From contig CAXXKM010000001.1 of the NCBI GenBank assembly GCA_963664435.2, positions 832,001 to 896,000 of the forward strand: a stretch of DNA of 64,000 nucleotides, given 5' to 3'. Shown here one piece after another: positions 1 to 64,000 of the stretch. Every line of letters starts with the position of its first letter. Position 1 is the stretch's first letter. The position numbers were made by a program, and so were the translations under genes. Below the pieces are notes generated by a model, which was not told the origin of the DNA, did no database searches, and worked only from the letters and a program-made list of their open reading frames with translations. The DNA comes from Longimicrobiales bacterium (GTDB taxonomy: Bacteria; Gemmatimonadota; Gemmatimonadetes; Longimicrobiales; Gaopeijiaceae).

Positions 1-1855
1 GCTCGAGCTCGGCGCCGAAGGCCGAATTGTCGTCGAAACGCACGGCGCCGGTCAGGAACAGCCGGTCGTTGTAGCTGAACTCCTCCTGCACGTAGAAGCC
101 GATGGACTTGTTCTCGATGTAATCGAAGTTGAGATCGGCGCTCGCCGGCGGAGTCTGGTTGACGGTGCGCGAGAACGGAGAGGCGAATCCGCGTCCGGTG
201 GTGCCGAGCATGGAGAGGCGCTCGGAGTAGTACTGCGCGCCCACCGAGGTGGCGCTGCCCCATGAGTCGGTTACCGGCAATCTGGCGGTCGCGGACCAGT
301 CCGCGGTGAGGTTGGTGGTGACCGGCCTCTCGAGAACGACCAGCCCGGAGGCGGTCTCCTCGTATACCGGCGAAAGCTGAACCTCCAGCGGCCACAGCAC
401 GTTGTTCTCGTCCCAGCCCTTGTCGATCCCCACCACGACCCGTGACGAGAGCCAGTCGCCGGTGGTGAAGTTGAGCGTTCCGCTTCCGGTGAAGCGGCTG
501 AACTCACGCGTCGCCTCCAGCTTGGCCACGTCGGAGGGGAGGTGCTCCTGGAAGCCCATCAGCCGAGCGCAGGCGTTGCGCCCGTTGATGCGCGGATAGC
601 AGAAGCCGTTGCCCCAGGCCAGGTCCTCCCAGATGCCGCCGTCGCCGTCCGCGGGCGAGAGGAACCTCGTCTTCCCGTCCACATATCCCGTGGAGACGTC
701 GAGCGCGAAGTTCTCCGAGAAGACGACCCCCAGGTTGGCGCGCAACCGCAGCGCCTTGTTCCAGTTGTAGTAGGTGATGCCTTCGTCGTTGTCGTAGTTG
801 CCGGAGAGGAAGTAGCGGTAGTTCTGGGTTCCCCCGCGAACGCCCAGGTTGTAGCTCTGGCTGAGCCCGCGCTGGAACAGCTCTTCCTGCGGCCAGGGGA
901 AGGCGCCCTGCTCGATCAGGACGTTGGACTCCTCGTAGGCGTTGTAGGACACGAGCCCCTCGCCCTCGCGGCAAGGCGGGTCGAAGCTGTTCTGGCACGT
1001 CCACTTGGTGCCGATTCGCGCCGCCGGATTCCGCAGGTAGTTGGTGCCCATGCGTACCGAGGCGTCGAACTGGGCCTCGCCCTCGGCGCCGCGCTTGGTG
1101 ATGATCTGGATCACTCCGGCGGATGCCTCGGTCCCGTACAGCGTCGCCGCGGCGGGCCCCTTGATGATCTCGATGCTCTCGATGTCCTGGGGATTGAAGT
1201 CGTTGAGGACGTTGACCTCACGCTCATTCCCCAGATCGGGCCCGGCCTGCGAGTTGTTGTTGACCCGCACGCCGTCGACGTAGATGAGCGGGTTGGAGCC
1301 GAGATTGAAGCTCCCCGTGCCCCGCACCTCGATGGCCGAACCCGTGCCGACGTTTCCGCTGGCGCGGGCAAACTGGACCCCGGGGGTCCGGGCGGTCAGC
1401 AGGTCCTGCATGTTGAGGATCGCGACCTCCTGGGTGACCTGTGCCGCCTCCAGGGTCGCGACCGCGTTCCCGATCGCGCGCCGCTGGGTGCCGCCGGGCG
1501 TTCCGGTCACGATGATCTCGTCGAGCCCGAGCGCCTCCTCGGTCAGCTGGAACTCCAGCAGAGCGGTCTCGTCGGCCGCCACCGTCACCTCGATGGTCGA
1601 GGAGGTGTAACCGATGCGCTGGGCCGTGACCGAGTGAGTTCCGGCGGGCACGCCCGGCATCAGGAAGCGCCCGTTCTGCTGGGTGAGCGCGCCGATGCTG
1701 GGTTCCGCGATGAAGACCTGCACGGCGGCGAGCGGCTCGCCGGTCTGCCGGTCGGTTACCGTGCCCGTCAGGGTAGCCTGTTGCGCGTGCGCCCCCGGCA
1801 CAAACACCAGGAAGGCCACCGCGTACAGCGGTAAGAGACAAAGTGGTCGAAGCAT
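1..1855 (-). CDS. SusC/RagA-family TonB-dependent receptor (3' end runs off the window)
   Basis: Manual translation from ATG at 1855 (GGAGG upstream): signal peptide MLRPLCLLPLY...AHAQ, carboxypeptidase-like domain, plug motif IESIEIIKGPAAATLYGTEASAGVIQIITKRG, barrel motif FLTGAVRFDDNSAFG. Absent from the ORF track because there is no stop in the window. Confidence 0.93.
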   Translation of the reverse strand, partial: MLRPLCLLPLYAVAFLVFVPGAHAQQATLTGTVTDRQTGEPLAAVQVFIAEPSIGALTQQNGRFLMPGVPAGTHSVTAQRIGYTSSTIEVTVAADETALLEFQLTEEALGLDEIIVTGTPGGTQRRAIGNAVATLEAAQVTQEVAILNMQDLLTARTPGVQFARASGNVGTGSAIEVRGTGSFNLGSNPLIYVDGVRVNNNSQAGPDLGNEREVNVLNDFNPQDIESIEIIKGPAAATLYGTEASAGVIQIITKRGAEGEAQFDASVRMGTNYLRNPAARIGTKWTCQNSFDPPCREGEGLVSYNAYEESNVLIEQGAFPWPQEELFQRGLSQSYNLGVRGGTQNYRYFLSGNYDNDEGITYYNWNKALRLRANLGVVFSENFALDVSTGYVDGKTRFLSPADGDGGIWEDLAWGNGFCYPRINGRNACARLMGFQEHLPSDVAKLEATREFSRFTGSGTLNFTTGDWLSSRVVVGIDKGWDENNVLWPLEVQLSPVYEETASGLVVLERPVTTNLTADWSATARLPVTDSWGSATSVGAQYYSERLSMLGTTGRGFASPFSRTVNQTPPASADLNFDYIENKSIGFYVQEEFSYNDRLFLTGAVRFDDNSAFGAELE

Positions 1856-2041
1856 GGATCCTCCAAGGCAGGAGATGTGTTGGGATGCGCCACGGCGAGA
1901 CGGTACCCGAAGGCGGCGCCAGGCGCGAAGAGGGCACGAGATTAGTGCACCGGGAGGTGGGTCACGCGGGACGCGCTGCAGGCGAGGGAAACAGGCAGCG
2001 CTACCAGTCCCGGCGACTCCGGCAGCGGAAATCCTCCGGCA

Positions 2042-2075
2042 GTCCGCGAATCGCGATCGTCCGCGAATCGCGATC
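2042..2075. repeat. 17-bp tandem duplication (GTCCGCGAATCGCGATC x2) upstream of susC
   Basis: Read directly from the sequence. Confidence 0.85.
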
Positions 2076-2175
2076 GGTGAAGCTGATCGCCCGTCTGACT
2101 GATACGGAGCGGGGTTCCGCGTGTCAAACTTCAGGGTTTTCGGCGGTTACGTGCGCCGGCGGCGGATGTGCGAGC

Positions 2176-2889
2176 TCAGCCCGGACCCGATCGGGTTTCG
2201 ATATGGATGGAGCCGTCCGCGGATCCCTGGAGAAAGCCCGAAGCCGGACCGCGCAGCACCCGGATGTTGCGCACGTCCCGTGCCGGAATCTGGCTCAGCA
2301 CCTCCATCGCCGGGCCGAAGGTTCCGATCCGCACGCCGTCGAGAAACACCGTCGGCTCACCGCCGGGCCCGAAGGTCCCGGTCCCGCGCAGGCGCACCGG
2401 GTTCGTGTTCAGGCCCAGGTTCCCCGAGTTCGGGTTCATGTCCAGCACCTTGCGGGCCACCAGTTCGGCGGCGGTTCTGGCCTCGCTCACGCCGACGGGG
2501 GGGGTCACGAGCTCTCCCAGGATGACGTCGGCCCTGGGCATCATGACCTGCATGTAGAGGACGACGTCCTGCACCACCTCGACCTGCTCCACCATCACAG
2601 GATAGCCCGGCGCCTCGATGCGCACGGCCAGCGAGCCGAGCGGCACGCCCTCGAACGAGAATGTGCCGTCTCCCCCGGTCACCGCCTCGAGCCCGGTTCC
2701 CACCACCGTCACGCGGGCCGAGTCGATGAGGGACATCGTGGCCTGGTCGGCGACCACCCCGTGGAGCGGGCGCTGGGCGGCGGCCGGGCCCGTCGCGAAC
2801 CCGATCCCGGACACGAGGAGGGCCGGAAGGCCGGGATTCGCACGCAGCAGGCGAAGCAAGCGGATTGGCGGGCCGGAGAGCAGCTTCAT
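2176..2889 (-). CDS. Secreted carboxypeptidase-regulatory-like domain plus TonB-receptor plug-like domain, no barrel
   Basis: Signal peptide, TGGDGTFSFEGVP, PTVFLDGVRI, IRVLRGPAS...GSIHIETR, then stop. Confidence 0.8.
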   Translation of the reverse strand: MKLLSGPPIRLLRLLRANPGLPALLVSGIGFATGPAAAQRPLHGVVADQATMSLIDSARVTVVGTGLEAVTGGDGTFSFEGVPLGSLAVRIEAPGYPVMVEQVEVVQDVVLYMQVMMPRADVILGELVTPPVGVSEARTAAELVARKVLDMNPNSGNLGLNTNPVRLRGTGTFGPGGEPTVFLDGVRIGTFGPAMEVLSQIPARDVRNIRVLRGPASGFLQGSADGSIHIETRSGPG

Positions 2890-3031
2890 CGGACCTCCAT
2901 CGGTCCATGTGGCCTATCAGTACCTATGATTATACGCGCACGGGGAGCATTGCGCCCGGTGCGCCCCCGGGTGCGGGCCGGCTTCCTCCGGGGAGCCGCG
3001 TCTTCGGTAACCCCAGGACCAGGGTATCCAC

Positions 3032-3472
3032 ATGCCGCGAGCCAGCCGGCGCATGTCGCGAGTCAGCCGCAGGATGTGGTCTCTGCCAGCGATCCCGCTG
3101 CGCGTGCTCCCGGTCGTGCTGCTGTCGTCCGCGCTGGCCGGCTGTGCCTCCGCCCGGGGGGACGGTCTCGGGCCGCCCGGCCGCGCGGAAGGCATATCCC
3201 TGGAGGTGCAGAACCAGAGCCGCAACGCGGTCACCATCTACGTATGGAGCGAGACCTACCAGAACCGCCTGGGGATGGTCGAGGCGCTCAACCGCGACAC
3301 CTTCAGCTTTCGCTGGAATCTGGCCGGTCGCGTGTACTTCATGATGGACTTTCTGGCACAGGGATGCGTGCTGTCGGAGCCCATCGACGTCATCGACGGC
3401 GACGAGTTGATCCTCACCGTGCAGCCGATCGACCAACGGCGCGCCTCCCGCGCCGCCTGCCGCAGGCCGTAG
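3032..3472 (+). CDS. Hypothetical lipoprotein
   Basis: Hydrophobic stretch with lipobox LAGC; beta-rich mature part. Confidence 0.7.
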   Translation: MPRASRRMSRVSRRMWSLPAIPLRVLPVVLLSSALAGCASARGDGLGPPGRAEGISLEVQNQSRNAVTIYVWSETYQNRLGMVEALNRDTFSFRWNLAGRVYFMMDFLAQGCVLSEPIDVIDGDELILTVQPIDQRRASRAACRRP

Positions 3473-3541
3473 CTCCGCCCGCACAGGAGCCGCGGGGCTT
3501 GAGCCGCGGACAGGGTGCACCGCCGAGCGCCGGCGCACGGT

Positions 3542-4930
3542 CTACGGTGTCCCGCCCCTCTCCAACTCGTAGCGGTACCCGAGCGCCCGTCCCTCGATGG
3601 AAACGCGAAAGTCCGCGCTGGCGCCCGGACCCGGAGCGCTGGCCTCCAGAAACCTCTCTCCCAGCGAGCCCGCGTTGTCGTAGAAGATAAAGCGCAGCCG
3701 AACGGGCGCCCCCTCCGGCAGCGCGTTCCCGACGAGGCGCCCCTGGACCACGGTCCCCTCCTCGGTCACGCTCAGCCTCAGCCCGTCGAGGTGGATGGGG
3801 AGGCTGTCGGAACGGGCCACTCCGGCGCGCGCTCCGGCTTCATCCCCTGTCTCCAGCCGGGCCCGCGCCGTGATGAGATGCGCGGGTTCGCTCAGGGGGT
3901 CGACCGCCAGCAGTCGATCGCCTGCGTCGGCCAGCGCCGCCCATGCCTCGGTGGCGAACAGCGCGTTCGCGTAGTTGAACCACGCATCCCGCGAGTCGGG
4001 CTGCTTGTCCGTGAGAAGCTCGAACGCCCGCGCGGCCTGGTCGTAGCGCGAGGAGCGGAAGAGCGTGATTCCCAGGTTGAACAGGTCGGCCGCGGCCAGT
4101 GATTCGTCGGTCAGAAGCGACGCGTAGAGTTCCGTGGCCTCGTCCGCGCGTCCCAGCTCCACGAGGGTCCTCGCGAGATCGCTCCGCGCCCGGATGCTCG
4201 CGGGATCCCGGGCCAGCTGCCGCCGCAGCAGCGGTTCGGCGTCGGCGAAGCGCCCCGTGGCCAGGAGGAGCTGCACGAGTCGATCCTCCGTGTCGGCGCG
4301 CACTTCGGCGCGCACGCGGACCTCGTCCTCCTCCAGCACGCGCGTCGCGGGCCGCCGCTCCAGCCCGCGCAGCGCATCCTGATACACCCGGATCGCCTCG
4401 TCCCGGCGCCCCAGCTCCACCAGAAGGCTGGCGAGGTTTCGATGCGCCGCGGGCTGCAGGTCATAGATCGCGGTTGCCTGCAGCCAATGCTCGGCGGCGC
4501 CATTTAGTTCTCCGCGCGCATAGGCCTCCAGGCCCGCGTTGAAGGCCCGGGCCCATGCGGCCTCCCGCTCCGGCTCGATGTCGAGCTCGTACGCGGGGTA
4601 GATGCGCCGGGCTTCCCGGAACCAGCCGTGGGCGTCCCCGTACTCCCCGAGCCTGGCCCCGGCCACCCCGGCCAGGAAGTAATGGATCGAGTTGCCCGGA
4701 TCGGCGTCGATCCCCTCCAGGGCCTGTTGGAGGGCAGCCTCCTCCTCGCCGTCGATGTTCAGGTAGAGGGTGGCGGTCTGGGAAAACCGGGTCTCGACGG
4801 GTGGCACGCCCGGAGGGTAGACGATCCCGGTCGGGGACCGCACCGGCCCCCGCGGCCCGCGTCCGCCCACGCACCCCGCGAGGATCAGCGTCGCCAGCAC
4901 GGCGGCGCACGCGGGATGCCGGCGCATCAT
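3542..4930 (-). CDS. TPR-repeat lipoprotein
   Basis: Lipobox LAGC; repeated TPR-like helices (AHRNLASLLVELGRRDEAIRVYQ, DAWFNYANAL); start overlaps the stop of the upstream tonB-like gene. Confidence 0.85.
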   Translation of the reverse strand: MMRRHPACAAVLATLILAGCVGGRGPRGPVRSPTGIVYPPGVPPVETRFSQTATLYLNIDGEEEAALQQALEGIDADPGNSIHYFLAGVAGARLGEYGDAHGWFREARRIYPAYELDIEPEREAAWARAFNAGLEAYARGELNGAAEHWLQATAIYDLQPAAHRNLASLLVELGRRDEAIRVYQDALRGLERRPATRVLEEDEVRVRAEVRADTEDRLVQLLLATGRFADAEPLLRRQLARDPASIRARSDLARTLVELGRADEATELYASLLTDESLAAADLFNLGITLFRSSRYDQAARAFELLTDKQPDSRDAWFNYANALFATEAWAALADAGDRLLAVDPLSEPAHLITARARLETGDEAGARAGVARSDSLPIHLDGLRLSVTEEGTVVQGRLVGNALPEGAPVRLRFIFYDNAGSLGERFLEASAPGPGASADFRVSIEGRALGYRYELERGGTP

Positions 4931-5796
4931 GTCCACGGGAAGGGGATGCTGAAGACCGCGGATCGGGCCACCGCCACGCCCTGCTCCCTGGCGGGCCGAA
5001 ACAGGATCACTTCGTTCACGAGTTCCAGCGCAATCTCGTCGACGCGCCGATCTCCACTGGACTCCATGACCTCTGACCATTCCACGGACCCCGTGCGGTC
5101 GATCCACAGGGTAATGCGCACGGTCCGGAAGTCCTCCTCGGCCAGACCCGCGCCCGCCGCGGACCGGCGCATGAACTCCATCACTTCGTCGGGATTGCGC
5201 ACCAGCACCCAGGCCGAGAGCGACGTCAGAGACAGTTCGGGTTCGAGAACGGAGAGCCGGTCCAGATCCAGTTCGTCGGGATCCGGCAGAGACTCCAGCG
5301 ACGCCGTCGAAGCTCTGCCGTCGATGGAAAGCGGGTCTTCCCCGGGGGTTCCGTCGCTCTCGGAGTCGACGGGGGTCTCGGGTTCGTCAACGTCCAGCTC
5401 CGGTTCGGCGAGAACGGGCCGGGGGGCGGAGCGCCCGCGCAGACGGTCCAGGAAGCTTCCCCCGCGACCCTCGCGGCCGCCATCCGCGAACTCGGCGGGA
5501 TTCCCGTCCGCCGCCTCTTCCTCTTCGGCTTCCCCTGCGGACGCCGAGTCCTCACCTGCGCCCGACACGGCCGCGGCCACGATGGCCTCCACCCCCGGAC
5601 CCCGCCCGGGCGGCTGGAGGAGAATCCACTCCGTTCCCCGGGCGCCGAAGACGGGCTGGGGCGCAAGGTCCCGCAACCTCCACCCCGGGAACAAGGCGAA
5701 GCCGGCCACGTGAACGAACACGGCGACCACGATCGACCAGGCCAGCCGGTCGTCCCACTGCGCCTTGAAGCGGTCGTTGGCGGTGGGCGCGAACAT
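4927..5796 (-). CDS. Energy transducer TonB-family protein
   Basis: N-terminal TM helix with His (VAVFVH), acidic/Pro linker, C-terminal TonB_C-like IDRTGSV...SSGDRRVDEIAL...FRPA. Confidence 0.8.
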   Translation of the reverse strand: MFAPTANDRFKAQWDDRLAWSIVVAVFVHVAGFALFPGWRLRDLAPQPVFGARGTEWILLQPPGRGPGVEAIVAAAVSGAGEDSASAGEAEEEEAADGNPAEFADGGREGRGGSFLDRLRGRSAPRPVLAEPELDVDEPETPVDSESDGTPGEDPLSIDGRASTASLESLPDPDELDLDRLSVLEPELSLTSLSAWVLVRNPDEVMEFMRRSAAGAGLAEEDFRTVRITLWIDRTGSVEWSEVMESSGDRRVDEIALELVNEVILFRPAREQGVAVARSAVFSIPFPWT

Positions 5797-5909
5797 GGGT
5801 CACACTAGGGAGCGGCGTGCGGAAAGGACAAGCCCGCCCGAAGCCTGCATCACGGCGGAGGCCGTGCCCGGTGCGCGTCCAGCCCGGGACCGTCCCGGAA
5901 CGGAGCCAC

Positions 5910-6674
5910 ATGAAGATACCCTTCCCCTGGGTGGCGGCGATCCTGACGATGGCCGGGTTCATGATCTGGTTGTGGTCAGCGCAACGCGACCGTGTCGCGG
6001 ACGTGCCCCTGCCACCCTCGGCTCCGGCCGAGCCGGACCGGACCGACCTTCCGACCGAGGGATCGTCGATGCCGTGCCAGGTCCCTCTCGCGTGGCGAAT
6101 CGCGCGGCTGGACGAGGAGTTCGGGCTCGACGCCGCCACCGCGGAAACGGTGCTCAGGGAGGCTGCCGGACTCTGGGAGGCAGCGCTCGGGCAGCCACTC
6201 TTCCTGCATGATCCGGAGGCTGGCATGCCGGTCCGGTTCATCTACGACGAGCGTCAGGCGCGCACCAACGAACGCAGGCGCCTGGAGGCGGCGCTCGAGA
6301 CAGAGCGCGCGACCCTGGATTCGGCGGGATTCGCGGCTCGCACACGCGAGCTGTCCGAACTCCTTCCTCCCGATACCGCGGAGGCGGGCGTCTACCGCGA
6401 AGCGGTGGTCCGCGACGGCGCGGGCGGGGTCGACGTGAGCCGCGAAATCCGCATCCATCGCTTCGCCGGACTGGACGAGCTGCGGCGGGTCGCGGCACAC
6501 GAACTGGGTCATGCGCTGGGGCTCGGCCACGTGTCCGAGCCGGGGTCGCTGATGCGGGGCGGGCCGGCACGCGGGGAAGCGGATCCGGAAGATGCCGGCG
6601 TCGCCCCCGGAGACCGCGACCGACTGCGCGCGCTGTGTCCCGAAATCCGGGAGGGAAGCGCAGGCCCGAACTGA
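5910..6674 (+). CDS. Matrixin (M10-like) zinc metalloprotease
   Basis: HELGHALGLGH zinc motif followed by Met-turn (SLM); N-terminal TM/signal. Confidence 0.88.
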   Translation: MKIPFPWVAAILTMAGFMIWLWSAQRDRVADVPLPPSAPAEPDRTDLPTEGSSMPCQVPLAWRIARLDEEFGLDAATAETVLREAAGLWEAALGQPLFLHDPEAGMPVRFIYDERQARTNERRRLEAALETERATLDSAGFAARTRELSELLPPDTAEAGVYREAVVRDGAGGVDVSREIRIHRFAGLDELRRVAAHELGHALGLGHVSEPGSLMRGGPARGEADPEDAGVAPGDRDRLRALCPEIREGSAGPN

Positions 6675-6684
6675 CTTGACCGCT

Positions 6685-6713
6685 TTGCGACTCCCGCTTG
6701 TCTACCCTATACT
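6685..6713 (+). promoter_or_regulatory. Sigma70-like promoter of the DUF1592 operon
   Basis: TTGCGA-N17-TATACT upstream of GGAGG and ATG 6776. Confidence 0.55.
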
Positions 6714-6775
6714 GGAGGCTGGTGTGGAGTGTCTCGTCGCGGCGAGGCGGGTCCCCTATGGTTCAGGCGGAGGCA

Positions 6776-9204
6776 ATGAGAACACTCGTCATCGGAACGG
6801 CTCTGGGTGCGGCGCTGACTCTGCTTGGCGACCCCCCTTCCCTTCCTTCCGGGGAATCCCGACCCGCAGGTTCGGGCGGCGCCAGCGCGGCTTACGCGTC
6901 ATCGATCGAATCCCCGGCCCTGACCCGGGTGGTGGTCCAGTACTGCCAGGTCTGCCACAACGACGCGCTGCTCACGGGCAACGTCTCGCTTCAGGGGTTC
7001 GACGTGGAACGCGCCCCTGAGCTGGCGGAGACCGCGGAACGCATGATCCGCAAGCTGCGCGCGGGCATGATGCCGCCCCCCGGGATGCCACGCCCCTCGG
7101 GCGACACCCTCCAGGTGCTGGTGGAGACGCTGGAGCAGCTGGTCGACGAAACCGCCGCCGCCCGCCCCAATCCCGGGATCCGGCGCTTCCAGAGGCTGAG
7201 CCGCGCGGAGTACGAGCGCGTCATCCGCGACATGCTTGACCTCGAGATCGACGCGGGACGCTGGCTCCCCGCCGACGTGCTGCTCGGCAGCTTCGACAAC
7301 CTGTCGGCGGCCCAGGGGCTGTCGACGACGCTGCTGGCCGCCTATATGCGCGCCGCGACCGAAGTGAGCCGCCTCGCGGTGGGCAACCCGGATGCGGTTC
7401 CCGTGTCGGCCAAGTACACCAACCCAATCGAGGTGTCGCAGCACGCGTGGGACCACATCGACGGGACCCCGTTCGGCACGCGCGGCGGGATGGTGGTCAC
7501 CCACGATTTCCCGGCCGACGGCGAGTACGTCCTGACCGTGGAGACCCTGTTCGGACAGGGCACCGGCTTCGAGGACCTCGACATCTCCGTCGACGGTGAG
7601 GGCGTTGCGGTCATCCGATCCCGCACAACGGCGAGCGCGGCGTGCCGCTCAAGACCGATCCCGTCTTCGTGCGCGCGGGCCAGCGCCAGGTGGCGGCGGC
7701 GTTCGTGCGGCGCATGGACGGTCCCTACGACGACCGCTTCAGCCCCTTCGACTGGTCGTTCGTAGGCGGCGAGGACGCCCAGCAGTGGGCCAACTACGGC
7801 ATCACCGCGCTTCCGCACCTCTCGAACCTGATGATCACCGGGCCCACGGCCGTCGCCGGCGTCTCCGACACACCGACCCGGGACAGGATATTCAGCTGCC
7901 GGCCCGCGTCCGAGTCCGAGGAGCGGCCCTGCGCCGAGTCCATCGTGGCGCGGCTCGCGGAACAGGCCTACCGCCGCCCTGTCAACGACCAGGACCTGCA
8001 GGGGCTGATGGCCTTCTACGACCAGGGGTCGGACGGCGGCGGGTTCGAGATCGGCGTGCGCACCGCGCTCCAGGCACTGCTCGCCAGCCCCTCGTTCGTG
8101 TTCCGGCTCGAGCGGGAGCCGGCCGGCCGGGGTGAAGGCGAGAACTACTACCTGAACGACCTCGACCTGGCTTCCCGGCTGTCCTTCCTCCTCTGGGCCT
8201 CGGCGCCCGACCAGGAGCTGCTCGATGTCGCCGCCCGCGGACGGCTTTCCGACGACGCCGTGCTCGAAGCGCAGGTGCGGCGCATGCTCGCCGATCCGCG
8301 CTCCGACGCGCTGGGCACGCGCTTCGCGCATCAGTGGCTGCGCCTGCAGGACGCCGCCAAGAACAACCCGGAGCCGTACCTCTATCCCGATTTCACCGGC
8401 CAGTTGAGCGACGACCTGGTGCGGGAAACCGAGCTCTTCTTCAACCACCTGGTGCAGGAAGACCGCAGCCTGCTCGAGTTCTTCAGCGCGGATTACACCT
8501 TCCTGAACGAGCGCCTGGCGCGCCACTACGGGATCGACGGCGTCACGGGCGACGATTACCGCCTGGTCACGTATCCCGACGACAAGCGGCGCGGCATCCT
8601 CGGGCACGGGAGCGTCCTGCTGCTGACCTCGATGTCGGCGCGCACCTCTCCGGTTCTGCGCGGGAAGTGGGTCATGGAGGTCCTGATGGGTACGCCTCCG
8701 CCGCATCCTCCGCCCAACGTTCCCGCCTTCGACCAGACCGAGGGAACGGCGGACGGCCGCCGCCTCACCACGCGCGAGCGCATGGAGCGTCACCGCGCCA
8801 ATCCGACCTGCAACGCTTGTCATCGCTTCATGGATCCCATCGGCCTCGCGCTCGACAACTACGACGTGACCGGCCGCTGGCGCATCCGCGAGAACATGGT
8901 GGCGCTGGACACGCGCGGCGACTTCTACGACGGAACGCCCATTACCACACCGGCCGAACTGACCCAGGTCATCCTCAAGCGTCCGATCCCGCTGGTGCGC
9001 AATTTCACGGCGCATCTGCTGGCGTACGCGATCGGCCGCCCCGTGGAGTACTTCGATCAACCAACCATTCGAGCCATCGCGCGCGACGCGGAGGCCGAAG
9101 GATACAGCATGTCCGCCTTTGTTCTGGGGATCGTGAAGAGCGATCCGTTCCGGATGAGACGAACCGAGGCGACCGCCGACACGGAAGCCAACCAGGGAGT
9201 GTAA
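6776..9204 (+). pseudogene. DUF1592/DUF1588/DUF1587/DUF1595/DUF1585-type c-type cytochrome protein, frameshifted near 7600-7621
   Basis: Two overlapping ORFs join into one protein: CQVCH heme motif, RRLSRAEY, DLASRLSFLLW, RTSPVLRGKWV, CNACH. One base is missing near 7616. Confidence 0.85.
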
Positions 9205-9210
9205 GCGACC

Positions 9211-10641
9211 ATGAACTTCATTACGGGAAAGCACCTTTCTCGCCGTACCTTCCTTCGCGGGATGGGCACTACGGTTGCGCTCCCCCTGCTGGACGCAATG
9301 GTCCCCGCCGGCAGGCTGTGGCGGGACCGCGCCGCCAGCGACTTCACGCGCTTCGTGGGCATCGAAGAATCGATGGGATGCGCGGGCGGGAGCGACTGGG
9401 GAGACCAGCAGTTCCTGTTCGCGCCCGAGAAAGTCGGCCGCGACTTCGAGTTCGCGGCGACCAGCCAGCTCAAGCCGCTCGAGCCCTACCGCGACTACCT
9501 GACGGTGATCAGCAACACCGACTCGCGGATGGCGGAGGCGTACCGCGCGGAGGAGATCGGCGGCGACCACGACCGCACCACCGCCGTCTTCCTGACGCAG
9601 GCCCATCCCAAGCAGACCCAGGGATCGGACGTCTATCTCGGGACCTCGCTGGACCAGTTGCACGCGTGCCGCTTCGGCCAGGACACCGCACTTCCCTCGC
9701 TGGAGCTCACCACCGAGTCGATCGACCGCGGGGGCGGATGCGCCTACAACTACCACTGCGCCTACACGACCTCGGTGGCGTGGGCCTCCCCGACCCAGCC
9801 GCTTCCGGCCATCCGCGAGCCGCGCGCGGTCTTCGAGCAGCTCTTCGGAGCGGGCGACTCCGCCGCCGACCGCGCCGCCCGCCGCCGCACGGACCGCAGC
9901 GTCATCGACTGGATCGCCGCCGAGGTGGCGCGCCTGAAGCGAGAGCTGGGGGCTGTCGACCGCCGGGCCATGGACGAGTACCTGACCCACATCCGCGAGC
10001 TGGAGCGCCGCATCGAGCTGGTCGAGGAGCGCAACACCAGCGGCGAGGAGCGGGCGATGCCGGAAGCTCCCTCCGGGGTCCCGGATTCCTGGGAAGAGCA
10101 CATGGAACTCATGTTCGATCTCCAGCTGCTTGCGCTGCAGACCGACATGACCCGGGTCATCACCTTCAAGATCGGCTTCGACCAGTCGAACCGGACGTTC
10201 CCGGTCAGCGGCACCAACAAGTCGTTCCACGGCGCGTCGCACCACGGCAACGTCCCCGCCGACATCATGGACTTCAACCTCATCAATACCCACAGGCTGA
10301 GCCTGATGGGGTACTTCCTGGAGAAGATGAAGAACACGATGGAGGGCGACGCTTCGCTGCTGGACAAGACCGCCATCGTCTGGGGTTCCTCGATGGGCGA
10401 CCCCAACCTGCACAACCACCGCCGCTGCCCGCTCATCCTGATGGGGCACGCCAACGGCGCCCTGGAAGGCAACATGCACTTGCGGGCGCCCAAGGGAACG
10501 CCGATGGCCGACGCGTTCGTAAGCCTGATGCAGGGCATCGGACACGACGACCTGCGGTCGTTCGGGGACAGCGTGAGCCCGTTCCCGCTCTCGTTCCCCA
10601 GAGGCGGCTTTGCCGACGCGCTGCGGGAGGCCGGATCGTGA
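9211..10641 (+). CDS. DUF1552 (HXXSHH) domain protein
   Basis: Tat-like SRRTFLRG, HGASHH motif, usual position after a DUF1592 gene. Confidence 0.92.
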   Translation: MNFITGKHLSRRTFLRGMGTTVALPLLDAMVPAGRLWRDRAASDFTRFVGIEESMGCAGGSDWGDQQFLFAPEKVGRDFEFAATSQLKPLEPYRDYLTVISNTDSRMAEAYRAEEIGGDHDRTTAVFLTQAHPKQTQGSDVYLGTSLDQLHACRFGQDTALPSLELTTESIDRGGGCAYNYHCAYTTSVAWASPTQPLPAIREPRAVFEQLFGAGDSAADRAARRRTDRSVIDWIAAEVARLKRELGAVDRRAMDEYLTHIRELERRIELVEERNTSGEERAMPEAPSGVPDSWEEHMELMFDLQLLALQTDMTRVITFKIGFDQSNRTFPVSGTNKSFHGASHHGNVPADIMDFNLINTHRLSLMGYFLEKMKNTMEGDASLLDKTAIVWGSSMGDPNLHNHRRCPLILMGHANGALEGNMHLRAPKGTPMADAFVSLMQGIGHDDLRSFGDSVSPFPLSFPRGGFADALREAGS

Positions 10642-12605
10642 GGGGCCCCGGCGAGGTGGTGACGCGCCGCCGCATGGGCGTGCTGGGCGCGACCCTGCTC
10701 CTGGCGTCGCTGGCCGCCTCTGTTGAGGCTCAGGATGCCGGGCTGATGGGCGCGGCAAGGCAGGGCGACGCGGAAGCGGTTCAGACGCTGCTCGCCGGAG
10801 GGGCGGACCCGAGTCAGGCGCAGGGCGACGGCATGACCGCGTTGCACACGGCCGCGCTCGAGGGCCACGGCGATGTCGTGGACGTGCTGCTGGCCGCGGG
10901 TGCCGAGGTCGGCGCGACGACCCGCATCGGGGCGTACACGCCACTCCACCTGGCCAGCCAGGCCGGACACGGGGCGGTGGTGCGCTCTCTCCTCGAGAGG
11001 GGCGCGGATGCGAACCTCTCCACCACCAACAGCGGGGCCACCCCGCTCCACCTGGCCGCGCGCGTAGTGGCCGGCGAGGACGCGGTAGCCGCGTTGCTGG
11101 AACACGGTGCCGACGTCAACGCGCGAGAGGGCTCCGCGGGGCAGACCCCATTGATGTTTGCGGCCTCGTACAGCCGGACACCGGCGATTCAGGTACTCCT
11201 GAAGCACGGAGCCGACCCGAACGTGGCCACCAGGGTGGTGGACGTGCTGCACAGCGTGGCCATCGACCGCGAGGCCAGCCAGCTCCTGCGCGACCGCATC
11301 GAAGGGCTCCGCTTCGAAGCCGAACCGGGCACGGAGCCGGAATTGACCCCCGCACAGGTGCAGGAAGCGATCGCCGCCCAGCGCGAGTTCCTGAGCGCCG
11401 ACCACGCGCAGCGGCAGTTCAATGCCGACGATCTGGTCCAGCACCGCGCGGACTACCCCGGCGGCCCGCCGCTCGCGCGTCCTCCCTACCGGGAGACGCT
11501 GGTGGGCATGACCGGCGGCATGACCGCGCTGCTGCACGCCGCTCGCGAGGGCCATGTCGAAGCGGCACTCGCGCTGCTGGACGGCGGAGCCGACATCGAC
11601 CAGGTCAGCGGCGACGGCACCAGCCCGCTGCTGATGACCATCATCAACGGCCAGTTCGACCTGGCGATGGAGCTGGTCGAGCGTGGCGCCGATCCCGACC
11701 GGGCCGCCGACACCGACGGCATCTCCCCGGTGTTCGCGGTGCTGCAGACCCACTGGGCGCCCAAGTCCAACTACCCGCAGCCGCGCGCGCAGGACAACGA
11801 GCAGACCGAATACCTGGAGTTGCTGCAGGCGCTTCTGGACGCGGGCGCGGACCCGAACGTCCAGCTCAACACGCATCTGTGGTACTGGGAGTTCGGACTC
11901 ACCAAGATGGGCATCAACCTGGAGGGCGCCACGCCGTTCTACCGGGCCGCCTTCGCGCAGGACATCGAGGCGATGAAGATGCTGGCCGCCCACGGCGCCG
12001 ACCCCAACATCCCCACGCGCTGGCCGGCGGTGGGCATGCGGGAGCGCCGCCAGCAGGACGGGCGCCAGCAGGAGGATTCAGGCCTTCCCTGGATTCCCGA
12101 GGACTCGTACAACGCGTACCCCATCCATGCCGCAGCGGGTGGCGGCTGGCAGGGGCTCGGCGCGTTCAGCGTGCGCGCAGTCCCCGACAACTTCCTCAAC
12201 GCGGTCAAGTACCTGGTCGACGAGCACGGGGCGGATGTGAATCTGGCCGACTCCTGGCTGTACCGGCCGATCCACTACGCCGCGGCCCGTGGCGACAACG
12301 AACTCATCATGTACCTGGTCGAGCAGGGCGCGGACGTGACCGCCATCACCCGGCTGGGTCAGTCCGCGGCCGACATGGCGAGGGGCGGACGCTCCGGATT
12401 CTTCGTACGGGTCGCCTACCCGGAAACGGAGGAGTTGCTGGTGAACCTCGGCTCCAGCCGCGAGTGCGAGCACACCCACTTCCTGGACACGGGCGACTTC
12501 TGCGAGGGTCTCGGCGTCTTCGACCCGTGGAAGGAAAAGGGGATTCCGCAGACGACGGAGGCCGTGGTGCCGCCTCCCCCTCCGCCGGGAGGAAACCGGA
12601 GGTAG
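10638..12605 (+). CDS. Secreted ankyrin-repeat protein
   Basis: Signal peptide; many ankyrin repeats (GMTALHTAA, AYTPLHLAS, GQTPLMFAA, GADVN); GTG start overlaps the upstream TGA. Confidence 0.9.
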   Translation: MRGPGEVVTRRRMGVLGATLLLASLAASVEAQDAGLMGAARQGDAEAVQTLLAGGADPSQAQGDGMTALHTAALEGHGDVVDVLLAAGAEVGATTRIGAYTPLHLASQAGHGAVVRSLLERGADANLSTTNSGATPLHLAARVVAGEDAVAALLEHGADVNAREGSAGQTPLMFAASYSRTPAIQVLLKHGADPNVATRVVDVLHSVAIDREASQLLRDRIEGLRFEAEPGTEPELTPAQVQEAIAAQREFLSADHAQRQFNADDLVQHRADYPGGPPLARPPYRETLVGMTGGMTALLHAAREGHVEAALALLDGGADIDQVSGDGTSPLLMTIINGQFDLAMELVERGADPDRAADTDGISPVFAVLQTHWAPKSNYPQPRAQDNEQTEYLELLQALLDAGADPNVQLNTHLWYWEFGLTKMGINLEGATPFYRAAFAQDIEAMKMLAAHGADPNIPTRWPAVGMRERRQQDGRQQEDSGLPWIPEDSYNAYPIHAAAGGGWQGLGAFSVRAVPDNFLNAVKYLVDEHGADVNLADSWLYRPIHYAAARGDNELIMYLVEQGADVTAITRLGQSAADMARGGRSGFFVRVAYPETEELLVNLGSSRECEHTHFLDTGDFCEGLGVFDPWKEKGIPQTTEAVVPPPPPPGGNRR

Positions 12606-12699
12606 AAGGGCCTCCAGAGGAGTGCGGGCCGGGGAGATGAGGCGGAATCGGTAGAATCCGCCACAAGCCCCATTGCAGGCGGAATCTTGCCGTATCTAC

Positions 12700-12736
12700 A
12701 CTTGAAATATGAACAGGCGTCATTCATATTTCAAGT
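12700..12736. promoter_or_regulatory. Perfect 14-bp inverted repeat (probable operator) abutting a start codon
   Basis: ACTTGAAATATGAA-N9-TTCATATTTCAAGT immediately before ATG 12737. Confidence 0.75.
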
Positions 12737-13906
12737 ATGATGGAGATAGCCCGAGAAAACCACCTGCAGCGCCTGCGCCTGCTAATCGGCGAGTTTCCGG
12801 TCGTCGCCCTTCTGGGTGCGCGACAAGTCGGCAAGACCACACTCGCCCGTCATCTTCAGGCCTCGACACAGGATCCGACCACGTGGTTCGATCTCGAAGA
12901 TCCAGCCGATCTGGCGCGGCTGGCGGACCCCGGCCTGGAACTGAGGCCGCTCCGTGGGCTCGTCGTCCTGGATGAGATCCAGAGGCTGCCCGACCTGTTT
13001 CCGCTCTTGCGCGTGCTCGCGGATCGTCCCGCAACCCCGGCCAGGTTTCTGGTGCTGGGCAGCGCATCACCGGAGCTCCTCCGGCAGACATCCGAATCCC
13101 TTGCGGGCCGCGTGGCGTTTCACGAACTCGACGGCCTCAGCCTGGAAGAGGTCGACGACCTCGAACACCTGTGGCTGCGGGGAGGGTTTCCACGCTCCTA
13201 TCTGGCTCGTACGGAACCTGCCAGCCGGCGCTGGCGCGATGGCTTTGTCAGCACGTTCCTGTCGCGCGATCTCCCTGGCCTGGGAAGCCGGATTCCGCCC
13301 ACAACCCTCCGCCGCTTCTGGACGATGCTCGCACACTGGCACGGGCAGGTCTGGAACGGCGCTGAATTCGGACGCGCGTTCGGAATCTCGCACACGACGG
13401 TACGGCGCTACCTGGATCTGCTGACTTCAGTGTACGTGGTGAGACAGCTGCAGCCTTGGTTCGAGAACATCCGCAAGCGGCAAGTACGCTCGCCCAAGAT
13501 ATACATCGCCGATTCGGGCCTTCTTCACGCGCTTCTCGGATTGACCAGCCGGGAGGATGTTGTGTCGCATCCCAAGGTGGGAGCGTCCTGGGAGGGATTC
13601 GTCATTCAGCAGGTGATTCACCTGCTCCGCGTCCCGCCGGAGCAGTGCTTCCACTGGTCCACACACGCGGGTGCGGAGCTGGACCTGCTGGTGATGTCCG
13701 GCGGGCGCCGCCTCGGCTTCGAGGTCAAACGAACGGAAGCACCTCGCGTAACCCGCTCGATGCGTTCAGCTAACGAGACACTTGGTCTGTCGCAGCTCTT
13801 TGTCGTGCACGCCGGAACAGGGACGTATCGGATGGCGCCGAATATGCTCGCCCTGCCCGCGACTCAGCTTCGGGATACGCTCCACCCCATGCGCGTCGGG
13901 AGCTAG
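12737..13906 (+). CDS. AAA-family ATPase with DUF4143 domain
   Basis: Walker A GARQVGKT, Walker B VLDEIQ, KIYIADSG, ELDL...GFEVK nuclease-like motif. Confidence 0.92.
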   Translation: MMEIARENHLQRLRLLIGEFPVVALLGARQVGKTTLARHLQASTQDPTTWFDLEDPADLARLADPGLELRPLRGLVVLDEIQRLPDLFPLLRVLADRPATPARFLVLGSASPELLRQTSESLAGRVAFHELDGLSLEEVDDLEHLWLRGGFPRSYLARTEPASRRWRDGFVSTFLSRDLPGLGSRIPPTTLRRFWTMLAHWHGQVWNGAEFGRAFGISHTTVRRYLDLLTSVYVVRQLQPWFENIRKRQVRSPKIYIADSGLLHALLGLTSREDVVSHPKVGASWEGFVIQQVIHLLRVPPEQCFHWSTHAGAELDLLVMSGGRRLGFEVKRTEAPRVTRSMRSANETLGLSQLFVVHAGTGTYRMAPNMLALPATQLRDTLHPMRVGS

Positions 13907-14982
13907 TGTTGTGCCGCTAAAGCGGTGTTGGCACGGTTGACCTTAGCCAGGATGTCGCGAACGGTGGCGGTCCAGACGAAGGGTTTCGGGGCGCGGTTCC
14001 TGTGGTCGATGTAGGACGTGATCGCGTGGACGAGCTGGCCGACGCTGTGGACGGCGAGGCGTTTGAGCTGGCGCTGCGTGAGTTCGGAGAAGAAGCGCTC
14101 GACGAGATTGAGCCACGAGGACGAGGTGGGCACGAAGTGGAAGTGGACTCGGGGGTGCCGGTCCAGCCAGTCCTTCACTCGGGCATGCTTGTGGGTGGCG
14201 TAGTTGTCGAGGATGAAGTGCAGGTCGAGTTCCGGGTCGCATTGTTTTTCGACGGTGCGCAGGAAGCGGAGGAACTCCTGGTGCCGGTGACGGGGCAGAC
14301 ACTGGTGGATGACCTCTCCGGTGGCGACGTCCAGCGCCGCGAACAGCGTCGTGGTCCCGTGGCGCTTGTAGTCGTGCGTCATGGTGCCCGCCCGTCCCTT
14401 CTTGAGCGGCAACCCCGGCTGGGTCCGGTCCAGGGCCTGGATCTGGCTCTTCTCGTCGAAGGAGAAGACGATCGCCCGCTCCGGCGGCGCCACGTAGAGC
14501 CCCACCACGTCGCGGAGCTTCTCGACGAAGCGGGGATCGGTGGAGAGCTTGAAGTAGCGCACCCTGTGGGGCTTCAGTCCGTGGGCGTTCCAGATCCGCC
14601 CCACCTGGCTGTGATGCAGCCCCATGCCCTCGGCCATCAGGCGGGTGCTCCAGTGCGTCCCCCGCGGCGGTTTCTCCTCGAGCGTGCGGCGCACGACCTC
14701 GGCCTCGACTTCGGGCGTGATCGTACTTCGCGGCCGACCGGGGCGGGACCGATCCTCAAGTCCCGCGAGCCCCTCTTCGTCGTACCGGTCCAGCCATCTT
14801 TGCACGGTCGGCAGCGAGACGCCGATCTCGCGGGCCAGCGTCCGGCCCGGCAAACCTCCGGCCGAACCCAGTATGATCCGGGCGCGCTCCACGCGCCGCT
14901 GCGGGGTCGTGCGGGCTCGAACCCATCCCTCGAGCTCCTTGCGGTCCCCGGGTCGCAATCGAATCCTTCGCAGAGCAGGCAT
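13903..14982 (-). CDS. IS630 transposase
   Basis: N-terminal HTHs; DDE motifs FDEKSQIQAL, LDNYATHK, SSWLNLVERFF. Confidence 0.96.
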   Translation of the reverse strand: MPALRRIRLRPGDRKELEGWVRARTTPQRRVERARIILGSAGGLPGRTLAREIGVSLPTVQRWLDRYDEEGLAGLEDRSRPGRPRSTITPEVEAEVVRRTLEEKPPRGTHWSTRLMAEGMGLHHSQVGRIWNAHGLKPHRVRYFKLSTDPRFVEKLRDVVGLYVAPPERAIVFSFDEKSQIQALDRTQPGLPLKKGRAGTMTHDYKRHGTTTLFAALDVATGEVIHQCLPRHRHQEFLRFLRTVEKQCDPELDLHFILDNYATHKHARVKDWLDRHPRVHFHFVPTSSSWLNLVERFFSELTQRQLKRLAVHSVGQLVHAITSYIDHRNRAPKPFVWTATVRDILAKVNRANTALAAQH

Positions 14983-15041
14983 GCATGGAAGATAGCGGCT
15001 TCTCCATGCGTTAACCCTGCCACTTATGCGACACTACACTA
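13904..15041 (-). mobile_element. IS630-family insertion sequence
   Basis: Imperfect terminal inverted repeats (TAGTGTTGTGCCGCTAAAG vs TAGTGTAGTGTCGCATAAG), CTAG at both ends consistent with TA duplication, single transposase. Confidence 0.93.
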
Positions 15042-15479
15042 GTCCTCCCAGCTCACCGCATCCCCGACCTGGATGCGCGCGTCGCTCAGCACCGTGCAGA
15101 AGACCCCGCCGCGCCAGCCGGGGTCGAGGGCGTCCCGCAGCCCGGTGAGCTGTTCCTCCATGATCGTGCACGGCCGGGTCTCGCCGCGGATTTGTAACAG
15201 GCAGTCGCCGATACGGATCTTGCGGTCGCGGGTTTCGGCCAGCCTCACGCCGCTCACCATCAGGTTCGCACGCCTGAGGGCCGGATCGACGGACGTGCCG
15301 AGTTCGTCGTTGAGGTCGTCGAAGACTTCCTTCTCGATCAATGTGACCTGACGCCGGGTACGTCCGAAGTTCGCATCACCGGCGAGCCCGCCTCCCGCTT
15401 CGGCGGCGGCTTCGGAGACGGCGCTCATTTCGCCCCCACGTTGCCGCTTGAGCCAGATCGCCTCGAGTCTTCCGCTCAT
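15039..15479 (-). CDS. MOSC-domain protein
   Basis: GLAGD, RQVTLI, LRRANL, ETRPC, GWRGGV, IQVGD motifs. Confidence 0.88.
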   Translation of the reverse strand: MSGRLEAIWLKRQRGGEMSAVSEAAAEAGGGLAGDANFGRTRRQVTLIEKEVFDDLNDELGTSVDPALRRANLMVSGVRLAETRDRKIRIGDCLLQIRGETRPCTIMEEQLTGLRDALDPGWRGGVFCTVLSDARIQVGDAVSWED

Positions 15480-15864
15480 CCGTATCGCTCCTGTCGGTTC
15501 CGTTCTGTTTCCGGATGTATGGTCGTGTTCCGGTTGTGTCGCCGTTCCCCCGATGTGTCGCCGGCCGGTGTTCCGGATGCGTCGTCCGTGCCGCCCCTGG
15601 CTCGAACCGCTCCAGAATACCCAATCGAGCCGCTGAAGGCGAGAGACGGTTTCCGCCGGTCGGGTGACCGGCCCGGGACGCGGGGCGCGCCTGTCCGGAT
15701 CGCCCGGCGGCGAGGCCGCGGTGAAGGCGTCCCATCCAGCCATGGACTCGCCCCGGCATCCGGGTTCGGTGTGGTTCATGAGGGCACCTCAGGCCAAGGA
15801 CGAGCGGGGCGGTCGATGGCCACGGACTCGCGCCCGCCAGGAGCGTACCCTCAATCCGGAGACG

Positions 15865-16089
15865 ATGGACATGACTACTCGACGCAAGACCCCGAACCGC
15901 CTCACGATGGCCGCGCTTTCCCTCGCGGCCGCCCTGGCCCTGCAGACCGGACCGGCGGCCGCGCAGTTCGCTGATCACGCCCCACCTGTCGAAGACGAGA
16001 TCATCGATGGGCGTCCGGACGCCGACGGCAACGGCAACTGGATCCTGTGCTGGCCGCTGCATTGGCTCATTTACTGCTGGACCAGATAG
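15865..16089 (+). CDS. Small secreted Trp/Cys-rich peptide (74 aa)
   Basis: GGAG then ATG; basic N-region, hydrophobic core and AAA|Q cleavage site; C-terminus WILCWPLHWLIYCWTR. Confidence 0.65.
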   Translation: MDMTTRRKTPNRLTMAALSLAAALALQTGPAAAQFADHAPPVEDEIIDGRPDADGNGNWILCWPLHWLIYCWTR

Positions 16090-16119
16090 GAGGCTACCTG
16101 ATTGCGGCGCAGTCGCCCC

Positions 16120-16156
16120 GCCGGTGGCACCGGTCGTCCTGGCCGCTGCCACCGGC
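16120..16156. terminator. Hairpin between convergent genes
   Basis: GCCGGTGGCA...TGCCACCGGC 10-bp stem; no U-tract. Confidence 0.45.
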
Positions 16157-16168
16157 GAGTGCGGTCGC

Positions 16169-16237
16169 GCACGGACCGCGTTGAGGGCCGCGCAGGGACG
16201 GCGTTGAGGGCCGCGCACGGACCGCGTTGAGGGCCGC
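16169..16237. repeat. 3 x 23-bp tandem repeat
   Basis: GCACGGACCGCGTTGAGGGCCGC x3; the middle copy has 2 substitutions. Confidence 0.9.
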
Positions 16238-16263
16238 GCCTCGCCCGCGCGTTGGCTTCGCCT

Positions 16264-17778
16264 TCAGTTCGCCGGCACCGCCTCCATCAGCAGGCGCAGA
16301 GCCTCGTCGAGCGCCTGGCCCCCAGGTCCGGAGCCGCTGTAGTGTCCGATGCGCACCACCACCATGTCGTGCGTGGGGATGATGATGGTGCTTTGGCCCC
16401 CTGCTCCCGCCATGCGGAAGGCGCTCGTCGGGATCGGATAGCGGCCGTCACCGTTCACCCAGAAGAAGGCGCCTCCGTAGACCGGGCGCCCGTCGGCCAC
16501 CCAGGCGGGCGCGAGCGTGGACGCGTACTCGACGTATCCCTCCGGGAGAATGCGCTCGCCGTTCACGACGCCGTCCTGCAGATACAGGTTGCCGAGCCGC
16601 GCCCAGTCGCGCCCGCTCCCGAACCCGTATCCCTGCAGCAGGAAGTTGCCGTAGGGATCGGTCATCGCCACGAAGTTGCGCATCCCCAGCTTGTCGAAGA
16701 GATGGCGCTGCGGGAACTGGTGATAGTTCTCGCCCAGCTCCCCTTCAACGCCCAGGCGGACCAGGTAGTTGGTGAGCACGGGGTCGCAGTTCCGGTACCG
16801 CCCTACCGTGTCGGGCTCCCACTGCTGGTCCTTGCCGGCCGCCCACTCGAACGAGTTGACGGTGCCCGTATACAGGTACAGATGATCGGGGTATCCGATG
16901 TCCGGGTCATCGCCCGGATCGCCCAGGTTGCGGCAGCGCAGCCCGGAAGACATGCGCATGATGTCGCCGATGCGGATCGCCTGGCGCGGGTCGCCTTCGG
17001 ACTGCCACTCGGGAACGGGCGCGGACTGCCAGAGGTCGTAGACCCCCTTCTGGATCAGGATGCCCATGAGCGTGCCGGTCAGGCTCTTGTTCATCGACCA
17101 GCTTTCCAGCGGCGTGGTGTGGTCGATGCCCTCGCGGTAGCGCTCCCCGAGCAGGCGGCCCCGGTGGGTGACCACGAAGGCCGCGGTCAGCGCCTCGGGG
17201 GGCGCGAAGGCCGCCTCCACCGCCTGCGCGACCTTGTCCATGTCCACGTCGGCCGGGAAGGGCTCGTCCGGGAGCAGGTCGCCCAGCGGCCAGGGCGTGG
17301 TCTCCGCGTCGGGCAGGGTCGATACCACCTCGACCGTCTCGTAGTACGGCTCGTCCTCACCGATGGGGAGCGCCAGGCATCCCTGGTCGCCGTGCAGCTT
17401 GGCCGACCGCACCGTGCCGTCCGCGAGGGTGAGGTGCACGCGCCGGTTCTCGGAGTCGATCACCCGGTCGGTCACCGCGCCGCGGTACCGGGCGGGCGCG
17501 CTGAAGAAGCCGACGTGCTCGGCGGCGAAGTCCGGATCCAGCCCGGACAGGAAGACGTTGGAGCACAGGATCTTCGCGAACCCCGCCGTCGAATGCACCA
17601 CCGCGTCTCCCGGCGGCAGCACGTACGCTCCGGGCAGCTCGAGCTCGGCGGCGCGGGCGAGGAGTTGCGCCTGCGGATCTTCGGCTACCGGGTCGGGCGC
17701 GTCATCAGCCGGGGCGCAGCCGGCGGCGAGAATCGTGAGGCCGGCGAGGGAGGGCATCAGGCGGTGCAGCATCTTCAT
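16264..17778 (-). CDS. Serine hydrolase, beta-lactamase-related lipoprotein
   Basis: Lipobox AAGC; SxxK (SMNK); YRN; MAGAGGQ; MVVVRIG. Confidence 0.9.
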   Translation of the reverse strand: MKMLHRLMPSLAGLTILAAGCAPADDAPDPVAEDPQAQLLARAAELELPGAYVLPPGDAVVHSTAGFAKILCSNVFLSGLDPDFAAEHVGFFSAPARYRGAVTDRVIDSENRRVHLTLADGTVRSAKLHGDQGCLALPIGEDEPYYETVEVVSTLPDAETTPWPLGDLLPDEPFPADVDMDKVAQAVEAAFAPPEALTAAFVVTHRGRLLGERYREGIDHTTPLESWSMNKSLTGTLMGILIQKGVYDLWQSAPVPEWQSEGDPRQAIRIGDIMRMSSGLRCRNLGDPGDDPDIGYPDHLYLYTGTVNSFEWAAGKDQQWEPDTVGRYRNCDPVLTNYLVRLGVEGELGENYHQFPQRHLFDKLGMRNFVAMTDPYGNFLLQGYGFGSGRDWARLGNLYLQDGVVNGERILPEGYVEYASTLAPAWVADGRPVYGGAFFWVNGDGRYPIPTSAFRMAGAGGQSTIIIPTHDMVVVRIGHYSGSGPGGQALDEALRLLMEAVPAN

Positions 17779-18002
17779 GACTCCGCTTGCGGGATGTGGC
17801 AAGGTGGAAACTCACCATAAGGAGGGGTAACCGGAGCAACAAGCGGAGTGGACGGATGCGCTGCCGCGTCGCCGCGGGCCGGAGGAGCAGCGGGCGGGCC
17901 TCAACTCCCTTTCCCGGCCCGGTGCGGAGCGCTAGTCTGAGCCTTCCGATCCGGGCTTCTTCCGGGCCCCGTGGAAGCACGAACTCTGGGGAGGCAGGCG
18001 TC

Positions 18003-18713
18003 CTGGATTCCTTCTTGGCCTCCGGCGACCCGGTGCGTCCGTTCGTGATCTTCGGGCGCACGCATCTGTTCTCGCTGGCCGTGCTCGCCGTGTTCGGCTT
18101 TGTGACCGTCCGCCTCGGGCAATCGGGAAGCGAAGGGACCCGGCGCCGGATCAAGCGGGGCATGAGCGCCGTGCTCCTGATCACCTTCGTGGAAGGACAC
18201 TTCTGGTACGCGTTCCACGGGGCATGGGTGGTGGCGGAGCGCCTCCCGCTGCACATGTGCGGAGCCATGGTCTGGGTCACCATCTACGGGTTGTGGACGG
18301 ACCGGCCGTGGACCCGTCCGCTCATGTACTATCTGGGAATCGCCGGGGCGGTCCAGGGGATCCTCCAGCCCGACAGCCCGTACGCACTGCCCCACGTGCG
18401 CTTCGTGTCGACGATGTTGTCCCACACCACGCTGGTGGTCGCGGGGCTGTGGGTGATCCTGGTGGAGAAGTACATGCCGGATCTTCGCTCGACCCTGCGC
18501 ACCTTCGCGCTGGTCCATGTCTACGCGGCGGTCATCTTCGTCTTCAACCTGCTCGTGGGCTCGAACTACCTGTACATCCTGGAGAAGCCGGCGTCCGCGT
18601 CGCTCATGGACATCTTCCCGGAGTGGCCGTGGTACCTGCTGGTGCTCGAGGGACTCCTCCTCGTCATCGTCGCCGGAATGTACCTGCCGTTCGCGCGCCC
18701 GCGCAGGGCCTGA
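18003..18713 (+). CDS. YwaF/TIGR02206-like integral membrane protein
   Basis: LPLHMC, GSNYLY, SLMD.FPEWPWY motifs and several TM helices. Start uncertain; CTG at 18003 follows GGAGG. Confidence 0.85.
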   Translation: MDSFLASGDPVRPFVIFGRTHLFSLAVLAVFGFVTVRLGQSGSEGTRRRIKRGMSAVLLITFVEGHFWYAFHGAWVVAERLPLHMCGAMVWVTIYGLWTDRPWTRPLMYYLGIAGAVQGILQPDSPYALPHVRFVSTMLSHTTLVVAGLWVILVEKYMPDLRSTLRTFALVHVYAAVIFVFNLLVGSNYLYILEKPASASLMDIFPEWPWYLLVLEGLLLVIVAGMYLPFARPRRA

Positions 18714-18899
18714 GGCCGACTCGGCCCGGGTTCCGCCTCCCACCCTGCGTGGAATCCGGCCGAGCCGGGCCTGCTCTTTCCCTGCCTGTCCGGCAACGCT
18801 AATCTGACTGGTCCCGTCCGGGCTCCCTCTTCCGCTCCCTCGGGAAGCCCGCGCGCAAGGAGGCACATGTTGGATGTTCTTCCCCCCGGGCCCTCCGCA

Positions 18900-19194
18900 G
18901 TCCCTCTCGTGCTGCTCGACAGCGCCAACCTTCTCAACAACACCAGCCTCGCGGTCCTCGGGTTGCCGGTCATTTGCCCCGGCACCAAGCCCGGCGAGCC
19001 AGTCCGACAGAGGCGCCCGCTGGCGGGCACCCATTGCCCCGTACGCTGCGGCCAGGCCGCAGTCGGCGTCGCCTGATGGACACCTTTCCCGCCGTCCCTC
19101 GTATCTGCTCTTCTATCCGCTGATCCTCGAAGGACTCGTAACTCTCGTCGTAGTCGGGATGTACCTGCCGTTCGCGCGCCCGCGCGGCGTGTGA
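18900..19194 (+). pseudogene. Degenerate copy of the 3' part of the ywaF-like gene
   Basis: ATGTACCTGCCGTTCGCGCGCCCGCGC is identical to the end of the upstream gene; NTSLAVLGLPVI resembles HTTLVVAGLWVI; frames are broken. Confidence 0.75.
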
Positions 19195-19236
19195 ACCGCG
19201 GTACACCGGGTTCCATCCTCAACCATGGAGGTCCTG

Positions 19237-20268
19237 ATGAAAGCAGGCACCAGAGAGGGCCGCGCCATCGCTGTCCTCCTGATCCTCGCGGTGCTGCCGT
19301 GCTGGATGCCGGCAGACGTAGCCGCGCAGGAGGACGATCCCGACTATCTGGCAACCTACTCCATCATCGCGCGCGACCCGGGCACCGGCCAACTGGGCAT
19401 GGGGGTTCAGTCCAAGGCCTTCGCGGCCGGCAACCGGGCCATGCACGCGAAAGGTGGTGTGGCGGTCATCGCCCACCAGGCGTCCGCCAACCCCATGTAC
19501 GGTGCCATCGGCGTCGACCTGATCGAGCGCGGCTACAGTCCGCAGGAAGCGCTCGACATGATGGTGGCGAGCGACGAGGGGCGCGACCGGCGCCAGGTGG
19601 CAATCCTCGACATGGAGGGCCGCACGGCGGCCTGGACCGGCACCGGCGCCAGCGACTGGAAGGGCCACCGCTGCGGCATGGACTACTGCGCGCAGGGCAA
19701 CATTCTGGCGGGTCCCGAAGTGGTCGACGCCATGGCGGCTTCCTTCGAGTCGTCCAGCGGTCCGCTGGCGGAGCGGCTCATGGACGCCCTCGACGCCGCT
19801 GAGGCTGCCGGGGGCGATGCACGCGGCAAGCAGTCGGGCGCCATCCTGGTGGTGGTTCCGCACGCGGGGAGCGGTGGGTTCAGCGACCGGGTGGTGGACA
19901 TCCGGGTGGACGACCATCCCCGGCCGCTGGAGGAACTGCGGCGCGTGCTCAACCTCTTCCGGTCCGGCCAGATGGTGCGCAGCGCCAATGCGAGCATGGC
20001 GCAGGGGAACCTGGAGGAGGCCCTGGCCACCGCCGCCGCCGCGCGCGACCAGTCGCCTGAAAACGACAACGCCTGGGTGGCCCTGGCCGCCGTACAGGCG
20101 CGGATGGGACGGGATGCCGACGCGCTCGATTCACTCCGCCGGGCGGTCGAACTGAATCCCGGTCGCATGCGCACCCTGCCCCGGGACCGAAACTTCGAGA
20201 GTCTCCACGAGAGCCCGGACTTCCGGCGGCTGGTTGGCGCCGATGATCCCGGTGCGAGTGCTCGTTGA
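19237..20268 (+). CDS. DUF1028 (Ntn-hydrolase-like) protein with C-terminal TPR
   Basis: ATYSIIARDP, AQGNILAG, AGGDARGKQSG, DIRVDDHPRP. Confidence 0.9.
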   Translation: MKAGTREGRAIAVLLILAVLPCWMPADVAAQEDDPDYLATYSIIARDPGTGQLGMGVQSKAFAAGNRAMHAKGGVAVIAHQASANPMYGAIGVDLIERGYSPQEALDMMVASDEGRDRRQVAILDMEGRTAAWTGTGASDWKGHRCGMDYCAQGNILAGPEVVDAMAASFESSSGPLAERLMDALDAAEAAGGDARGKQSGAILVVVPHAGSGGFSDRVVDIRVDDHPRPLEELRRVLNLFRSGQMVRSANASMAQGNLEEALATAAAARDQSPENDNAWVALAAVQARMGRDADALDSLRRAVELNPGRMRTLPRDRNFESLHESPDFRRLVGADDPGASAR

Positions 20269-20348
20269 TGGATAGTGTAGCGAATAATCATCGTGGGGGT
20301 CTCGCTCGAATCAAGTTTCCCCCAAGTACCATGAGCCCGGAGGTCCTG

Positions 20349-23300
20349 ATGTTCGACTTTTGTCTGCGAGGTCTAAACGCAAACTGGACGGCTGTGCGGG
20401 GAGTTGCGCGAAGTACGCCATTCTTCGTGGCGTGCCTTTTCGCGCTGTTGCCCGGCGCCGCGGTGGCGCAGAACACCGCAACGGTGACCGGTCTGGTCTC
20501 CGACCCGAACAGCCTTACGCCCCTGAGCGGTGTCGAGATCCAGGTCGAGGGTACCGGCATCAATGTGGCCACGAACAACGACGGGAGATTCATTCTCCTG
20601 AACGTCCCGGTCGGGGACGTCGTTATCACGGCTACGCTGATCGGCCGCCGCACCGTGGAGCAGGCGGTGACGGTCACGGCCGACACCCCGACTGAAGTGA
20701 ACTTCCTCCTGGTCGAGACCGCCATCAACCTCGATGAGATCGTGGTTACCGGGACGGCAGGGGAGCAGCAGGCCCGTTCGCTCGGGACCACGGTCGGATC
20801 CCTCCCGGTGGCCGAAACGCAGATGATCGCTCCCCGGGACAACTTCGAGACCATGCTGGGGGGCGCTGTTCCGGGCGTGAACGTGGCCTACGGCGGCGGC
20901 CACGTCGGGGGCGGCAACAACATCCGCATCCGGGGAGCCGGATCCATGGTCCTCTCGGGGCAGCCGCTCATCTACATTGACGGTGTCCGGGTGAACAGCG
21001 GCGGACCGGGAGCCGAGGGATCTCTCGGCGTGGGCACGCAGAGTCCGTCCACGCGACTGAACGACATCAGCCCGGAACTCATCGAGTCCCTCGAGATCAT
21101 CAAGGGTCCGGCGGCGGCTACGCTCTACGGGACGGAGGCGTCGAACGGGGTCATCAACATCATCACCAAGCGAGGCGCCCGGGGAGCCCCCGTATTCACT
21201 CTGACGACGAAGGTCGGGCAGAACTGGTATCGGGATCCCAAGGAGCATTGGCCGGGGAGCTTCTACACCTGCACTGGCCGCGGGACGGATCCGTGCACTC
21301 CCGGCGAGATCGTGGAGGTGAACGTCTTCAAGCGCGACTACGAGGTCCTCGGCATGGAGCACTTCCAGGTCGGCATGCCCATGGGAAGCGTTGGTACCGT
21401 CTCGGGAGGCACCGACGCGGTCCGGTATCACTTCACGCTGGGCTGGGACTTTGATGAAGGACCCGTCCCGAACAATACCAACAACAGGTTGGACGCGCGC
21501 GCGAACCTCAACTGGCTGCCCCGCGACGACCTGACGGTGGACTTCGGCTTCGGGGGGATTCGCTCCGAGCTGCACACCACGACGGGGCGCCAGCCCGCGC
21601 GTGTCACCGGGTTCCACTGGTCGTGCCCCGGCGGCGGTTGCGAGATCGGTACCGGGACGCCCAACGCCCTTGATGGTGCTTTCCGCGGCTATATCGCGTA
21701 TCTGCCGGACCTGTACGACGAGTTGCTCGATTCCGGTCAGAAGGTCTATCGCAACATCTATACGCTTTCGGCCACGCATCGCCCGTTCGAATGGCTCACC
21801 CACCGGTTGGTCGTGGGACTGGACCAGGCGGAGACCAACGGTTTCCGGCTCAACCGCCACTCGTCGGGGCGGGTTGGCATCAGCGGCCGTCAGGGCGACA
21901 AGAGACTCGAGTTTCGCAACACGGACAACTACAGCTTCGACTACTCCGGCACGTTGACCTACGAGCCTTTTGCCGGGCTCTCGCTGGCGACATCGTCCGG
22001 CGCCCAGTACTACGAGCGGTCCTCGGAGTGGCTCGCGGGGCGTGGCTCACGTTTTGCGGTTCCCAGTCTGGAGACGATCTCCGCCGGAGAAGTCCGAGAG
22101 ACATCCGACGGGTTTTCAAGCAACAAGACCGTCGGGGTGTATGTCCAGGAACAAGCCTCCTGGCAGAACCGGATCTTCCTGACCGGTGCTCTCCGGGGAG
22201 ACGACAACTCGGCCTTCGGGGCGGACTACGACTTCGTGGTCTATCCCAAGCTGAGCGCAAGCTGGGTGGTCTCGGAGGAGGCCGCGCTGGAGGGGTTGGA
22301 CTGGCTCAACTCGCTGCGGCTCCGGGCAGCCTGGGGGAAAGCCGGACAGCAGCCCGATCAGTTCGCTGCGGTGAGGCTCTATAACCCGGAGCCGGGATTC
22401 CAGGGCGCGGGCGGCGTGACTCCCGCGACGATCGGAAACTCCGACGTGCAACCCGAGGTTGGCGTGGAGACCGAGATCGGCTTCGATGCCGGGTTCTTCA
22501 ACGACCGGGTCGGCCTCGAGTTCACCTACTACGACCAGAGGCGGACGGACGCCCTGATCAGCGTTCCGGTGAAGCCTTCGACCGGCTTCCCCGGCTCCCA
22601 GCTGAGGAATATCGGAGAGATTCAGAACGAAGGAATCGAGCTGGGCCTCAATGTGGATGCATACCAGGGTTCGATGCTGGGGGTCGAGTTCGGCCTGGCG
22701 GTCCACATGAACAGGAACGAGGTGCTCGATCTGGGCGGACTGGCACCGATTCCGGTGTTCGGACGAAACTTCACCACCGGGTGGACGGGCCAGCGCCACG
22801 CAGTGGGCTTCCCGCTCGGGTCAATTTTCCTGCCCGTGGTGGTGTCGTCCGACATCGTGGGCACGGGCTTGCAGGCACGCGCGACAAACGTGATGTGCGA
22901 GAGCGGTCCGATCGCAGCTCCGGGCACCCGAATCACCCGGGGAGGAGGTCCTCCCGTGCCGTGCACGAGCGGAGAGACCGCTCCCGAGGTCTACCGAGGC
23001 TCGACTGTTCCAACACGCGAACTGGCTTTCAACGCGACCGTTTCGGTACAGGACAACACTCGCTTCTACGTCGACCTGCAATACGTCGGCGGGCACACCA
23101 TGGTGGACGGGATCACGGCCGGCTCCCACCTGTTCTTCCGGAACACGAAGGCGATCAACGAGAAAACCGACCCGATCTTCCTCGGCTACGACGAAATCGG
23201 CGAAGTCAACCCGTCGGGGATCTTCGACGCCTCCCAACTCACGATGCGCAGCGTGTCGCTGAGCCACACCTTCTCGGGTGAGATGGCCGCGAGACTCGGT

Positions 23301-23507
23301 GCCTCCCGGCTCAACCTGACGCTCTCGGGTCAGAACCTGTGGAGGGTCTGGAGAGCGCAGGGTGAGGCCTTCGGGCACCCCATCGTCGATTCGGAGATTC
23401 GGGATACTGGTGCAAGGAGCACCGACCCCGGAGGGATTTCGGCCTATACGCAGGACGGTTTCCCGATGTTCAAGCGTTTCCTGGCGACCGTGCGGGTGAC
23501 CTGGTGA
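20349..23507 (+). CDS. SusC/RagA-family TonB-dependent receptor
   Basis: Plug IESLEIIKGPAAATLYGTEASNGVINIITKRG; LRGDDNSAFG; C-terminal W. Confidence 0.95.
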   Translation: MFDFCLRGLNANWTAVRGVARSTPFFVACLFALLPGAAVAQNTATVTGLVSDPNSLTPLSGVEIQVEGTGINVATNNDGRFILLNVPVGDVVITATLIGRRTVEQAVTVTADTPTEVNFLLVETAINLDEIVVTGTAGEQQARSLGTTVGSLPVAETQMIAPRDNFETMLGGAVPGVNVAYGGGHVGGGNNIRIRGAGSMVLSGQPLIYIDGVRVNSGGPGAEGSLGVGTQSPSTRLNDISPELIESLEIIKGPAAATLYGTEASNGVINIITKRGARGAPVFTLTTKVGQNWYRDPKEHWPGSFYTCTGRGTDPCTPGEIVEVNVFKRDYEVLGMEHFQVGMPMGSVGTVSGGTDAVRYHFTLGWDFDEGPVPNNTNNRLDARANLNWLPRDDLTVDFGFGGIRSELHTTTGRQPARVTGFHWSCPGGGCEIGTGTPNALDGAFRGYIAYLPDLYDELLDSGQKVYRNIYTLSATHRPFEWLTHRLVVGLDQAETNGFRLNRHSSGRVGISGRQGDKRLEFRNTDNYSFDYSGTLTYEPFAGLSLATSSGAQYYERSSEWLAGRGSRFAVPSLETISAGEVRETSDGFSSNKTVGVYVQEQASWQNRIFLTGALRGDDNSAFGADYDFVVYPKLSASWVVSEEAALEGLDWLNSLRLRAAWGKAGQQPDQFAAVRLYNPEPGFQGAGGVTPATIGNSDVQPEVGVETEIGFDAGFFNDRVGLEFTYYDQRRTDALISVPVKPSTGFPGSQLRNIGEIQNEGIELGLNVDAYQGSMLGVEFGLAVHMNRNEVLDLGGLAPIPVFGRNFTTGWTGQRHAVGFPLGSIFLPVVVSSDIVGTGLQARATNVMCESGPIAAPGTRITRGGGPPVPCTSGETAPEVYRGSTVPTRELAFNATVSVQDNTRFYVDLQYVGGHTMVDGITAGSHLFFRNTKAINEKTDPIFLGYDEIGEVNPSGIFDASQLTMRSVSLSHTFSGEMAARLGASRLNLTLSGQNLWRVWRAQGEAFGHPIVDSEIRDTGARSTDPGGISAYTQDGFPMFKRFLATVRVTW

Positions 23508-23575
23508 TGGGCGCGCGGATGGAGGGATCCGGAAACGGATTGTTGATTCCAGACGAAACCACAGAGGGACCTGTC

Positions 23576-24907
23576 ATGAATAGATTGATCGAGATGGTGC
23601 CGTGGTCGTGGAGGCTGCGCGGCGTTGTGGCGCTTTTTGTGGCCCTTGGGCTGGCGGGGTGCGACACTGCCGACCTCCTCGAAGTGGATCTTCCGGGTAA
23701 TGTCACGGCCGAGGACATCGAGGATCCCGGCTTGGCGGGGACCCTGCGGGTATCCGCCATCGGCGACTTCGAGTGGGCGTGGGATGAGTACGTGGATTTC
23801 GCAGCCAAACACTCGGACGAGTACATTCAGTCATCAGGGAACTTCACCGGAAGGCGGCTGCAGCTCCGCGACATTCCGGCGAATCTCCCACAGTATCAGG
23901 ACAATATCTTTGGCCGGCTCCATCGGGCGAGGGTCATGCTCGAGAGCCATTTTGACCGTCTTCAGACCTTTTCCGACGCCGATGTCCCGAACCGGACCCA
24001 ATACCTGGCCGAGATGCGGACGTACGGGGGCTTCATCTACGTGGTCTTCGGCGAGGGCTTCTGCGGAACGCCGCTCAACGGAGACGGGGTGGTCCGGACA
24101 CCGGAACAGCTCCTGGAGATCGCCGTGGAGCAGTTCTCGGAGGCCCTGAGTATCGCGGGGTCGCTGGGGACGGGCCGGGGTCAGGCACTGGTGCAGGCGG
24201 CACGTATTGGCCGCGCCCGGGCGTATCTCGACCTGCAGCAGTACTCCAGCGCCATCGCCGACGCGCAGTCGATAGTGGACGATCCCGCTCTTGATTTCTA
24301 CGCGACCCGGGAGTATGGCGAAAACCGGCGCGAGAACTCGATGGCGAACACGAACGAACTCGATACCAACCAGCAGTCGACGGTAGCCCCGAGCTACCGC
24401 AACGTACAATGGAAGGGCATGCCCGACCCCCGGGTGACGGTCATGGAAACCGGACTTATCGGCCACGACAACGCGACGATCGTCTGGCGCCACAACAAGA
24501 CGCCCGAGAGTTTTGTCGCGGGCGCGGCTCAGGACGTCATCATTGCCTCGTCGCGTGAGGCGCGCATGATCATTGCCGAGGCCTCGGCAATCACAGGAGA
24601 CCTGGCCACGGCGATCAGTATTCTCGACGGCTTCCACACCGCTGCCGGAATTCCGCCGGTGACCGCTGAAGACCTGCCCACCCAGGACGATGTCATTCGG
24701 CAAGTGATCGAAGAGCGCCGGCGAGAGTTTTTCGTTGAAGGCGGTCATCGCCAGAGAGACCATCTGCGCTGGCGGGGTACGCAGTTCAATATCCCATACC
24801 TCGGTGAACCCGGCTCCGATCACCCGGACGGGGTCGACCAGTATGGTCAGGTGTACGGCACGACCACTTGTTTCCCAATCGCTCAGAACGAGCAGGTAGG
24901 AAGCTGA
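23576..24907 (+). CDS. SusD/RagB-family lipoprotein
   Basis: Lipobox LAGC; EARMIIAEA; ERRREFFVEGGHR; directly follows susC. Confidence 0.92.
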   Translation: MNRLIEMVPWSWRLRGVVALFVALGLAGCDTADLLEVDLPGNVTAEDIEDPGLAGTLRVSAIGDFEWAWDEYVDFAAKHSDEYIQSSGNFTGRRLQLRDIPANLPQYQDNIFGRLHRARVMLESHFDRLQTFSDADVPNRTQYLAEMRTYGGFIYVVFGEGFCGTPLNGDGVVRTPEQLLEIAVEQFSEALSIAGSLGTGRGQALVQAARIGRARAYLDLQQYSSAIADAQSIVDDPALDFYATREYGENRRENSMANTNELDTNQQSTVAPSYRNVQWKGMPDPRVTVMETGLIGHDNATIVWRHNKTPESFVAGAAQDVIIASSREARMIIAEASAITGDLATAISILDGFHTAAGIPPVTAEDLPTQDDVIRQVIEERRREFFVEGGHRQRDHLRWRGTQFNIPYLGEPGSDHPDGVDQYGQVYGTTTCFPIAQNEQVGS

Positions 24908-24915
24908 TCTGACAT

Positions 24916-24968
24916 CCTGCGGAAGCCGATTCGGCTCTCCCTCGCGGGGGGCCGGAGGCTTCCGCAGG
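24916..24968. terminator. Hairpin after susD, between convergent genes
   Basis: CCTGCGGAAGCC...GGCTTCCGCAGG 12-bp stem. Confidence 0.6.
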
Positions 24969-25038
24969 GTGCGGAGGCCGGTACCAGCCTGGCAGGCGAG
25001 AGTTCGGGTCCATCGTGCGGCCCCGGGCTCTCCGCCGT

Positions 25039-25803
25039 CTATCCGCCCCGGTTCATCGTTTCAACGAGGATGACGCCCGCTGCGGCACCCGGGTACCGCG
25101 ATGTCGATGCGGGTCCGCGCAGCACCCGGATCCGCGTCACGGACGTGGCGGGTATCTGCTCGAGGGTCAACATCGCCCGATCCTGTCCGCCGGCGTCGAT
25201 TCGGACGCCGTCCAGGAAGATCTGCGGTTCCTCGCTGAGGAGGAACGAGTTCACGCCCCGAAGCCGAATCCTCACTCCGGTCCCGACTCCACCCTGCGGC
25301 TGCTGGGCCGCGACGCCCGGCACGCCGGTCAGCAGAAGGTCGGCGGCGGTTCGTGACCTCGCACCCGTCCCTGTTACGCGCGCTTCCGAGTGTCCGCGCC
25401 CACGATCGTCGACTCGCGGCACTTCCACCAGGAGCTGATCGAGCACGACCGAGACACGATGGACATGAAAGTGGATCAGCGACTCCTCCATGGGAGCGAT
25501 TTCCACCGTTTCGACCAGGGTGCTGAATCCGTCCCCTTCGACGCGCACCACCACCTCCCCGGCGGGTACGTTGAGGAGCCGAAACCACCCGTCGGCGTCC
25601 GTACGAGTGCGGTGGTGGATGAATTCCGGGAGCGCCACAAGGGCATCGGACACCGGCTCAAGGCCCTCCTGATCCAGCACCAGGCCCATGACCGAGCCGG
25701 TGTCCTGAAGCCCGGCTGCGCCCTGGGCAGGCGTAAGAAAAGCCACCAGCGCAAACACGCCGGAGGAGACTCGTCGCGCGGCTTGGAGTGGACGCGTTAC
25801 CAC
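25039..25803 (-). CDS. Carboxypeptidase-like plus plug-domain protein, no barrel (paralog of 2176..2889)
   Basis: TDADGWFRLLNVP, RTAADLL, IRLRG, PQIFLDGVRI, IRVLRGPAS...GVILVET. Start approximate. Confidence 0.8.
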   Translation of the reverse strand: MVTRPLQAARRVSSGVFALVAFLTPAQGAAGLQDTGSVMGLVLDQEGLEPVSDALVALPEFIHHRTRTDADGWFRLLNVPAGEVVVRVEGDGFSTLVETVEIAPMEESLIHFHVHRVSVVLDQLLVEVPRVDDRGRGHSEARVTGTGARSRTAADLLLTGVPGVAAQQPQGGVGTGVRIRLRGVNSFLLSEEPQIFLDGVRIDAGGQDRAMLTLEQIPATSVTRIRVLRGPASTSRYPGAAAGVILVETMNRGG

Positions 25804-25891
25804 TGGCACTCTTTCCAACCGGTGTTCCTTCCCTCTGGACACTTCCTCTACCGGTACCCACTCAAGACGAAAAGCTTCCGCATCCGGCCCC

Positions 25892-26578
25892 TCAATACCC
25901 CACCCCGATCGCCCCGCACAGCCACCGCTGGAAAGGCGCGGCGGCGCGGCACAGTCGGGTGAACTCATCGAGGAATCCCTCGGACCAGACGTCGTCCTCA
26001 GTGAGGTGCGCGACTCCGATGAAGTCCTTGCGCCGAAGATCGACGATGAGCGGATGGTCGACGCTGAAGCCCCTGGGCGCGCGGACGAGGGAATCGCCCG
26101 ACAGCTCGAACGACGCCCGAAAGCCTTTGTCCCGCGAGGCCTCCAGCCACGCATCCGGGTCATCGTCGATGGCTTCCCGGATCTTCCGCAGCGCGGGGCC
26201 GCCGGGGCGCCAGCTGCCGCAGCCCACGAAGACGCTGCCCGGCTCCAGGTGCAGATAGAAGCCGGGCGCGTGCGCGTCCCTTCCGGCCTCGTGGCGGAAC
26301 TGGATGCCCGTGTATGTCTTGTAGGGGCTCTTGTCCCTGGAGAAGCGCGTGTCCCGGTAGATGCGGAACAGGGATCCGCCGTTGGCCCTGGGATCCGCGC
26401 GAAAACGGGCGCTGATGCGCGCGAGGTGGGGGCCGAAATCCGAGATGAACCGGAGGGCCGGCGCCTTCACATCTCCCTCGTAGCGCGGCTTGTTCAACGC
26501 GAACCACTCGCGGTTGTTGTTTGCGGCGAGCTCAGTGAGGAATTCGAAGGTGGCCTGGGTGAAGTGGGCGCGGTCCAT
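25892..26578 (-). CDS. DUF2461 / TIGR02453 family protein
   Basis: NNNREWF, FRIYRDTRFSRDKSPYK. Confidence 0.93.
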   Translation of the reverse strand: MDRAHFTQATFEFLTELAANNNREWFALNKPRYEGDVKAPALRFISDFGPHLARISARFRADPRANGGSLFRIYRDTRFSRDKSPYKTYTGIQFRHEAGRDAHAPGFYLHLEPGSVFVGCGSWRPGGPALRKIREAIDDDPDAWLEASRDKGFRASFELSGDSLVRAPRGFSVDHPLIVDLRRKDFIGVAHLTEDDVWSEGFLDEFTRLCRAAAPFQRWLCGAIGVGY

Positions 26579-26657
26579 GGGCGTGTAGGAGTTGGAGGGT
26601 GATCGATGCGGGCGCCTAAGCTAACACCGTGGACCGGGGTGTCGGGTCAGTGCGCCG

Positions 26658-27542
26658 TCAGGCCCGGCAACCGGAGTGGGTGTCCCAGTAGGCGCCCATC
26701 CGTGCGATGAAGCGGCCCGGCCTCTCCGCGTAGACCAGCCCGCCGACCGACGTGGCGCGTGCCTCCAGTTCGCGCGACCGACGTTCCGTCGACGCCAGCA
26801 CCGATTCACGTTCGCGGCCGCCTCCGGCGAGTCCGGGCGACCTTGAAAGCAGGGCGCGCAGCTCGTGCAGATCATGATGATCTCCGAGCAGATCCCCGAG
26901 CCGCCGGGCCGTCGCAGCCGCCCCCGTCATGACATCGGGCCACAGAGGGACCAGCAGCTCCAGATGGTGGCGGTGGTACTTGACGTCCTTCCTCCACTCA
27001 TGCAGTTCCGTCGCGGACGAACCCCGCAGCGCCCGCCGGAAGCCCCGTCGTCCCCTTCGGTAGGTGGCGTGCATGCCGGACTCGAAGACCTCGAACCCCT
27101 CCCCGGCGAGGGGCCACTCCGCGACTCGCTCCCCGGCATCCTCCAGATCGGCCACCAGCACCGCCAGGGAATGGGTGCCCTCGAACTGGAGCCCGCGTCG
27201 AGCTTCGTAGCGGGCCTCCAGTTCCCGGCGCAGGGCGGCATCTTCGGGGTCCCCCAGCCGGTCCAGCGTCTCCAGGCTCGCCTGAGCCTCGCGCACACCC
27301 GCCAGCTGCCGGGCGGCGTCCCGATACCAGCGGTTCTCCCGGCGGAAGGCCGGCCCGAGCCGGGGCGCCGCGAGCCGAAGCAGCGCGCGAATGGCCTTGA
27401 AGCGCTTGCGCGCGTCGTGAACGCCTTTGGACCGTCCCTCGCGGGCTCCCTGGAGCGACTCGATGGCGCGGTCCACGGCCTCCCGCGCGACACGGCGGAC
27501 TTCATCGGAAACGTCGCGGCCCGGTCTGATCTCGAACGCCAT
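26658..27542 (-). CDS. CHAD-domain protein
   Basis: VHDARKRFK.IRALLRL, LHEWRKDVK, LGDLLGDHHDL. Confidence 0.9.
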   Translation of the reverse strand: MAFEIRPGRDVSDEVRRVAREAVDRAIESLQGAREGRSKGVHDARKRFKAIRALLRLAAPRLGPAFRRENRWYRDAARQLAGVREAQASLETLDRLGDPEDAALRRELEARYEARRGLQFEGTHSLAVLVADLEDAGERVAEWPLAGEGFEVFESGMHATYRRGRRGFRRALRGSSATELHEWRKDVKYHRHHLELLVPLWPDVMTGAAATARRLGDLLGDHHDLHELRALLSRSPGLAGGGRERESVLASTERRSRELEARATSVGGLVYAERPGRFIARMGAYWDTHSGCRA

Positions 27543-27850
27543 GCGAATCCTGCTGTTCCTGGGCAACTCCCACAGAAGGAGAATGCGGATGAGGTGCCGG
27601 ATCGGACAACAGTCCGGGCTTCGGAGGCCGCTGACGGAAAGCTTCACGGCACCTTGGCCTGCACGCTCGTGGAACCCCGTCGCCGCATGTCTGCGGATGC
27701 GCGCGGCGACAGGCTCGCGAGCCCGGTCGCAGGGCCTCCACATCCGTCGTTGACACACCTTCCGGGGGTCGGCAGATTCGACATTAAGAACCCCGTCCCG
27801 GCACGTACGGACGGGCTCCCTCCGCGCCTTCCCAGACGAGAGACCTGTCG

Positions 27851-28021
27851 ATGACCGCTGTTCGCCACAATCCTCTGATCTTCTATGTCCTGCTGATCGC
27901 CACCTTCGTGATGTCCGCCGGGGTGATCTGGTTCGTCGTCAGTTCCAGCGCGGCATCCGTCGGCGTCACCCTGGTGGGCGGGGCGGTCGTATTCCTCACC
28001 GGCCGGAAGATCTGCCAGTGA
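27851..28021 (+). CDS. Small two-TM membrane protein (56 aa; below the ORF-track cutoff)
   Basis: [56 protein letters not shown]; stop overlaps the next GTG (GTGA). Confidence 0.65.
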   Translation: MTAVRHNPLIFYVLLIATFVMSAGVIWFVVSSSAASVGVTLVGGAVVFLTGRKICQ

Positions 28022-28923
28022 GGCCCGGGGCGCGCTTGCCGCGCGCGATGCTGGTCGCGGTGGCCGCACTGGGGCTTGCCCCGCTGTCGGCCGCGGCCCA
28101 GCAGGATTTCTCCCAGGTCGAGATCCGCACCGAGCAGGTCGCCGACGGGCTGTACGTGCTCTTCGGCGCGGGCGGCAACATCGGCCTCTCGGTAGGAGAT
28201 GACGGCGCCTTTCTGGTCGACGACCAGTTCGCACCCCTCACCGGGAAGATCCTCGCCGCCGTGGCGGAGGTCACCGACATGCCCGTGCGCTGGGTACTGA
28301 ACACACACTGGCACGGCGACCACACCGGCGGGAACGAGAACCTCGGCCGCGAGGGCGCCCTGATCGTCGCGCACGAGAACGTGTACCGCCGCCTGAATCC
28401 CGCCGAGTTCGCCGACCTGGTGGGGCGTTCCCAGCAGTCCGCGCCGGAGGGGCTGCCGGTGGTGACCTTCAACGACCGGGTCAGCTTCCACTGGAACGGC
28501 GAGGACATCCGCGTAACCCACATGCCCAGTGCCCACACCGACGGCGACGCGCTGGTGTTCTTCACGAACGCCAACGCCGTGCACATGGGGGACACGTTCT
28601 TCAACGGGCGCTATCCGTTCATCGATGTGGACAGTGGCGGGAACGTCGACGGGGTCATCGCCATCGCCGAGTACGCGCTCGCCAACACGACGCCGGAGAC
28701 CCGCATCATCCCGGGGCATGGCGAGATCACCGACCAGACCTCCCTCCAGGCGTACCGTGACATGCTCTCCACCGTGCGCGAGCGCGTGAGCGGCATGATC
28801 GCCGAAGGGATGTCGGAGGACGACGTGGTCGCGGCCGGTCCTACCGCCGACCTGGACGCCATGTGGGGCGAGGATCCCGAGCGCTTCGTGCGCGGCGTCT
28901 ACGTCAGCCTTACCAGGAACTGA
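28018..28923 (+). CDS. MBL-fold metallo-hydrolase (cyclase-like), secreted
   Basis: [27 protein letters not shown]. Confidence 0.92.
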
Positions 28924-28946
28924 GCCAGATCCATCCCCGGAGGAAG

Positions 28947-29609
28947 ATGATGTCGCGTCGAAGCGCCATGACCATCGTGCTGGCCGTGCTGCTGCTGGGT
29001 GGATTCTACCTGGCAGTCGGCCGCCAGGGCGCCGCGCCACCCTCGGCTGAGGGAATGCCCGAAGCCGGCAGCCAGGCGGCGAACCTGGGCCCCGCCGACG
29101 GACGCGACCTGCCCGGGCAGGACACCGGTCGCGTGATGGTCGGCAATCCCGCCCCCGACTTCTCCCTCCTCGCCTACTCCGGCGAGGTCGTCACCCTCTC
29201 CGACTTCCGCGGCCAGAAGAACGTCGTCCTCGCCTTCTACCGCGGCCACTGGTGACCATGGTGCGCCGGTCAGCTCGGGGAGCTGAGTGAAATGCTGGAC
29301 GCCAACCAGCAGGCGGACGCGGAGATCCTCGCCATCTCCGTGGATGAGCGCCCGGAACAGCAGATGATGATCGACCGGGTCGCCGAGGAGCAGAACCGCA
29401 CCATCGACTACCACATCCTGGCCGACCCGGACCACGCCGTCATCGACCGCTACGGCCTCTTCAACGCCGACAGCCGCCGTCCGGTCCCCCACCCCGCCGT
29501 CTACGTGATCGACAGGGAGGGCGTGGTGCGCTGGAAGTTCATCGAGGTCAACTACCGCATCCGTCCCAGCAACGAGGACGTGATGGCGGCCCTGGCGGAG
29601 ATCGGCTAG
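28947..29609 (+). CDS. AhpC/TSA peroxiredoxin-like selenoprotein (UxxC)
   Basis: APDFSL...[16 protein letters not shown] reads in frame into ILAISVD...[19 protein letters not shown]-like hairpin follows. Confidence 0.9.
29270..29286 (+). other. Putative bacterial SECIS hairpin
   Basis: TCAGCTC-GGG-GAGCTGA; the G-containing apical loop starts 21 nt after the TGA at 29253-29255. Confidence 0.75.
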
Positions 29610-29653
29610 CGAGGTTGCACGGCCGCGACGATCATCGACTGGCCACTCCAGGA

Positions 29654-29716
29654 ACACGCCATATACGGCGTGTACTCGTCCTTTTTTCCGTGATTACACG
29701 CCATATCTGACGTTGT
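29654..29716. promoter_or_regulatory. Two operator-like sites upstream of the hipB-like gene
   Basis: ACACGCC-ATATAC-GGCGTGT palindrome and a degenerate second copy ACACGCCATATCTGACGTTGT. Confidence 0.65.
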
Positions 29717-29770
29717 GGCCAACGACACGTCCTTGACCTATCTTCGATGTGTTGAAGGGAGGTCAAGATT

Positions 29771-30088
29771 ATGGCTACGATCATTGCCACAAGCCGCACG
29801 CCCGACGTCCTGCGCGAGGTCGGCGCGCGCCTGAAGGCGCTGCGTCTCCAGCAGAACCTGCGGGTCCAGGACCTGGCCGCCGACTCGGGCGTGAGCCCGC
29901 GCACCATCGACCGCCTCGAGGCCGGGCACAGCATCGGCACGGAGAAGCTGGTCCGGGTCATGCGCGGACTGGGTCGTCTCCAGGCCTTCGAGGCCTTCGT
30001 CCCGATGCCCGAAGTTTCCCCCTACGAAATCGCCAGGCTCAGGGGAAGAGTGCGCCAACGGGCTTCGAGGAGGGCGGCCCGTGACTGA
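29771..30088 (+). CDS. XRE-family HTH regulator (HipB-like antitoxin)
   Basis: LKALRLQQNLRVQDLAADSGVSPRTIDRLEAG; overlaps the hipA-like start. Confidence 0.88.
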   Translation: MATIIATSRTPDVLREVGARLKALRLQQNLRVQDLAADSGVSPRTIDRLEAGHSIGTEKLVRVMRGLGRLQAFEAFVPMPEVSPYEIARLRGRVRQRASRRAARD

Positions 30089-30518
30089 CTACGCCGTGGT
30101 GCGGGTGCGACTCTGGGAGCGGGATGTCGGCATCCTGGGAGAGTCCTCGACGGGACGCGTAACCTTCGAATACGATCCGGATTTTCGCGGGTCCGGGCTC
30201 GTCATTTCCCCACTACACCTGCCCCTCCATCGTCGCGGTCCGGTAGCCTTCCCCGAACTGGCACGCAAGCCGGCGTTTCTGGGCCTGCCCGGTGTCTTTG
30301 CCGACGCCCTTCCGGACCGATTCGGCAACGCCATCATCCGCCGCTTTTTCGCGGATCGCGGGCGCTCGGCCGACGCCATGTCGCCGCTCCAGCGCCTTCT
30401 CTACATCGGAGACCGGGCGATGGGAGCGCTCGAGTTTCGCCCGCCCGGAATCCGGCGAAGAGCCGTGGCTCATCAAGTTCGATGGAGTGACGAGTACCCG
30501 CTCGTGGCGCTGGGCTGA
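30081..30518 (+). pseudogene. hipA: HipA-family toxin remnant
   Basis: N-terminal domain (FEYDPDF, DALPDRFG, GDRAMGALEFRP), then WLIKFDGV in another frame at 30466-30489; the rest of the kinase is absent. Confidence 0.85.
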
Positions 30519-30522
30519 GGGG

Positions 30523-32904
30523 TCAGTCCCCGAGCAGCTCGCGCATCTCCTCTTCGGTGAGGCCGATGCTGTCGAAGTCGATGTCTTCCTCGGGGTCGGC
30601 GGGACCGGGAGGAGGAGGAGGGGCGGCTCCGCGTGCGGCTGCGCCGGTAGTGACGCCGGGCATCGTCACGCCGGGTGTGGTGCGGGATGGCGTCGTCGCC
30701 GCTGGCCCGCCGGATGTCGTTGCTCCAGGCCCCGTCGCTGCGGGCGCGCCCCGGGTCGCCTCAGCAGCTTGCTCTGCCTTCCGCGACCTTCTGCGCTTCT
30801 TCAGCGGACGCTGTGATATGGGCCTTCCCCACCACGAGCCCAGCACTTCCGCCAGTTCCGCCGTGTCCCGGCCGCGGAAGAAGTAGCTGCGTCCCTTGAC
30901 CGGGCGGAGGTGGATGCCGGGGCGGATCAGCCCGAACGCGAGCGGAGGGCTTCGCAGGACTCCCCGGTTGAGCCACGCGCCGGAGCCGCGCTCCATCGCG
31001 ATCTCCTCGATGTCGTCGGCCTTGAGGATGCGCGAGCGCCAGGCGCGCGACTTGATGCGGATGTGATCCTCGAAGAGCAGCAGCTTGCGCGGAGGCCAGG
31101 CCGCGAGGACCGCGACGCCGGCGAGCAGGACGACGAGGAGGCCGCCGATGCCGGCGTGCTGAATGAGGTAGTCGTCGACGGGCGTAATCCAGCGGTCCAC
31201 CCCCCACCCGATCCCGACTGCGGCGATGCGCCCCAGAGCGAGCGCGAACCCCACCATTCCGAGGGTGTACGCCGTCCGCAGGAGGACGGGCAGCCGGAAA
31301 TGCGCTACGTAGCGGATCGCCTTCATCTCAACCGGGCGGGTCAGCGCCCACGCGACCACCTTCAGCGTGATCCAGACCAGCACCGCAACCGCAACCACCG
31401 CCATCCCCTGGCTGAGCGGCTGCGTGCGCGTCACCGTCAACACCTGCCGGGACTCGTCGAATGTGCGGGCCGCGAAGGACGCGACCTGGCTCTGGGTCAG
31501 GTTCTCGTAGAAGGAGAGGACGTCCGGGAAGTCGGTGAAGGTGGCCGGGTCGTAGAAGAGCTGCCGGGTCCAGGCGTTGAGGGACTCCGCGGTCTGGTTG
31601 GCGCCGCGAAGACGTTCGATCACGGCGGCGCGATCCGTTTCGAACTCGGCGGTGGCAAGCGAGCCTGACCGAAGGTATTCGATCTCCTCGTCGATGATGG
31701 CCGTGGCGAAGTCGTAGTCGTCTTCGTCGATGCGGCTGCTCACCTGCAGGTACGCCGCCGGACCGCGCATGACCAGGTTGGCGCTCGCGCCGTACACGGC
31801 CTTGCGTTCCCCGTAGCGCAGTCGCTGGTTGAGCCTGCGGTTGAGGAGGTCGCGGACGAACAGCGCCGTCAGCAGCTCGTCGGAGTTGGCATAGAAGAGC
31901 TTGTGGCGGGATTGGTACTGCGCCGTGGACTGGAAGCCCCAGCGGTAGATGGACTTCCCGCGCCCCGGGTCCTCGGCCGCCGTCGCCCAGCGCTCGACCG
32001 GGCGCGCGGGGATCGATCCGAAGGTGCGCTGGGCGCGGGCGAGCGCTTCGTCGCGGTCGAGGTCGCCGACGATCGTGACGGTCATGACCGCGGGCGAATA
32101 GTACTGGTCGTAGAAGCCGCGCAGATCCTCCGGGGTGATGCTCTGCAGGCTCCGCCACAGGTCCGGGAACGGGGCGCGCTGCCGCTCGACGCCGAACTCT
32201 CGCTCCCAGAAGTCGGGGGGCGCGAGCCACCCCGGGTTGAGCGCGGCCACAAGGTGGTCGAAGAACTCGCGCGGCCGGGCGCGGATCTCGTTCTCGACGG
32301 GTTGCCGCCCGCGGTCCACCACGGCGGTGTCCATCTCGTGGGGCGAGAGGATGCCGGCCAGCCACTCGATGGCGAAGAGCCCGTGCTCACGGCCGATGGT
32401 GACGTAGTACCAGGTGTGGTCGCGGTAGGTGAAGCCGTTGCGCCGCCCGCCGATCCCCTCCACCGCGTCCTTGATCTCCTGCTCGGTGCGGCCGTCGTGG
32501 TCCGAGAAGAGCATGTGCTCCGTGAAGTGGGCGAGCTGCTCCTTGCCGGGCGGATCGGCGTCCGAACCGACCGGCACCCCCGCGCTCACCGAGACGTTGG
32601 GCGCGCCGGGAAGGTGCTTGAACCAGATCCTGACGCCATTGGAGAGGAAGTGGGTCTCGAACCCGGCGAAGGGGTTGGAGGGGGCCGTCCCCTCGGCCTC
32701 TACCGCGCCCGCGTCCCCCGCGGAGGGATCGACTTCGGCTGGTTCCTGGCCGGAGCCCGGCTCGGGCAGGAGCGGCAGCCACGCCAACAGACCGACAAGA
32801 GCGGCACGCCAGTGCCATCTTGAGACAGCCGCCCGGGGCACGCGCACTTCCAACCCTTGTCGAGCGAGTCTCATCTCGGGTTCCGGTCCGGCCATCTTGC
32901 ACAT
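30523..32904 (-). CDS. M16 (insulinase-family) peptidase with C-terminal membrane segment
   Basis: HFTEH inverted zinc motif, NGFTYRDHTWY, two M16 lobes, about three C-terminal hydrophobic helices. Confidence 0.88.
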   Translation of the reverse strand: MCKMAGPEPEMRLARQGLEVRVPRAAVSRWHWRAALVGLLAWLPLLPEPGSGQEPAEVDPSAGDAGAVEAEGTAPSNPFAGFETHFLSNGVRIWFKHLPGAPNVSVSAGVPVGSDADPPGKEQLAHFTEHMLFSDHDGRTEQEIKDAVEGIGGRRNGFTYRDHTWYYVTIGREHGLFAIEWLAGILSPHEMDTAVVDRGRQPVENEIRARPREFFDHLVAALNPGWLAPPDFWEREFGVERQRAPFPDLWRSLQSITPEDLRGFYDQYYSPAVMTVTIVGDLDRDEALARAQRTFGSIPARPVERWATAAEDPGRGKSIYRWGFQSTAQYQSRHKLFYANSDELLTALFVRDLLNRRLNQRLRYGERKAVYGASANLVMRGPAAYLQVSSRIDEDDYDFATAIIDEEIEYLRSGSLATAEFETDRAAVIERLRGANQTAESLNAWTRQLFYDPATFTDFPDVLSFYENLTQSQVASFAARTFDESRQVLTVTRTQPLSQGMAVVAVAVLVWITLKVVAWALTRPVEMKAIRYVAHFRLPVLLRTAYTLGMVGFALALGRIAAVGIGWGVDRWITPVDDYLIQHAGIGGLLVVLLAGVAVLAAWPPRKLLLFEDHIRIKSRAWRSRILKADDIEEIAMERGSGAWLNRGVLRSPPLAFGLIRPGIHLRPVKGRSYFFRGRDTAELAEVLGSWWGRPISQRPLKKRRRSRKAEQAAEATRGAPAATGPGATTSGGPAATTPSRTTPGVTMPGVTTGAAARGAAPPPPPGPADPEEDIDFDSIGLTEEEMRELLGD

Positions 32905-32925
32905 GATCCTCGCTCAAGGGATCCG

Positions 32926-33804
32926 TCAGCTCGCGAGGGTGCGCTCGAGGTAGGCCTTGAGCCGATCCCAGGCATCCTGTGCTGGGGCGGTGCGCAACTC
33001 GGGATCGCCGTCCACGCGCAACCAGAAGCCGTGGTTGACGGCATCGTAGATGTGGACGTCGTTATCGATGCCCTGGGCGCGCAGCGCGTCGACGAACTGG
33101 TTCACCTGTTCGGGCGGGATGCCGCCGTCCATCTCCGCGAAGGTGCCGTACACCTCGTGGTCGATTCCCGCCAGCACCGCCGGATCGGTGACCAGCCGCC
33201 CGTAGAAGATCGCGGTGGCGTCGTGATGCTCGCCCCCCAGCGCGTAGGTGAGCGCGATGCCGCCGCCGAAGCACCACCCCATGGTGCCGATCGCACCGGT
33301 CACGTCGTCGCGCGCGCGCAGAAAGTTCACCGCCTCGTTCAGGTTGGCGATGACCGCGTCCGGATCGGCGTTCGCTTCCGCCATGAGCGCACGGTTCTCG
33401 TCCGGATTGGCTCCGGTGCGGCCCTGGAACAGGTCCGCGGCCAGCGCCACGTATCCTTCATCGGCCATCGCGTCCGCGACCTGGCGCACCCGGTCCACCA
33501 GTCCGTTCCATTCGTGGATCAGCACCAGTGCCGGAAAGGGGCCTTCCCCCTCGGGCACCGCCAGGTATCCGCGGGTGGCGTCGTCACCGGCGAGATAGTG
33601 GACGTTGTCACCGCGGGGCGCGGGCGCAGTGCCGAGGATCGCGGCGGGTAGCCCGCCATCATCCGCGGAGCCCATTTCGACGCGGATTTCCATGCCGCCG
33701 CCGTCGGGGCCCTCGCCGCCGTCGGAGGAAGGCGCGCAGGCAAGGATGGAGAAGAGGAGGACGATGCCGGGGATGCGCGATCGATGGAGCGTGACGGAGT
33801 TCAT
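32926..33804 (-). CDS. Dienelactone hydrolase family lipoprotein
   Basis: IHEWNG, GWCFGG nucleophile, HGF; lipobox ILAC. Confidence 0.92.
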   Translation of the reverse strand: MNSVTLHRSRIPGIVLLFSILACAPSSDGGEGPDGGGMEIRVEMGSADDGGLPAAILGTAPAPRGDNVHYLAGDDATRGYLAVPEGEGPFPALVLIHEWNGLVDRVRQVADAMADEGYVALAADLFQGRTGANPDENRALMAEANADPDAVIANLNEAVNFLRARDDVTGAIGTMGWCFGGGIALTYALGGEHHDATAIFYGRLVTDPAVLAGIDHEVYGTFAEMDGGIPPEQVNQFVDALRAQGIDNDVHIYDAVNHGFWLRVDGDPELRTAPAQDAWDRLKAYLERTLAS

Positions 33805-33896
33805 CTTCCCTCCCGGTGGATAGGAATGCGGGAACTTGACGATTTTGCACCCTGGCGGAGCCGTGGAATCTCTGGAAGGCAAGGCCATCCGCGTTT

Positions 33897-34577
33897 CTAC
33901 CGGGGTTCGGCGCGCTCCCCCCTGTACTCCACATGCAGCCGGGGCGTTCGTTCGTTCACGCGAATCCACATGCGTACTTCGTCGTGGGGGGGCTCCGGGT
34001 TTCCGAACCCCATGCGCCATTCTTCCCGGTGATGGTTGTAGACGAAGTACTCGCAGTCGGATTCGTAGACGGGCCGGTGCGCGTTCCTGCGCGAGGGCAA
34101 CTCGCCCTGTCGCTCAAGCCCGGGATAGGTGCGCTGGATGTCGCGGGTCAGGAGGTCCCAGATGGTCTGGCAGCTCTCCAGGGGCATCACCATCACGTAG
34201 GCGCCCTCGACCAGTTCGCCGGTATCGGGATGGAAGTAGTAGCCGGCGAGGGCCTCCCGGCCCAGCAGCCGCACTGGCGTCGAGTAGATGCGCAGCCCTT
34301 CGCGTTCGCCCACCTGCTCGGTTTCGGCGATCTCGGGGATGTCGTCGACACGGCTGCCCCACGGGTGTCCGCGGAACCCGTCGACGATGGGTTCCTGCGC
34401 GGCGGCGGGAGTCGACTGCCAGGTGAGGGTCGCCGCGAAGACGACGCCGAGGAGCCGCCACCTCGGGGCGCAGCGAAGGATGGAGCCGGGAATGCCGCCG
34501 GAATTCAGGCTCTCCACGAGCCGGATGGGAGCAAGCCGTCCGGAAGTCTCGCGCGCGCGTTCCATGATGTTCGGCAT
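33897..34577 (-). CDS. Hypothetical secreted protein
   Basis: Signal-like segment ending AAA|QEP, then DGFRGHPWG; protein-like composition; start uncertain. Confidence 0.6.
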   Translation of the reverse strand: MPNIMERARETSGRLAPIRLVESLNSGGIPGSILRCAPRWRLLGVVFAATLTWQSTPAAAQEPIVDGFRGHPWGSRVDDIPEIAETEQVGEREGLRIYSTPVRLLGREALAGYYFHPDTGELVEGAYVMVMPLESCQTIWDLLTRDIQRTYPGLERQGELPSRRNAHRPVYESDCEYFVYNHHREEWRMGFGNPEPPHDEVRMWIRVNERTPRLHVEYRGERAEPR

Positions 34578-34702
34578 GTCCACAAAGCTAGCGCTTCGGC
34601 CGACGAGGAGCGACCTCGTGTGACTGCAGGATCGTCGCCAACCTGAAGCGGCGCCAGGCAGATCCCGAACTGCGTCGCGTGGGGGCCTGCGGTCCCGCCG
34701 CG

Positions 34703-35458
34703 TCAGTCCGCGTAGTCCTGGCCCTCGGCGTCCAGAACGTCCTTCATGCCCCTGAGGTAGCCCGCTTCGCCCCAGGACTCGATGGACAGTTCGGCGTTGT
34801 GCTTCGCGGCCGCGATCGGCATCGGGCGAATCTTCCGGCCGGCCTGCAGCACGAGCATTTCGTTCATACACGCGCGCTCCAACTGATAGAGCCAGAGAAT
34901 CGTCTTTTCGATGGTGTCCCCGACGACGAGCACGCCGTGGTTGGCGAGAAAGAGCACGCGCTTGTCGCCGAGCGCCTCGGCCATGCGCTCTCCCTCGCCG
35001 GACTCGGTGACAAGCCCCTCGTACCCGAAATAGGCGCAGTTCCCGTAGAAAACGGCCGCGTTCTGGCTCCCGCGCTCATCCAGTCTCCACCCGTCGATGG
35101 AGGCGAGGGCGGTGCTCCAGGGGGCGTGGACGTGCAGCGCGCACACGATGTCGGGCCGCGCGCGCTGGATGGGATCGTGGATCGCCCACGCGCTCACGTT
35201 GAGCCGCCCTTCCCTGCCGACCGGCCTTCCCTTCGAGCCGACCTCGACGAGGCTGCTCGCCGTTACGCGCGAGAAATGCGTCTGCCCGGGCGTGATGAGC
35301 AGGTGTCCGGGTCTGCCGGGCACCTTGCAGCTGAAGTGGTTCCAGGTACCCTCGTGCATGTTCTCGTGCACCACGATCCGATGCACGGCCGCGAAATCGA
35401 TACGGCACCGCCTCAACACGCGGGTGTCGTGCGCAACCGGGTCCGTGCCGACAATCAA
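34703..35458 (-). CDS. Class II aldolase/adducin family protein
   Basis: EGTWNHFS, IHDPI, LHVHAPW, FLANHGV; TTG start overlaps the upstream TGA. Confidence 0.9.
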   Translation of the reverse strand: MIVGTDPVAHDTRVLRRCRIDFAAVHRIVVHENMHEGTWNHFSCKVPGRPGHLLITPGQTHFSRVTASSLVEVGSKGRPVGREGRLNVSAWAIHDPIQRARPDIVCALHVHAPWSTALASIDGWRLDERGSQNAAVFYGNCAYFGYEGLVTESGEGERMAEALGDKRVLFLANHGVLVVGDTIEKTILWLYQLERACMNEMLVLQAGRKIRPMPIAAAKHNAELSIESWGEAGYLRGMKDVLDAEGQDYAD

Positions 35459-35997
35459 AAGACCAGCGTCTCCAGCGCGACGAGTATTCCCAGCGCCAGA
35501 CCCACGATGCCACCCAGCTTGATCGTCATGCGGTGTTCGAGCGCGCGCATGTCGGCCCTCAGCGAAGTCTCGGTTTTCTCCAGATCGCCACGCAATGCGG
35601 TGATCTCGGCTCGCAGCGACGCTTCCGTTTTCTCCAAGTCCCCGCGCAGCGACGCCTCGGTCTTCTCCAGATCGTCGCGCAATGCGGTGATCTCGGCTCG
35701 CAGCGACGCTTCCGTTTTCCCCAACTCGTCCCGCAGCGACGCCTCGGTGTGCTCCAAGTCCCCGCGTAGCGACGTCAAGTCCCCACGCAACGACATCAAC
35801 TCCCCACGCAGCGACGCTTCCAGTTCCTGCATTTCCCGACGCAGCGCCTCTTCCGTTTCCTTCACATGGCGCTTGGTGGCCAGACTCTCGTCCACACACT
35901 GCGCGAAGGTGTCCACGAGCACGCGAGCCTGATCCTCGCTGAAGCCCGCTTCCTGCCGCAGTCTGGTGGCGGCGCTGAGCGTGTCGAAGGCGATCAT
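35455..35997 (-). CDS. DUF1640/CCDC90-like membrane-anchored coiled-coil protein
   Basis: FDTL...AGFSEDQA head, LATK neck, repetitive coiled-coil stalk, C-terminal TM helix. Confidence 0.88.
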   Translation of the reverse strand: MIAFDTLSAATRLRQEAGFSEDQARVLVDTFAQCVDESLATKRHVKETEEALRREMQELEASLRGELMSLRGDLTSLRGDLEHTEASLRDELGKTEASLRAEITALRDDLEKTEASLRGDLEKTEASLRAEITALRGDLEKTETSLRADMRALEHRMTIKLGGIVGLALGILVALETLVF

Positions 35998-36339
35998 GGT
36001 CTCCCTAATGTTGCCGCTTGCTGCCGCGATTGCCAGAACGCGGGCCCAAAACGGGATCGACGACCAATCGGCGATTCGCAATCTGGCAGCGCCTTCCCGG
36101 CGCGAAAATGGCGGAATGGGACGATTCGAGCATCGATCGTCGCGGAGCGTGATGACGGTGATGGGAACACACCGAGTTCTCTGAGACCTTCGGTGAACCA
36201 GGACGGAAGCGATTTGGACCGCGCGGGCCGGCCGGTCTTGCCGGTGCGCCCCCGCGCGCGCATGGTCATGAAGGTTCCTGCTGTCAGGTCATGCAGGTTC
36301 CGTCATGCAGCTGCTGTCGCACCGTCTGGAGGTTTCGTC

Positions 36340-37197
36340 ATGAAAAACTCATCGCTGGCCACATTCGCGGTCGCCCTCGGCATCTCTTTCGCGGCAGGCT
36401 CTGGAGAGGCCGCCGCCCAGGGAGACAACATGCTCGACATGATGGAGTTCGAGCGTCCCATCGAGGCCCTGGACAACGTCTGGATCGAGGAGCTGACCAT
36501 GCTCGAGGTCCGGGACGCACTGCGCGAGGGCACCAACACGGCCCTGATCCTCACCGGCGGAATCGAGGAGAACGGGCCCTACCTCACGACCGGCAAACAC
36601 AACCACGTGCTGCGGGTCATGGGAGATGCGATCGCGCGCCGGCTCGGGAACACCCTGGTCGCGCCCATCGTCACCATCGAGCCCGGCAACCCGGAGACCG
36701 CGAGCTCGCCGGGCGGCATCCGCTTCTCGCAGGAGACCTACCAAGCCGTGCTGCGCGACATGGCGGTGAGCCTCAAGGCCCAGGGGTTCACCCGCATCTT
36801 CATGCTGGGCGACAGCGGCGGGAACCAGCGCGGCATGGCGGCCGTGGCCACGGAGCTCTCGGAGACATGGGCGGACGAGGACATCGTCATCGCCCACATC
36901 CGCGAGTACTACAACTACGGCGACGTGCTGACGTATCAGCGCGAGGTGCTCGGGATCGACGAGGATCCCCGGCTGGAGGGCCTCCACGACGACTACTACA
37001 TCACGTCGATCATCATGAACGACGACCCGCAGCATGTGCGGCTCCAGCAGCGCATCGCGGCCGACAAGGCGTCGATCAACGGCATCAGCATCCTGCCGGT
37101 CGAGCGGACCCTGGAGCACGGCGAGAGGCTGATCGAGTTCCGGACCGACGCGACCGTGGAGGCGATCCACAGGGTGCTGATGGCTCGGGGCAGCTGA
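36340..37197 (+). CDS. Creatininase-family protein, secreted
   Basis: TGGIEENGPYL.TGKHN, GDSGGNQ; signal peptide. Confidence 0.88.
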   Translation: MKNSSLATFAVALGISFAAGSGEAAAQGDNMLDMMEFERPIEALDNVWIEELTMLEVRDALREGTNTALILTGGIEENGPYLTTGKHNHVLRVMGDAIARRLGNTLVAPIVTIEPGNPETASSPGGIRFSQETYQAVLRDMAVSLKAQGFTRIFMLGDSGGNQRGMAAVATELSETWADEDIVIAHIREYYNYGDVLTYQREVLGIDEDPRLEGLHDDYYITSIIMNDDPQHVRLQQRIAADKASINGISILPVERTLEHGERLIEFRTDATVEAIHRVLMARGS

Positions 37198-37241
37198 CTT
37201 TCCAGATTCTCGGTGCTTCCAAATCCGGTGGAGCCAGGACC

Positions 37242-40200
37242 ATGACCGTATCCCGCATTTCCGCATTGGTGACCGCGTTCCGCATGACCACGCCCTCCAA
37301 CGCAGGCCGTTTCACGCTGGTCGCAGGCCGCTTGCTGTTTGCGGGCCTTGCGGTGGCAGCAGGCCTCTGGCTGTCTGCGGGCCTTGCGCTCCCGGCAGTC
37401 CCGCTATCCGCCCAGGAGGTCCCGGAGGAGCATCTGAGCGGTCTGCGCTTCCGCCACATCGGTCCGGTCGGCAACCGGCTGGCGTCCGTGGTGGGGGTGC
37501 CCGGGAACCGGAACATCTACTTCGCCGGGGCGGCCAGCGGCGGCATCTGGCGCACCGAGGACGCCGGGCTCAACTGGGAGCCGGTCTTCGACGACCAGCC
37601 CGTGCACTCCATCGGCGCGCTCGCGGTGGCGCCCAGCGACCACGCGATCGTGTGGGCCGGGACGGGCGAGTCGTCCATCCGGTCGAACGTCTCCATCGGC
37701 AACGGCGCGTGGAAGTCCACCGACGGCGGCGACACCTGGGCGCACATGGGACTGGAAGGGACGGGGCGGGTGGGCCGCATCGTCATCCATCCCGCCGATC
37801 CGGACATCGTCTACGTCGCCGCGCTGGGGCACGCGTACCAGCCGTCCGAGGATCGGGGCGTGTACCGCACCCTCGACGGGGGCGAGAGCTGGGAGCGGGT
37901 GCTCTTCGTGGACCCGGGGGCGGGCGCATACGAGATGGTCATTGATCCGCACAATCCTCGGAAGATCATGGCCAGCATGTGGGACCTGGACCTCAAGACC
38001 TGGAAACGGGACAGCGGGGGCCCCGCGAGCGGCATCCACGTGACCATGGACGGGGGCGACACCTGGCGCGAGATCGAGGGCAACGGGCTCCCCACGCGCC
38101 GCATCGGCAAGATCGGGCTCTGCATGTCGGCGTCCGATTCCGACCGCATCTACGCCCTCATCGAGACGGGAGACGGGGTGCCCATCGACGGAGAGGAGAC
38201 CGACTCGGGCGAGCTCTGGAGGACGAGCGACGGAGGCGACAGCTGGCGCCTCGTCTCATACAGCCATGACCTCGCGACGCGGCAGGCCTACTACACGCGC
38301 TGCGGCGTGGCGCCCGACGACCGCGACGAGGTCTACTTCCTGTCGTCCAGCTACAGCGTGAGCCGAAACGGCGGCGAAACGCACGAGACCACCAACTTCC
38401 TCTTCGCCGGGGACGCGCCGGGTTGGGATCACCACGACATCTGGAGCGATCCGCTGAACGCCGACCGGATAGCGGTGGCGCACGACGGCGGATTCTCGGT
38501 CAGCGAGAACCGGGGCCGCTCCTGGTTCCGGGTGCAGCTGCCGATCGCGCAGATGTACCACGTGACCGCCGACAACGCGATCCCCTACAACGTGCTGGGC
38601 AACCGACAGGACGGGCCTTCGTTCCGGGGGCCATCGAATTCGCGCATGGGCGGTCTCTTTTCGAACGGGCGCATCCCGCGCGGGGAGTGGCGCGGCGTGG
38701 GCGGAGGCGAGAGCGGCTTCGCGACGCCGGACCCGCGCGATCCCAACATCGTGTGGTCGAGCGCATCCGGGGCCGGTGCCGCAGGCGGGATCGTGGTGCG
38801 CCATGATGTCGCCAGGGGACAGTTCCGGGACGTCGAGGTCTGGCCCATGTCCACCTTGGGAAGGCCGGCGGAGGACATGCGCTTCCGCTTCCAGTGGACC
38901 TTCCCGCTGCTGCTTTCGCCGCACGATCCAAACACCCTCTACGTCACCAGCCAGCACGTTCACCGCACCCGCAACAACGGGCAGAGCTGGGAGGTGATCA
39001 GCCCGGACCTCTCCACCAACGACAAGTCCCGCCAGACCATCTCCGGAGGACTGACCCCGGACAACATCGGCGTGGAGTTCTGCTGCGTGATCTACGCCTT
39101 CGACGAGTCGCCGGTGGAGGCCGGCGTGCTGTGGGCGGGCACCAACGACGGGCTCATGCAGGTGAGCCGCGACAACGGCGCCAGCTGGACCAACGTGACC
39201 GAAAACATCCCCGATCTGCCCCTCGACGGCGTGGTTCGCAGCATCGACGCCTCGCGCTGGGACGCCGCCCGCGCCTACATCACCATCGAGCACCACCAGG
39301 TGGGCGACTTCGAGGCGCGCGCCTACCGCACCGACGACTTCGGCGAGAGCTGGACCCGGATCACCGACGGCGTCGACAACCATCCCGTCGACTATACGCG
39401 GTATCTGCTTGAGGACGCGGTGCGCCCCGGGCTGCTCTATCTGGGCACCGAGAGTTCGCTCTACATCAGCTACGACGACGGCGACAGCTGGCAGCGCTTC
39501 ATGCCGAACCTGCCGCCCACGCCGTACTACGGGCTCTTCCAGCAGGAGCACTTCAACGACCTGGTGATCGGGACGTACGGGCGCGGCTACTGGATCCTGG
39601 ACGACCTGGGTCCCGTGCAGCAGCTCACCGACGAGGTGGCGTCGTCGACCGCGCACCTGTTCGAGCCTCGCGACGCCTACCGTTTCCGCCCCGTGACCGA
39701 GCCCGCGACCATGCTGGACGACTGGTCCGACGGGGAGAACCCGGAGGGCGACGCCCCGCTGACCTACTGGCTGGGAGATGGCGCCGGAACGGTCCAGCTG
39801 CGCATCGACGACAGCGCGGGAGAGGAGGTCACGACGCTGGACGGCACCAGCAGCGCGGGCTTCAACCGCGTGTGGTGGGACCTGACCGGCGACGGCCCGA
39901 CCGAGATCCGGCTGCGGACCAAGCCGCTCTACTCGGACTGGTTCCCGATGCCGGACGAGGGCTATCGCGTGGGCGGTGGCGGTTTCGGTGGAGGCGGCAG
40001 CCCGCTGCAGCCGCCGGGCACCTACACGGTGACTCTGCTCGTCGACGATGAAGAGATGGGAAGCCAGCCGCTGACCGTGCTGAAGGATCCCAACTCGGAA
40101 GGCACGATGGCGGACATCGCCGCACAGACGGAACTGGTGCAGGAGATCATGGCCGACCGCAACCAGGCCGCGGACATGGTGAACCGGATCGAGCTGCTGC

Positions 40201-40559
40201 GCCGCCAGATCTACGACCTGCGACCGGTGCTCGAGGCCGAAGAAGGCGCGGAGGACCTGATCGAGGCCGGGGAGGCGCTCGATGCGGCCCTCATCGAGGT
40301 CGAAAGCGAGCTGATCCAGCTGAAGGACACGGGAAGCGACGGGGTGCGCTGGCCGTCGATGATCGTGGGGAGGTTGCGTTACCTGCAGGGGGCGGTGGCG
40401 AGCGCAGACTTCCGGCCGACGGACCAGCACGGGGAAGTGTCCCAGGTGCTGAGGGTGCAACTGGGGGAGGTGGAAGAGGCGCTGCAGGAGGTGCTCGCGG
40501 AGGATCTGGAGAACTTCAACCGGCTTCTGCAGCAGAGGATTGGGAGGGTGATTACGTGA
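37242..40559 (+). CDS. BNR/Asp-box (VPS10/sialidase-like) beta-propeller protein
   Basis: Repeated Asp-boxes (STDGGDTW, TLDGGESW, SRDNGASW, TDDFGESW); FRFQWTFP; GTYGRG. Confidence 0.9.
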   Translation: MTVSRISALVTAFRMTTPSNAGRFTLVAGRLLFAGLAVAAGLWLSAGLALPAVPLSAQEVPEEHLSGLRFRHIGPVGNRLASVVGVPGNRNIYFAGAASGGIWRTEDAGLNWEPVFDDQPVHSIGALAVAPSDHAIVWAGTGESSIRSNVSIGNGAWKSTDGGDTWAHMGLEGTGRVGRIVIHPADPDIVYVAALGHAYQPSEDRGVYRTLDGGESWERVLFVDPGAGAYEMVIDPHNPRKIMASMWDLDLKTWKRDSGGPASGIHVTMDGGDTWREIEGNGLPTRRIGKIGLCMSASDSDRIYALIETGDGVPIDGEETDSGELWRTSDGGDSWRLVSYSHDLATRQAYYTRCGVAPDDRDEVYFLSSSYSVSRNGGETHETTNFLFAGDAPGWDHHDIWSDPLNADRIAVAHDGGFSVSENRGRSWFRVQLPIAQMYHVTADNAIPYNVLGNRQDGPSFRGPSNSRMGGLFSNGRIPRGEWRGVGGGESGFATPDPRDPNIVWSSASGAGAAGGIVVRHDVARGQFRDVEVWPMSTLGRPAEDMRFRFQWTFPLLLSPHDPNTLYVTSQHVHRTRNNGQSWEVISPDLSTNDKSRQTISGGLTPDNIGVEFCCVIYAFDESPVEAGVLWAGTNDGLMQVSRDNGASWTNVTENIPDLPLDGVVRSIDASRWDAARAYITIEHHQVGDFEARAYRTDDFGESWTRITDGVDNHPVDYTRYLLEDAVRPGLLYLGTESSLYISYDDGDSWQRFMPNLPPTPYYGLFQQEHFNDLVIGTYGRGYWILDDLGPVQQLTDEVASSTAHLFEPRDAYRFRPVTEPATMLDDWSDGENPEGDAPLTYWLGDGAGTVQLRIDDSAGEEVTTLDGTSSAGFNRVWWDLTGDGPTEIRLRTKPLYSDWFPMPDEGYRVGGGGFGGGGSPLQPPGTYTVTLLVDDEEMGSQPLTVLKDPNSEGTMADIAAQTELVQEIMADRNQAADMVNRIELLRRQIYDLRPVLEAEEGAEDLIEAGEALDAALIEVESELIQLKDTGSDGVRWPSMIVGRLRYLQGAVASADFRPTDQHGEVSQVLRVQLGEVEEALQEVLAEDLENFNRLLQQRIGRVIT

Positions 40560-40706
40560 GGGGGGGTTGTCGGGATTGAGAGAGCAATGCCCGAAGCTAT
40601 TCGACCAGCTGCCATCCAACAGACCGGGCATTGCTGCGTGAATACTACCATGATCACTTGGCCCTCGTAGACCGCGACGCACAACCCCTTGGCCCTTGAG
40701 GGATGC

Positions 40707-41648
40707 TCACCCTCGAAACCGATTCTGGTTGTGCCACTCCAGGTAGTCCCGCCCCGGCCGGTGCTCGGCACGCGGAGGCACCCAAAGCCCCTTCCCATGC
40801 AGCTTGTAGTAGTTCTCGCCGTCGTCGAAGTCCGTGTGGATGTGCTTGCTGACTTCGAAGTGGTGGTGAGGAGTGACGGTTACATAACCCGCGTCGAAGA
40901 GCCGGTGTACATCGGACCGCAGCAGCATCCCGTTCTGCACGTAGTTCTCCGGGACCTCGCTGAAAGGCTGGATGTGGGCCGCGTCGAGAGCCGGGAGCGC
41001 CCTCTCGCGCGTTACCGCGCACTGGCGCTCGTATACGTCGGTGACAACGCTTCGGAAGATCCCCTGTCCCACTCGATGTCTCGCGGGCACAGGATCGGAA
41101 TAGCCTCCCGGCAGGTCGAGCCAGCCCTCGGGCTTCGGTTCCGCTACGATGGTCCCCTGGAGGCGATCGGTCACCTGCGTCCACAGATCCGGCCCGATCC
41201 CGGTCCGCAAGTCGTATCCCTTCCCGCGCTGGATGCTCGGAGCCCAATCGGCGGGCTGGCGAAACCAGTCCTTCTCATCCCAGAAGAAGGGTTCAGCCAG
41301 GAGGATGCACCCGATCATGTAGTTCGAGGATCGTGGACGATCCCTGCGGAGATGAGCGGTGCGCTGCCGAACCGCGTCAAGGCTCGGAGCACCGTTCTTC
41401 TCCCCGAATGCCTGCCACGCCAAGCCGACCGGGAGCTCGGTGTAGTGCTCGAAGAACCCGCCGCCAGCGATCACGTTGTGCGGGCTCTTCAGCTTGAACA
41501 ACAATGGCTGGCCTCGAGTGAGCACGCGGAAGTGGCCACCCCAAGGCTTCGGAGTCCAGAAGTTGACTTCGTCCACCCGCTCGCGATGGGAAAGGCTCCT
41601 GAGGTGGTCGAACCAGTTCTTGTCCGTGACGGCGGCGTATGCGTTCAG
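40707..41648 (-). CDS. HNH endonuclease, putative restriction/defence nuclease
   Basis: C-terminal LDAAHI...NGMLLRSDVHRLFDAG; N-terminal NFWTP domain. Probable CTG start after AAGGA. Confidence 0.88.
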   Translation of the reverse strand: MNAYAAVTDKNWFDHLRSLSHRERVDEVNFWTPKPWGGHFRVLTRGQPLLFKLKSPHNVIAGGGFFEHYTELPVGLAWQAFGEKNGAPSLDAVRQRTAHLRRDRPRSSNYMIGCILLAEPFFWDEKDWFRQPADWAPSIQRGKGYDLRTGIGPDLWTQVTDRLQGTIVAEPKPEGWLDLPGGYSDPVPARHRVGQGIFRSVVTDVYERQCAVTRERALPALDAAHIQPFSEVPENYVQNGMLLRSDVHRLFDAGYVTVTPHHHFEVSKHIHTDFDDGENYYKLHGKGLWVPPRAEHRPGRDYLEWHNQNRFRG

Positions 41649-41821
41649 GGCTGAGTCCTTCTTTCTCGTAGCGAAAGTCTCAATACGGCTGGGATGGCGT
41701 ACTCGCAGCAACGGCAATCTACGCTTCTGAGGCTCATCCCGCCGCTGGCTGACCACCTGAGCATGCGGACAATCCCTGGGCTCCAGAAGCAGACGCGCCA
41801 ACGGGGCTATCGGGACCGATG

Positions 41822-43360
41822 CTATCCGCCCCGATCATGCACCTCCCTGGCAAAGCACCGCCAGTACAACTCCTCCACTCGCTCCACTTCATCCGGAGAC
41901 AGGCGCCTGAACTCGCGGGTGCGCGCCCGCTTGGACAGCCTCCCGCTAGTCTGCCGGAGAAACTGCGCCAAGAGGTTGATCGTCTTCTCCGGCATGTCTG
42001 CGGTTTCCTCCTGGACGCGTCTCGAAAACTCGTCGTATCCCTCAAGGTACGCGACTTCCTGGGGCAGATCCCGAGTCACGACCTCTCCAACGCACTTGTA
42101 GAGGTACTCGGCGTGGGCCGTCGCGTCGAAGAAGCGGTAATAATCGCCGGTGTCGTTCAGAACCTCGATGTTGTGCCGTCGCGTCGTACGCCAATCGACC
42201 AGGGGGAGCACCTCCCGGGCATAGCTGACGAGAACCTCACGGTAATCGGTGATCCGCCTCAGCATCGCGACACTCACCGGGAACACCAGGTTCGGCGGGC
42301 TGTAGCCGCCCCGGGCCAGCACGTAATGGATCATCCAGCGGTGCAGGCGTCCATTCCCGTCCTCGAACGGGTGGATGTAGACGAATCCGAACGACAGGGC
42401 GGCCGCCACGACGACCGGATCCGAGGGCGTTTCCGCGGCCTTGCGCGCGTACTCCACGATGCCCTGCATCAGGTCGGGCAGATCCTCCGGACGTGAGCTG
42501 ATGTGCGCCGGAATCGGATCCATGGTTGCCCGGTCACGCTCCCCGATCCACCCACCCTCGATCCTGAGCCCAAGCTGCACGAACCGCGCATCGCCGATCA
42601 CGATCTTCTGCAAACGAACGAGTTCGTCGACGGTGAGGTCGCGATGGCCGGCGCTGGCGGTTGCCCAGGCCCAACGCAGCCGTCGATCTTGCCGCGCGGG
42701 TTCGCCCTCGATCTCAAAGGACGCCCTGCTGTCGTCGTAGGGAAGAAGCTGGGCGGCGCGGCGGAGGATGTCAGGCTGGGTCCGTTCGACGATACGCCGA
42801 GCTTCCGCATCGAGGCCCATCCGCGCGTAGCGGTCGAGCTCGGGGGTCCTGCGCACCATCGGACAGAACCGCTGCGTACCCGGAAGATTGTTCCGGACTC
42901 GGTGGCGTCGCGAGAGCGCGCCGCTCTCGGGAGCGAACTGCAGCTCGGGATCAACCACCGGAACAGCCTTCACCTTGCCGGAGTCCGGCAGATCCAGCCG
43001 CACATCCATCAGCCACTCGTAGAGGAACCAGATCCGACGGGTGTACTTTCCGGTAGGCTTGTCGCGCACCATCCGGACGATGTCCGCTGGCCCGACTCGC
43101 CGGAAGAGCGCGCGCAGCACGGAGAGGCTGACGCCCTCCCATTTCACGGCGAACTCGAGTTGGCTCGCGAGGCTCTCTTCGGGTGCGAAACTCGGAGCGA
43201 ACATCCGCCAATGGCGCGTGGAGTCGGGATGATGGCGGTTGGCGATGGCTGCAAGGCGTGACGGAGGCGGAACCCGAAGATCGTAGTGGGCAATGAGAGC
43301 CCCATACCCGGCAGGCGTACCCGGCTCGGGCAGGGCTGGTCTTATCATCACTATTGGCAT
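41822..43360 (-). CDS. Fic-family protein
   Basis: HPFEDGNGRLHR active-site motif; SFEIEG inhibitory-type motif upstream. Confidence 0.92.
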   Translation of the reverse strand: MPIVMIRPALPEPGTPAGYGALIAHYDLRVPPPSRLAAIANRHHPDSTRHWRMFAPSFAPEESLASQLEFAVKWEGVSLSVLRALFRRVGPADIVRMVRDKPTGKYTRRIWFLYEWLMDVRLDLPDSGKVKAVPVVDPELQFAPESGALSRRHRVRNNLPGTQRFCPMVRRTPELDRYARMGLDAEARRIVERTQPDILRRAAQLLPYDDSRASFEIEGEPARQDRRLRWAWATASAGHRDLTVDELVRLQKIVIGDARFVQLGLRIEGGWIGERDRATMDPIPAHISSRPEDLPDLMQGIVEYARKAAETPSDPVVVAAALSFGFVYIHPFEDGNGRLHRWMIHYVLARGGYSPPNLVFPVSVAMLRRITDYREVLVSYAREVLPLVDWRTTRRHNIEVLNDTGDYYRFFDATAHAEYLYKCVGEVVTRDLPQEVAYLEGYDEFSRRVQEETADMPEKTINLLAQFLRQTSGRLSKRARTREFRRLSPDEVERVEELYWRCFAREVHDRGG

Positions 43361-43719
43361 GTGCAGGGAGACTCGTTCACCCCAATCCTGGACCGTGGCG
43401 CCTCCACAGCCACCCTCCTGTCTCGGCGATCGGGATCCCGTATCTTGGGAATCACCTTTTCCTGCACCGCACGGTACATCCTGCCACCGCTCGTGCTGCT
43501 GCGCCTGGTCCTTTCTCTCCCTTCCTTGTCTCCAGGCGCATGGCAGCTCGATGGGGCAGGCATGCAATCCCGGCGTCGATCACGTGAGGTGGGCTCACCG
43601 CAGTCAGGCTCTGCGGTCGCCGCCGTTTGTCCGGCCCGTCCCCACCGCCGTAACTTGCTCGTATCCTCGGTGGAATCCTGCCGGCCTCGATGCCCGGTAG
43701 CCGGTGAAGGCGGATACGC

Positions 43720-44550
43720 ATGGCTGAACCGACATCGGCAACGCTCCTCTTCCGACGCATCCTGCGCGAACCGACCTCCCATTTCGTGCTCCTGGCAGCC
43801 GTCCTGTTCGCCGCGAACGCGGCGCTCGAGGCGGGGCGGGGCAACGTCATCACGGTCGATCGCGTGCAGATCGACGTTCGGATCGCGGAGCTGGAAGCGA
43901 TACGCGGCGCTCCGCTGAGCCCGGAGGAGCGGCAGCTCGTCGAGGACGCGTACATCGACGAGCAGGTCCTCGTGCGCGAGGCTCTCGACATGGGGCTCGA
44001 GGCCGATCGCAGGATCGACGACATCCTCGTGCAGAAGATGCTCCATGTCCTGAGCGGGGATGTCATTCAGCCAACGGAGGACGAGCTCAGGGAGTTCTAC
44101 GAGGCGAACCGGGCGAGCTATACATCCGAGCCGACGCTCACCATCGAGGAGGTCGTCATCGCCGGGGACTCGCCCGCAGCCGGAGACCTGGTGGCCCGGC
44201 TGCGGGTCGGCGCGTCCGCCCTGGAACTTGCCGAGAGCTCCGACGCACGATCGTCCGTGTTGCGCGCGGTGACGGGCGGCGATCTGAGGAGGCTGTTCGG
44301 GCCGGTGACGGCCGAGCTCATCCTCAGCGCGAACACCGATGGCTGGATCGGGCCGCACGAGACCGTCCGAGGCCAGCACTGGTTCCGGATCGTCGAGCGT
44401 ACGACTCCCGAGCTCCCGCCCCTCGACAGCGTGCGCGAGCGGGTGCGTCTCGACTGGGTGGCCGACCAAGAGGCCGCGAGGCTCGACCAGGCGGTCAGGG
44501 AGCTGCGCGACCGCTACAACATCGTCATCGAGGAACCGGGGGAGCGATGA
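43720..44550 (+). CDS. PpiC/rotamase-like peptidyl-prolyl isomerase domain protein
   Basis: LREPTSHF, EQVLVREA..MGL, WIGP.ETVRG.H, LRDRY. Confidence 0.8.
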   Translation: MAEPTSATLLFRRILREPTSHFVLLAAVLFAANAALEAGRGNVITVDRVQIDVRIAELEAIRGAPLSPEERQLVEDAYIDEQVLVREALDMGLEADRRIDDILVQKMLHVLSGDVIQPTEDELREFYEANRASYTSEPTLTIEEVVIAGDSPAAGDLVARLRVGASALELAESSDARSSVLRAVTGGDLRRLFGPVTAELILSANTDGWIGPHETVRGQHWFRIVERTTPELPPLDSVRERVRLDWVADQEAARLDQAVRELRDRYNIVIEEPGER

Positions 44551-45626
44551 TGAAGGTCGTTGGCCTCGGGGTGGCTCTCGCGCTCATCGGCCTGACCTCG
44601 CCGCCGCCCGGTCACGGCGTGGATGTCAGCGGGCCGTCGCCATCCGACCGCGCTGCGGCCGTCATCCCGACCTCCCTCCCCACCCACGACGTGGACGTCA
44701 CCTCCGTCGCCCGCGTCTACCTCGACCAGATCGACGACACCCGGTATGTGTTCTCGATCGTCGATACCCAGGTGTCGCCCATCATCGACTTGCGCGGGGT
44801 GCTCCCGGAGCGTTGCACGCCGCTGCCCCAGGAGGCCGCGGGCGTGCTCGTGAGCGCGGGCTTCGCCTTCGAGTGCGCCTCGGAGCTCACCTTCGATGAC
44901 GCCCTGGAGCTTCCGTGGTCGCTGGCCGGGGTGGTCGCTCTGGTGCGCTGGGGCGACGGCACCGAGGCGTCGGCCTACTTCCGGGGCGACGGCCGCTCCG
45001 TCCCCATCCGGCTGGCGGATCTGCGCGCCGGAGGCGGCACGACTGCTCGTCTCGCGGGCACGTACTTCATTCTCGGGGGAGAGCACATCCTCTTCGGGAT
45101 CGATCACCTGCTCTTCGTACTGGGACTGCTCCTGCTCGTCGGGGGATTCTGGTCGCTGGTCAAGACCATCACCTCCTTCACCCTGGCGCACAGCATCACG
45201 CTGGGGCTGGCGGTGCTCGGCTACGTGCCCGTGGACCGCGCGCCGGTCGAGGCCGCGATCGCCCTCTCCATCGTGCTGCTGGCCCGCGAGATCGTGGTCG
45301 GGCACCGGGGCCGGAAGAGCCTGGTGCACCGGTATCCGTGGCTGGTGGCCTTCGTCTTCGGGCTACTGCACGGGCTCGGGTTCGCCGGCGCCCTCGGCGA
45401 GATCGGGCTCAGGGCCAGCGACGTTCCGGTAGCCCTCCTGTTCTTCAATCTGGGCGTCGAGGCAGGGCAGCTTGCGTTCGTCGTGGCGCTGATCGCGCTG
45501 GCGAAGATCACCGGGCGGGCAAGGCAGATGGCCGTGCAGCGCGTCGAGCCCGTCCTTGGCTACGCGCTGGGCGCCTTCGCCACCTTCTGGTTCCTGGATC
45601 GCCTTCCGGCGCTCTGGGGCGCGTAA
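44547..45626 (+). CDS. HupE/UreJ-family membrane protein
   Basis: HILFGIDHLLF, FTLAHSITL, FGLLHGLGFA, FNLGVEAGQ. Confidence 0.92.
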   Translation: MMKVVGLGVALALIGLTSPPPGHGVDVSGPSPSDRAAAVIPTSLPTHDVDVTSVARVYLDQIDDTRYVFSIVDTQVSPIIDLRGVLPERCTPLPQEAAGVLVSAGFAFECASELTFDDALELPWSLAGVVALVRWGDGTEASAYFRGDGRSVPIRLADLRAGGGTTARLAGTYFILGGEHILFGIDHLLFVLGLLLLVGGFWSLVKTITSFTLAHSITLGLAVLGYVPVDRAPVEAAIALSIVLLAREIVVGHRGRKSLVHRYPWLVAFVFGLLHGLGFAGALGEIGLRASDVPVALLFFNLGVEAGQLAFVVALIALAKITGRARQMAVQRVEPVLGYALGAFATFWFLDRLPALWGA

Positions 45627-45734
45627 GTGCGTATGGGATGTCCGAGGAAATATGGGATGGACGAGTGACTTTGGTATGCGCGAGGGACCATGGGGCATCT
45701 CGCAAGACATGACAGATGTGAGGGAACTTGGTAA

Positions 45735-47468
45735 ATGACTAGACTTGAGGAACCGATTCGTCGCTTGCTGACTGGCGTTTTTCTGCTCTCGCTGCTCCTG
45801 CCCGCCGCCCGCGTTCAGGCTCAGGAGCCCGCTTCATTCGACGTGCTCATCACCGGAGCCCAGGTCCTGGACGGCACCGGAAACCCCTGGATCTACGCGG
45901 ATGTCGGCATCCGGGACGGGATGATCGCGGCCGTGGGCGACCTGGCCGACGCGCCGGCCGAACGGGTCATCGACGCCCGGGGCAAGGTGGTTGCGCCCGG
46001 TTTCATCGACCTTCATTCCCACGGCGCTCCAGGTCTGGCGTCGCCGGACGAGCGCCGCCGCGCCGCCACCAACCTGGTCACCCAGGGCGTGACCACCGTC
46101 GTCATCAACCAGGACGGCCGCAGCCCCGTGGACATCGGCGCGCAGAGGTCACTGCTGCAGAACCTGCGCACCGGTCCCAACGCGATCCTCATGGTGGGCC
46201 ACAACTCGATCCGCGCGGAGGCGATGGGCGACGACTACCGGCGGCTCGCGACGCCCGGGGAGGTGCAGCGCATGCGGGAGCTCGCGCGCGCAGGGATGGA
46301 GGCGGGAGCCTTCGGGATGTCGGCGGGACTCGAATACGTGCCCGGCCGCTGGAGCGACACCGACGAGGTGGTCGCGGTCGTGGAGGAGATCGTGCCCTTC
46401 GGCGGCGTGTTCATCGAACATGAGCGCAGCAGCGGCACTTCGCCGATGTGGTGGCGGCCCAGTCAGGACGAGCCCGGTCCGCCGACCATGCTCAATTCCA
46501 TCCAGGAGACCATCGAGATCGGCGAGCGCACCGGGGCAACGGTGGTCGCGACCCACATCAAGGCGAGGGGCGCCAACTACTGGGGATCGAGCGGGGCCAT
46601 CATCGCGGCGATCCGCCGGGCGCGGGACCGGGGCGTCGCGATCTTCGCGGACCAGTACCCGTACGCGACCAGCGGCAGCGACGGCAACGTGAGCCTCATT
46701 CCGGAATGGGCCGTGGGCGCGGCCGATGAAGCTGCGGGCGGCGGTCCGGACGCGGCACCCGACTACGCGGAAGCCTTGCGAGCAACCCTCGCAGACCCCG
46801 AGCGCGCCCGCATGCTCCGGCAGGACATCGCGTACGAGACCGAATTTCGGGGCGGCGCGGAGAACATCGTCGTCTTCGACTATCCGGACCGTACGCTGAT
46901 CGGCAGGAGCGTCGCCGAGATCGCGGACGAGCGCGGCATCTCGGCCGTCGAAGCCGCGATCCAGCTCCAGCTGGAAGGGATGCCGGACCGCCGCGGCGGC
47001 GGGCGCCTGCGCAGCTTCTCGTTCTCGGAGGAGGACATCGAGAACTTCTCTGCCCAGCCATGGGTGGCGACGGCCTCGGACGGTGGCATCTCACTACCCG
47101 AGGACGGGCCGGCCATCCACGCCCGCTTCTACGGCACCTTCCCGCGCAAGATCCGGGAGTACGCGCTCGATCGCGGCGTCCTCTCCGTCGAGAACGCCAT
47201 CCGCTCCATGACCACCCTGCCCGCGCAGATCCTGGGGCTGCGCAACCGCGGCCAGGTGCGCGAGGGCTTCGTGGCCGATGTCGTCGTCCTCGACCTGGAG
47301 CAGATCCGCGACATGGCCACCTTCACCAACCCGCACCAGTACGCGACCGGAATCGACTACGTGCTCGTCAACGGCAGCTTCGTTGTGGACGAGGGTGCAC
47401 CGACCGGGATGCTCCCCGGAATCGTGATCACTCCATCCGAGGGCAGGAGGCCGCCCGCAACAGATTGA
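45735..47468 (+). CDS. N-acyl-D-amino-acid deacylase-like amidohydrolase
   Basis: APGFIDLHSH, GLEYVPG, DQYPY, ASDG, YGTFPR, VLVNG. Confidence 0.9.
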   Translation: MTRLEEPIRRLLTGVFLLSLLLPAARVQAQEPASFDVLITGAQVLDGTGNPWIYADVGIRDGMIAAVGDLADAPAERVIDARGKVVAPGFIDLHSHGAPGLASPDERRRAATNLVTQGVTTVVINQDGRSPVDIGAQRSLLQNLRTGPNAILMVGHNSIRAEAMGDDYRRLATPGEVQRMRELARAGMEAGAFGMSAGLEYVPGRWSDTDEVVAVVEEIVPFGGVFIEHERSSGTSPMWWRPSQDEPGPPTMLNSIQETIEIGERTGATVVATHIKARGANYWGSSGAIIAAIRRARDRGVAIFADQYPYATSGSDGNVSLIPEWAVGAADEAAGGGPDAAPDYAEALRATLADPERARMLRQDIAYETEFRGGAENIVVFDYPDRTLIGRSVAEIADERGISAVEAAIQLQLEGMPDRRGGGRLRSFSFSEEDIENFSAQPWVATASDGGISLPEDGPAIHARFYGTFPRKIREYALDRGVLSVENAIRSMTTLPAQILGLRNRGQVREGFVADVVVLDLEQIRDMATFTNPHQYATGIDYVLVNGSFVVDEGAPTGMLPGIVITPSEGRRPPATD

Positions 47469-47572
47469 GCGTCAGCAGCCCGTGAATCCACGGCGAGCCG
47501 CCGAACTCGGCGAGGCGCCCGACTGGCCAGGCGCCCCTCTGAAGGGCGAACAACTGCCGGGCGGGCTCGCGA

Positions 47573-49045
47573 TCAGCGCCGAGAACCCGACCCGTCCGTC
47601 CGCACTGCGCCCGGCCCGCGGATCACGCCCTCATCCCCGACAACCTCGATGCTCGTGCCGAACGGCTCCGAGAGGGCGGCCAGGAGCGTAAGGATCCGCT
47701 GCGCGTCCTCGCCCGAAGCGGCCACCGGCCGGCCACGCTGCGGGCGCGGCAGCCCGTACCCCAGCACCGTCGGCACCAGCCGGATCTCGTACAGCTCTCC
47801 CTCCCGGAACTCCGAAAGCGCCACGACTCCGTCCCACCAGTAGTCCGCGGCGGGGCGCCCGCCCCCGGAGGCCACTTCCCTGCCATCGTAGAAATCGGAC
47901 GGCAGGCCGCGGAACGCGTCGACGTCATAGCGGGCATAGTTGTCCCAGGGCTGGAATGGCGGGGTCTCGTTCTGGAACAGGAAGTCATCCAGGGAATAGA
48001 AGATCGGCTTTTCCTGGTATATCTCGATGCCGCGAAGCACGTGCGGACCATGCGCGTAGAAGGCATCGGCACCAGCATCGATCGCGGCTCGCGCGAACGT
48101 CACCAGCGCATCCGCGGGCACGTAGCTGCTCTCGTTGCAGTCGTCCTGATAGAGGCCGAGGCAGCCCGGCTCGTCCCCGGCCCGACCGGGGATGTAGTTG
48201 TTGCCGCCGCCCTGGTGGGTGTGGCTGGTCACGACCACCCAGTTGGCCTGCCGGCGGGCGTCGCGGACGGTGGCCAGCAGCTCCTGCAGGTCGCCCTGGT
48301 GCGGGGTCGTGATGGTTCGATATCCATCGCCCGACTCGAAGTTGCCCTGGATTCCTCCGACTCCCTGAGCGCGCGCCTCTTCCAGGCTCTCGTAGACATC
48401 GCCCGGCACCACGTACGTCGTCTCGAAACGCATCGGCGCCAGCCCGGGCCGCCCACGCAGGTCCGGACGCTGATGGCCGGCCCTCATGTGCTCCGAGAAG
48501 CTCGAGGACACGGCGATGAGCGCCACCCGGCCATCCATCGTTTCCATGTACGCAGGCGCCCTCGCGAGCGCGAGATTCTCGCCCGAGCCCGCGACCTTGA
48601 TCCCCGCCGCGGCCAGGGCCCGCTGCGTCGAGCGCATCCCGCCCGCACCCCAGTCCATGGTGTGGTTGTTGGCGAGCCCCAGCATGTCCAGCCCCATCCA
48701 CGCCAGGTCCCTGGCCAGGTCCGGATGCCCGGCCATGTACGTGCCCCCGCTCTGGGCCGAGGGGATGATGTCGGGGCCGTACTCGTGCAGCAGCATCTCC
48801 ATGTTGCCGAAGCCGACGGTGCTCCCCCCAATCAGGTCCCGCAGCTTCAGGAACTCCGGCTCATCATAGGGCATCAAAGCCCGCGTGATGATGAGGTCCC
48901 CCACCATCGCCATGGTGATGTCCCCTTCCCCGTCGCGATGCTGCGCCTCGGCGGGCGAGGCCGTGAGCAGGGGCAGGATGAGAAAGGAGAGGCGGAGTGC
49001 GTGTCCTGCCTGGATCCCGATTCGGGCCGAAGTCGATCCGCGCAT
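47573..49045 (-). CDS. CapA/PGA_cap family metallophosphatase-like protein
   Basis: VGD, GNME, LANNHTMDWG, HTH, HGPHVLRGIEIY, FYSL. Confidence 0.9.
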   Translation of the reverse strand: MRGSTSARIGIQAGHALRLSFLILPLLTASPAEAQHRDGEGDITMAMVGDLIITRALMPYDEPEFLKLRDLIGGSTVGFGNMEMLLHEYGPDIIPSAQSGGTYMAGHPDLARDLAWMGLDMLGLANNHTMDWGAGGMRSTQRALAAAGIKVAGSGENLALARAPAYMETMDGRVALIAVSSSFSEHMRAGHQRPDLRGRPGLAPMRFETTYVVPGDVYESLEEARAQGVGGIQGNFESGDGYRTITTPHQGDLQELLATVRDARRQANWVVVTSHTHQGGGNNYIPGRAGDEPGCLGLYQDDCNESSYVPADALVTFARAAIDAGADAFYAHGPHVLRGIEIYQEKPIFYSLDDFLFQNETPPFQPWDNYARYDVDAFRGLPSDFYDGREVASGGGRPAADYWWDGVVALSEFREGELYEIRLVPTVLGYGLPRPQRGRPVAASGEDAQRILTLLAALSEPFGTSIEVVGDEGVIRGPGAVRTDGSGSRR

Positions 49046-49225
49046 GTTCACCTCCTGCCGCGGGAAAGAGCCGACTTGCAACAGTCAGATTACGGCGCGG
49101 CGGGACGCGGCGGCAAGGGGGTTGGCGACAGACGCGGGACGACCATTGCGGCCTGGCTCGTCGCGTATCGCAACCGCACGGTCAGGTGCTAGGTTAAGGC
49201 ATCTGTCCCGCCTCCGGAGGATCCC

Positions 49226-49609
49226 ATGCGGTATCTCATCCTCTCCCTCCTTCTCGTATTCTCCCTCGAAGGCTGCGCATCCACGGGCAGCGGCCCCGGC
49301 ACCTCCCGCAACCTCATCACCCGCGCGCAGATCGAGGAATCGCAGGCGATCACGGCGTACGACGTCATCCGCGCACTGCATCCCCAGTGGCTTCGGGCCC
49401 GGGGTCAGACGGTGGGCCTCGCGAACGCGACGCCGGTAACTCCGACGGTCTTCATGGACGGCACCCGCATGGGTGAGCTGGACGTCCTGAACGCGTACCA
49501 GGTGCGCGACATCGAGGAGATCCGCTATCTCGATCCGGGCCGGGCCGCGAGTCGGTATGGGATGGGGTATCCGAGGGGCATCATCGAGATCATTTCGCTC
49601 AGGCGATGA
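49226..49609 (+). CDS. Small lipoprotein with TonB-receptor plug-like domain only
   Basis: Lipobox LEGC; LITRAQI, TAYDVIRALHPQWL, VFMDG, IEEIRYL...RYG...GIIEI. Confidence 0.8.
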   Translation: MRYLILSLLLVFSLEGCASTGSGPGTSRNLITRAQIEESQAITAYDVIRALHPQWLRARGQTVGLANATPVTPTVFMDGTRMGELDVLNAYQVRDIEEIRYLDPGRAASRYGMGYPRGIIEIISLRR

Positions 49610-49636
49610 ACGGTTTCGTGCCGGACCTGACGACCA

Positions 49637-50866
49637 GTGCCTGATTCCAGGTCCGTCCGCGGGCTGGCGAGTGGTCCTGGCCGGCGGCCGGCGCGGTCCG
49701 GGTGCGCCGCCATCCCCGCGAGGCGGGCAGACGGTCGGTCGAACTGGAGCATCGCGGGCATCCTCACCGCATGCGCCATCCTCACCGCGTGCGGCATCTT
49801 CGACGCGACCTCGCCGTTCGACGGCGACGGCAGCAACATTCCGCCCGTGCCCGAGGACTCCTTCTGCAGCATTCCCGAGGAACTGGTCGTCTCCGGGGGC
49901 GTGGGCCGGGACGGCATCCCGGCTCTCCGCAACCCGTCGCTGGTGCCCAGCCACCACGCCGAGGCCACCTACCTCGGGGAGGCCGACCGGGTGATCGGGA
50001 TCGAGGCCGACGGGCGCTTCATCGCGGTGCCGCACAACATCCTCTGGTGGCACGAGATCGTGAACCTCGACGACTTCGGGAGCCCCATCGCCGTCACCTA
50101 CTGTCCCCTCACCGGGTCGAGCATGGTCTTCGACCGCTCTGCCATCGAGGGTGCCGACCTGGGCGTGTCGGGCCTCCTGTTCCACAACAACCTGATGATG
50201 TTCAACCGCCGCAGCGACGGGACCCAGGAATCACTCTTCCCGCAGATGCTGCGGAGTGCTCGATGTGGTCCGCTGGACGGCCAGCCGCTCGAGTTGCTTC
50301 CGTCGATGGAGATGCGGTGGAACGCCTGGAAGGACCTGCACCCCGAGACCCTGGTTGTCTCGGGTATCCGGGCCCGCGGCGGGGACTACGAGAACTACCC
50401 CTACGCCGACTACGAAGTGGTCGACAACAGCCAAACCCTGTTCCCGAACCCCGAGTTCGACACCCGGCGGCCCCCCAAGGAGCGCGTTCTCGGTATTCCG
50501 CGCGACAACGGGCACGGCATGGCCTATCCGTTCATCGTGCTCGAGAGCAGGGGCGATGTCGTGGTGGTGCACGACGACGTGCAGGGGACTCAGCCGGTGG
50601 TGGTGTTCTGGTCCAGCCAGGCCCAGGCGGCGATGGCCTACGAGCCAATGGTCAACGGCCGAGACCTTGCCTTCGAGGTCCGCGACGGCGGGTTCTTCGA
50701 TGTGCAGACCGGCAGCAGATGGACCCTCGGGGGTCGTGCCGCCGACGGGCCTCTCGAGGGCTCGGCGCTCCAGCCGGTGCGCGACGCCTACGTGGCGTTC
50801 TGGTTCGCGTGGGCGACCTTTCACCCGAACACCGAGGTCCTGTCAGGCCCGCTCAGGATCTCCTGA
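49637..50866 (+). CDS. DUF3179 domain lipoprotein
   Basis: GGVGRDGIPAL, HEIVN, TYCPLTGS, GVSGLL, FWFAWATFHP. Start uncertain. Confidence 0.9.
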   Translation: MPDSRSVRGLASGPGRRPARSGCAAIPARRADGRSNWSIAGILTACAILTACGIFDATSPFDGDGSNIPPVPEDSFCSIPEELVVSGGVGRDGIPALRNPSLVPSHHAEATYLGEADRVIGIEADGRFIAVPHNILWWHEIVNLDDFGSPIAVTYCPLTGSSMVFDRSAIEGADLGVSGLLFHNNLMMFNRRSDGTQESLFPQMLRSARCGPLDGQPLELLPSMEMRWNAWKDLHPETLVVSGIRARGGDYENYPYADYEVVDNSQTLFPNPEFDTRRPPKERVLGIPRDNGHGMAYPFIVLESRGDVVVVHDDVQGTQPVVVFWSSQAQAAMAYEPMVNGRDLAFEVRDGGFFDVQTGSRWTLGGRAADGPLEGSALQPVRDAYVAFWFAWATFHPNTEVLSGPLRIS

Positions 50867-50877
50867 CGGAGCACACG

Positions 50878-52875
50878 ATGCTGAGGTTCGCCGAGGAACT
50901 TCTGGTTCTCGTGCTGGACGAAGGCCGTGGCGATTTCGCCCCGAGCCTGCCCTCCCGGTCGCTCAATCTGGCGCTCGCCGGAGCCGTGCTGATGGACCTC
51001 GCGCTCGAGGACCGCATCGACACGGATCTCGACCGGCTCATGCTGATCGACTCAACGCCGCTCGGTGACGATATCCTCGACCCGACGCTGGCCGAGATCG
51101 CGCGCGATGGCCGGTCGCGAGACACGGCATACTGGCTCGGGCGGACCGCCGGGCGGGGGGACCGCATCCGGCGCGCCGCGCTCGCCCGCCTCATCAAGCG
51201 CGGTATTCTGAGATCCGAGGCGCAGGGGCTGCTGTCCCTGGTTCCCGCCGTGTCCCGGTCGCGTCGCTATCCCGCCGCCGACGGGCAGCCGGTCGAAGAG
51301 GCCAGGCTGCGCGTGATGCGGATCCTGTTCAGCGACGATGTTCCGGACCCGCGCGACATCGCGATCATCGCTCTCGCAAACGCCTGCGGCGTGTTCCGCA
51401 CGATTCTGTCGCCGGAGGAGCGGGCGCAGGTCCGGGATCGCATCGATCTGCTGAAGAATCTCGACCTGATCGGCCGGACGACGAGCCTGGCGATCGAAGG
51501 ACTCGAGGCGTCCGACGAGCCATCTCCGGAGCGTCGGCGATCGACGGAGATACCGGTGGTGCCGGGCCTTCCGTGGCTCGGAAACGGCCTGGCCATGCGG
51601 AAGGGACTCGTGACCTTCCTCGCCCGCCAGTACCGCGAACTGGGCCCGATCTTCAGGATACGCGCCCCGGGACGCCGGTTCGTGTGCATCGCGGGGCCGG
51701 AAGCGGCCAATTTCCTGACCTCGCACGGGAAGACCGTCTTCCGGTCGCTCGAGCCGATGGCGAACTTTCACAACCAGATGGGCTCGTCGCGCTCGATCCT
51801 GACCATGGACGGGATCGATCACGTCACGACGCGGAAGGCCCAGGCCAGGGGATACGCGGTCCGGGTCATGAGGGACCGGTCACAGGAGGTCGTCGACATC
51901 ACCCGCGACGAGATCCACAGGTGGCCGGTGCGGGCACCGTTCGAGGCGTTGCCGGCGTTCCAGCGCGTGATCGCCGAGCAGATGGGCCACATGATGGCGG
52001 GCTATTCGCCGCAGGGTTACACGCACGATCTGTCCACGCTCCTCGGCGGGCTGCTCCTCAGCGGCGCGACGATGCCGCACATCATGAAGCTCCCGCGCTT
52101 CCGCCGCGCCCGCGAACGAGGCCGGGAGCTGGCCCGGGCGGTCCTCGCGCACAAGCGCGAAGTGGGTCCGCGCAGATCGACGCCGGACTTCATCGACCTG
52201 ATGCTCGAGCTGCGCGACGCCGATCCCCAGCTTCTTCCCGAGACCAACCTGCCCCTGACGCTGCTCGCGCCCTATATGGTCGGACTGGATACTACGGCGA
52301 GCACGTGTTCGTTCATGATCTACAACGTGCTGAAGCGCCCGCAGCTCATGGAGCGCATGACCGCCGAGGCGGACGCCCTGTTCGATCGGGGCCGCGTGAG
52401 CGGCGAGGCCCTGAAGGAGCTCGACGTCTCGCGCCGCGTGGCGATGGAGACGCTGCGGCTTCATCCGGTCTCGCCCGCCGTGCTTCGGACGACCTCCAAC
52501 TCCTTCGAGTTCGCGGGTCACAGGGTATCCGCGGGCACCCAGGTCATGATCGGTACGGCGGTCGGGCACACGCTCGAGGAATACTTTCCCGACCCGGAGC
52601 GTTTCGACATCGACCGCTACACGCCGGCTCGCGGCGAACACCGGCAGCGCGGCGCCTACGTCCCCTTCGGGGCCGGCAACCACCGGTGTCTCGGCAGCGG
52701 TCTTGTCCCGGCCCAGCTCGGCCTCACCATGGCCACGATACTGAGGGAGCTCGTGCTGGAGCCGCTCGCGCCCGACCATGCGCTGCGCGTGAGATCGTTC
52801 CCGACCATGCAGCCGATAGGCTTCAGAATCCGCGTCCTGCGCCGACGCGCACACAACGTCCCGACGACGAGATAG
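50878..52875 (+). CDS. GPP34/GOLPH3-domain - cytochrome P450 fusion
   Basis: N-terminal LRFAEELLVLVLD...LAGAVLMDLALEDRI...LARLIKRGIL...PDPRDIAIIALA; C-terminal VGLDTTA, ETLR, DPERF, FGAGNHRCLG; one uninterrupted frame. Confidence 0.88.
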   Translation: MLRFAEELLVLVLDEGRGDFAPSLPSRSLNLALAGAVLMDLALEDRIDTDLDRLMLIDSTPLGDDILDPTLAEIARDGRSRDTAYWLGRTAGRGDRIRRAALARLIKRGILRSEAQGLLSLVPAVSRSRRYPAADGQPVEEARLRVMRILFSDDVPDPRDIAIIALANACGVFRTILSPEERAQVRDRIDLLKNLDLIGRTTSLAIEGLEASDEPSPERRRSTEIPVVPGLPWLGNGLAMRKGLVTFLARQYRELGPIFRIRAPGRRFVCIAGPEAANFLTSHGKTVFRSLEPMANFHNQMGSSRSILTMDGIDHVTTRKAQARGYAVRVMRDRSQEVVDITRDEIHRWPVRAPFEALPAFQRVIAEQMGHMMAGYSPQGYTHDLSTLLGGLLLSGATMPHIMKLPRFRRARERGRELARAVLAHKREVGPRRSTPDFIDLMLELRDADPQLLPETNLPLTLLAPYMVGLDTTASTCSFMIYNVLKRPQLMERMTAEADALFDRGRVSGEALKELDVSRRVAMETLRLHPVSPAVLRTTSNSFEFAGHRVSAGTQVMIGTAVGHTLEEYFPDPERFDIDRYTPARGEHRQRGAYVPFGAGNHRCLGSGLVPAQLGLTMATILRELVLEPLAPDHALRVRSFPTMQPIGFRIRVLRRRAHNVPTTR

Positions 52876-52880
52876 ACCCC

Positions 52881-54152
52881 GTGAGCGGCGCTCGCCCGCG
52901 GGTCAGCCTCCCGCGGTATCACTCCCTCGACCGGCTGCGCGCATCCATGATGCTGCTCGGGGTGGTTCGTCACGCCGCGGTGAGCTACGTGCCCGTCGTC
53001 TTCTTCGAATGGCCCTACCGGGACCCCCAGGCCGACATGCTCGCCTACTGGCTGGTCCTCTTCATCCGAGTGTTCAACCTGCCGGTCTTCTTCGCGATTG
53101 CGGGGTTCTTTGCCGCGTACCTGATCGAGACGCGCGGCACCCGTGTATTCCTCCGGCATCGATGGAGCCGGATCGGGGTGCCGTTCCTGGTGGCCTGGCC
53201 CGTCCTGGCGGTCACGATGTTCCTCATCGTGCCGTTCGCCGCCCGCTTCAGCTCCGCGCCGCCGAACGCCGCCTACAGCCTTGTCGAGTTGACCTCTCCC
53301 AGGGCTCTGGACCACCTGTTCATGCACCTGTGGTTCCTCTACCACCTGTTGATTCTCTGCCTGGTCGCGAGCGCACTGCGCCCGCTGGCCGCCCGGATTC
53401 CCGCAGACGTGCGCGCCCGGGCGATGGATCTCTTCGAGCGCTGGGTGCACCGTGGAGGCATCGCGGTGCTGATTGTGACCGCGGGCCTCATACTGTACCG
53501 GATGGAGTCGTGGGCGATCGACTACTACGCCGGTCCGTTTCCCGCCCTGCGCCAGCTGGCGCTGTACGGCCTGTTCTTCGGATTCGGGTGGATGCTGTTT
53601 CGCAGGCGCGAGACGCTTGAGGGCTTCAGGAGTCCCGCCTGGGTTCTCCTTGCGGCCGGGGTCCTGTGCTTCTTCGTGTACCGGCACTTGTTCGAAGTCA
53701 ATTGCCCTCCCAGGCCGGACAGGATGTGCACGGGCATTGACGAGGGACGTCACCTGTCGGCGGTCGTCTTCCTCGCGCTTTCCATGTGGTTCATGGCATA
53801 TGGCCTGATCGGACTCTTCCTGCGCTACATGGACAGGCCGAGCCGGCGCTGGCGGTACATGGCGGACGCCTCGTACTGGATCTACATCGTCCACGTGCCG
53901 TTCGTCATGCTGCTGCCCCTTCTCCTGGCGAGCGTTCCGCTGCCCGCGATCCTCAAGCTGGCGCTGGTCTCGGTCACGGCGATCGGCCTGATCCTGTTGA
54001 CCTACAAGTACTTCGTACGGCCGACATTCATCGGCAAGCAACTGAACGGACACCGTTACTCTCGAGGCGCGGCCTCCTCTCCCTCGGAACCCTCGAGGTG
54101 CCGGCGCGGACGCCCGAACGATCTTCAGCGAGAACCTGCGGGCATGAAATAG
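52881..54152 (+). CDS. Acyltransferase family 3 (OpgC/MdoC-like) membrane protein
   Basis: RYHSLDRLRASMMLLGVVRH, LPVFFAIAGFF, HLWFLYHL, DASYWIYIVH. Confidence 0.92.
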   Translation: MSGARPRVSLPRYHSLDRLRASMMLLGVVRHAAVSYVPVVFFEWPYRDPQADMLAYWLVLFIRVFNLPVFFAIAGFFAAYLIETRGTRVFLRHRWSRIGVPFLVAWPVLAVTMFLIVPFAARFSSAPPNAAYSLVELTSPRALDHLFMHLWFLYHLLILCLVASALRPLAARIPADVRARAMDLFERWVHRGGIAVLIVTAGLILYRMESWAIDYYAGPFPALRQLALYGLFFGFGWMLFRRRETLEGFRSPAWVLLAAGVLCFFVYRHLFEVNCPPRPDRMCTGIDEGRHLSAVVFLALSMWFMAYGLIGLFLRYMDRPSRRWRYMADASYWIYIVHVPFVMLLPLLLASVPLPAILKLALVSVTAIGLILLTYKYFVRPTFIGKQLNGHRYSRGAASSPSEPSRCRRGRPNDLQREPAGMK

Positions 54153-56488
54153 CCAACCCCGCGCTCGTTGCATATGTAGGCCGGGTTGGCCGCATCGTCT
54201 CCCAGCTTGCGACGCAGCCGCTTTACGACGGCCCGCACGAGCTTGGGGTCCGGCGCGCGTCGATCTCCCTTGCGCCACGCCTGGCGCAGCAGCGACTCGT
54301 GTGTCAGCACCCGCCCCACGTTGACCGACAGCACGCGCAGCAACTCGTACTCGGTGGGGGTCAGTTGCACCGACCGGCCGGCAACCGCGACGTGCCGCTG
54401 GTCGTACCGAATGGCCAGTTGCCCCAGGAGGAAGGGCTCGGGCCCGGCTACACGCCGCAGGGCGGCCCGCACTCTGGCCGTCAACTCCGATGGAGAGAAC
54501 GGCTTGACGATGTAGTCGGCCGCGCCCGCATCGAGCGCCCTGACGATCGTCTCGTCCCGGCCGTAGGCCGAGATGAAGATGACGGGCAGGTCGCTCAGTT
54601 CCGGAACCCGCTCCATCAACGCGATGCCGTCGGTCCCGGGCAGCAGCAGGTCCAGCAGGACCAACCCGGGCTTGTGCATCGCGACGAGGTTGGCCACCTC
54701 CTCCGCGTCCCCGGTCACTACCGGGGCGAAGCCCGCCTCGGTGAGCGCGTCTCGAAGGTACCGCAGTATCAGGGGATCGTCGTCTACCACCAGGATGCGC
54801 GTCTTCTCCTCCCTTTGCCCAGCCGCGCCCGGGCCAGCCGATGCGAGACCTTCAGAGGCGGTTTCCGGCTCCTCGGCCAAGGGCAGCGTAAAGGTGAACC
54901 TCGTGCCTTGTCCCACACCTCCGCTTTCGGCCCGGATTCGCCCCCCGTGCGCCTCCACCAGTCCCTTGCAGATGGTCAGGCCGAGCCCGGCACTCGCCCC
55001 GCCTCGCTCCCGGTCGCCGCCGACCGGCGCGGCGTACTTGCGGAACAGGTGGGGCAGTCGGTCCGGCGGCACGCCACGGCCCCTGTCGCTCACCGAGATC
55101 GCCACATGCACGCCTTCGCGCCTCGCGTCGATCCGGATGGGCGACGATTCGGGAGAGTACTTCGCCGCGTTGGACAAGAGGTTGCTCAGGACTTGAACAA
55201 TGCGCGTCCGGTCCGCCATCACCCGCGGCAGGTCTTCCGGCAGGTCGATGTCGAGGTCGTGCCTTCCCGTGCCGCTCACGAACGTGCTCCGCGCCTGGTC
55301 AACGAGAGCTGCGACGTGCGCCGGCTCGGGCGACACCGACAGCGTGCCCGTCACGATGCGCCCGTGGTCGAGCAACTCGCCGATCAGGCCGCGCATCCGG
55401 TCGGCCTGGTCGTCGATGACCCGGAAGAACTGCAGCATCTCAGCCGGGTCCGGCGCCGGCGAGGCGCCCAACACGGTTGCCGTGGAGCCCTTGATCGAGA
55501 TGAGCGGTGTTCGCAACTCGTGGCTCACGATGCCAAGGAACTCTGCGCGCATGCGCTCCAGTTCCTCCAGCGGCTCCAGATCCTGCAGCGTGACCACGAC
55601 CGACACGACCGTGCCGTCGTCCGCCTGGATCGGCGTCGAGTTGACCAGGCTGGTCACGCTCCGGCCATCGGGGACCGAGAGCGTGATTTCCTCGGCGCGC
55701 ACGGTCTCGGGCGTCCCCAACAGCTGCGCCAGCGGAAACTCCGCCAGGGCAACCGCCCGCCCGTCCGCGCGGTGACAGGTGATCGCTTCCAGCAGTTCCA
55801 ACGGAGTGGACCCGGACATGTTCAGCGCGTCGACGATCCGGCGCGCCTCCCGGTTGAACGACATCGGCTCGCCGGTTCGCCCGTCGAAGACCACAACGCC
55901 GACCGGTGAAGTCTCGATCAGGGTCTCCAGGTCCGCCCGCGCCCTGCGTTCCTCCCGGTGCGCGCGAGCGTTGGCGATCGCGGTCGCCGCCTGGGCGGCG
56001 AACAGCGTCAACACCTCCTCGTTGTCGGTGTTGAACTCCTGACCGTCCTCCTTTTCGGCGAGGAAGAAGTTGCCGACGTTAAGGTCGCGGTGTCGCAGCG
56101 GTGCCCCCACCATCGCCCTCGACTCCATCACCTCCGAAGAGAGGCCCAGCGCGCGGACATAGGCGGTCAGATCCGCCACGCGAACGGGCGCCGCAAGACC
56201 CCTGAAGTGCTCGAAGAGCCGTGGGCCGTCCGGCCAGGCGATCAGCTCTTCCTTCTCGGCCGGCGTGAAGCCGGAAAGCACGAATTCCCCGGGCTTTCCA
56301 GCCCCGTCGACGGTGGCGATCACGCCGTAGCGCGCCCCGGTCAACGCACGCGCGCTCTCGACGACCTCCTGCAGCACGGTGTCGAGGTCCAGGCTGCTGT
56401 TTGCGCGCAGCACGGCAGCGCTCAACCTGGACACGCGCTCCCGAAGCGCCTCGATCTCTCTCCTCAACTCGACAGAATCGCCCGCCAT
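54125..56488 (-). CDS. Hybrid sensor kinase / response regulator: GAF-PAS-HisKA-HATPase-REC-wHTH
   Basis: SHELRTPL, NLLSNAAKY, DRGRG, GLGL; receiver LVVDDD...LLDL...KPF; OmpR-type LTPTEY...LRRKL...NERGVGY. Confidence 0.93.
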   Translation of the reverse strand: MAGDSVELRREIEALRERVSRLSAAVLRANSSLDLDTVLQEVVESARALTGARYGVIATVDGAGKPGEFVLSGFTPAEKEELIAWPDGPRLFEHFRGLAAPVRVADLTAYVRALGLSSEVMESRAMVGAPLRHRDLNVGNFFLAEKEDGQEFNTDNEEVLTLFAAQAATAIANARAHREERRARADLETLIETSPVGVVVFDGRTGEPMSFNREARRIVDALNMSGSTPLELLEAITCHRADGRAVALAEFPLAQLLGTPETVRAEEITLSVPDGRSVTSLVNSTPIQADDGTVVSVVVTLQDLEPLEELERMRAEFLGIVSHELRTPLISIKGSTATVLGASPAPDPAEMLQFFRVIDDQADRMRGLIGELLDHGRIVTGTLSVSPEPAHVAALVDQARSTFVSGTGRHDLDIDLPEDLPRVMADRTRIVQVLSNLLSNAAKYSPESSPIRIDARREGVHVAISVSDRGRGVPPDRLPHLFRKYAAPVGGDRERGGASAGLGLTICKGLVEAHGGRIRAESGGVGQGTRFTFTLPLAEEPETASEGLASAGPGAAGQREEKTRILVVDDDPLILRYLRDALTEAGFAPVVTGDAEEVANLVAMHKPGLVLLDLLLPGTDGIALMERVPELSDLPVIFISAYGRDETIVRALDAGAADYIVKPFSPSELTARVRAALRRVAGPEPFLLGQLAIRYDQRHVAVAGRSVQLTPTEYELLRVLSVNVGRVLTHESLLRQAWRKGDRRAPDPKLVRAVVKRLRRKLGDDAANPAYICNERGVGYFMPAGSR

Positions 56489-56642
56489 TATTTCACCCCG
56501 TCCGAACCGGAGAACCCCGCGCGGAAATGCGCCCGGATGCGGGCCGTCCCGCTATCGCTCACTTGTCACGAAAGTATATCAGACTCGTCGCGCGACAAGC
56601 GAGGGGAGGGGTTGGTTGGGCTTCGCGACCGGGCCGCGCAAC

Positions 56643-56675
56643 GCCCCAACCCTGACGCTACGTCAGGGTTGGGGC
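56643..56675 (-). terminator. Hairpin downstream of susD
   Basis: GCCCCAACCCTGACG-CTA-CGTCAGGGTTGGGGC perfect 15-bp stem. Confidence 0.75.
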
Positions 56676-56683
56676 TGTTCCGC

Positions 56684-58153
56684 TCAGTTGGGATCCCAGA
56701 ACAGCGGTGTGTTCCAAGGCTCCGATCCCAGCCCCTGGGCCGACTGCGCGGCCATCAGGTTGGCGTTGTTCACCGACTCCTCGCTCTGCGGATACGGCAG
56801 CCGTACCGGGATGAGACCGTTGTTCAGGTTGTCGGGGCCCGCCACCAGGCCGGGATGGTTGGCGCGCCGGAAGTACGCCCACGCCTCCGGGCCCTGATCG
56901 TAGAGCGCGAACCACATCTGCTGGGCGATCTGCGCCAGCCGGGTGTCCATATCGGACGCGAAAGCCACCATCGGCTGCGCCAGATACGCGTCGATGTCGT
57001 CCGACGAGATGTCGTACGTCTCCATGGATGCCCGGATGCCGGCCTCGTAGAGGGCCGCTGCATCCCCCCCGGCGTAGCCTCTGACCGCGGCCTCCGCCCG
57101 AAGCAGCGCCACCTCGGCATACGACTGGATCCAAGTGGGCGTGTCGGGCTGCAGGAACCACGTGCCGACCCGGGACACCTGCTCGAACTCGATCCCGTGG
57201 CTGTCGTCCAACCCGTTGGGCATCCCGCGGAATTCACCGGTCTCCCTGGCCGGATCGGCGTAGATGGGGAGCCTGGGGTCGTTGTGCTCGATCAGCGCGT
57301 CGACCATCGCCGCGCTGATGCGGAAGTCGCCGGGGCGGGAGATGAACGCGGGCGCCATCGGGTTCTCGTTGGGCGGAGAGCCCAGCCAATCCAGCTTGGC
57401 CTCGTCCTCGCGGCTCTCGAAGACGCCCGCGGAAATCGCGCTCGAGGCCTCCGACGCGCTCATCAGGCGCATCGCCATGCGCAGCCGCAGCGAGTTCGCA
57501 AACCGCTGCCACTTGTACATGTCGCCCCCGAAGATCAGGTCCGGGCTGCCGACCGTTCCGCGGAACGCGTCGGGGAAGAGCCCGCTCATGGGAGCGATCT
57601 GGGAGCTCGCCGCGGACAACTCCGCGAGCAGGGCGCTGTAGATGGACTGCGCGTCATCGTACTTCGGCGTGATGTTGCCGGCCTCAAGCCCGCCCAGCGC
57701 TTCCGTGTAGGGGATGTCGCCCCACAGGTCCACCATGTTGTGGAACATCCACGCGCGCAGGATGCGCCCGACCGCTTCCTGGTTGGCCAGGCCCCTCTCG
57801 GCCGCCTTCTGGACCACCCCGTCGAAGTCCACCAGGGCCCCGGTATAGAAGCCGGCCCAGAGCCCGTCCGAGAAGCTGCCGTCGATCTCGTAGCGGTCGA
57901 TGGAGCCGTACTGGAGGCGCGCGTAGTGCTGCACCCAGACCGAGGCGGTGCCCCGGTCGAAGCCCGTTCCCAGCAGGCTGGTAACGGCGCCCACGATGCC
58001 CGCGGGCAGCAGGTACTGAGCCCCCACGTCGGTGGGCGCGTTTGGGTTGGTGTTGATCCCGGTGAAGTCCTCCGTGCAACCGGAGGCGCCCAGGCCGATC
58101 GCCACGATCAAACCGGCCGCGAGGCTTCGATGCATCTTTCTCTTCGTATTCAT
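56684..58153 (-). CDS. SusD/RagB-family lipoprotein
   Basis: ASGCTEDF..INTNPN, DLWGDIPY, WQRFANSLRLR, DPRL, SYAEV.LLRAEA, RLPYP. Confidence 0.93.
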   Translation of the reverse strand: MNTKRKMHRSLAAGLIVAIGLGASGCTEDFTGINTNPNAPTDVGAQYLLPAGIVGAVTSLLGTGFDRGTASVWVQHYARLQYGSIDRYEIDGSFSDGLWAGFYTGALVDFDGVVQKAAERGLANQEAVGRILRAWMFHNMVDLWGDIPYTEALGGLEAGNITPKYDDAQSIYSALLAELSAASSQIAPMSGLFPDAFRGTVGSPDLIFGGDMYKWQRFANSLRLRMAMRLMSASEASSAISAGVFESREDEAKLDWLGSPPNENPMAPAFISRPGDFRISAAMVDALIEHNDPRLPIYADPARETGEFRGMPNGLDDSHGIEFEQVSRVGTWFLQPDTPTWIQSYAEVALLRAEAAVRGYAGGDAAALYEAGIRASMETYDISSDDIDAYLAQPMVAFASDMDTRLAQIAQQMWFALYDQGPEAWAYFRRANHPGLVAGPDNLNNGLIPVRLPYPQSEESVNNANLMAAQSAQGLGSEPWNTPLFWDPN

Positions 58154-58223
58154 TCTCGATCTCCCGCTCGGTTCAGCTGTCTTCGGCATCATCGGTTTCT
58201 CCTGTCGAGACATGTGCGCCTCC

Positions 58224-61200
58224 TCAATGCACGACGGAGATGTTGATCCCGAAGGATCGCGGCGTCGGGAACTGCTTGTCTTCGATGCCGGCGAGATTCG
58301 CTTCGGTTGTGCTGCCCTCGATGGCTGCAGTCTCCGGATCGATGTGGGGGATCGCGGTCCACAGCCACACATTGCGGCCCACCAAGGTGATGCGTGCCTG
58401 CGACACCGGCAGATTGTCCAGGTAGGCCGGCGGCAGATCGAAGGCGATCGCGACCTCGCGCAGCTTGGTGAAGTTGTTCTCGAAGAGCCACTCGGTGTCC
58501 ACGTCGTCGAGGCGCGTGGCGAGCGTGCGCGGCGCGACCGCCACCGTGTTCGCCGCCCCGCCCTCGGTGACGCCGGGGAAGACGACCGGGCCCCGGCCGG
58601 TGACGCGGTCCGGATCCCAGTCCCTGGGGGTCGGGTTGGCCGACTCGTAGAGCACGCCCGTGCGGTAGCCCAGGCGGCAGGAGCCGCAGAAGATCTGTCC
58701 GCCGTTGTGCGTGTCGACCTGTGCGCTCACGGTGAAGGAGCCGTACGAGAGCGTGCTGCGGACGCCGCCGATCCAGTCGGGCTGGTAGGTGTCGATGATC
58801 TCGGACGACCCCCGGATCGGGAGACCGTTGGAGCCGACGATGATGTTGCCGGCGGAGTCCCTCTCCCACACCGGACCGAAGAAGATGCCGTACGGATGCC
58901 CGGGCCGCGCCTCGACGGCGCCGCGAATCCCTCCGGCCCGTCCGATCACGATCGACTCCAGGCCGGGCGCGAGTTCGAGCACCTCGGAGGTGTTCTTCCC
59001 GAAGTTGAAGGTCATGTCCCATCCGAGGCCGCCCGGCTGGTTCAGCAGATCGACCGTCAGCAGCGCCTCGATCCCCTTGTTCTGTACCGAGCCCGCATTC
59101 AGCACCTGACGCGTGTAGCCACTCGCCTCCGACACGTCCACGCCCAGGATCTGGTCCCTGGTGATCGAGTTGTAGTAGGTGAGGTCCACGGCGGCGCGAT
59201 CGAACCAGAAGCGCAGGTCCGCCCCGATCTCCCACGACCGGGTCTCCTCGGGCCTGAGGTCGGCGTTGGGAATCGTGTTGCTGGTCGTATAGCCGGGGAT
59301 GTTCCCGAACTTGTCGACCTCGGAATAGACCGAGGTGAGCTGATACGGATCGGCGTCGTTGCCGACCTTCGCCCAGCTCGCGCGCAGCTTCCCGTACGTG
59401 AGGAAGTCGGAGTCGATCTGGAGCGCGTCGGTGAACACGAGGCTGCCCGAGAAGGACGGATAGAAGTACGAACGGTTGTCCTCGGGCAGCGTCGAGGACC
59501 AGTCGTTGCGGGCCGTGACGTCGATGAAGGCGAAGTCCCGGTACCCGACGGTGAACAGGCCGTAGAGGCTGTTCACATGCTTCCTCTGGATGACGTAGTT
59601 CAGGAGCGGTGGAGCCGCGGAATTGCTCACGTTGTAGATGCCCGGGACGTTGAGCTTGCGGCTTCCCGCCTCCTGCAGATCGAAGTCGTTGCGCCGCATG
59701 TTCGCGCCGCCGCTGACGTTGAGCGAGAAATCGGTGGTCAGCTGCCGGTTCGCCGTGACCAGCGCCTCGATGTTGGTCTCCTGGTGGAACGAGGCGGCCT
59801 CCACGAAGCCTCCCTCAGGGGTGTCCTGGGAGTAGAACGGGTAGACCTCCTTGTTGGACTGCTCGAACCAGTCCGTCCCCAGGCGCACGCGCGCGTTGAG
59901 CCACTCGCCCGCCAGCTTGTAGTTGCCGGTGACCTGGCCGAGGACGCGGTTGCGCCGGTCGTCGTTGCTCCGGTAGTTCTGGACCCAGTACACGTTGTCG
60001 TGGTAGTTGTGGTTCCAGTTGGGGGTCAGTACGCCGGAATTCGGATCCCACTCCTCGTTGGCGCGCTGCATGCGCTTGGCGTCGACCTGGCGCTGGAACC
60101 AGTTGAAGATGTGGATGGCGTAATAGGACCCGTTCCCCGGCGCCGGGCGGTTGTGCCCCTGCGTCTGCGTGTACTGGAACGAGCCGTCAAGGTCGAACCG
60201 GTCGGTCACCTGCACGCCGGCGTTCAGGGCCAGCTGGGTGCGTTCCATTTCGTTCCGGGGGGCCATCCCGGTTGCGTCCAGGCGCAGCGCCGAGAAACGC
60301 ACGTTGGAACGCTCGGTGGCGTGGGAGATGGCGAAGTTGGTGGTGAGGTTGTTCCCGGTCTGGAAGTACTCGCGCACGTTCATCGGAGAGGGCAGCCAGG
60401 GCTGGGCGACGCCGGCCGACCACCACTGGGGATAGAGGCGCCCGTCGAGGGGCGGGCCCCAGCTCTCGTCCACGCCGTCGTTCTCGCCGCCGCCTCTGCC
60501 GTCGACCCAGTTGTAGCCGTCGTCGGTGGCGCCGCCGCCATAGATGTTCTGGTACTTGACCATGCGAAGCGGGGACTCGACGACGAAGTTGCTGCTCGCC
60601 GTGATGGTCGTGCGGCCGATCGCGCCCCTGCCCGACTTGGTCACGATCTCCACCACGCCGTTGGAGGCCCGCGACCCGTACAGCGCCGCCGCGTTCGCTC
60701 CCCGGAGCACCGTCACCGACTCGATGTTCGCGGGGTCGATGTCCTGGGCCATGTTGCCGTAGTCGATGCCGCTCCGGTTGCGCACGACCGCGCCCCGGGT
60801 GCCGCCGTTGGCGGCCGTCTCGCGCCGGCTGTTGTCGATGGGCACCCCGTCCACCACGATGAGCGGCTCGTTGTTGCCGGAGATCGAGGCGATCCCCCGC
60901 AGGACCATCTTCGCGGTGCCGCCCAGGACGGCGGGCGGCGTCACCCTGAGGCCCGCCACCTTGCCGGTCAGGCTGCTGATCACGTTGTTGTCGCGGACCT
61001 CGGCCAGTTCGTCGCCGTCGATGCCCTGCACCGAGTAGCCGAGGCTTCGCTCCGCGCGGGTGATGCCGAGCGCGGTGACCACCACTTCCTCCAGCAGCAG
61101 GGCTTCGCTCTCGAGCGCGAAGTCGGCCACGGCCGCGGCATCGGCGGTGACGGTGACCACCGCGGTCTGGGTCGCGTAGCCGAGCCGCCCGGCCTGGATC

Positions 61201-61433
61201 GTGACCTCGCCGACCGGCACTCCGGTGATGAGGTAGCGGCCCTCCGCGTTGGTCGCGGCCCCCGTGCCCTGGCCCACGATGGACACCTGGACGGCATCGA
61301 GGGGAGCCAGGGTCGCCGCGTCCGTGATCAGGCCGGTGATGCTGCCGGTCTGCGCGCGGAGCAGCGACGGGGCCGCCAGCAGGGCCAGCGCCAGAAAGGC
61401 GAGTGGCACGGTCCATACATTAAAGCGATTCAT
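58224..61433 (-). CDS. SusC/RagA-family TonB-dependent receptor
   Basis: VVVTALGI, IESVTVLRGANAAALYGSRASNGVV, ARNDWSSTLP, YFYPS, KLRASWAKVG. Confidence 0.96.
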   Translation of the reverse strand: MNRFNVWTVPLAFLALALLAAPSLLRAQTGSITGLITDAATLAPLDAVQVSIVGQGTGAATNAEGRYLITGVPVGEVTIQAGRLGYATQTAVVTVTADAAAVADFALESEALLLEEVVVTALGITRAERSLGYSVQGIDGDELAEVRDNNVISSLTGKVAGLRVTPPAVLGGTAKMVLRGIASISGNNEPLIVVDGVPIDNSRRETAANGGTRGAVVRNRSGIDYGNMAQDIDPANIESVTVLRGANAAALYGSRASNGVVEIVTKSGRGAIGRTTITASSNFVVESPLRMVKYQNIYGGGATDDGYNWVDGRGGGENDGVDESWGPPLDGRLYPQWWSAGVAQPWLPSPMNVREYFQTGNNLTTNFAISHATERSNVRFSALRLDATGMAPRNEMERTQLALNAGVQVTDRFDLDGSFQYTQTQGHNRPAPGNGSYYAIHIFNWFQRQVDAKRMQRANEEWDPNSGVLTPNWNHNYHDNVYWVQNYRSNDDRRNRVLGQVTGNYKLAGEWLNARVRLGTDWFEQSNKEVYPFYSQDTPEGGFVEAASFHQETNIEALVTANRQLTTDFSLNVSGGANMRRNDFDLQEAGSRKLNVPGIYNVSNSAAPPLLNYVIQRKHVNSLYGLFTVGYRDFAFIDVTARNDWSSTLPEDNRSYFYPSFSGSLVFTDALQIDSDFLTYGKLRASWAKVGNDADPYQLTSVYSEVDKFGNIPGYTTSNTIPNADLRPEETRSWEIGADLRFWFDRAAVDLTYYNSITRDQILGVDVSEASGYTRQVLNAGSVQNKGIEALLTVDLLNQPGGLGWDMTFNFGKNTSEVLELAPGLESIVIGRAGGIRGAVEARPGHPYGIFFGPVWERDSAGNIIVGSNGLPIRGSSEIIDTYQPDWIGGVRSTLSYGSFTVSAQVDTHNGGQIFCGSCRLGYRTGVLYESANPTPRDWDPDRVTGRGPVVFPGVTEGGAANTVAVAPRTLATRLDDVDTEWLFENNFTKLREVAIAFDLPPAYLDNLPVSQARITLVGRNVWLWTAIPHIDPETAAIEGSTTEANLAGIEDKQFPTPRSFGINISVVH

Positions 61434-61553
61434 CGTTGTCCTCCTTGCAAGGTACTGCCCTTGGAATTGCTGATCGGATTCGAGCATTGGCTGTCCCGCC
61501 GCCGACACGCTGCCGGGAGCCCGTGGGCCCTCCGCACACCGGGTCCCTTCCGG

Positions 61554-62147
61554 CTAACCGCCCCAGCGGTAGCCGAATCCCACGCTGAACGACGCGTCCA
61601 TCTGTGATTCGTCCACGACGTGGTTCTGGTAGGTCCAGCTCGTGACGTCCGCGAAGACGAAGGCGTTGGACTCGAGGAGAATCCGCACGCCCGCGCCGAA
61701 GACGCCCGTGAACTCGGTGACGTCGTACGCGTAGCTGTTCGTGGCTTCGCCCTGCCGGTCCACCACCACCAGCCCGCCGCCTCCGAACACGTACGGTTCC
61801 ATGTTGCCGCCGGTCATGAGCAGGACCTCGACGCCGCCGCCGTAGTACTGCCGCCCCAGATCGACCGCCTCGTTGATGCCCCCGGTATTGTCGGTCCCGG
61901 ACTTGGAGGTGAGGCTGACGTCCCCGCGGATCGAGATGCGCTCGTAGAGCTGAAGCGTCGCCCCGGCGCCGAAGCGGACGCCCATCCCGAAGGACACCGA
62001 ACGATCGGCGTCGTAGCCCGCGGGGTTGTTGATGAGTCCGCCGTGGGCGGAGAGAGAGAAGCTGCTGACGGGTTCCTGCGCGTTGGCGGGCAGGGCCGCG
62101 AAGGCACCCGCAAGCACTGCGAGGACAAGTCTCCGTACACCTGACAT
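61554..62147 (-). CDS. Small outer-membrane beta-barrel protein
   Basis: Signal peptide, alternating beta-strands, PYVFGGGG, C-terminal VGFGYRW. Confidence 0.85.
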   Translation of the reverse strand: MSGVRRLVLAVLAGAFAALPANAQEPVSSFSLSAHGGLINNPAGYDADRSVSFGMGVRFGAGATLQLYERISIRGDVSLTSKSGTDNTGGINEAVDLGRQYYGGGVEVLLMTGGNMEPYVFGGGGLVVVDRQGEATNSYAYDVTEFTGVFGAGVRILLESNAFVFADVTSWTYQNHVVDESQMDASFSVGFGYRWGG

Positions 62148-62372
62148 GGAGCCCTCCTTACTGCTGGCGAGGCGACGACCTGAGGAACCGGGAGGGCCGG
62201 CTGGTCGAGCCTCGGAAAACCTCGGAAAACCCGTATTATGGGATGAGCGAAGGCCCCACGTCAAGAGGTTTTGGATGTCGTGCCGCGCAGGCGCACGCTA
62301 TACTTGTTCGGAAGGCGTGTCGGGACGCGGAGAGCGCGCCGGGATGCGCTTGTCACACCAGCCGGGGACGCG

Positions 62373-64000
62373 ATGCTGCCCATCCTCCTGAGCGTGCTCA
62401 GCGCCGCGCCAGCACTGCAGGAAACGCAGACATCGGCGTATGCGGGCATCCGCGACGAGACCGAGGTTGCGGTGCCACGCCTGGAGCAGGACGCCGACAT
62501 CGACGGGTTCCTGGACGAGCCCGCGTGGCTCGCCGCCGCGGTGCTCACGGGCTTCTCCCAGTACGAACCCGTGGACCAGAGGCCGGCCGCCGACACCACC
62601 CAGGTCCTGGTCTGGTACTCTCCGACGGGCATCTACTTCGGCATCAGGGCCTTCGACGCCTCGGGATCGGTCAACGCCACGCTCGCCGACCGGGACCGGA
62701 TCGAGGGCGACGACTACGTCCAGCTGCTGCTCGACACCTTCGACGACCGGCGCCAGGCGTTCCTCTTCGGCGTCAACCCGTTCGGCATCCAGCAGGACGG
62801 CAACCGCACCGAGGGCGAGCAGGGCCGGGCGAGCCGGGGCGTGGAGGTGAGCGAGACCAATCTCACGCCGGACTACGTCTTCGACTCGAGGGGCAGGCTC
62901 ACCGACTACGGCTACGAGGTCGAGATCCACATCCCCTTCCAGAGCATCAGCTACCAGGCGTCCGACGTGCAAAGCTGGGGCATCAACGTCATCCGCAAGG
63001 TGCAGCATTCGGGGTACACCGACACCTGGACGCCCACGCGGCGGGGCGCCGCATCCTTCCTCGCCCAGTCGGGGCGGCTGTTGGATCTGCGCGACCTCAC
63101 CCGGGGCATGGTGGTCGACTTCACGCCGGCGGTGACGGCGGCGCTGAACGGCGCACCCGACGCGAGCGACGCCTGGAGCTACGGGTCGGACGCGGAGATG
63201 GGGGGCAACCTGCGCTGGGGCGTGAGCGCCAACCTCACCCTGGACGCCACCGTCAACCCCGACTTCTCCCACGTCGAGGCGGATGTGGGGCAGGTCTCGA
63301 GCAACGAGCGCTTCGCCCTCTTCTTCCCCGAAAAGCGCCCCTTCTTCCTCGAGGGCATCGATCGCTTCGACGCTCCCAACCGGCTCATCTACACGCGCCG
63401 GCTGCAGAATCCGTTGACGGGGGTCAAGCTGACCGGGAAAGTGGCCGGCATGAACATCGGCCTGCTCTCCGGCATCGACGGGGCCGTCCCGAACAGCGGC
63501 GGCGTGGACTCGAACCCCTGGTTCAACGCGCTTCGGCTGCAGCGCGACGTCGGCGGGCAGTCCACGGTCGGAATGGTCTACACGGACCGCATCCTGGGCG
63601 GCGACTTCAACCGGGTGGCGGCGGCCGACACCCGCCTCGTCTTCGGGGGCGTCTACACGATGTCCCTGCAGGGGGGCGCGAGCTTCACCCGGGCGGCGGG
63701 AACGACCACCGGGGCGCCCATCTGGGAGGCGGTCTTCCAGCGCACCGGACGCCGCCTGGTGCTCGACTATCGGATCACCGGCATCCATCCCGACTTCGAA
63801 ACCCAGGCCGGCTTCGTCAACCGCCCCGGCGTCATCCACAGCCGGACCAGCAACAGCGTCAACTTCTACGGGGGCCCGGGCGCCGTCATCGAGCGCTGGA
63901 CACCGGGATTCAGCACGATGGGCTGGTGGGGATACCACGGGTTCGGCAGCGACGCGCCGGAGGAGACCAAGACCTTCCTGTCGAGCACATTCCAGCTTCG
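62373..64000 (+). CDS. CBM9-like plus DUF5916 outer-membrane protein (3' end runs off the window)
   Basis: Manual translation: IDGFLDEPAW, LDATVNPDFSHVEAD, FFPEKRPFFLEG. Confidence 0.88.
   Translation, partial: MLPILLSVLSAAPALQETQTSAYAGIRDETEVAVPRLEQDADIDGFLDEPAWLAAAVLTGFSQYEPVDQRPAADTTQVLVWYSPTGIYFGIRAFDASGSVNATLADRDRIEGDDYVQLLLDTFDDRRQAFLFGVNPFGIQQDGNRTEGEQGRASRGVEVSETNLTPDYVFDSRGRLTDYGYEVEIHIPFQSISYQASDVQSWGINVIRKVQHSGYTDTWTPTRRGAASFLAQSGRLLDLRDLTRGMVVDFTPAVTAALNGAPDASDAWSYGSDAEMGGNLRWGVSANLTLDATVNPDFSHVEADVGQVSSNERFALFFPEKRPFFLEGIDRFDAPNRLIYTRRLQNPLTGVKLTGKVAGMNIGLLSGIDGAVPNSGGVDSNPWFNALRLQRDVGGQSTVGMVYTDRILGGDFNRVAAADTRLVFGGVYTMSLQGGASFTRAAGTTTGAPIWEAVFQRTGRRLVLDYRITGIHPDFETQAGFVNRPGVIHSRTSNSVNFYGGPGAVIERWTPGFSTMGWWGYHGFGSDAPEETKTFLSSTFQL

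Follow-up and report, generated by a model that had tools for sequence, protein, structure and literature searches.

A GPP34-like domain fused to a cytochrome P450, with a membrane acyltransferase gene directly behind it, raises the question of whether these genes form one unit and what that unit would act on. The locus lies in a 64,000-nucleotide stretch of Longimicrobiales DNA (the window), and an earlier note made from its sequence had put the fusion forward as part of an undescribed system. The fusion itself proved to be described: Ferreira et al. published it in 2025 as GPP34_L (Microbiome; PMC11706023), and by itself it is no discovery. In the parts of that paper available to us, GPP34_L (GPP34 plus P450) comprises 656 proteins in 780 genomes, is found in sponge symbionts only, is carried by 92.6% of 54 symbiotic Gemmatimonadota genomes, and is expressed in sponge tissue. 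The same parts report that 47.5% of the GPP34 proteins of sponge symbionts are P450-fused, which corrects the note's view that bacterial GPP34 proteins usually stand alone. They give the P450 no function and do not divide the family by gene partners, and the available main text contains neither "acyltransferase" nor "sterol." The new element is the acyltransferase-3 (AT3) gene that travels with the fusion as a two-gene cassette, which does not appear in that text as available to us. See Table 1 for the coordinates of all features.

Table 1. Features of the locus (window coordinates)
Feature	Coordinates	Strand	Basis or remark
DUF3179 gene (PF11376)	49637..50866	+	Adjacent here; outside cassette
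Two-gene cassette, the DNA common to relatives, from ribosome-binding site to end of AT3 core	50865..54073	+	blastn, 26 loci
GPP34-P450 fusion gene (GPP34_L)	50878..52875	+	Single open frame, 665 aa; Pfam
GPP34/GOLPH3-fold domain, residues 1-210	50878..51507	+	Pfam, profile and fold matches, column counts
Linker, residues 213-219	51514..51534	+	Low confidence, pLDDT <50
Cytochrome P450 domain	51541..52872	+	Acid-alcohol pair D471-T472, ExxR 524-527, heme Cys604
Insertion site of tyrosine-integrase element, 14 bp, from heme-Cys codon	52687..52700	+	Empty here
Stand-alone AT3 membrane protein, MdoC/OpgC-like	52881..54152	+	PF01757; below MdoC cut-off; R-X10-H and RXXR

The fusion gene and its P450

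The 665-residue frame carries all the motifs that the earlier note quoted, with GPP34 followed by a complete P450, and the profile check that the note proposed found both families in one protein. Pfam PF05719 (GPP34) matches residues 5–198 (E 6.7e-37, 128 bits, cut-off 29) and PF00067 (p450) matches residues 229–629 (E 1.6e-51); in a sponge-symbiont bacterial host, this combination makes the protein a GPP34_L member. Among the 20 runs that contain the stretch, 7 are labelled sponge metagenome and most of the others bear coded organism names. The source genome holds four GPP34 matches, two of them P450-fused. The AlphaFold2 model of the fusion protein has a mean pLDDT of 89.8 and a pTM of 0.83, and a complex prediction that paired the GPP34 domain with the heme-bearing P450 domain scored 0.01 (mark 0.32), which weighs neither way.

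Chance read-through and an assembly artefact, the latter a possibility that the note had raised, are both ruled out as origins of the fusion by bridging contigs and two-domain homologues. One contig spans the GPP34–P450 junction in all four runs, each from a different study, and among the 120 best of 1335 homologues nearly every one has both domains. The P450–AT3 boundary is spanned in three of the four runs, whose indel table has no entry inside either ORF. The fusion gene is under purifying selection (dN/dS 0.14–0.27 in five pairs).

The P450 domain has every diagnostic feature of its class, namely the heme Cys motif, ExxR, the acid-alcohol pair, and the P450 fold, and C604, E524, and R527 are invariant in 55/55 aligned relatives. 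By convention, P450s of one family are 40% identical. The closest solved structures are CYP51s, and membership of that family is ruled out by the identity of 25–26% and by the Asp that replaces His in the I-helix His-Thr; a best match at 26% says little about the substrate. NCBIfam gave no named P450 family above cut-off. As the note had observed, no redox partner adjoins the fusion gene. A small single-cluster ferredoxin is encoded elsewhere in the source genome, at C2:1059119-1059292; a 2Fe-2S search of that genome gave seven matches, and those inspected include no P450 partner and resemble molybdo-enzyme and respiratory dehydrogenase subunits.

A conserved two-gene cassette

AT3 lies directly downstream of the fusion in 26 of 38 close orthologue loci, which span six phylum-level groups. 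In 10 of the remaining loci the cassette is interrupted by an integrative element and in 2 it stops at contig edges. The element is a 10–11 kb tyrosine-integrase element at the 14-bp heme-Cys site; in interrupted genomes, AT3 was still present in four of five tested, with the P450 3′ end attached in three. Conversely, an AT3 orthologue was found in 10/41 relatives and 10/301 genomes of the phylum, and the P450 or its 3′ end stands directly upstream of it in every locus checked. The P450–AT3 link is thus tight and reciprocal, and the module that the note had proposed is conserved wherever the AT3 orthologue could be located. The identities of the fusion and AT3 to the window copies co-vary (Spearman 0.70 over 26 loci, of which kin are not independent). 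A separate observation is that the AT3 orthologue of one genome is split over two contigs.

The DUF3179 frame does stop 11 nt upstream of the fusion ATG, as the note had it. A third place in the cassette for this gene is ruled out by its presence in 0/38 orthologue loci, and the adjacency recurs only in two 99%-identical metagenome copies.

Eight of 19 genus members yielded no cassette, and 10 of the 38 loci carry an interrupted copy; the unit is therefore dispensable. A promoter scan gave no sigma-70-like site and three terminator-like sites against 2.2 expected, and no RNA dataset carrying the stretch is listed.

Gene partners and substrate

That AT3 travels with the fusion suggests that a fatty molecule, perhaps a host sterol, is oxidised and then capped with an acyl group. 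The best explanation, which we rate at slightly better than even odds as a whole, is that the cassette carries out oxidise-then-acylate chemistry on a lipophilic compound at the cell membrane of sponge symbionts, among which it would have spread horizontally. A ferredoxin encoded elsewhere would feed the P450, which would hydroxylate a lipophilic compound taken from outside the cell. This compound would somewhat more probably be a host sterol or related isoprenoid than another sponge lipid or toxin.

The relatives of the fusion bear on this point. In a P450-domain tree, the AT3 branch groups with loci of ecdysteroid-kinase-like and MFS genes and one sulfotransferase locus (SH-aLRT 97–98; both of our trees are quick P450-domain trees with SH-aLRT support only, in which long branches are unsure). 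In these sister branches the fusion has an exporter and either a kinase or a sulfotransferase as partners, and a more distant branch adjoins sterol enzymes. Within 4.5 kb of the other fused entries (n = 34) there are transferases in 22, exporters in 21, and sterol-type enzymes in 16, versus 2, 1, and 5 for the unfused entries (n = 29), counts that rest on Pfam neighbour labels, on families picked after being seen, and on many entries that are kin. Exporters lie within the same distance in only 9/37 AT3-branch entries and sterol-type genes in 0/37, and no pump adjoins the cassette in the window, all of which weighs against our preferred reading. The acyltransferase may be one of several interchangeable capping enzymes across the family, adding acyl, phosphate, or sulfate, and an RND or MFS pump, adjoining in some genomes, may export the acylated product.

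The second fusion of the source genome, about 28% identical in the P450 domain, overlaps a gene with a sterol-methyltransferase (SMT) domain and lies near a KshA-type Rieske gene. Against our preferred reading, the sterol-gene branch is separate and distant from the AT3 branch and partly lacks the acid-alcohol pair. No oxidosqualene/squalene cyclase (PF13243) was found in the source genome, which is 96% complete, so a sterol substrate would be imported; a de novo steroid gene cluster (cyclase-CYP51-ERG24) is ruled out on the same ground.

A rather unlikely alternative is that the cassette serves to detoxify sponge metabolites other than steroids in general (terpenoids, brominated aromatics, polyketides), by phase I oxidation, phase II capping, and efflux, without any link to sterols. 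It gains from the absence of sterol-type genes within 4.5 kb in all 37 AT3-branch entries, from the drug-type MFS pumps that accompany the kinase-like or sulfotransferase genes of sister loci, from the patchiness of the cassette within one genus, and from the insect EcKL family, which serves both steroid inactivation and detoxification according to the parts of PMC10859841 available to us. However, its chemistry equals that of the oxidise-then-acylate reading and only the substrate differs, and paralogues across several phyla adjoin SMT, KshA-type Rieske, 3-beta-HSD, and steroid 5-alpha-reductase genes, while unfused relatives adjoin triterpene cyclase and squalene synthase genes. The gene partners of paralogues thus lend indirect support to the lipid-type substrate that the note had suggested, and a sterol substrate for the AT3-branch P450 is plausible on similarly indirect grounds.

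The acyltransferase

The AT3 frame begins where the note had placed it, with a GTG at 52881, 5 nt past the fusion TAG at 52873–52875; its database record (P0272, 401 aa) starts 22 codons further downstream. It matches PF01757 (E 2.3e-26, 93 bits, cut-off 31), has seven hydrophobic segments over 1.6 in hydropathy, contains R-X10-H and RXXR, motifs as named in the available text of PMC9558356, and evolves at dN/dS 0.28–0.34. A plasmid search with AT3 returned no orthologue and six records at 25–29% identity. Under the oxidise-then-acylate reading, AT3 would move an acyl group from acyl-CoA onto the P450 product in the membrane.

It is also unlikely that AT3 acylates a sugar (of a periplasmic glucan, a surface glycan, or a glycoside) and that the two enzymes act on different molecules or parts of a pathway and are merely co-inherited. 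The best NCBIfam match of AT3 is MdoC (E 2.3e-43), and AT3 proteins mostly O-acylate extracytoplasmic sugars in the account of PMC9558356 available to us; that most characterised AT3s do so and that the nearest named family is MdoC counts against our preferred reading. Yet the 149 bits (148.8) fall below the NF003014 cut-off of 338, which rules out MdoC/OpgC membership, the neighbour clusters show no recurrent glycosyltransferase or glucan gene next to the pair, and the AT3 orthologue was never observed without this P450 upstream. Small molecules are likewise acylated by AT3 enzymes, among them MdmB and CarE (PMC9558356, same text).

The GPP34 domain and its location

The Foldseek check that the note called for returned the GOLPH3/Vps74 fold over the whole domain (E 2e-7). 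The profile match to GOLPH3 (3kn1) has an E of 9e-21, and fold matches reach Z 18.2 for Vps74 (2zih; rmsd 2.4, 192 aligned) and Z 17.5 for GOLPH3 (rmsd 2.9, 193 aligned); the next unrelated entry is at Z 4.4, and winged-helix proteins at Z ≤4.4 were treated as background. An atlas search with the domain gave GPP34 clusters only. Residues 118–131 comprise a hydrophobic hairpin region and, after it, a basic RSRRY patch.

The PI4P pocket of GOLPH3 is formed by W81, R90, R171, and R174 (PMC2806290, in the part available to us), which map to about L24, A34, D95, and R98 here. Only the R174 position is clearly kept (Arg in 32/55 relatives). The R90 position is Ala, with Arg in 0/55 and 0/29 aligned relatives, there is no Trp upstream of residue 86, and the R171 position is Asp/Glu in 36/55, where a one-residue alignment shift would place R96. 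With the R90 and W81 equivalents missing, PI4P-type binding, which the note had named for the eukaryotic proteins, is not supported for this domain. The ORF opens directly with the first helix of the domain, without a signal peptide, and has no transmembrane anchor, as the note had supposed.

Ferreira et al. (2025) proposed that GPP34 proteins act as secreted effectors, binding PI4P of the host and stopping phagosomes from maturing, in which case the P450 would act in the host cell. This model is very unlikely here: the true GOLPH3/Vps74 fold, the kept R174 position, and the restriction to and expression in sponge symbioses speak for it, yet it fits poorly because most of the pocket is missing and there is no signal peptide. 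The fusion is also coupled to an integral membrane acyltransferase and depends on a partner for electrons. Under the oxidise-then-acylate reading, the fusion protein would stay in the cytoplasm, with the GOLPH3-fold domain, a putative lipid binder, keeping the P450 against the cytoplasmic side of the cell membrane. Docking would rely on the hydrophobic hairpin together with the basic patch, or on contact with a membrane partner through its cytoplasmic part, rather than on a PI4P pocket.

Implications

GPP34_L is among the most widespread sponge-symbiont markers (PMC11706023, in the parts available), and the AT3 partner makes a loosely defined "symbiosis factor" accessible to a two-enzyme assay and narrows the candidate substrates to a small list. 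The missing PI4P pocket allows the published effector model to be tested directly and cheaply. Should the substrate prove to be a sterol, the cassette would bear on who makes the polyoxygenated steroids of sponges and on the role of bacterial GOLPH3-fold proteins. A broader and distinctly tentative proposal is that GPP34-P450s are membrane-docked sterol or triterpenoid oxidases whose capping partners can be exchanged. In that case the AT3 cassette would give O-acylated oxysterols from host sterol and the sister cassettes sulfated and phosphorylated ones, and symbionts would make part of the known acylated and sulfated polyhydroxysteroids of sponges. The GOLPH3 fold might then have originated in bacteria as a means of recruiting enzymes to lipids or enzymes of the membrane, and eukaryotes would have added PI4P binding later.

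Comparison with known systems

The protein shares with published GPP34_L the same two domains, order, and size, a Gemmatimonadota host, several copies per genome, and sponge metagenomes; the available text of that paper proposes PI4P binding, whereas this protein lacks most of the pocket residues. Eukaryotic GOLPH3/Vps74 (PF05719; PDB 3kn1, 2zih) has the common fold (Z 17.5–18.2), the hairpin region, and the R174-equivalent arginine, whereas the bacterial domain lacks the N-terminal extension and the R90 and W81 equivalents, is acidic at R171, and is fused to an enzyme. CYP51 sterol 14-alpha-demethylase of Methylococcus capsulatus (PDB 7jj1/6mcw) is the best sequence and fold match of the P450 (E 4e-36, TM-score about 0.82 over the target), with AGHHTS in the I-helix in place of VGLDTT; the fusion P450 has no fused ferredoxin, and its genome no cyclase. 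MdoC/OpgC glucan succinyltransferases and the macrolide acyltransferases MdmB/CarE (PF01757) are, like AT3, stand-alone membrane proteins with R-X10-H and RXXR, but AT3 scores under the MdoC cut-off and its gene partner is a P450, not a glucan or polyketide gene. Lastly, the steroid gene clusters and sterol methyltransferases of sponge symbionts (PMC9531527; PMC10070321, where "GPP34" occurs 0 times) are built around cyclase, CYP51, and ERG24 and serve de novo synthesis, in contrast to the cassette, which has none of them; the two share habitat, phyla, and horizontal spread, and fusion paralogues adjoin SMT-domain genes.

The GPP34-P450 fusion and its acyltransferase-3 neighbor

The 665-aa protein matches two Pfam families, GPP34 at residues 5-198 (E 6.7e-37) and p450 at residues 229-629 (E 1.6e-51), and so holds both domains in one frame, as the earlier note had read. 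Pfam assigns the preceding frame to DUF3179 and the following one to acyltransferase-3 (AT3; PF01757), and the gaps previously given, 11 nt and 5 nt respectively, are correct. Logan contigs in four runs from four studies span the GPP34-P450 junction, which argues against an assembly artefact; three of the four runs also span the P450-AT3 boundary, and no indels are listed inside either gene. An AlphaFold2 model of the fusion reached a mean pLDDT of 89.8 and a pTM of 0.83, with a weak linker at residues 213-219. dN/dS was 0.14-0.34 over GPP34, P450, and AT3 (five pairs).

The DUF3179 leader contains a short tandem repeat, with one additional 18-bp in-frame unit in three runs. A convergent gene for a hybrid GAF-PAS-histidine kinase-receiver-OmpR protein overlaps the AT3 end by 28 nt and is not conserved next to the cassette.

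Coordinates of features discussed (G000, the window's own genome; G001 and G004, related genomes; C, contigs; L, homologue loci)
Feature	Location	Strand	Remarks
GPP34-P450 fusion ORF	window 50878-52875	+	665 aa
AT3 gene	window 52881-54152	+	
Tandem repeat, DUF3179 leader	window 49745-49790		
Hybrid histidine kinase gene	window 54125-56488	-	
Empty insertion site	window 52687-52700		
Full element (L098)	G004:C4:486403-497736		
Full element (L099)	G001:C42:105478-115568		
Putative group II intron 3' end	L025:7878-7984	-	contig end
Single-cluster ferredoxin	G000:C2:1059119-1059292		candidate electron donor
Second G000 fusion	G000:C1:962546-964699		overlaps SMT-domain gene; RND and KshA-type Rieske gene nearby; distant sterol branch
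Second-fusion locus (L056)	G000:C1:961497-969385		
Multidomain GPP34 frame	L117:6911-9700	-	

An accessory cassette and its interruption

Our orthologue set comprised 45 loci from species genomes, 38 of them close orthologues (65-90%). AT3 lies directly 3' of the fusion in 26 of these 38, so the proposed acyltransferase link is conserved; the P450 gene is broken just past the heme cysteine in ten, a contig edge ends two, and DUF3179 adjoins the fusion in none. By record titles, the 26 loci span Gemmatimonadota, Acidobacteriota, Rhodothermales/Bacteroidota, Alphaproteobacteria, Binatia, and Latescibacterota. We did not take three records with Gammaproteobacteria titles as a further group, as their coordinates match genus mates of G000. 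Among 41 relatives compared, the P450 orthologue occurs in 11 of 19 genus members, with no match at E 1e-30 in the 22 outside the genus. The AT3 orthologue occurs in ten of those 11, nowhere else among the 41, and in 10/301 genomes phylum-wide. The P450 or its 3' end stands immediately upstream at every AT3 locus checked, and DNA similarity to relatives is confined to the two genes (window ~50865 to 54073). The pair is an accessory two-gene cassette moving horizontally.

A 10-11 kb tyrosine-integrase element with a 14-bp repeat is inserted at the heme-Cys codon of the P450 gene in L020-L028 and L048. Five of the ten cut genomes were examined. Three retain the P450 3' end joined to AT3, which in the two assembled through lies 10-11 kb away, behind the integrase; of the other two, one has a partial AT3 at a contig end and one shows no AT3. 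Cargo differs between the full elements, with GmrSD restriction genes in one and an ABC transporter plus IS in the other. Most interrupted loci form one clade, so this may be one old insertion. We propose that clean excision would work as an on/off switch for the P450 gene. Across its three contigs, G000 itself has about 28 near-full copies of this integrase family, at 67-77% identity. The contig end in L025 resembles a group II intron 3' terminus.

Proposed function and family context

G000 (4.51 Mb, 96% complete) has four GPP34 matches, two of them P450-fused, five P450 loci, and no detectable cyclase. Seven of the 20 runs that contain the stretch are labeled sponge metagenome. The P450 residues C604, E524, and R527 are kept in 55/55 sequences and a D471-T472 pair is present, so ordinary oxygen activation is likely. 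The best sequence and fold match is CYP51, an assignment we rejected at 25-26% identity and with the CYP51 I-helix His absent; no NCBIfam family passes. The ferredoxin in the table may serve this P450. AT3 carries the R-X10-H and RXXR motifs of its family (PMC9558356).

We consider it somewhat probable that the P450, docked at the membrane, would hydroxylate a lipophilic compound taken in from outside, and that AT3 would then acylate the product. As a first guess from family context, the substrate would be a sterol or related isoprenoid. AT3 enzymes mainly acylate sugars, and macrolide hydroxyls too (PMC9558356); that this AT3 acts on a sugar we find doubtful.

From loci, 123 P450 domains were gathered (100 after dereplication at 97%), and neighbors within 4.5 kb were labeled by BLAST to Pfam-annotated seeds. 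Since the seeds were picked after inspection, many of the rows are related to one another, and some contigs are short, the counts are descriptive. The AT3 branch (37 rows) has AT3 in 27, an RND/MFS/MMPL exporter in nine, and a sterol-type gene in none. The 34 other fused rows have sulfotransferase (5), ecdysteroid-kinase-like (7), sterol methyltransferase domain (10), KshA-type Rieske (11), steroid 5-alpha-reductase with 3-beta-HSD (3), exporter (21), or no labeled neighbor (5). Among 29 unfused rows, two have a transferase, five a sterol-type gene, one an exporter, and 21 no labeled neighbor. AT3, sulfotransferase, or kinase-type transferases occur at 0/36 stand-alone GPP34 loci. Two quick trees both place the AT3 branch with the kinase plus MFS loci and a single sulfotransferase locus (SH-aLRT 97 and 98); the SMT/Rieske/5-alpha-reductase loci fall together on a long branch of their own (support 100). 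Near relatives therefore display oxidation, capping, and export; the sterol evidence comes from a more distant branch. We regard non-steroid detoxification as unlikely, if slightly less so than a sugar acceptor.

Sponge symbionts have sterol gene clusters and functional sterol methyltransferases (PMC9531527, PMC10070321). Consecutive GPP34-P450, 3-beta-HSD/SdmB-like, and steroid 5-alpha-reductase genes occur in three phyla (L107, L158, L159), and at L242 a triterpene cyclase and squalene synthase adjoin an unfused relative. The fusion is paired with an ecdysteroid-kinase-like phosphotransferase and MFS pump at L182, L186, L188, L189, L192, L197, and L202/L205, and with a sulfotransferase at L105 (which also has genes for activated sulfate), L106, L155, L181, and L191. 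The second G000 fusion has an I-helix without the acid-alcohol pair; its locus also holds a spondin-domain gene, and gene order is shuffled in genus members (L104, L107-L116). A small STAS-domain gene adjoins stand-alone GPP34 (5/36 loci) and some unfused family P450s (L166, L169, L173, L174; L195, L203, L204, L209). Further architectures (P0123, P0090, P0163; P0222, P0232, P0259, P0260, P0270) include two GPP34 domains ahead of P450 and tandem GPP34 by itself, as well as unfused relatives whose C-terminus carries two cNMP-binding domains. One L117 frame, with matches to acyltransferase, ACP, thioesterase, and GPP34, has a mosaic appearance and could be a remnant.

Comparison with known systems

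The earlier note's suggestion of an undescribed system does not hold for the fusion: Ferreira et al. (Microbiome 2025, PMC11706023) named it GPP34_L and counted 656 of these proteins among sponge symbionts. Of 54 symbiotic Gemmatimonadota genomes in that study, 92.6% carry it, whereas its free-living genomes all lack it. "Acyltransferase" and "sterol" have no occurrence in its main text, and its supplementary figure S11 on flanking genes may bear on whether the AT3 link is already published; its spreadsheet has no match for sterol, sulfotransferase, or PF01757 and four for "acyltransferase", the two displayed being FadA. For literature from 2023 on sponge symbionts, no other paper among the matches listed showed the term GPP34. 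The protein family is known; the cassette variant with AT3 appears to be new.

That study proposed GPP34 as a secreted effector binding PI4P (PMC11706023). The fold is that of GOLPH3/Vps74: taken by itself, the N-domain aligns with Vps74 over 192 residues (Z 18.2, rmsd 2.4) and with GOLPH3 over 193 (Z 17.5, rmsd 2.9; next row far lower, 4.4), and a profile of 29 bacterial domains matches GOLPH3 at E 9e-21. The fusion protein has no signal peptide, and its one hydrophobic stretch is marginal and within the folded domain. At the GOLPH3 pocket columns, Arg at R90 occurs in 0/55 fusions and 0/29 mixed domains, R171 is Asp/Glu in 36/55 fusions, and R174 is Arg in 32/55; the window protein has no Trp before residue 86. 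R96 one residue off the R171 column, and a Trp three columns past W81 in 11/29 relatives, count against a firm conclusion on pocket loss. A secreted PI4P effector seems to us very improbable. Both the hydrophobic hairpin region and the basic R-x-R-R-Y patch after it are retained (among 55: R127 42, R129 36, R130 36, Y131 44), and judged from these residues would suit attachment to anionic membranes or to the tail of a partner; Golgi enzymes, too, are bound at their cytosolic tails by GOLPH3/Vps74 (PMC2806290).

Compared with GOLPH3, whose pocket residues are W81, R90, R171, and R174 (PMC2806290), the window protein keeps the R174-equivalent Arg (R98), whereas the other three positions map by profile alignment to ~L24, A34, and D95. 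For AT3, the closest named family is MdoC, yet its score of 149 bits is below the MdoC cut-off of 338 (NCBIfam).
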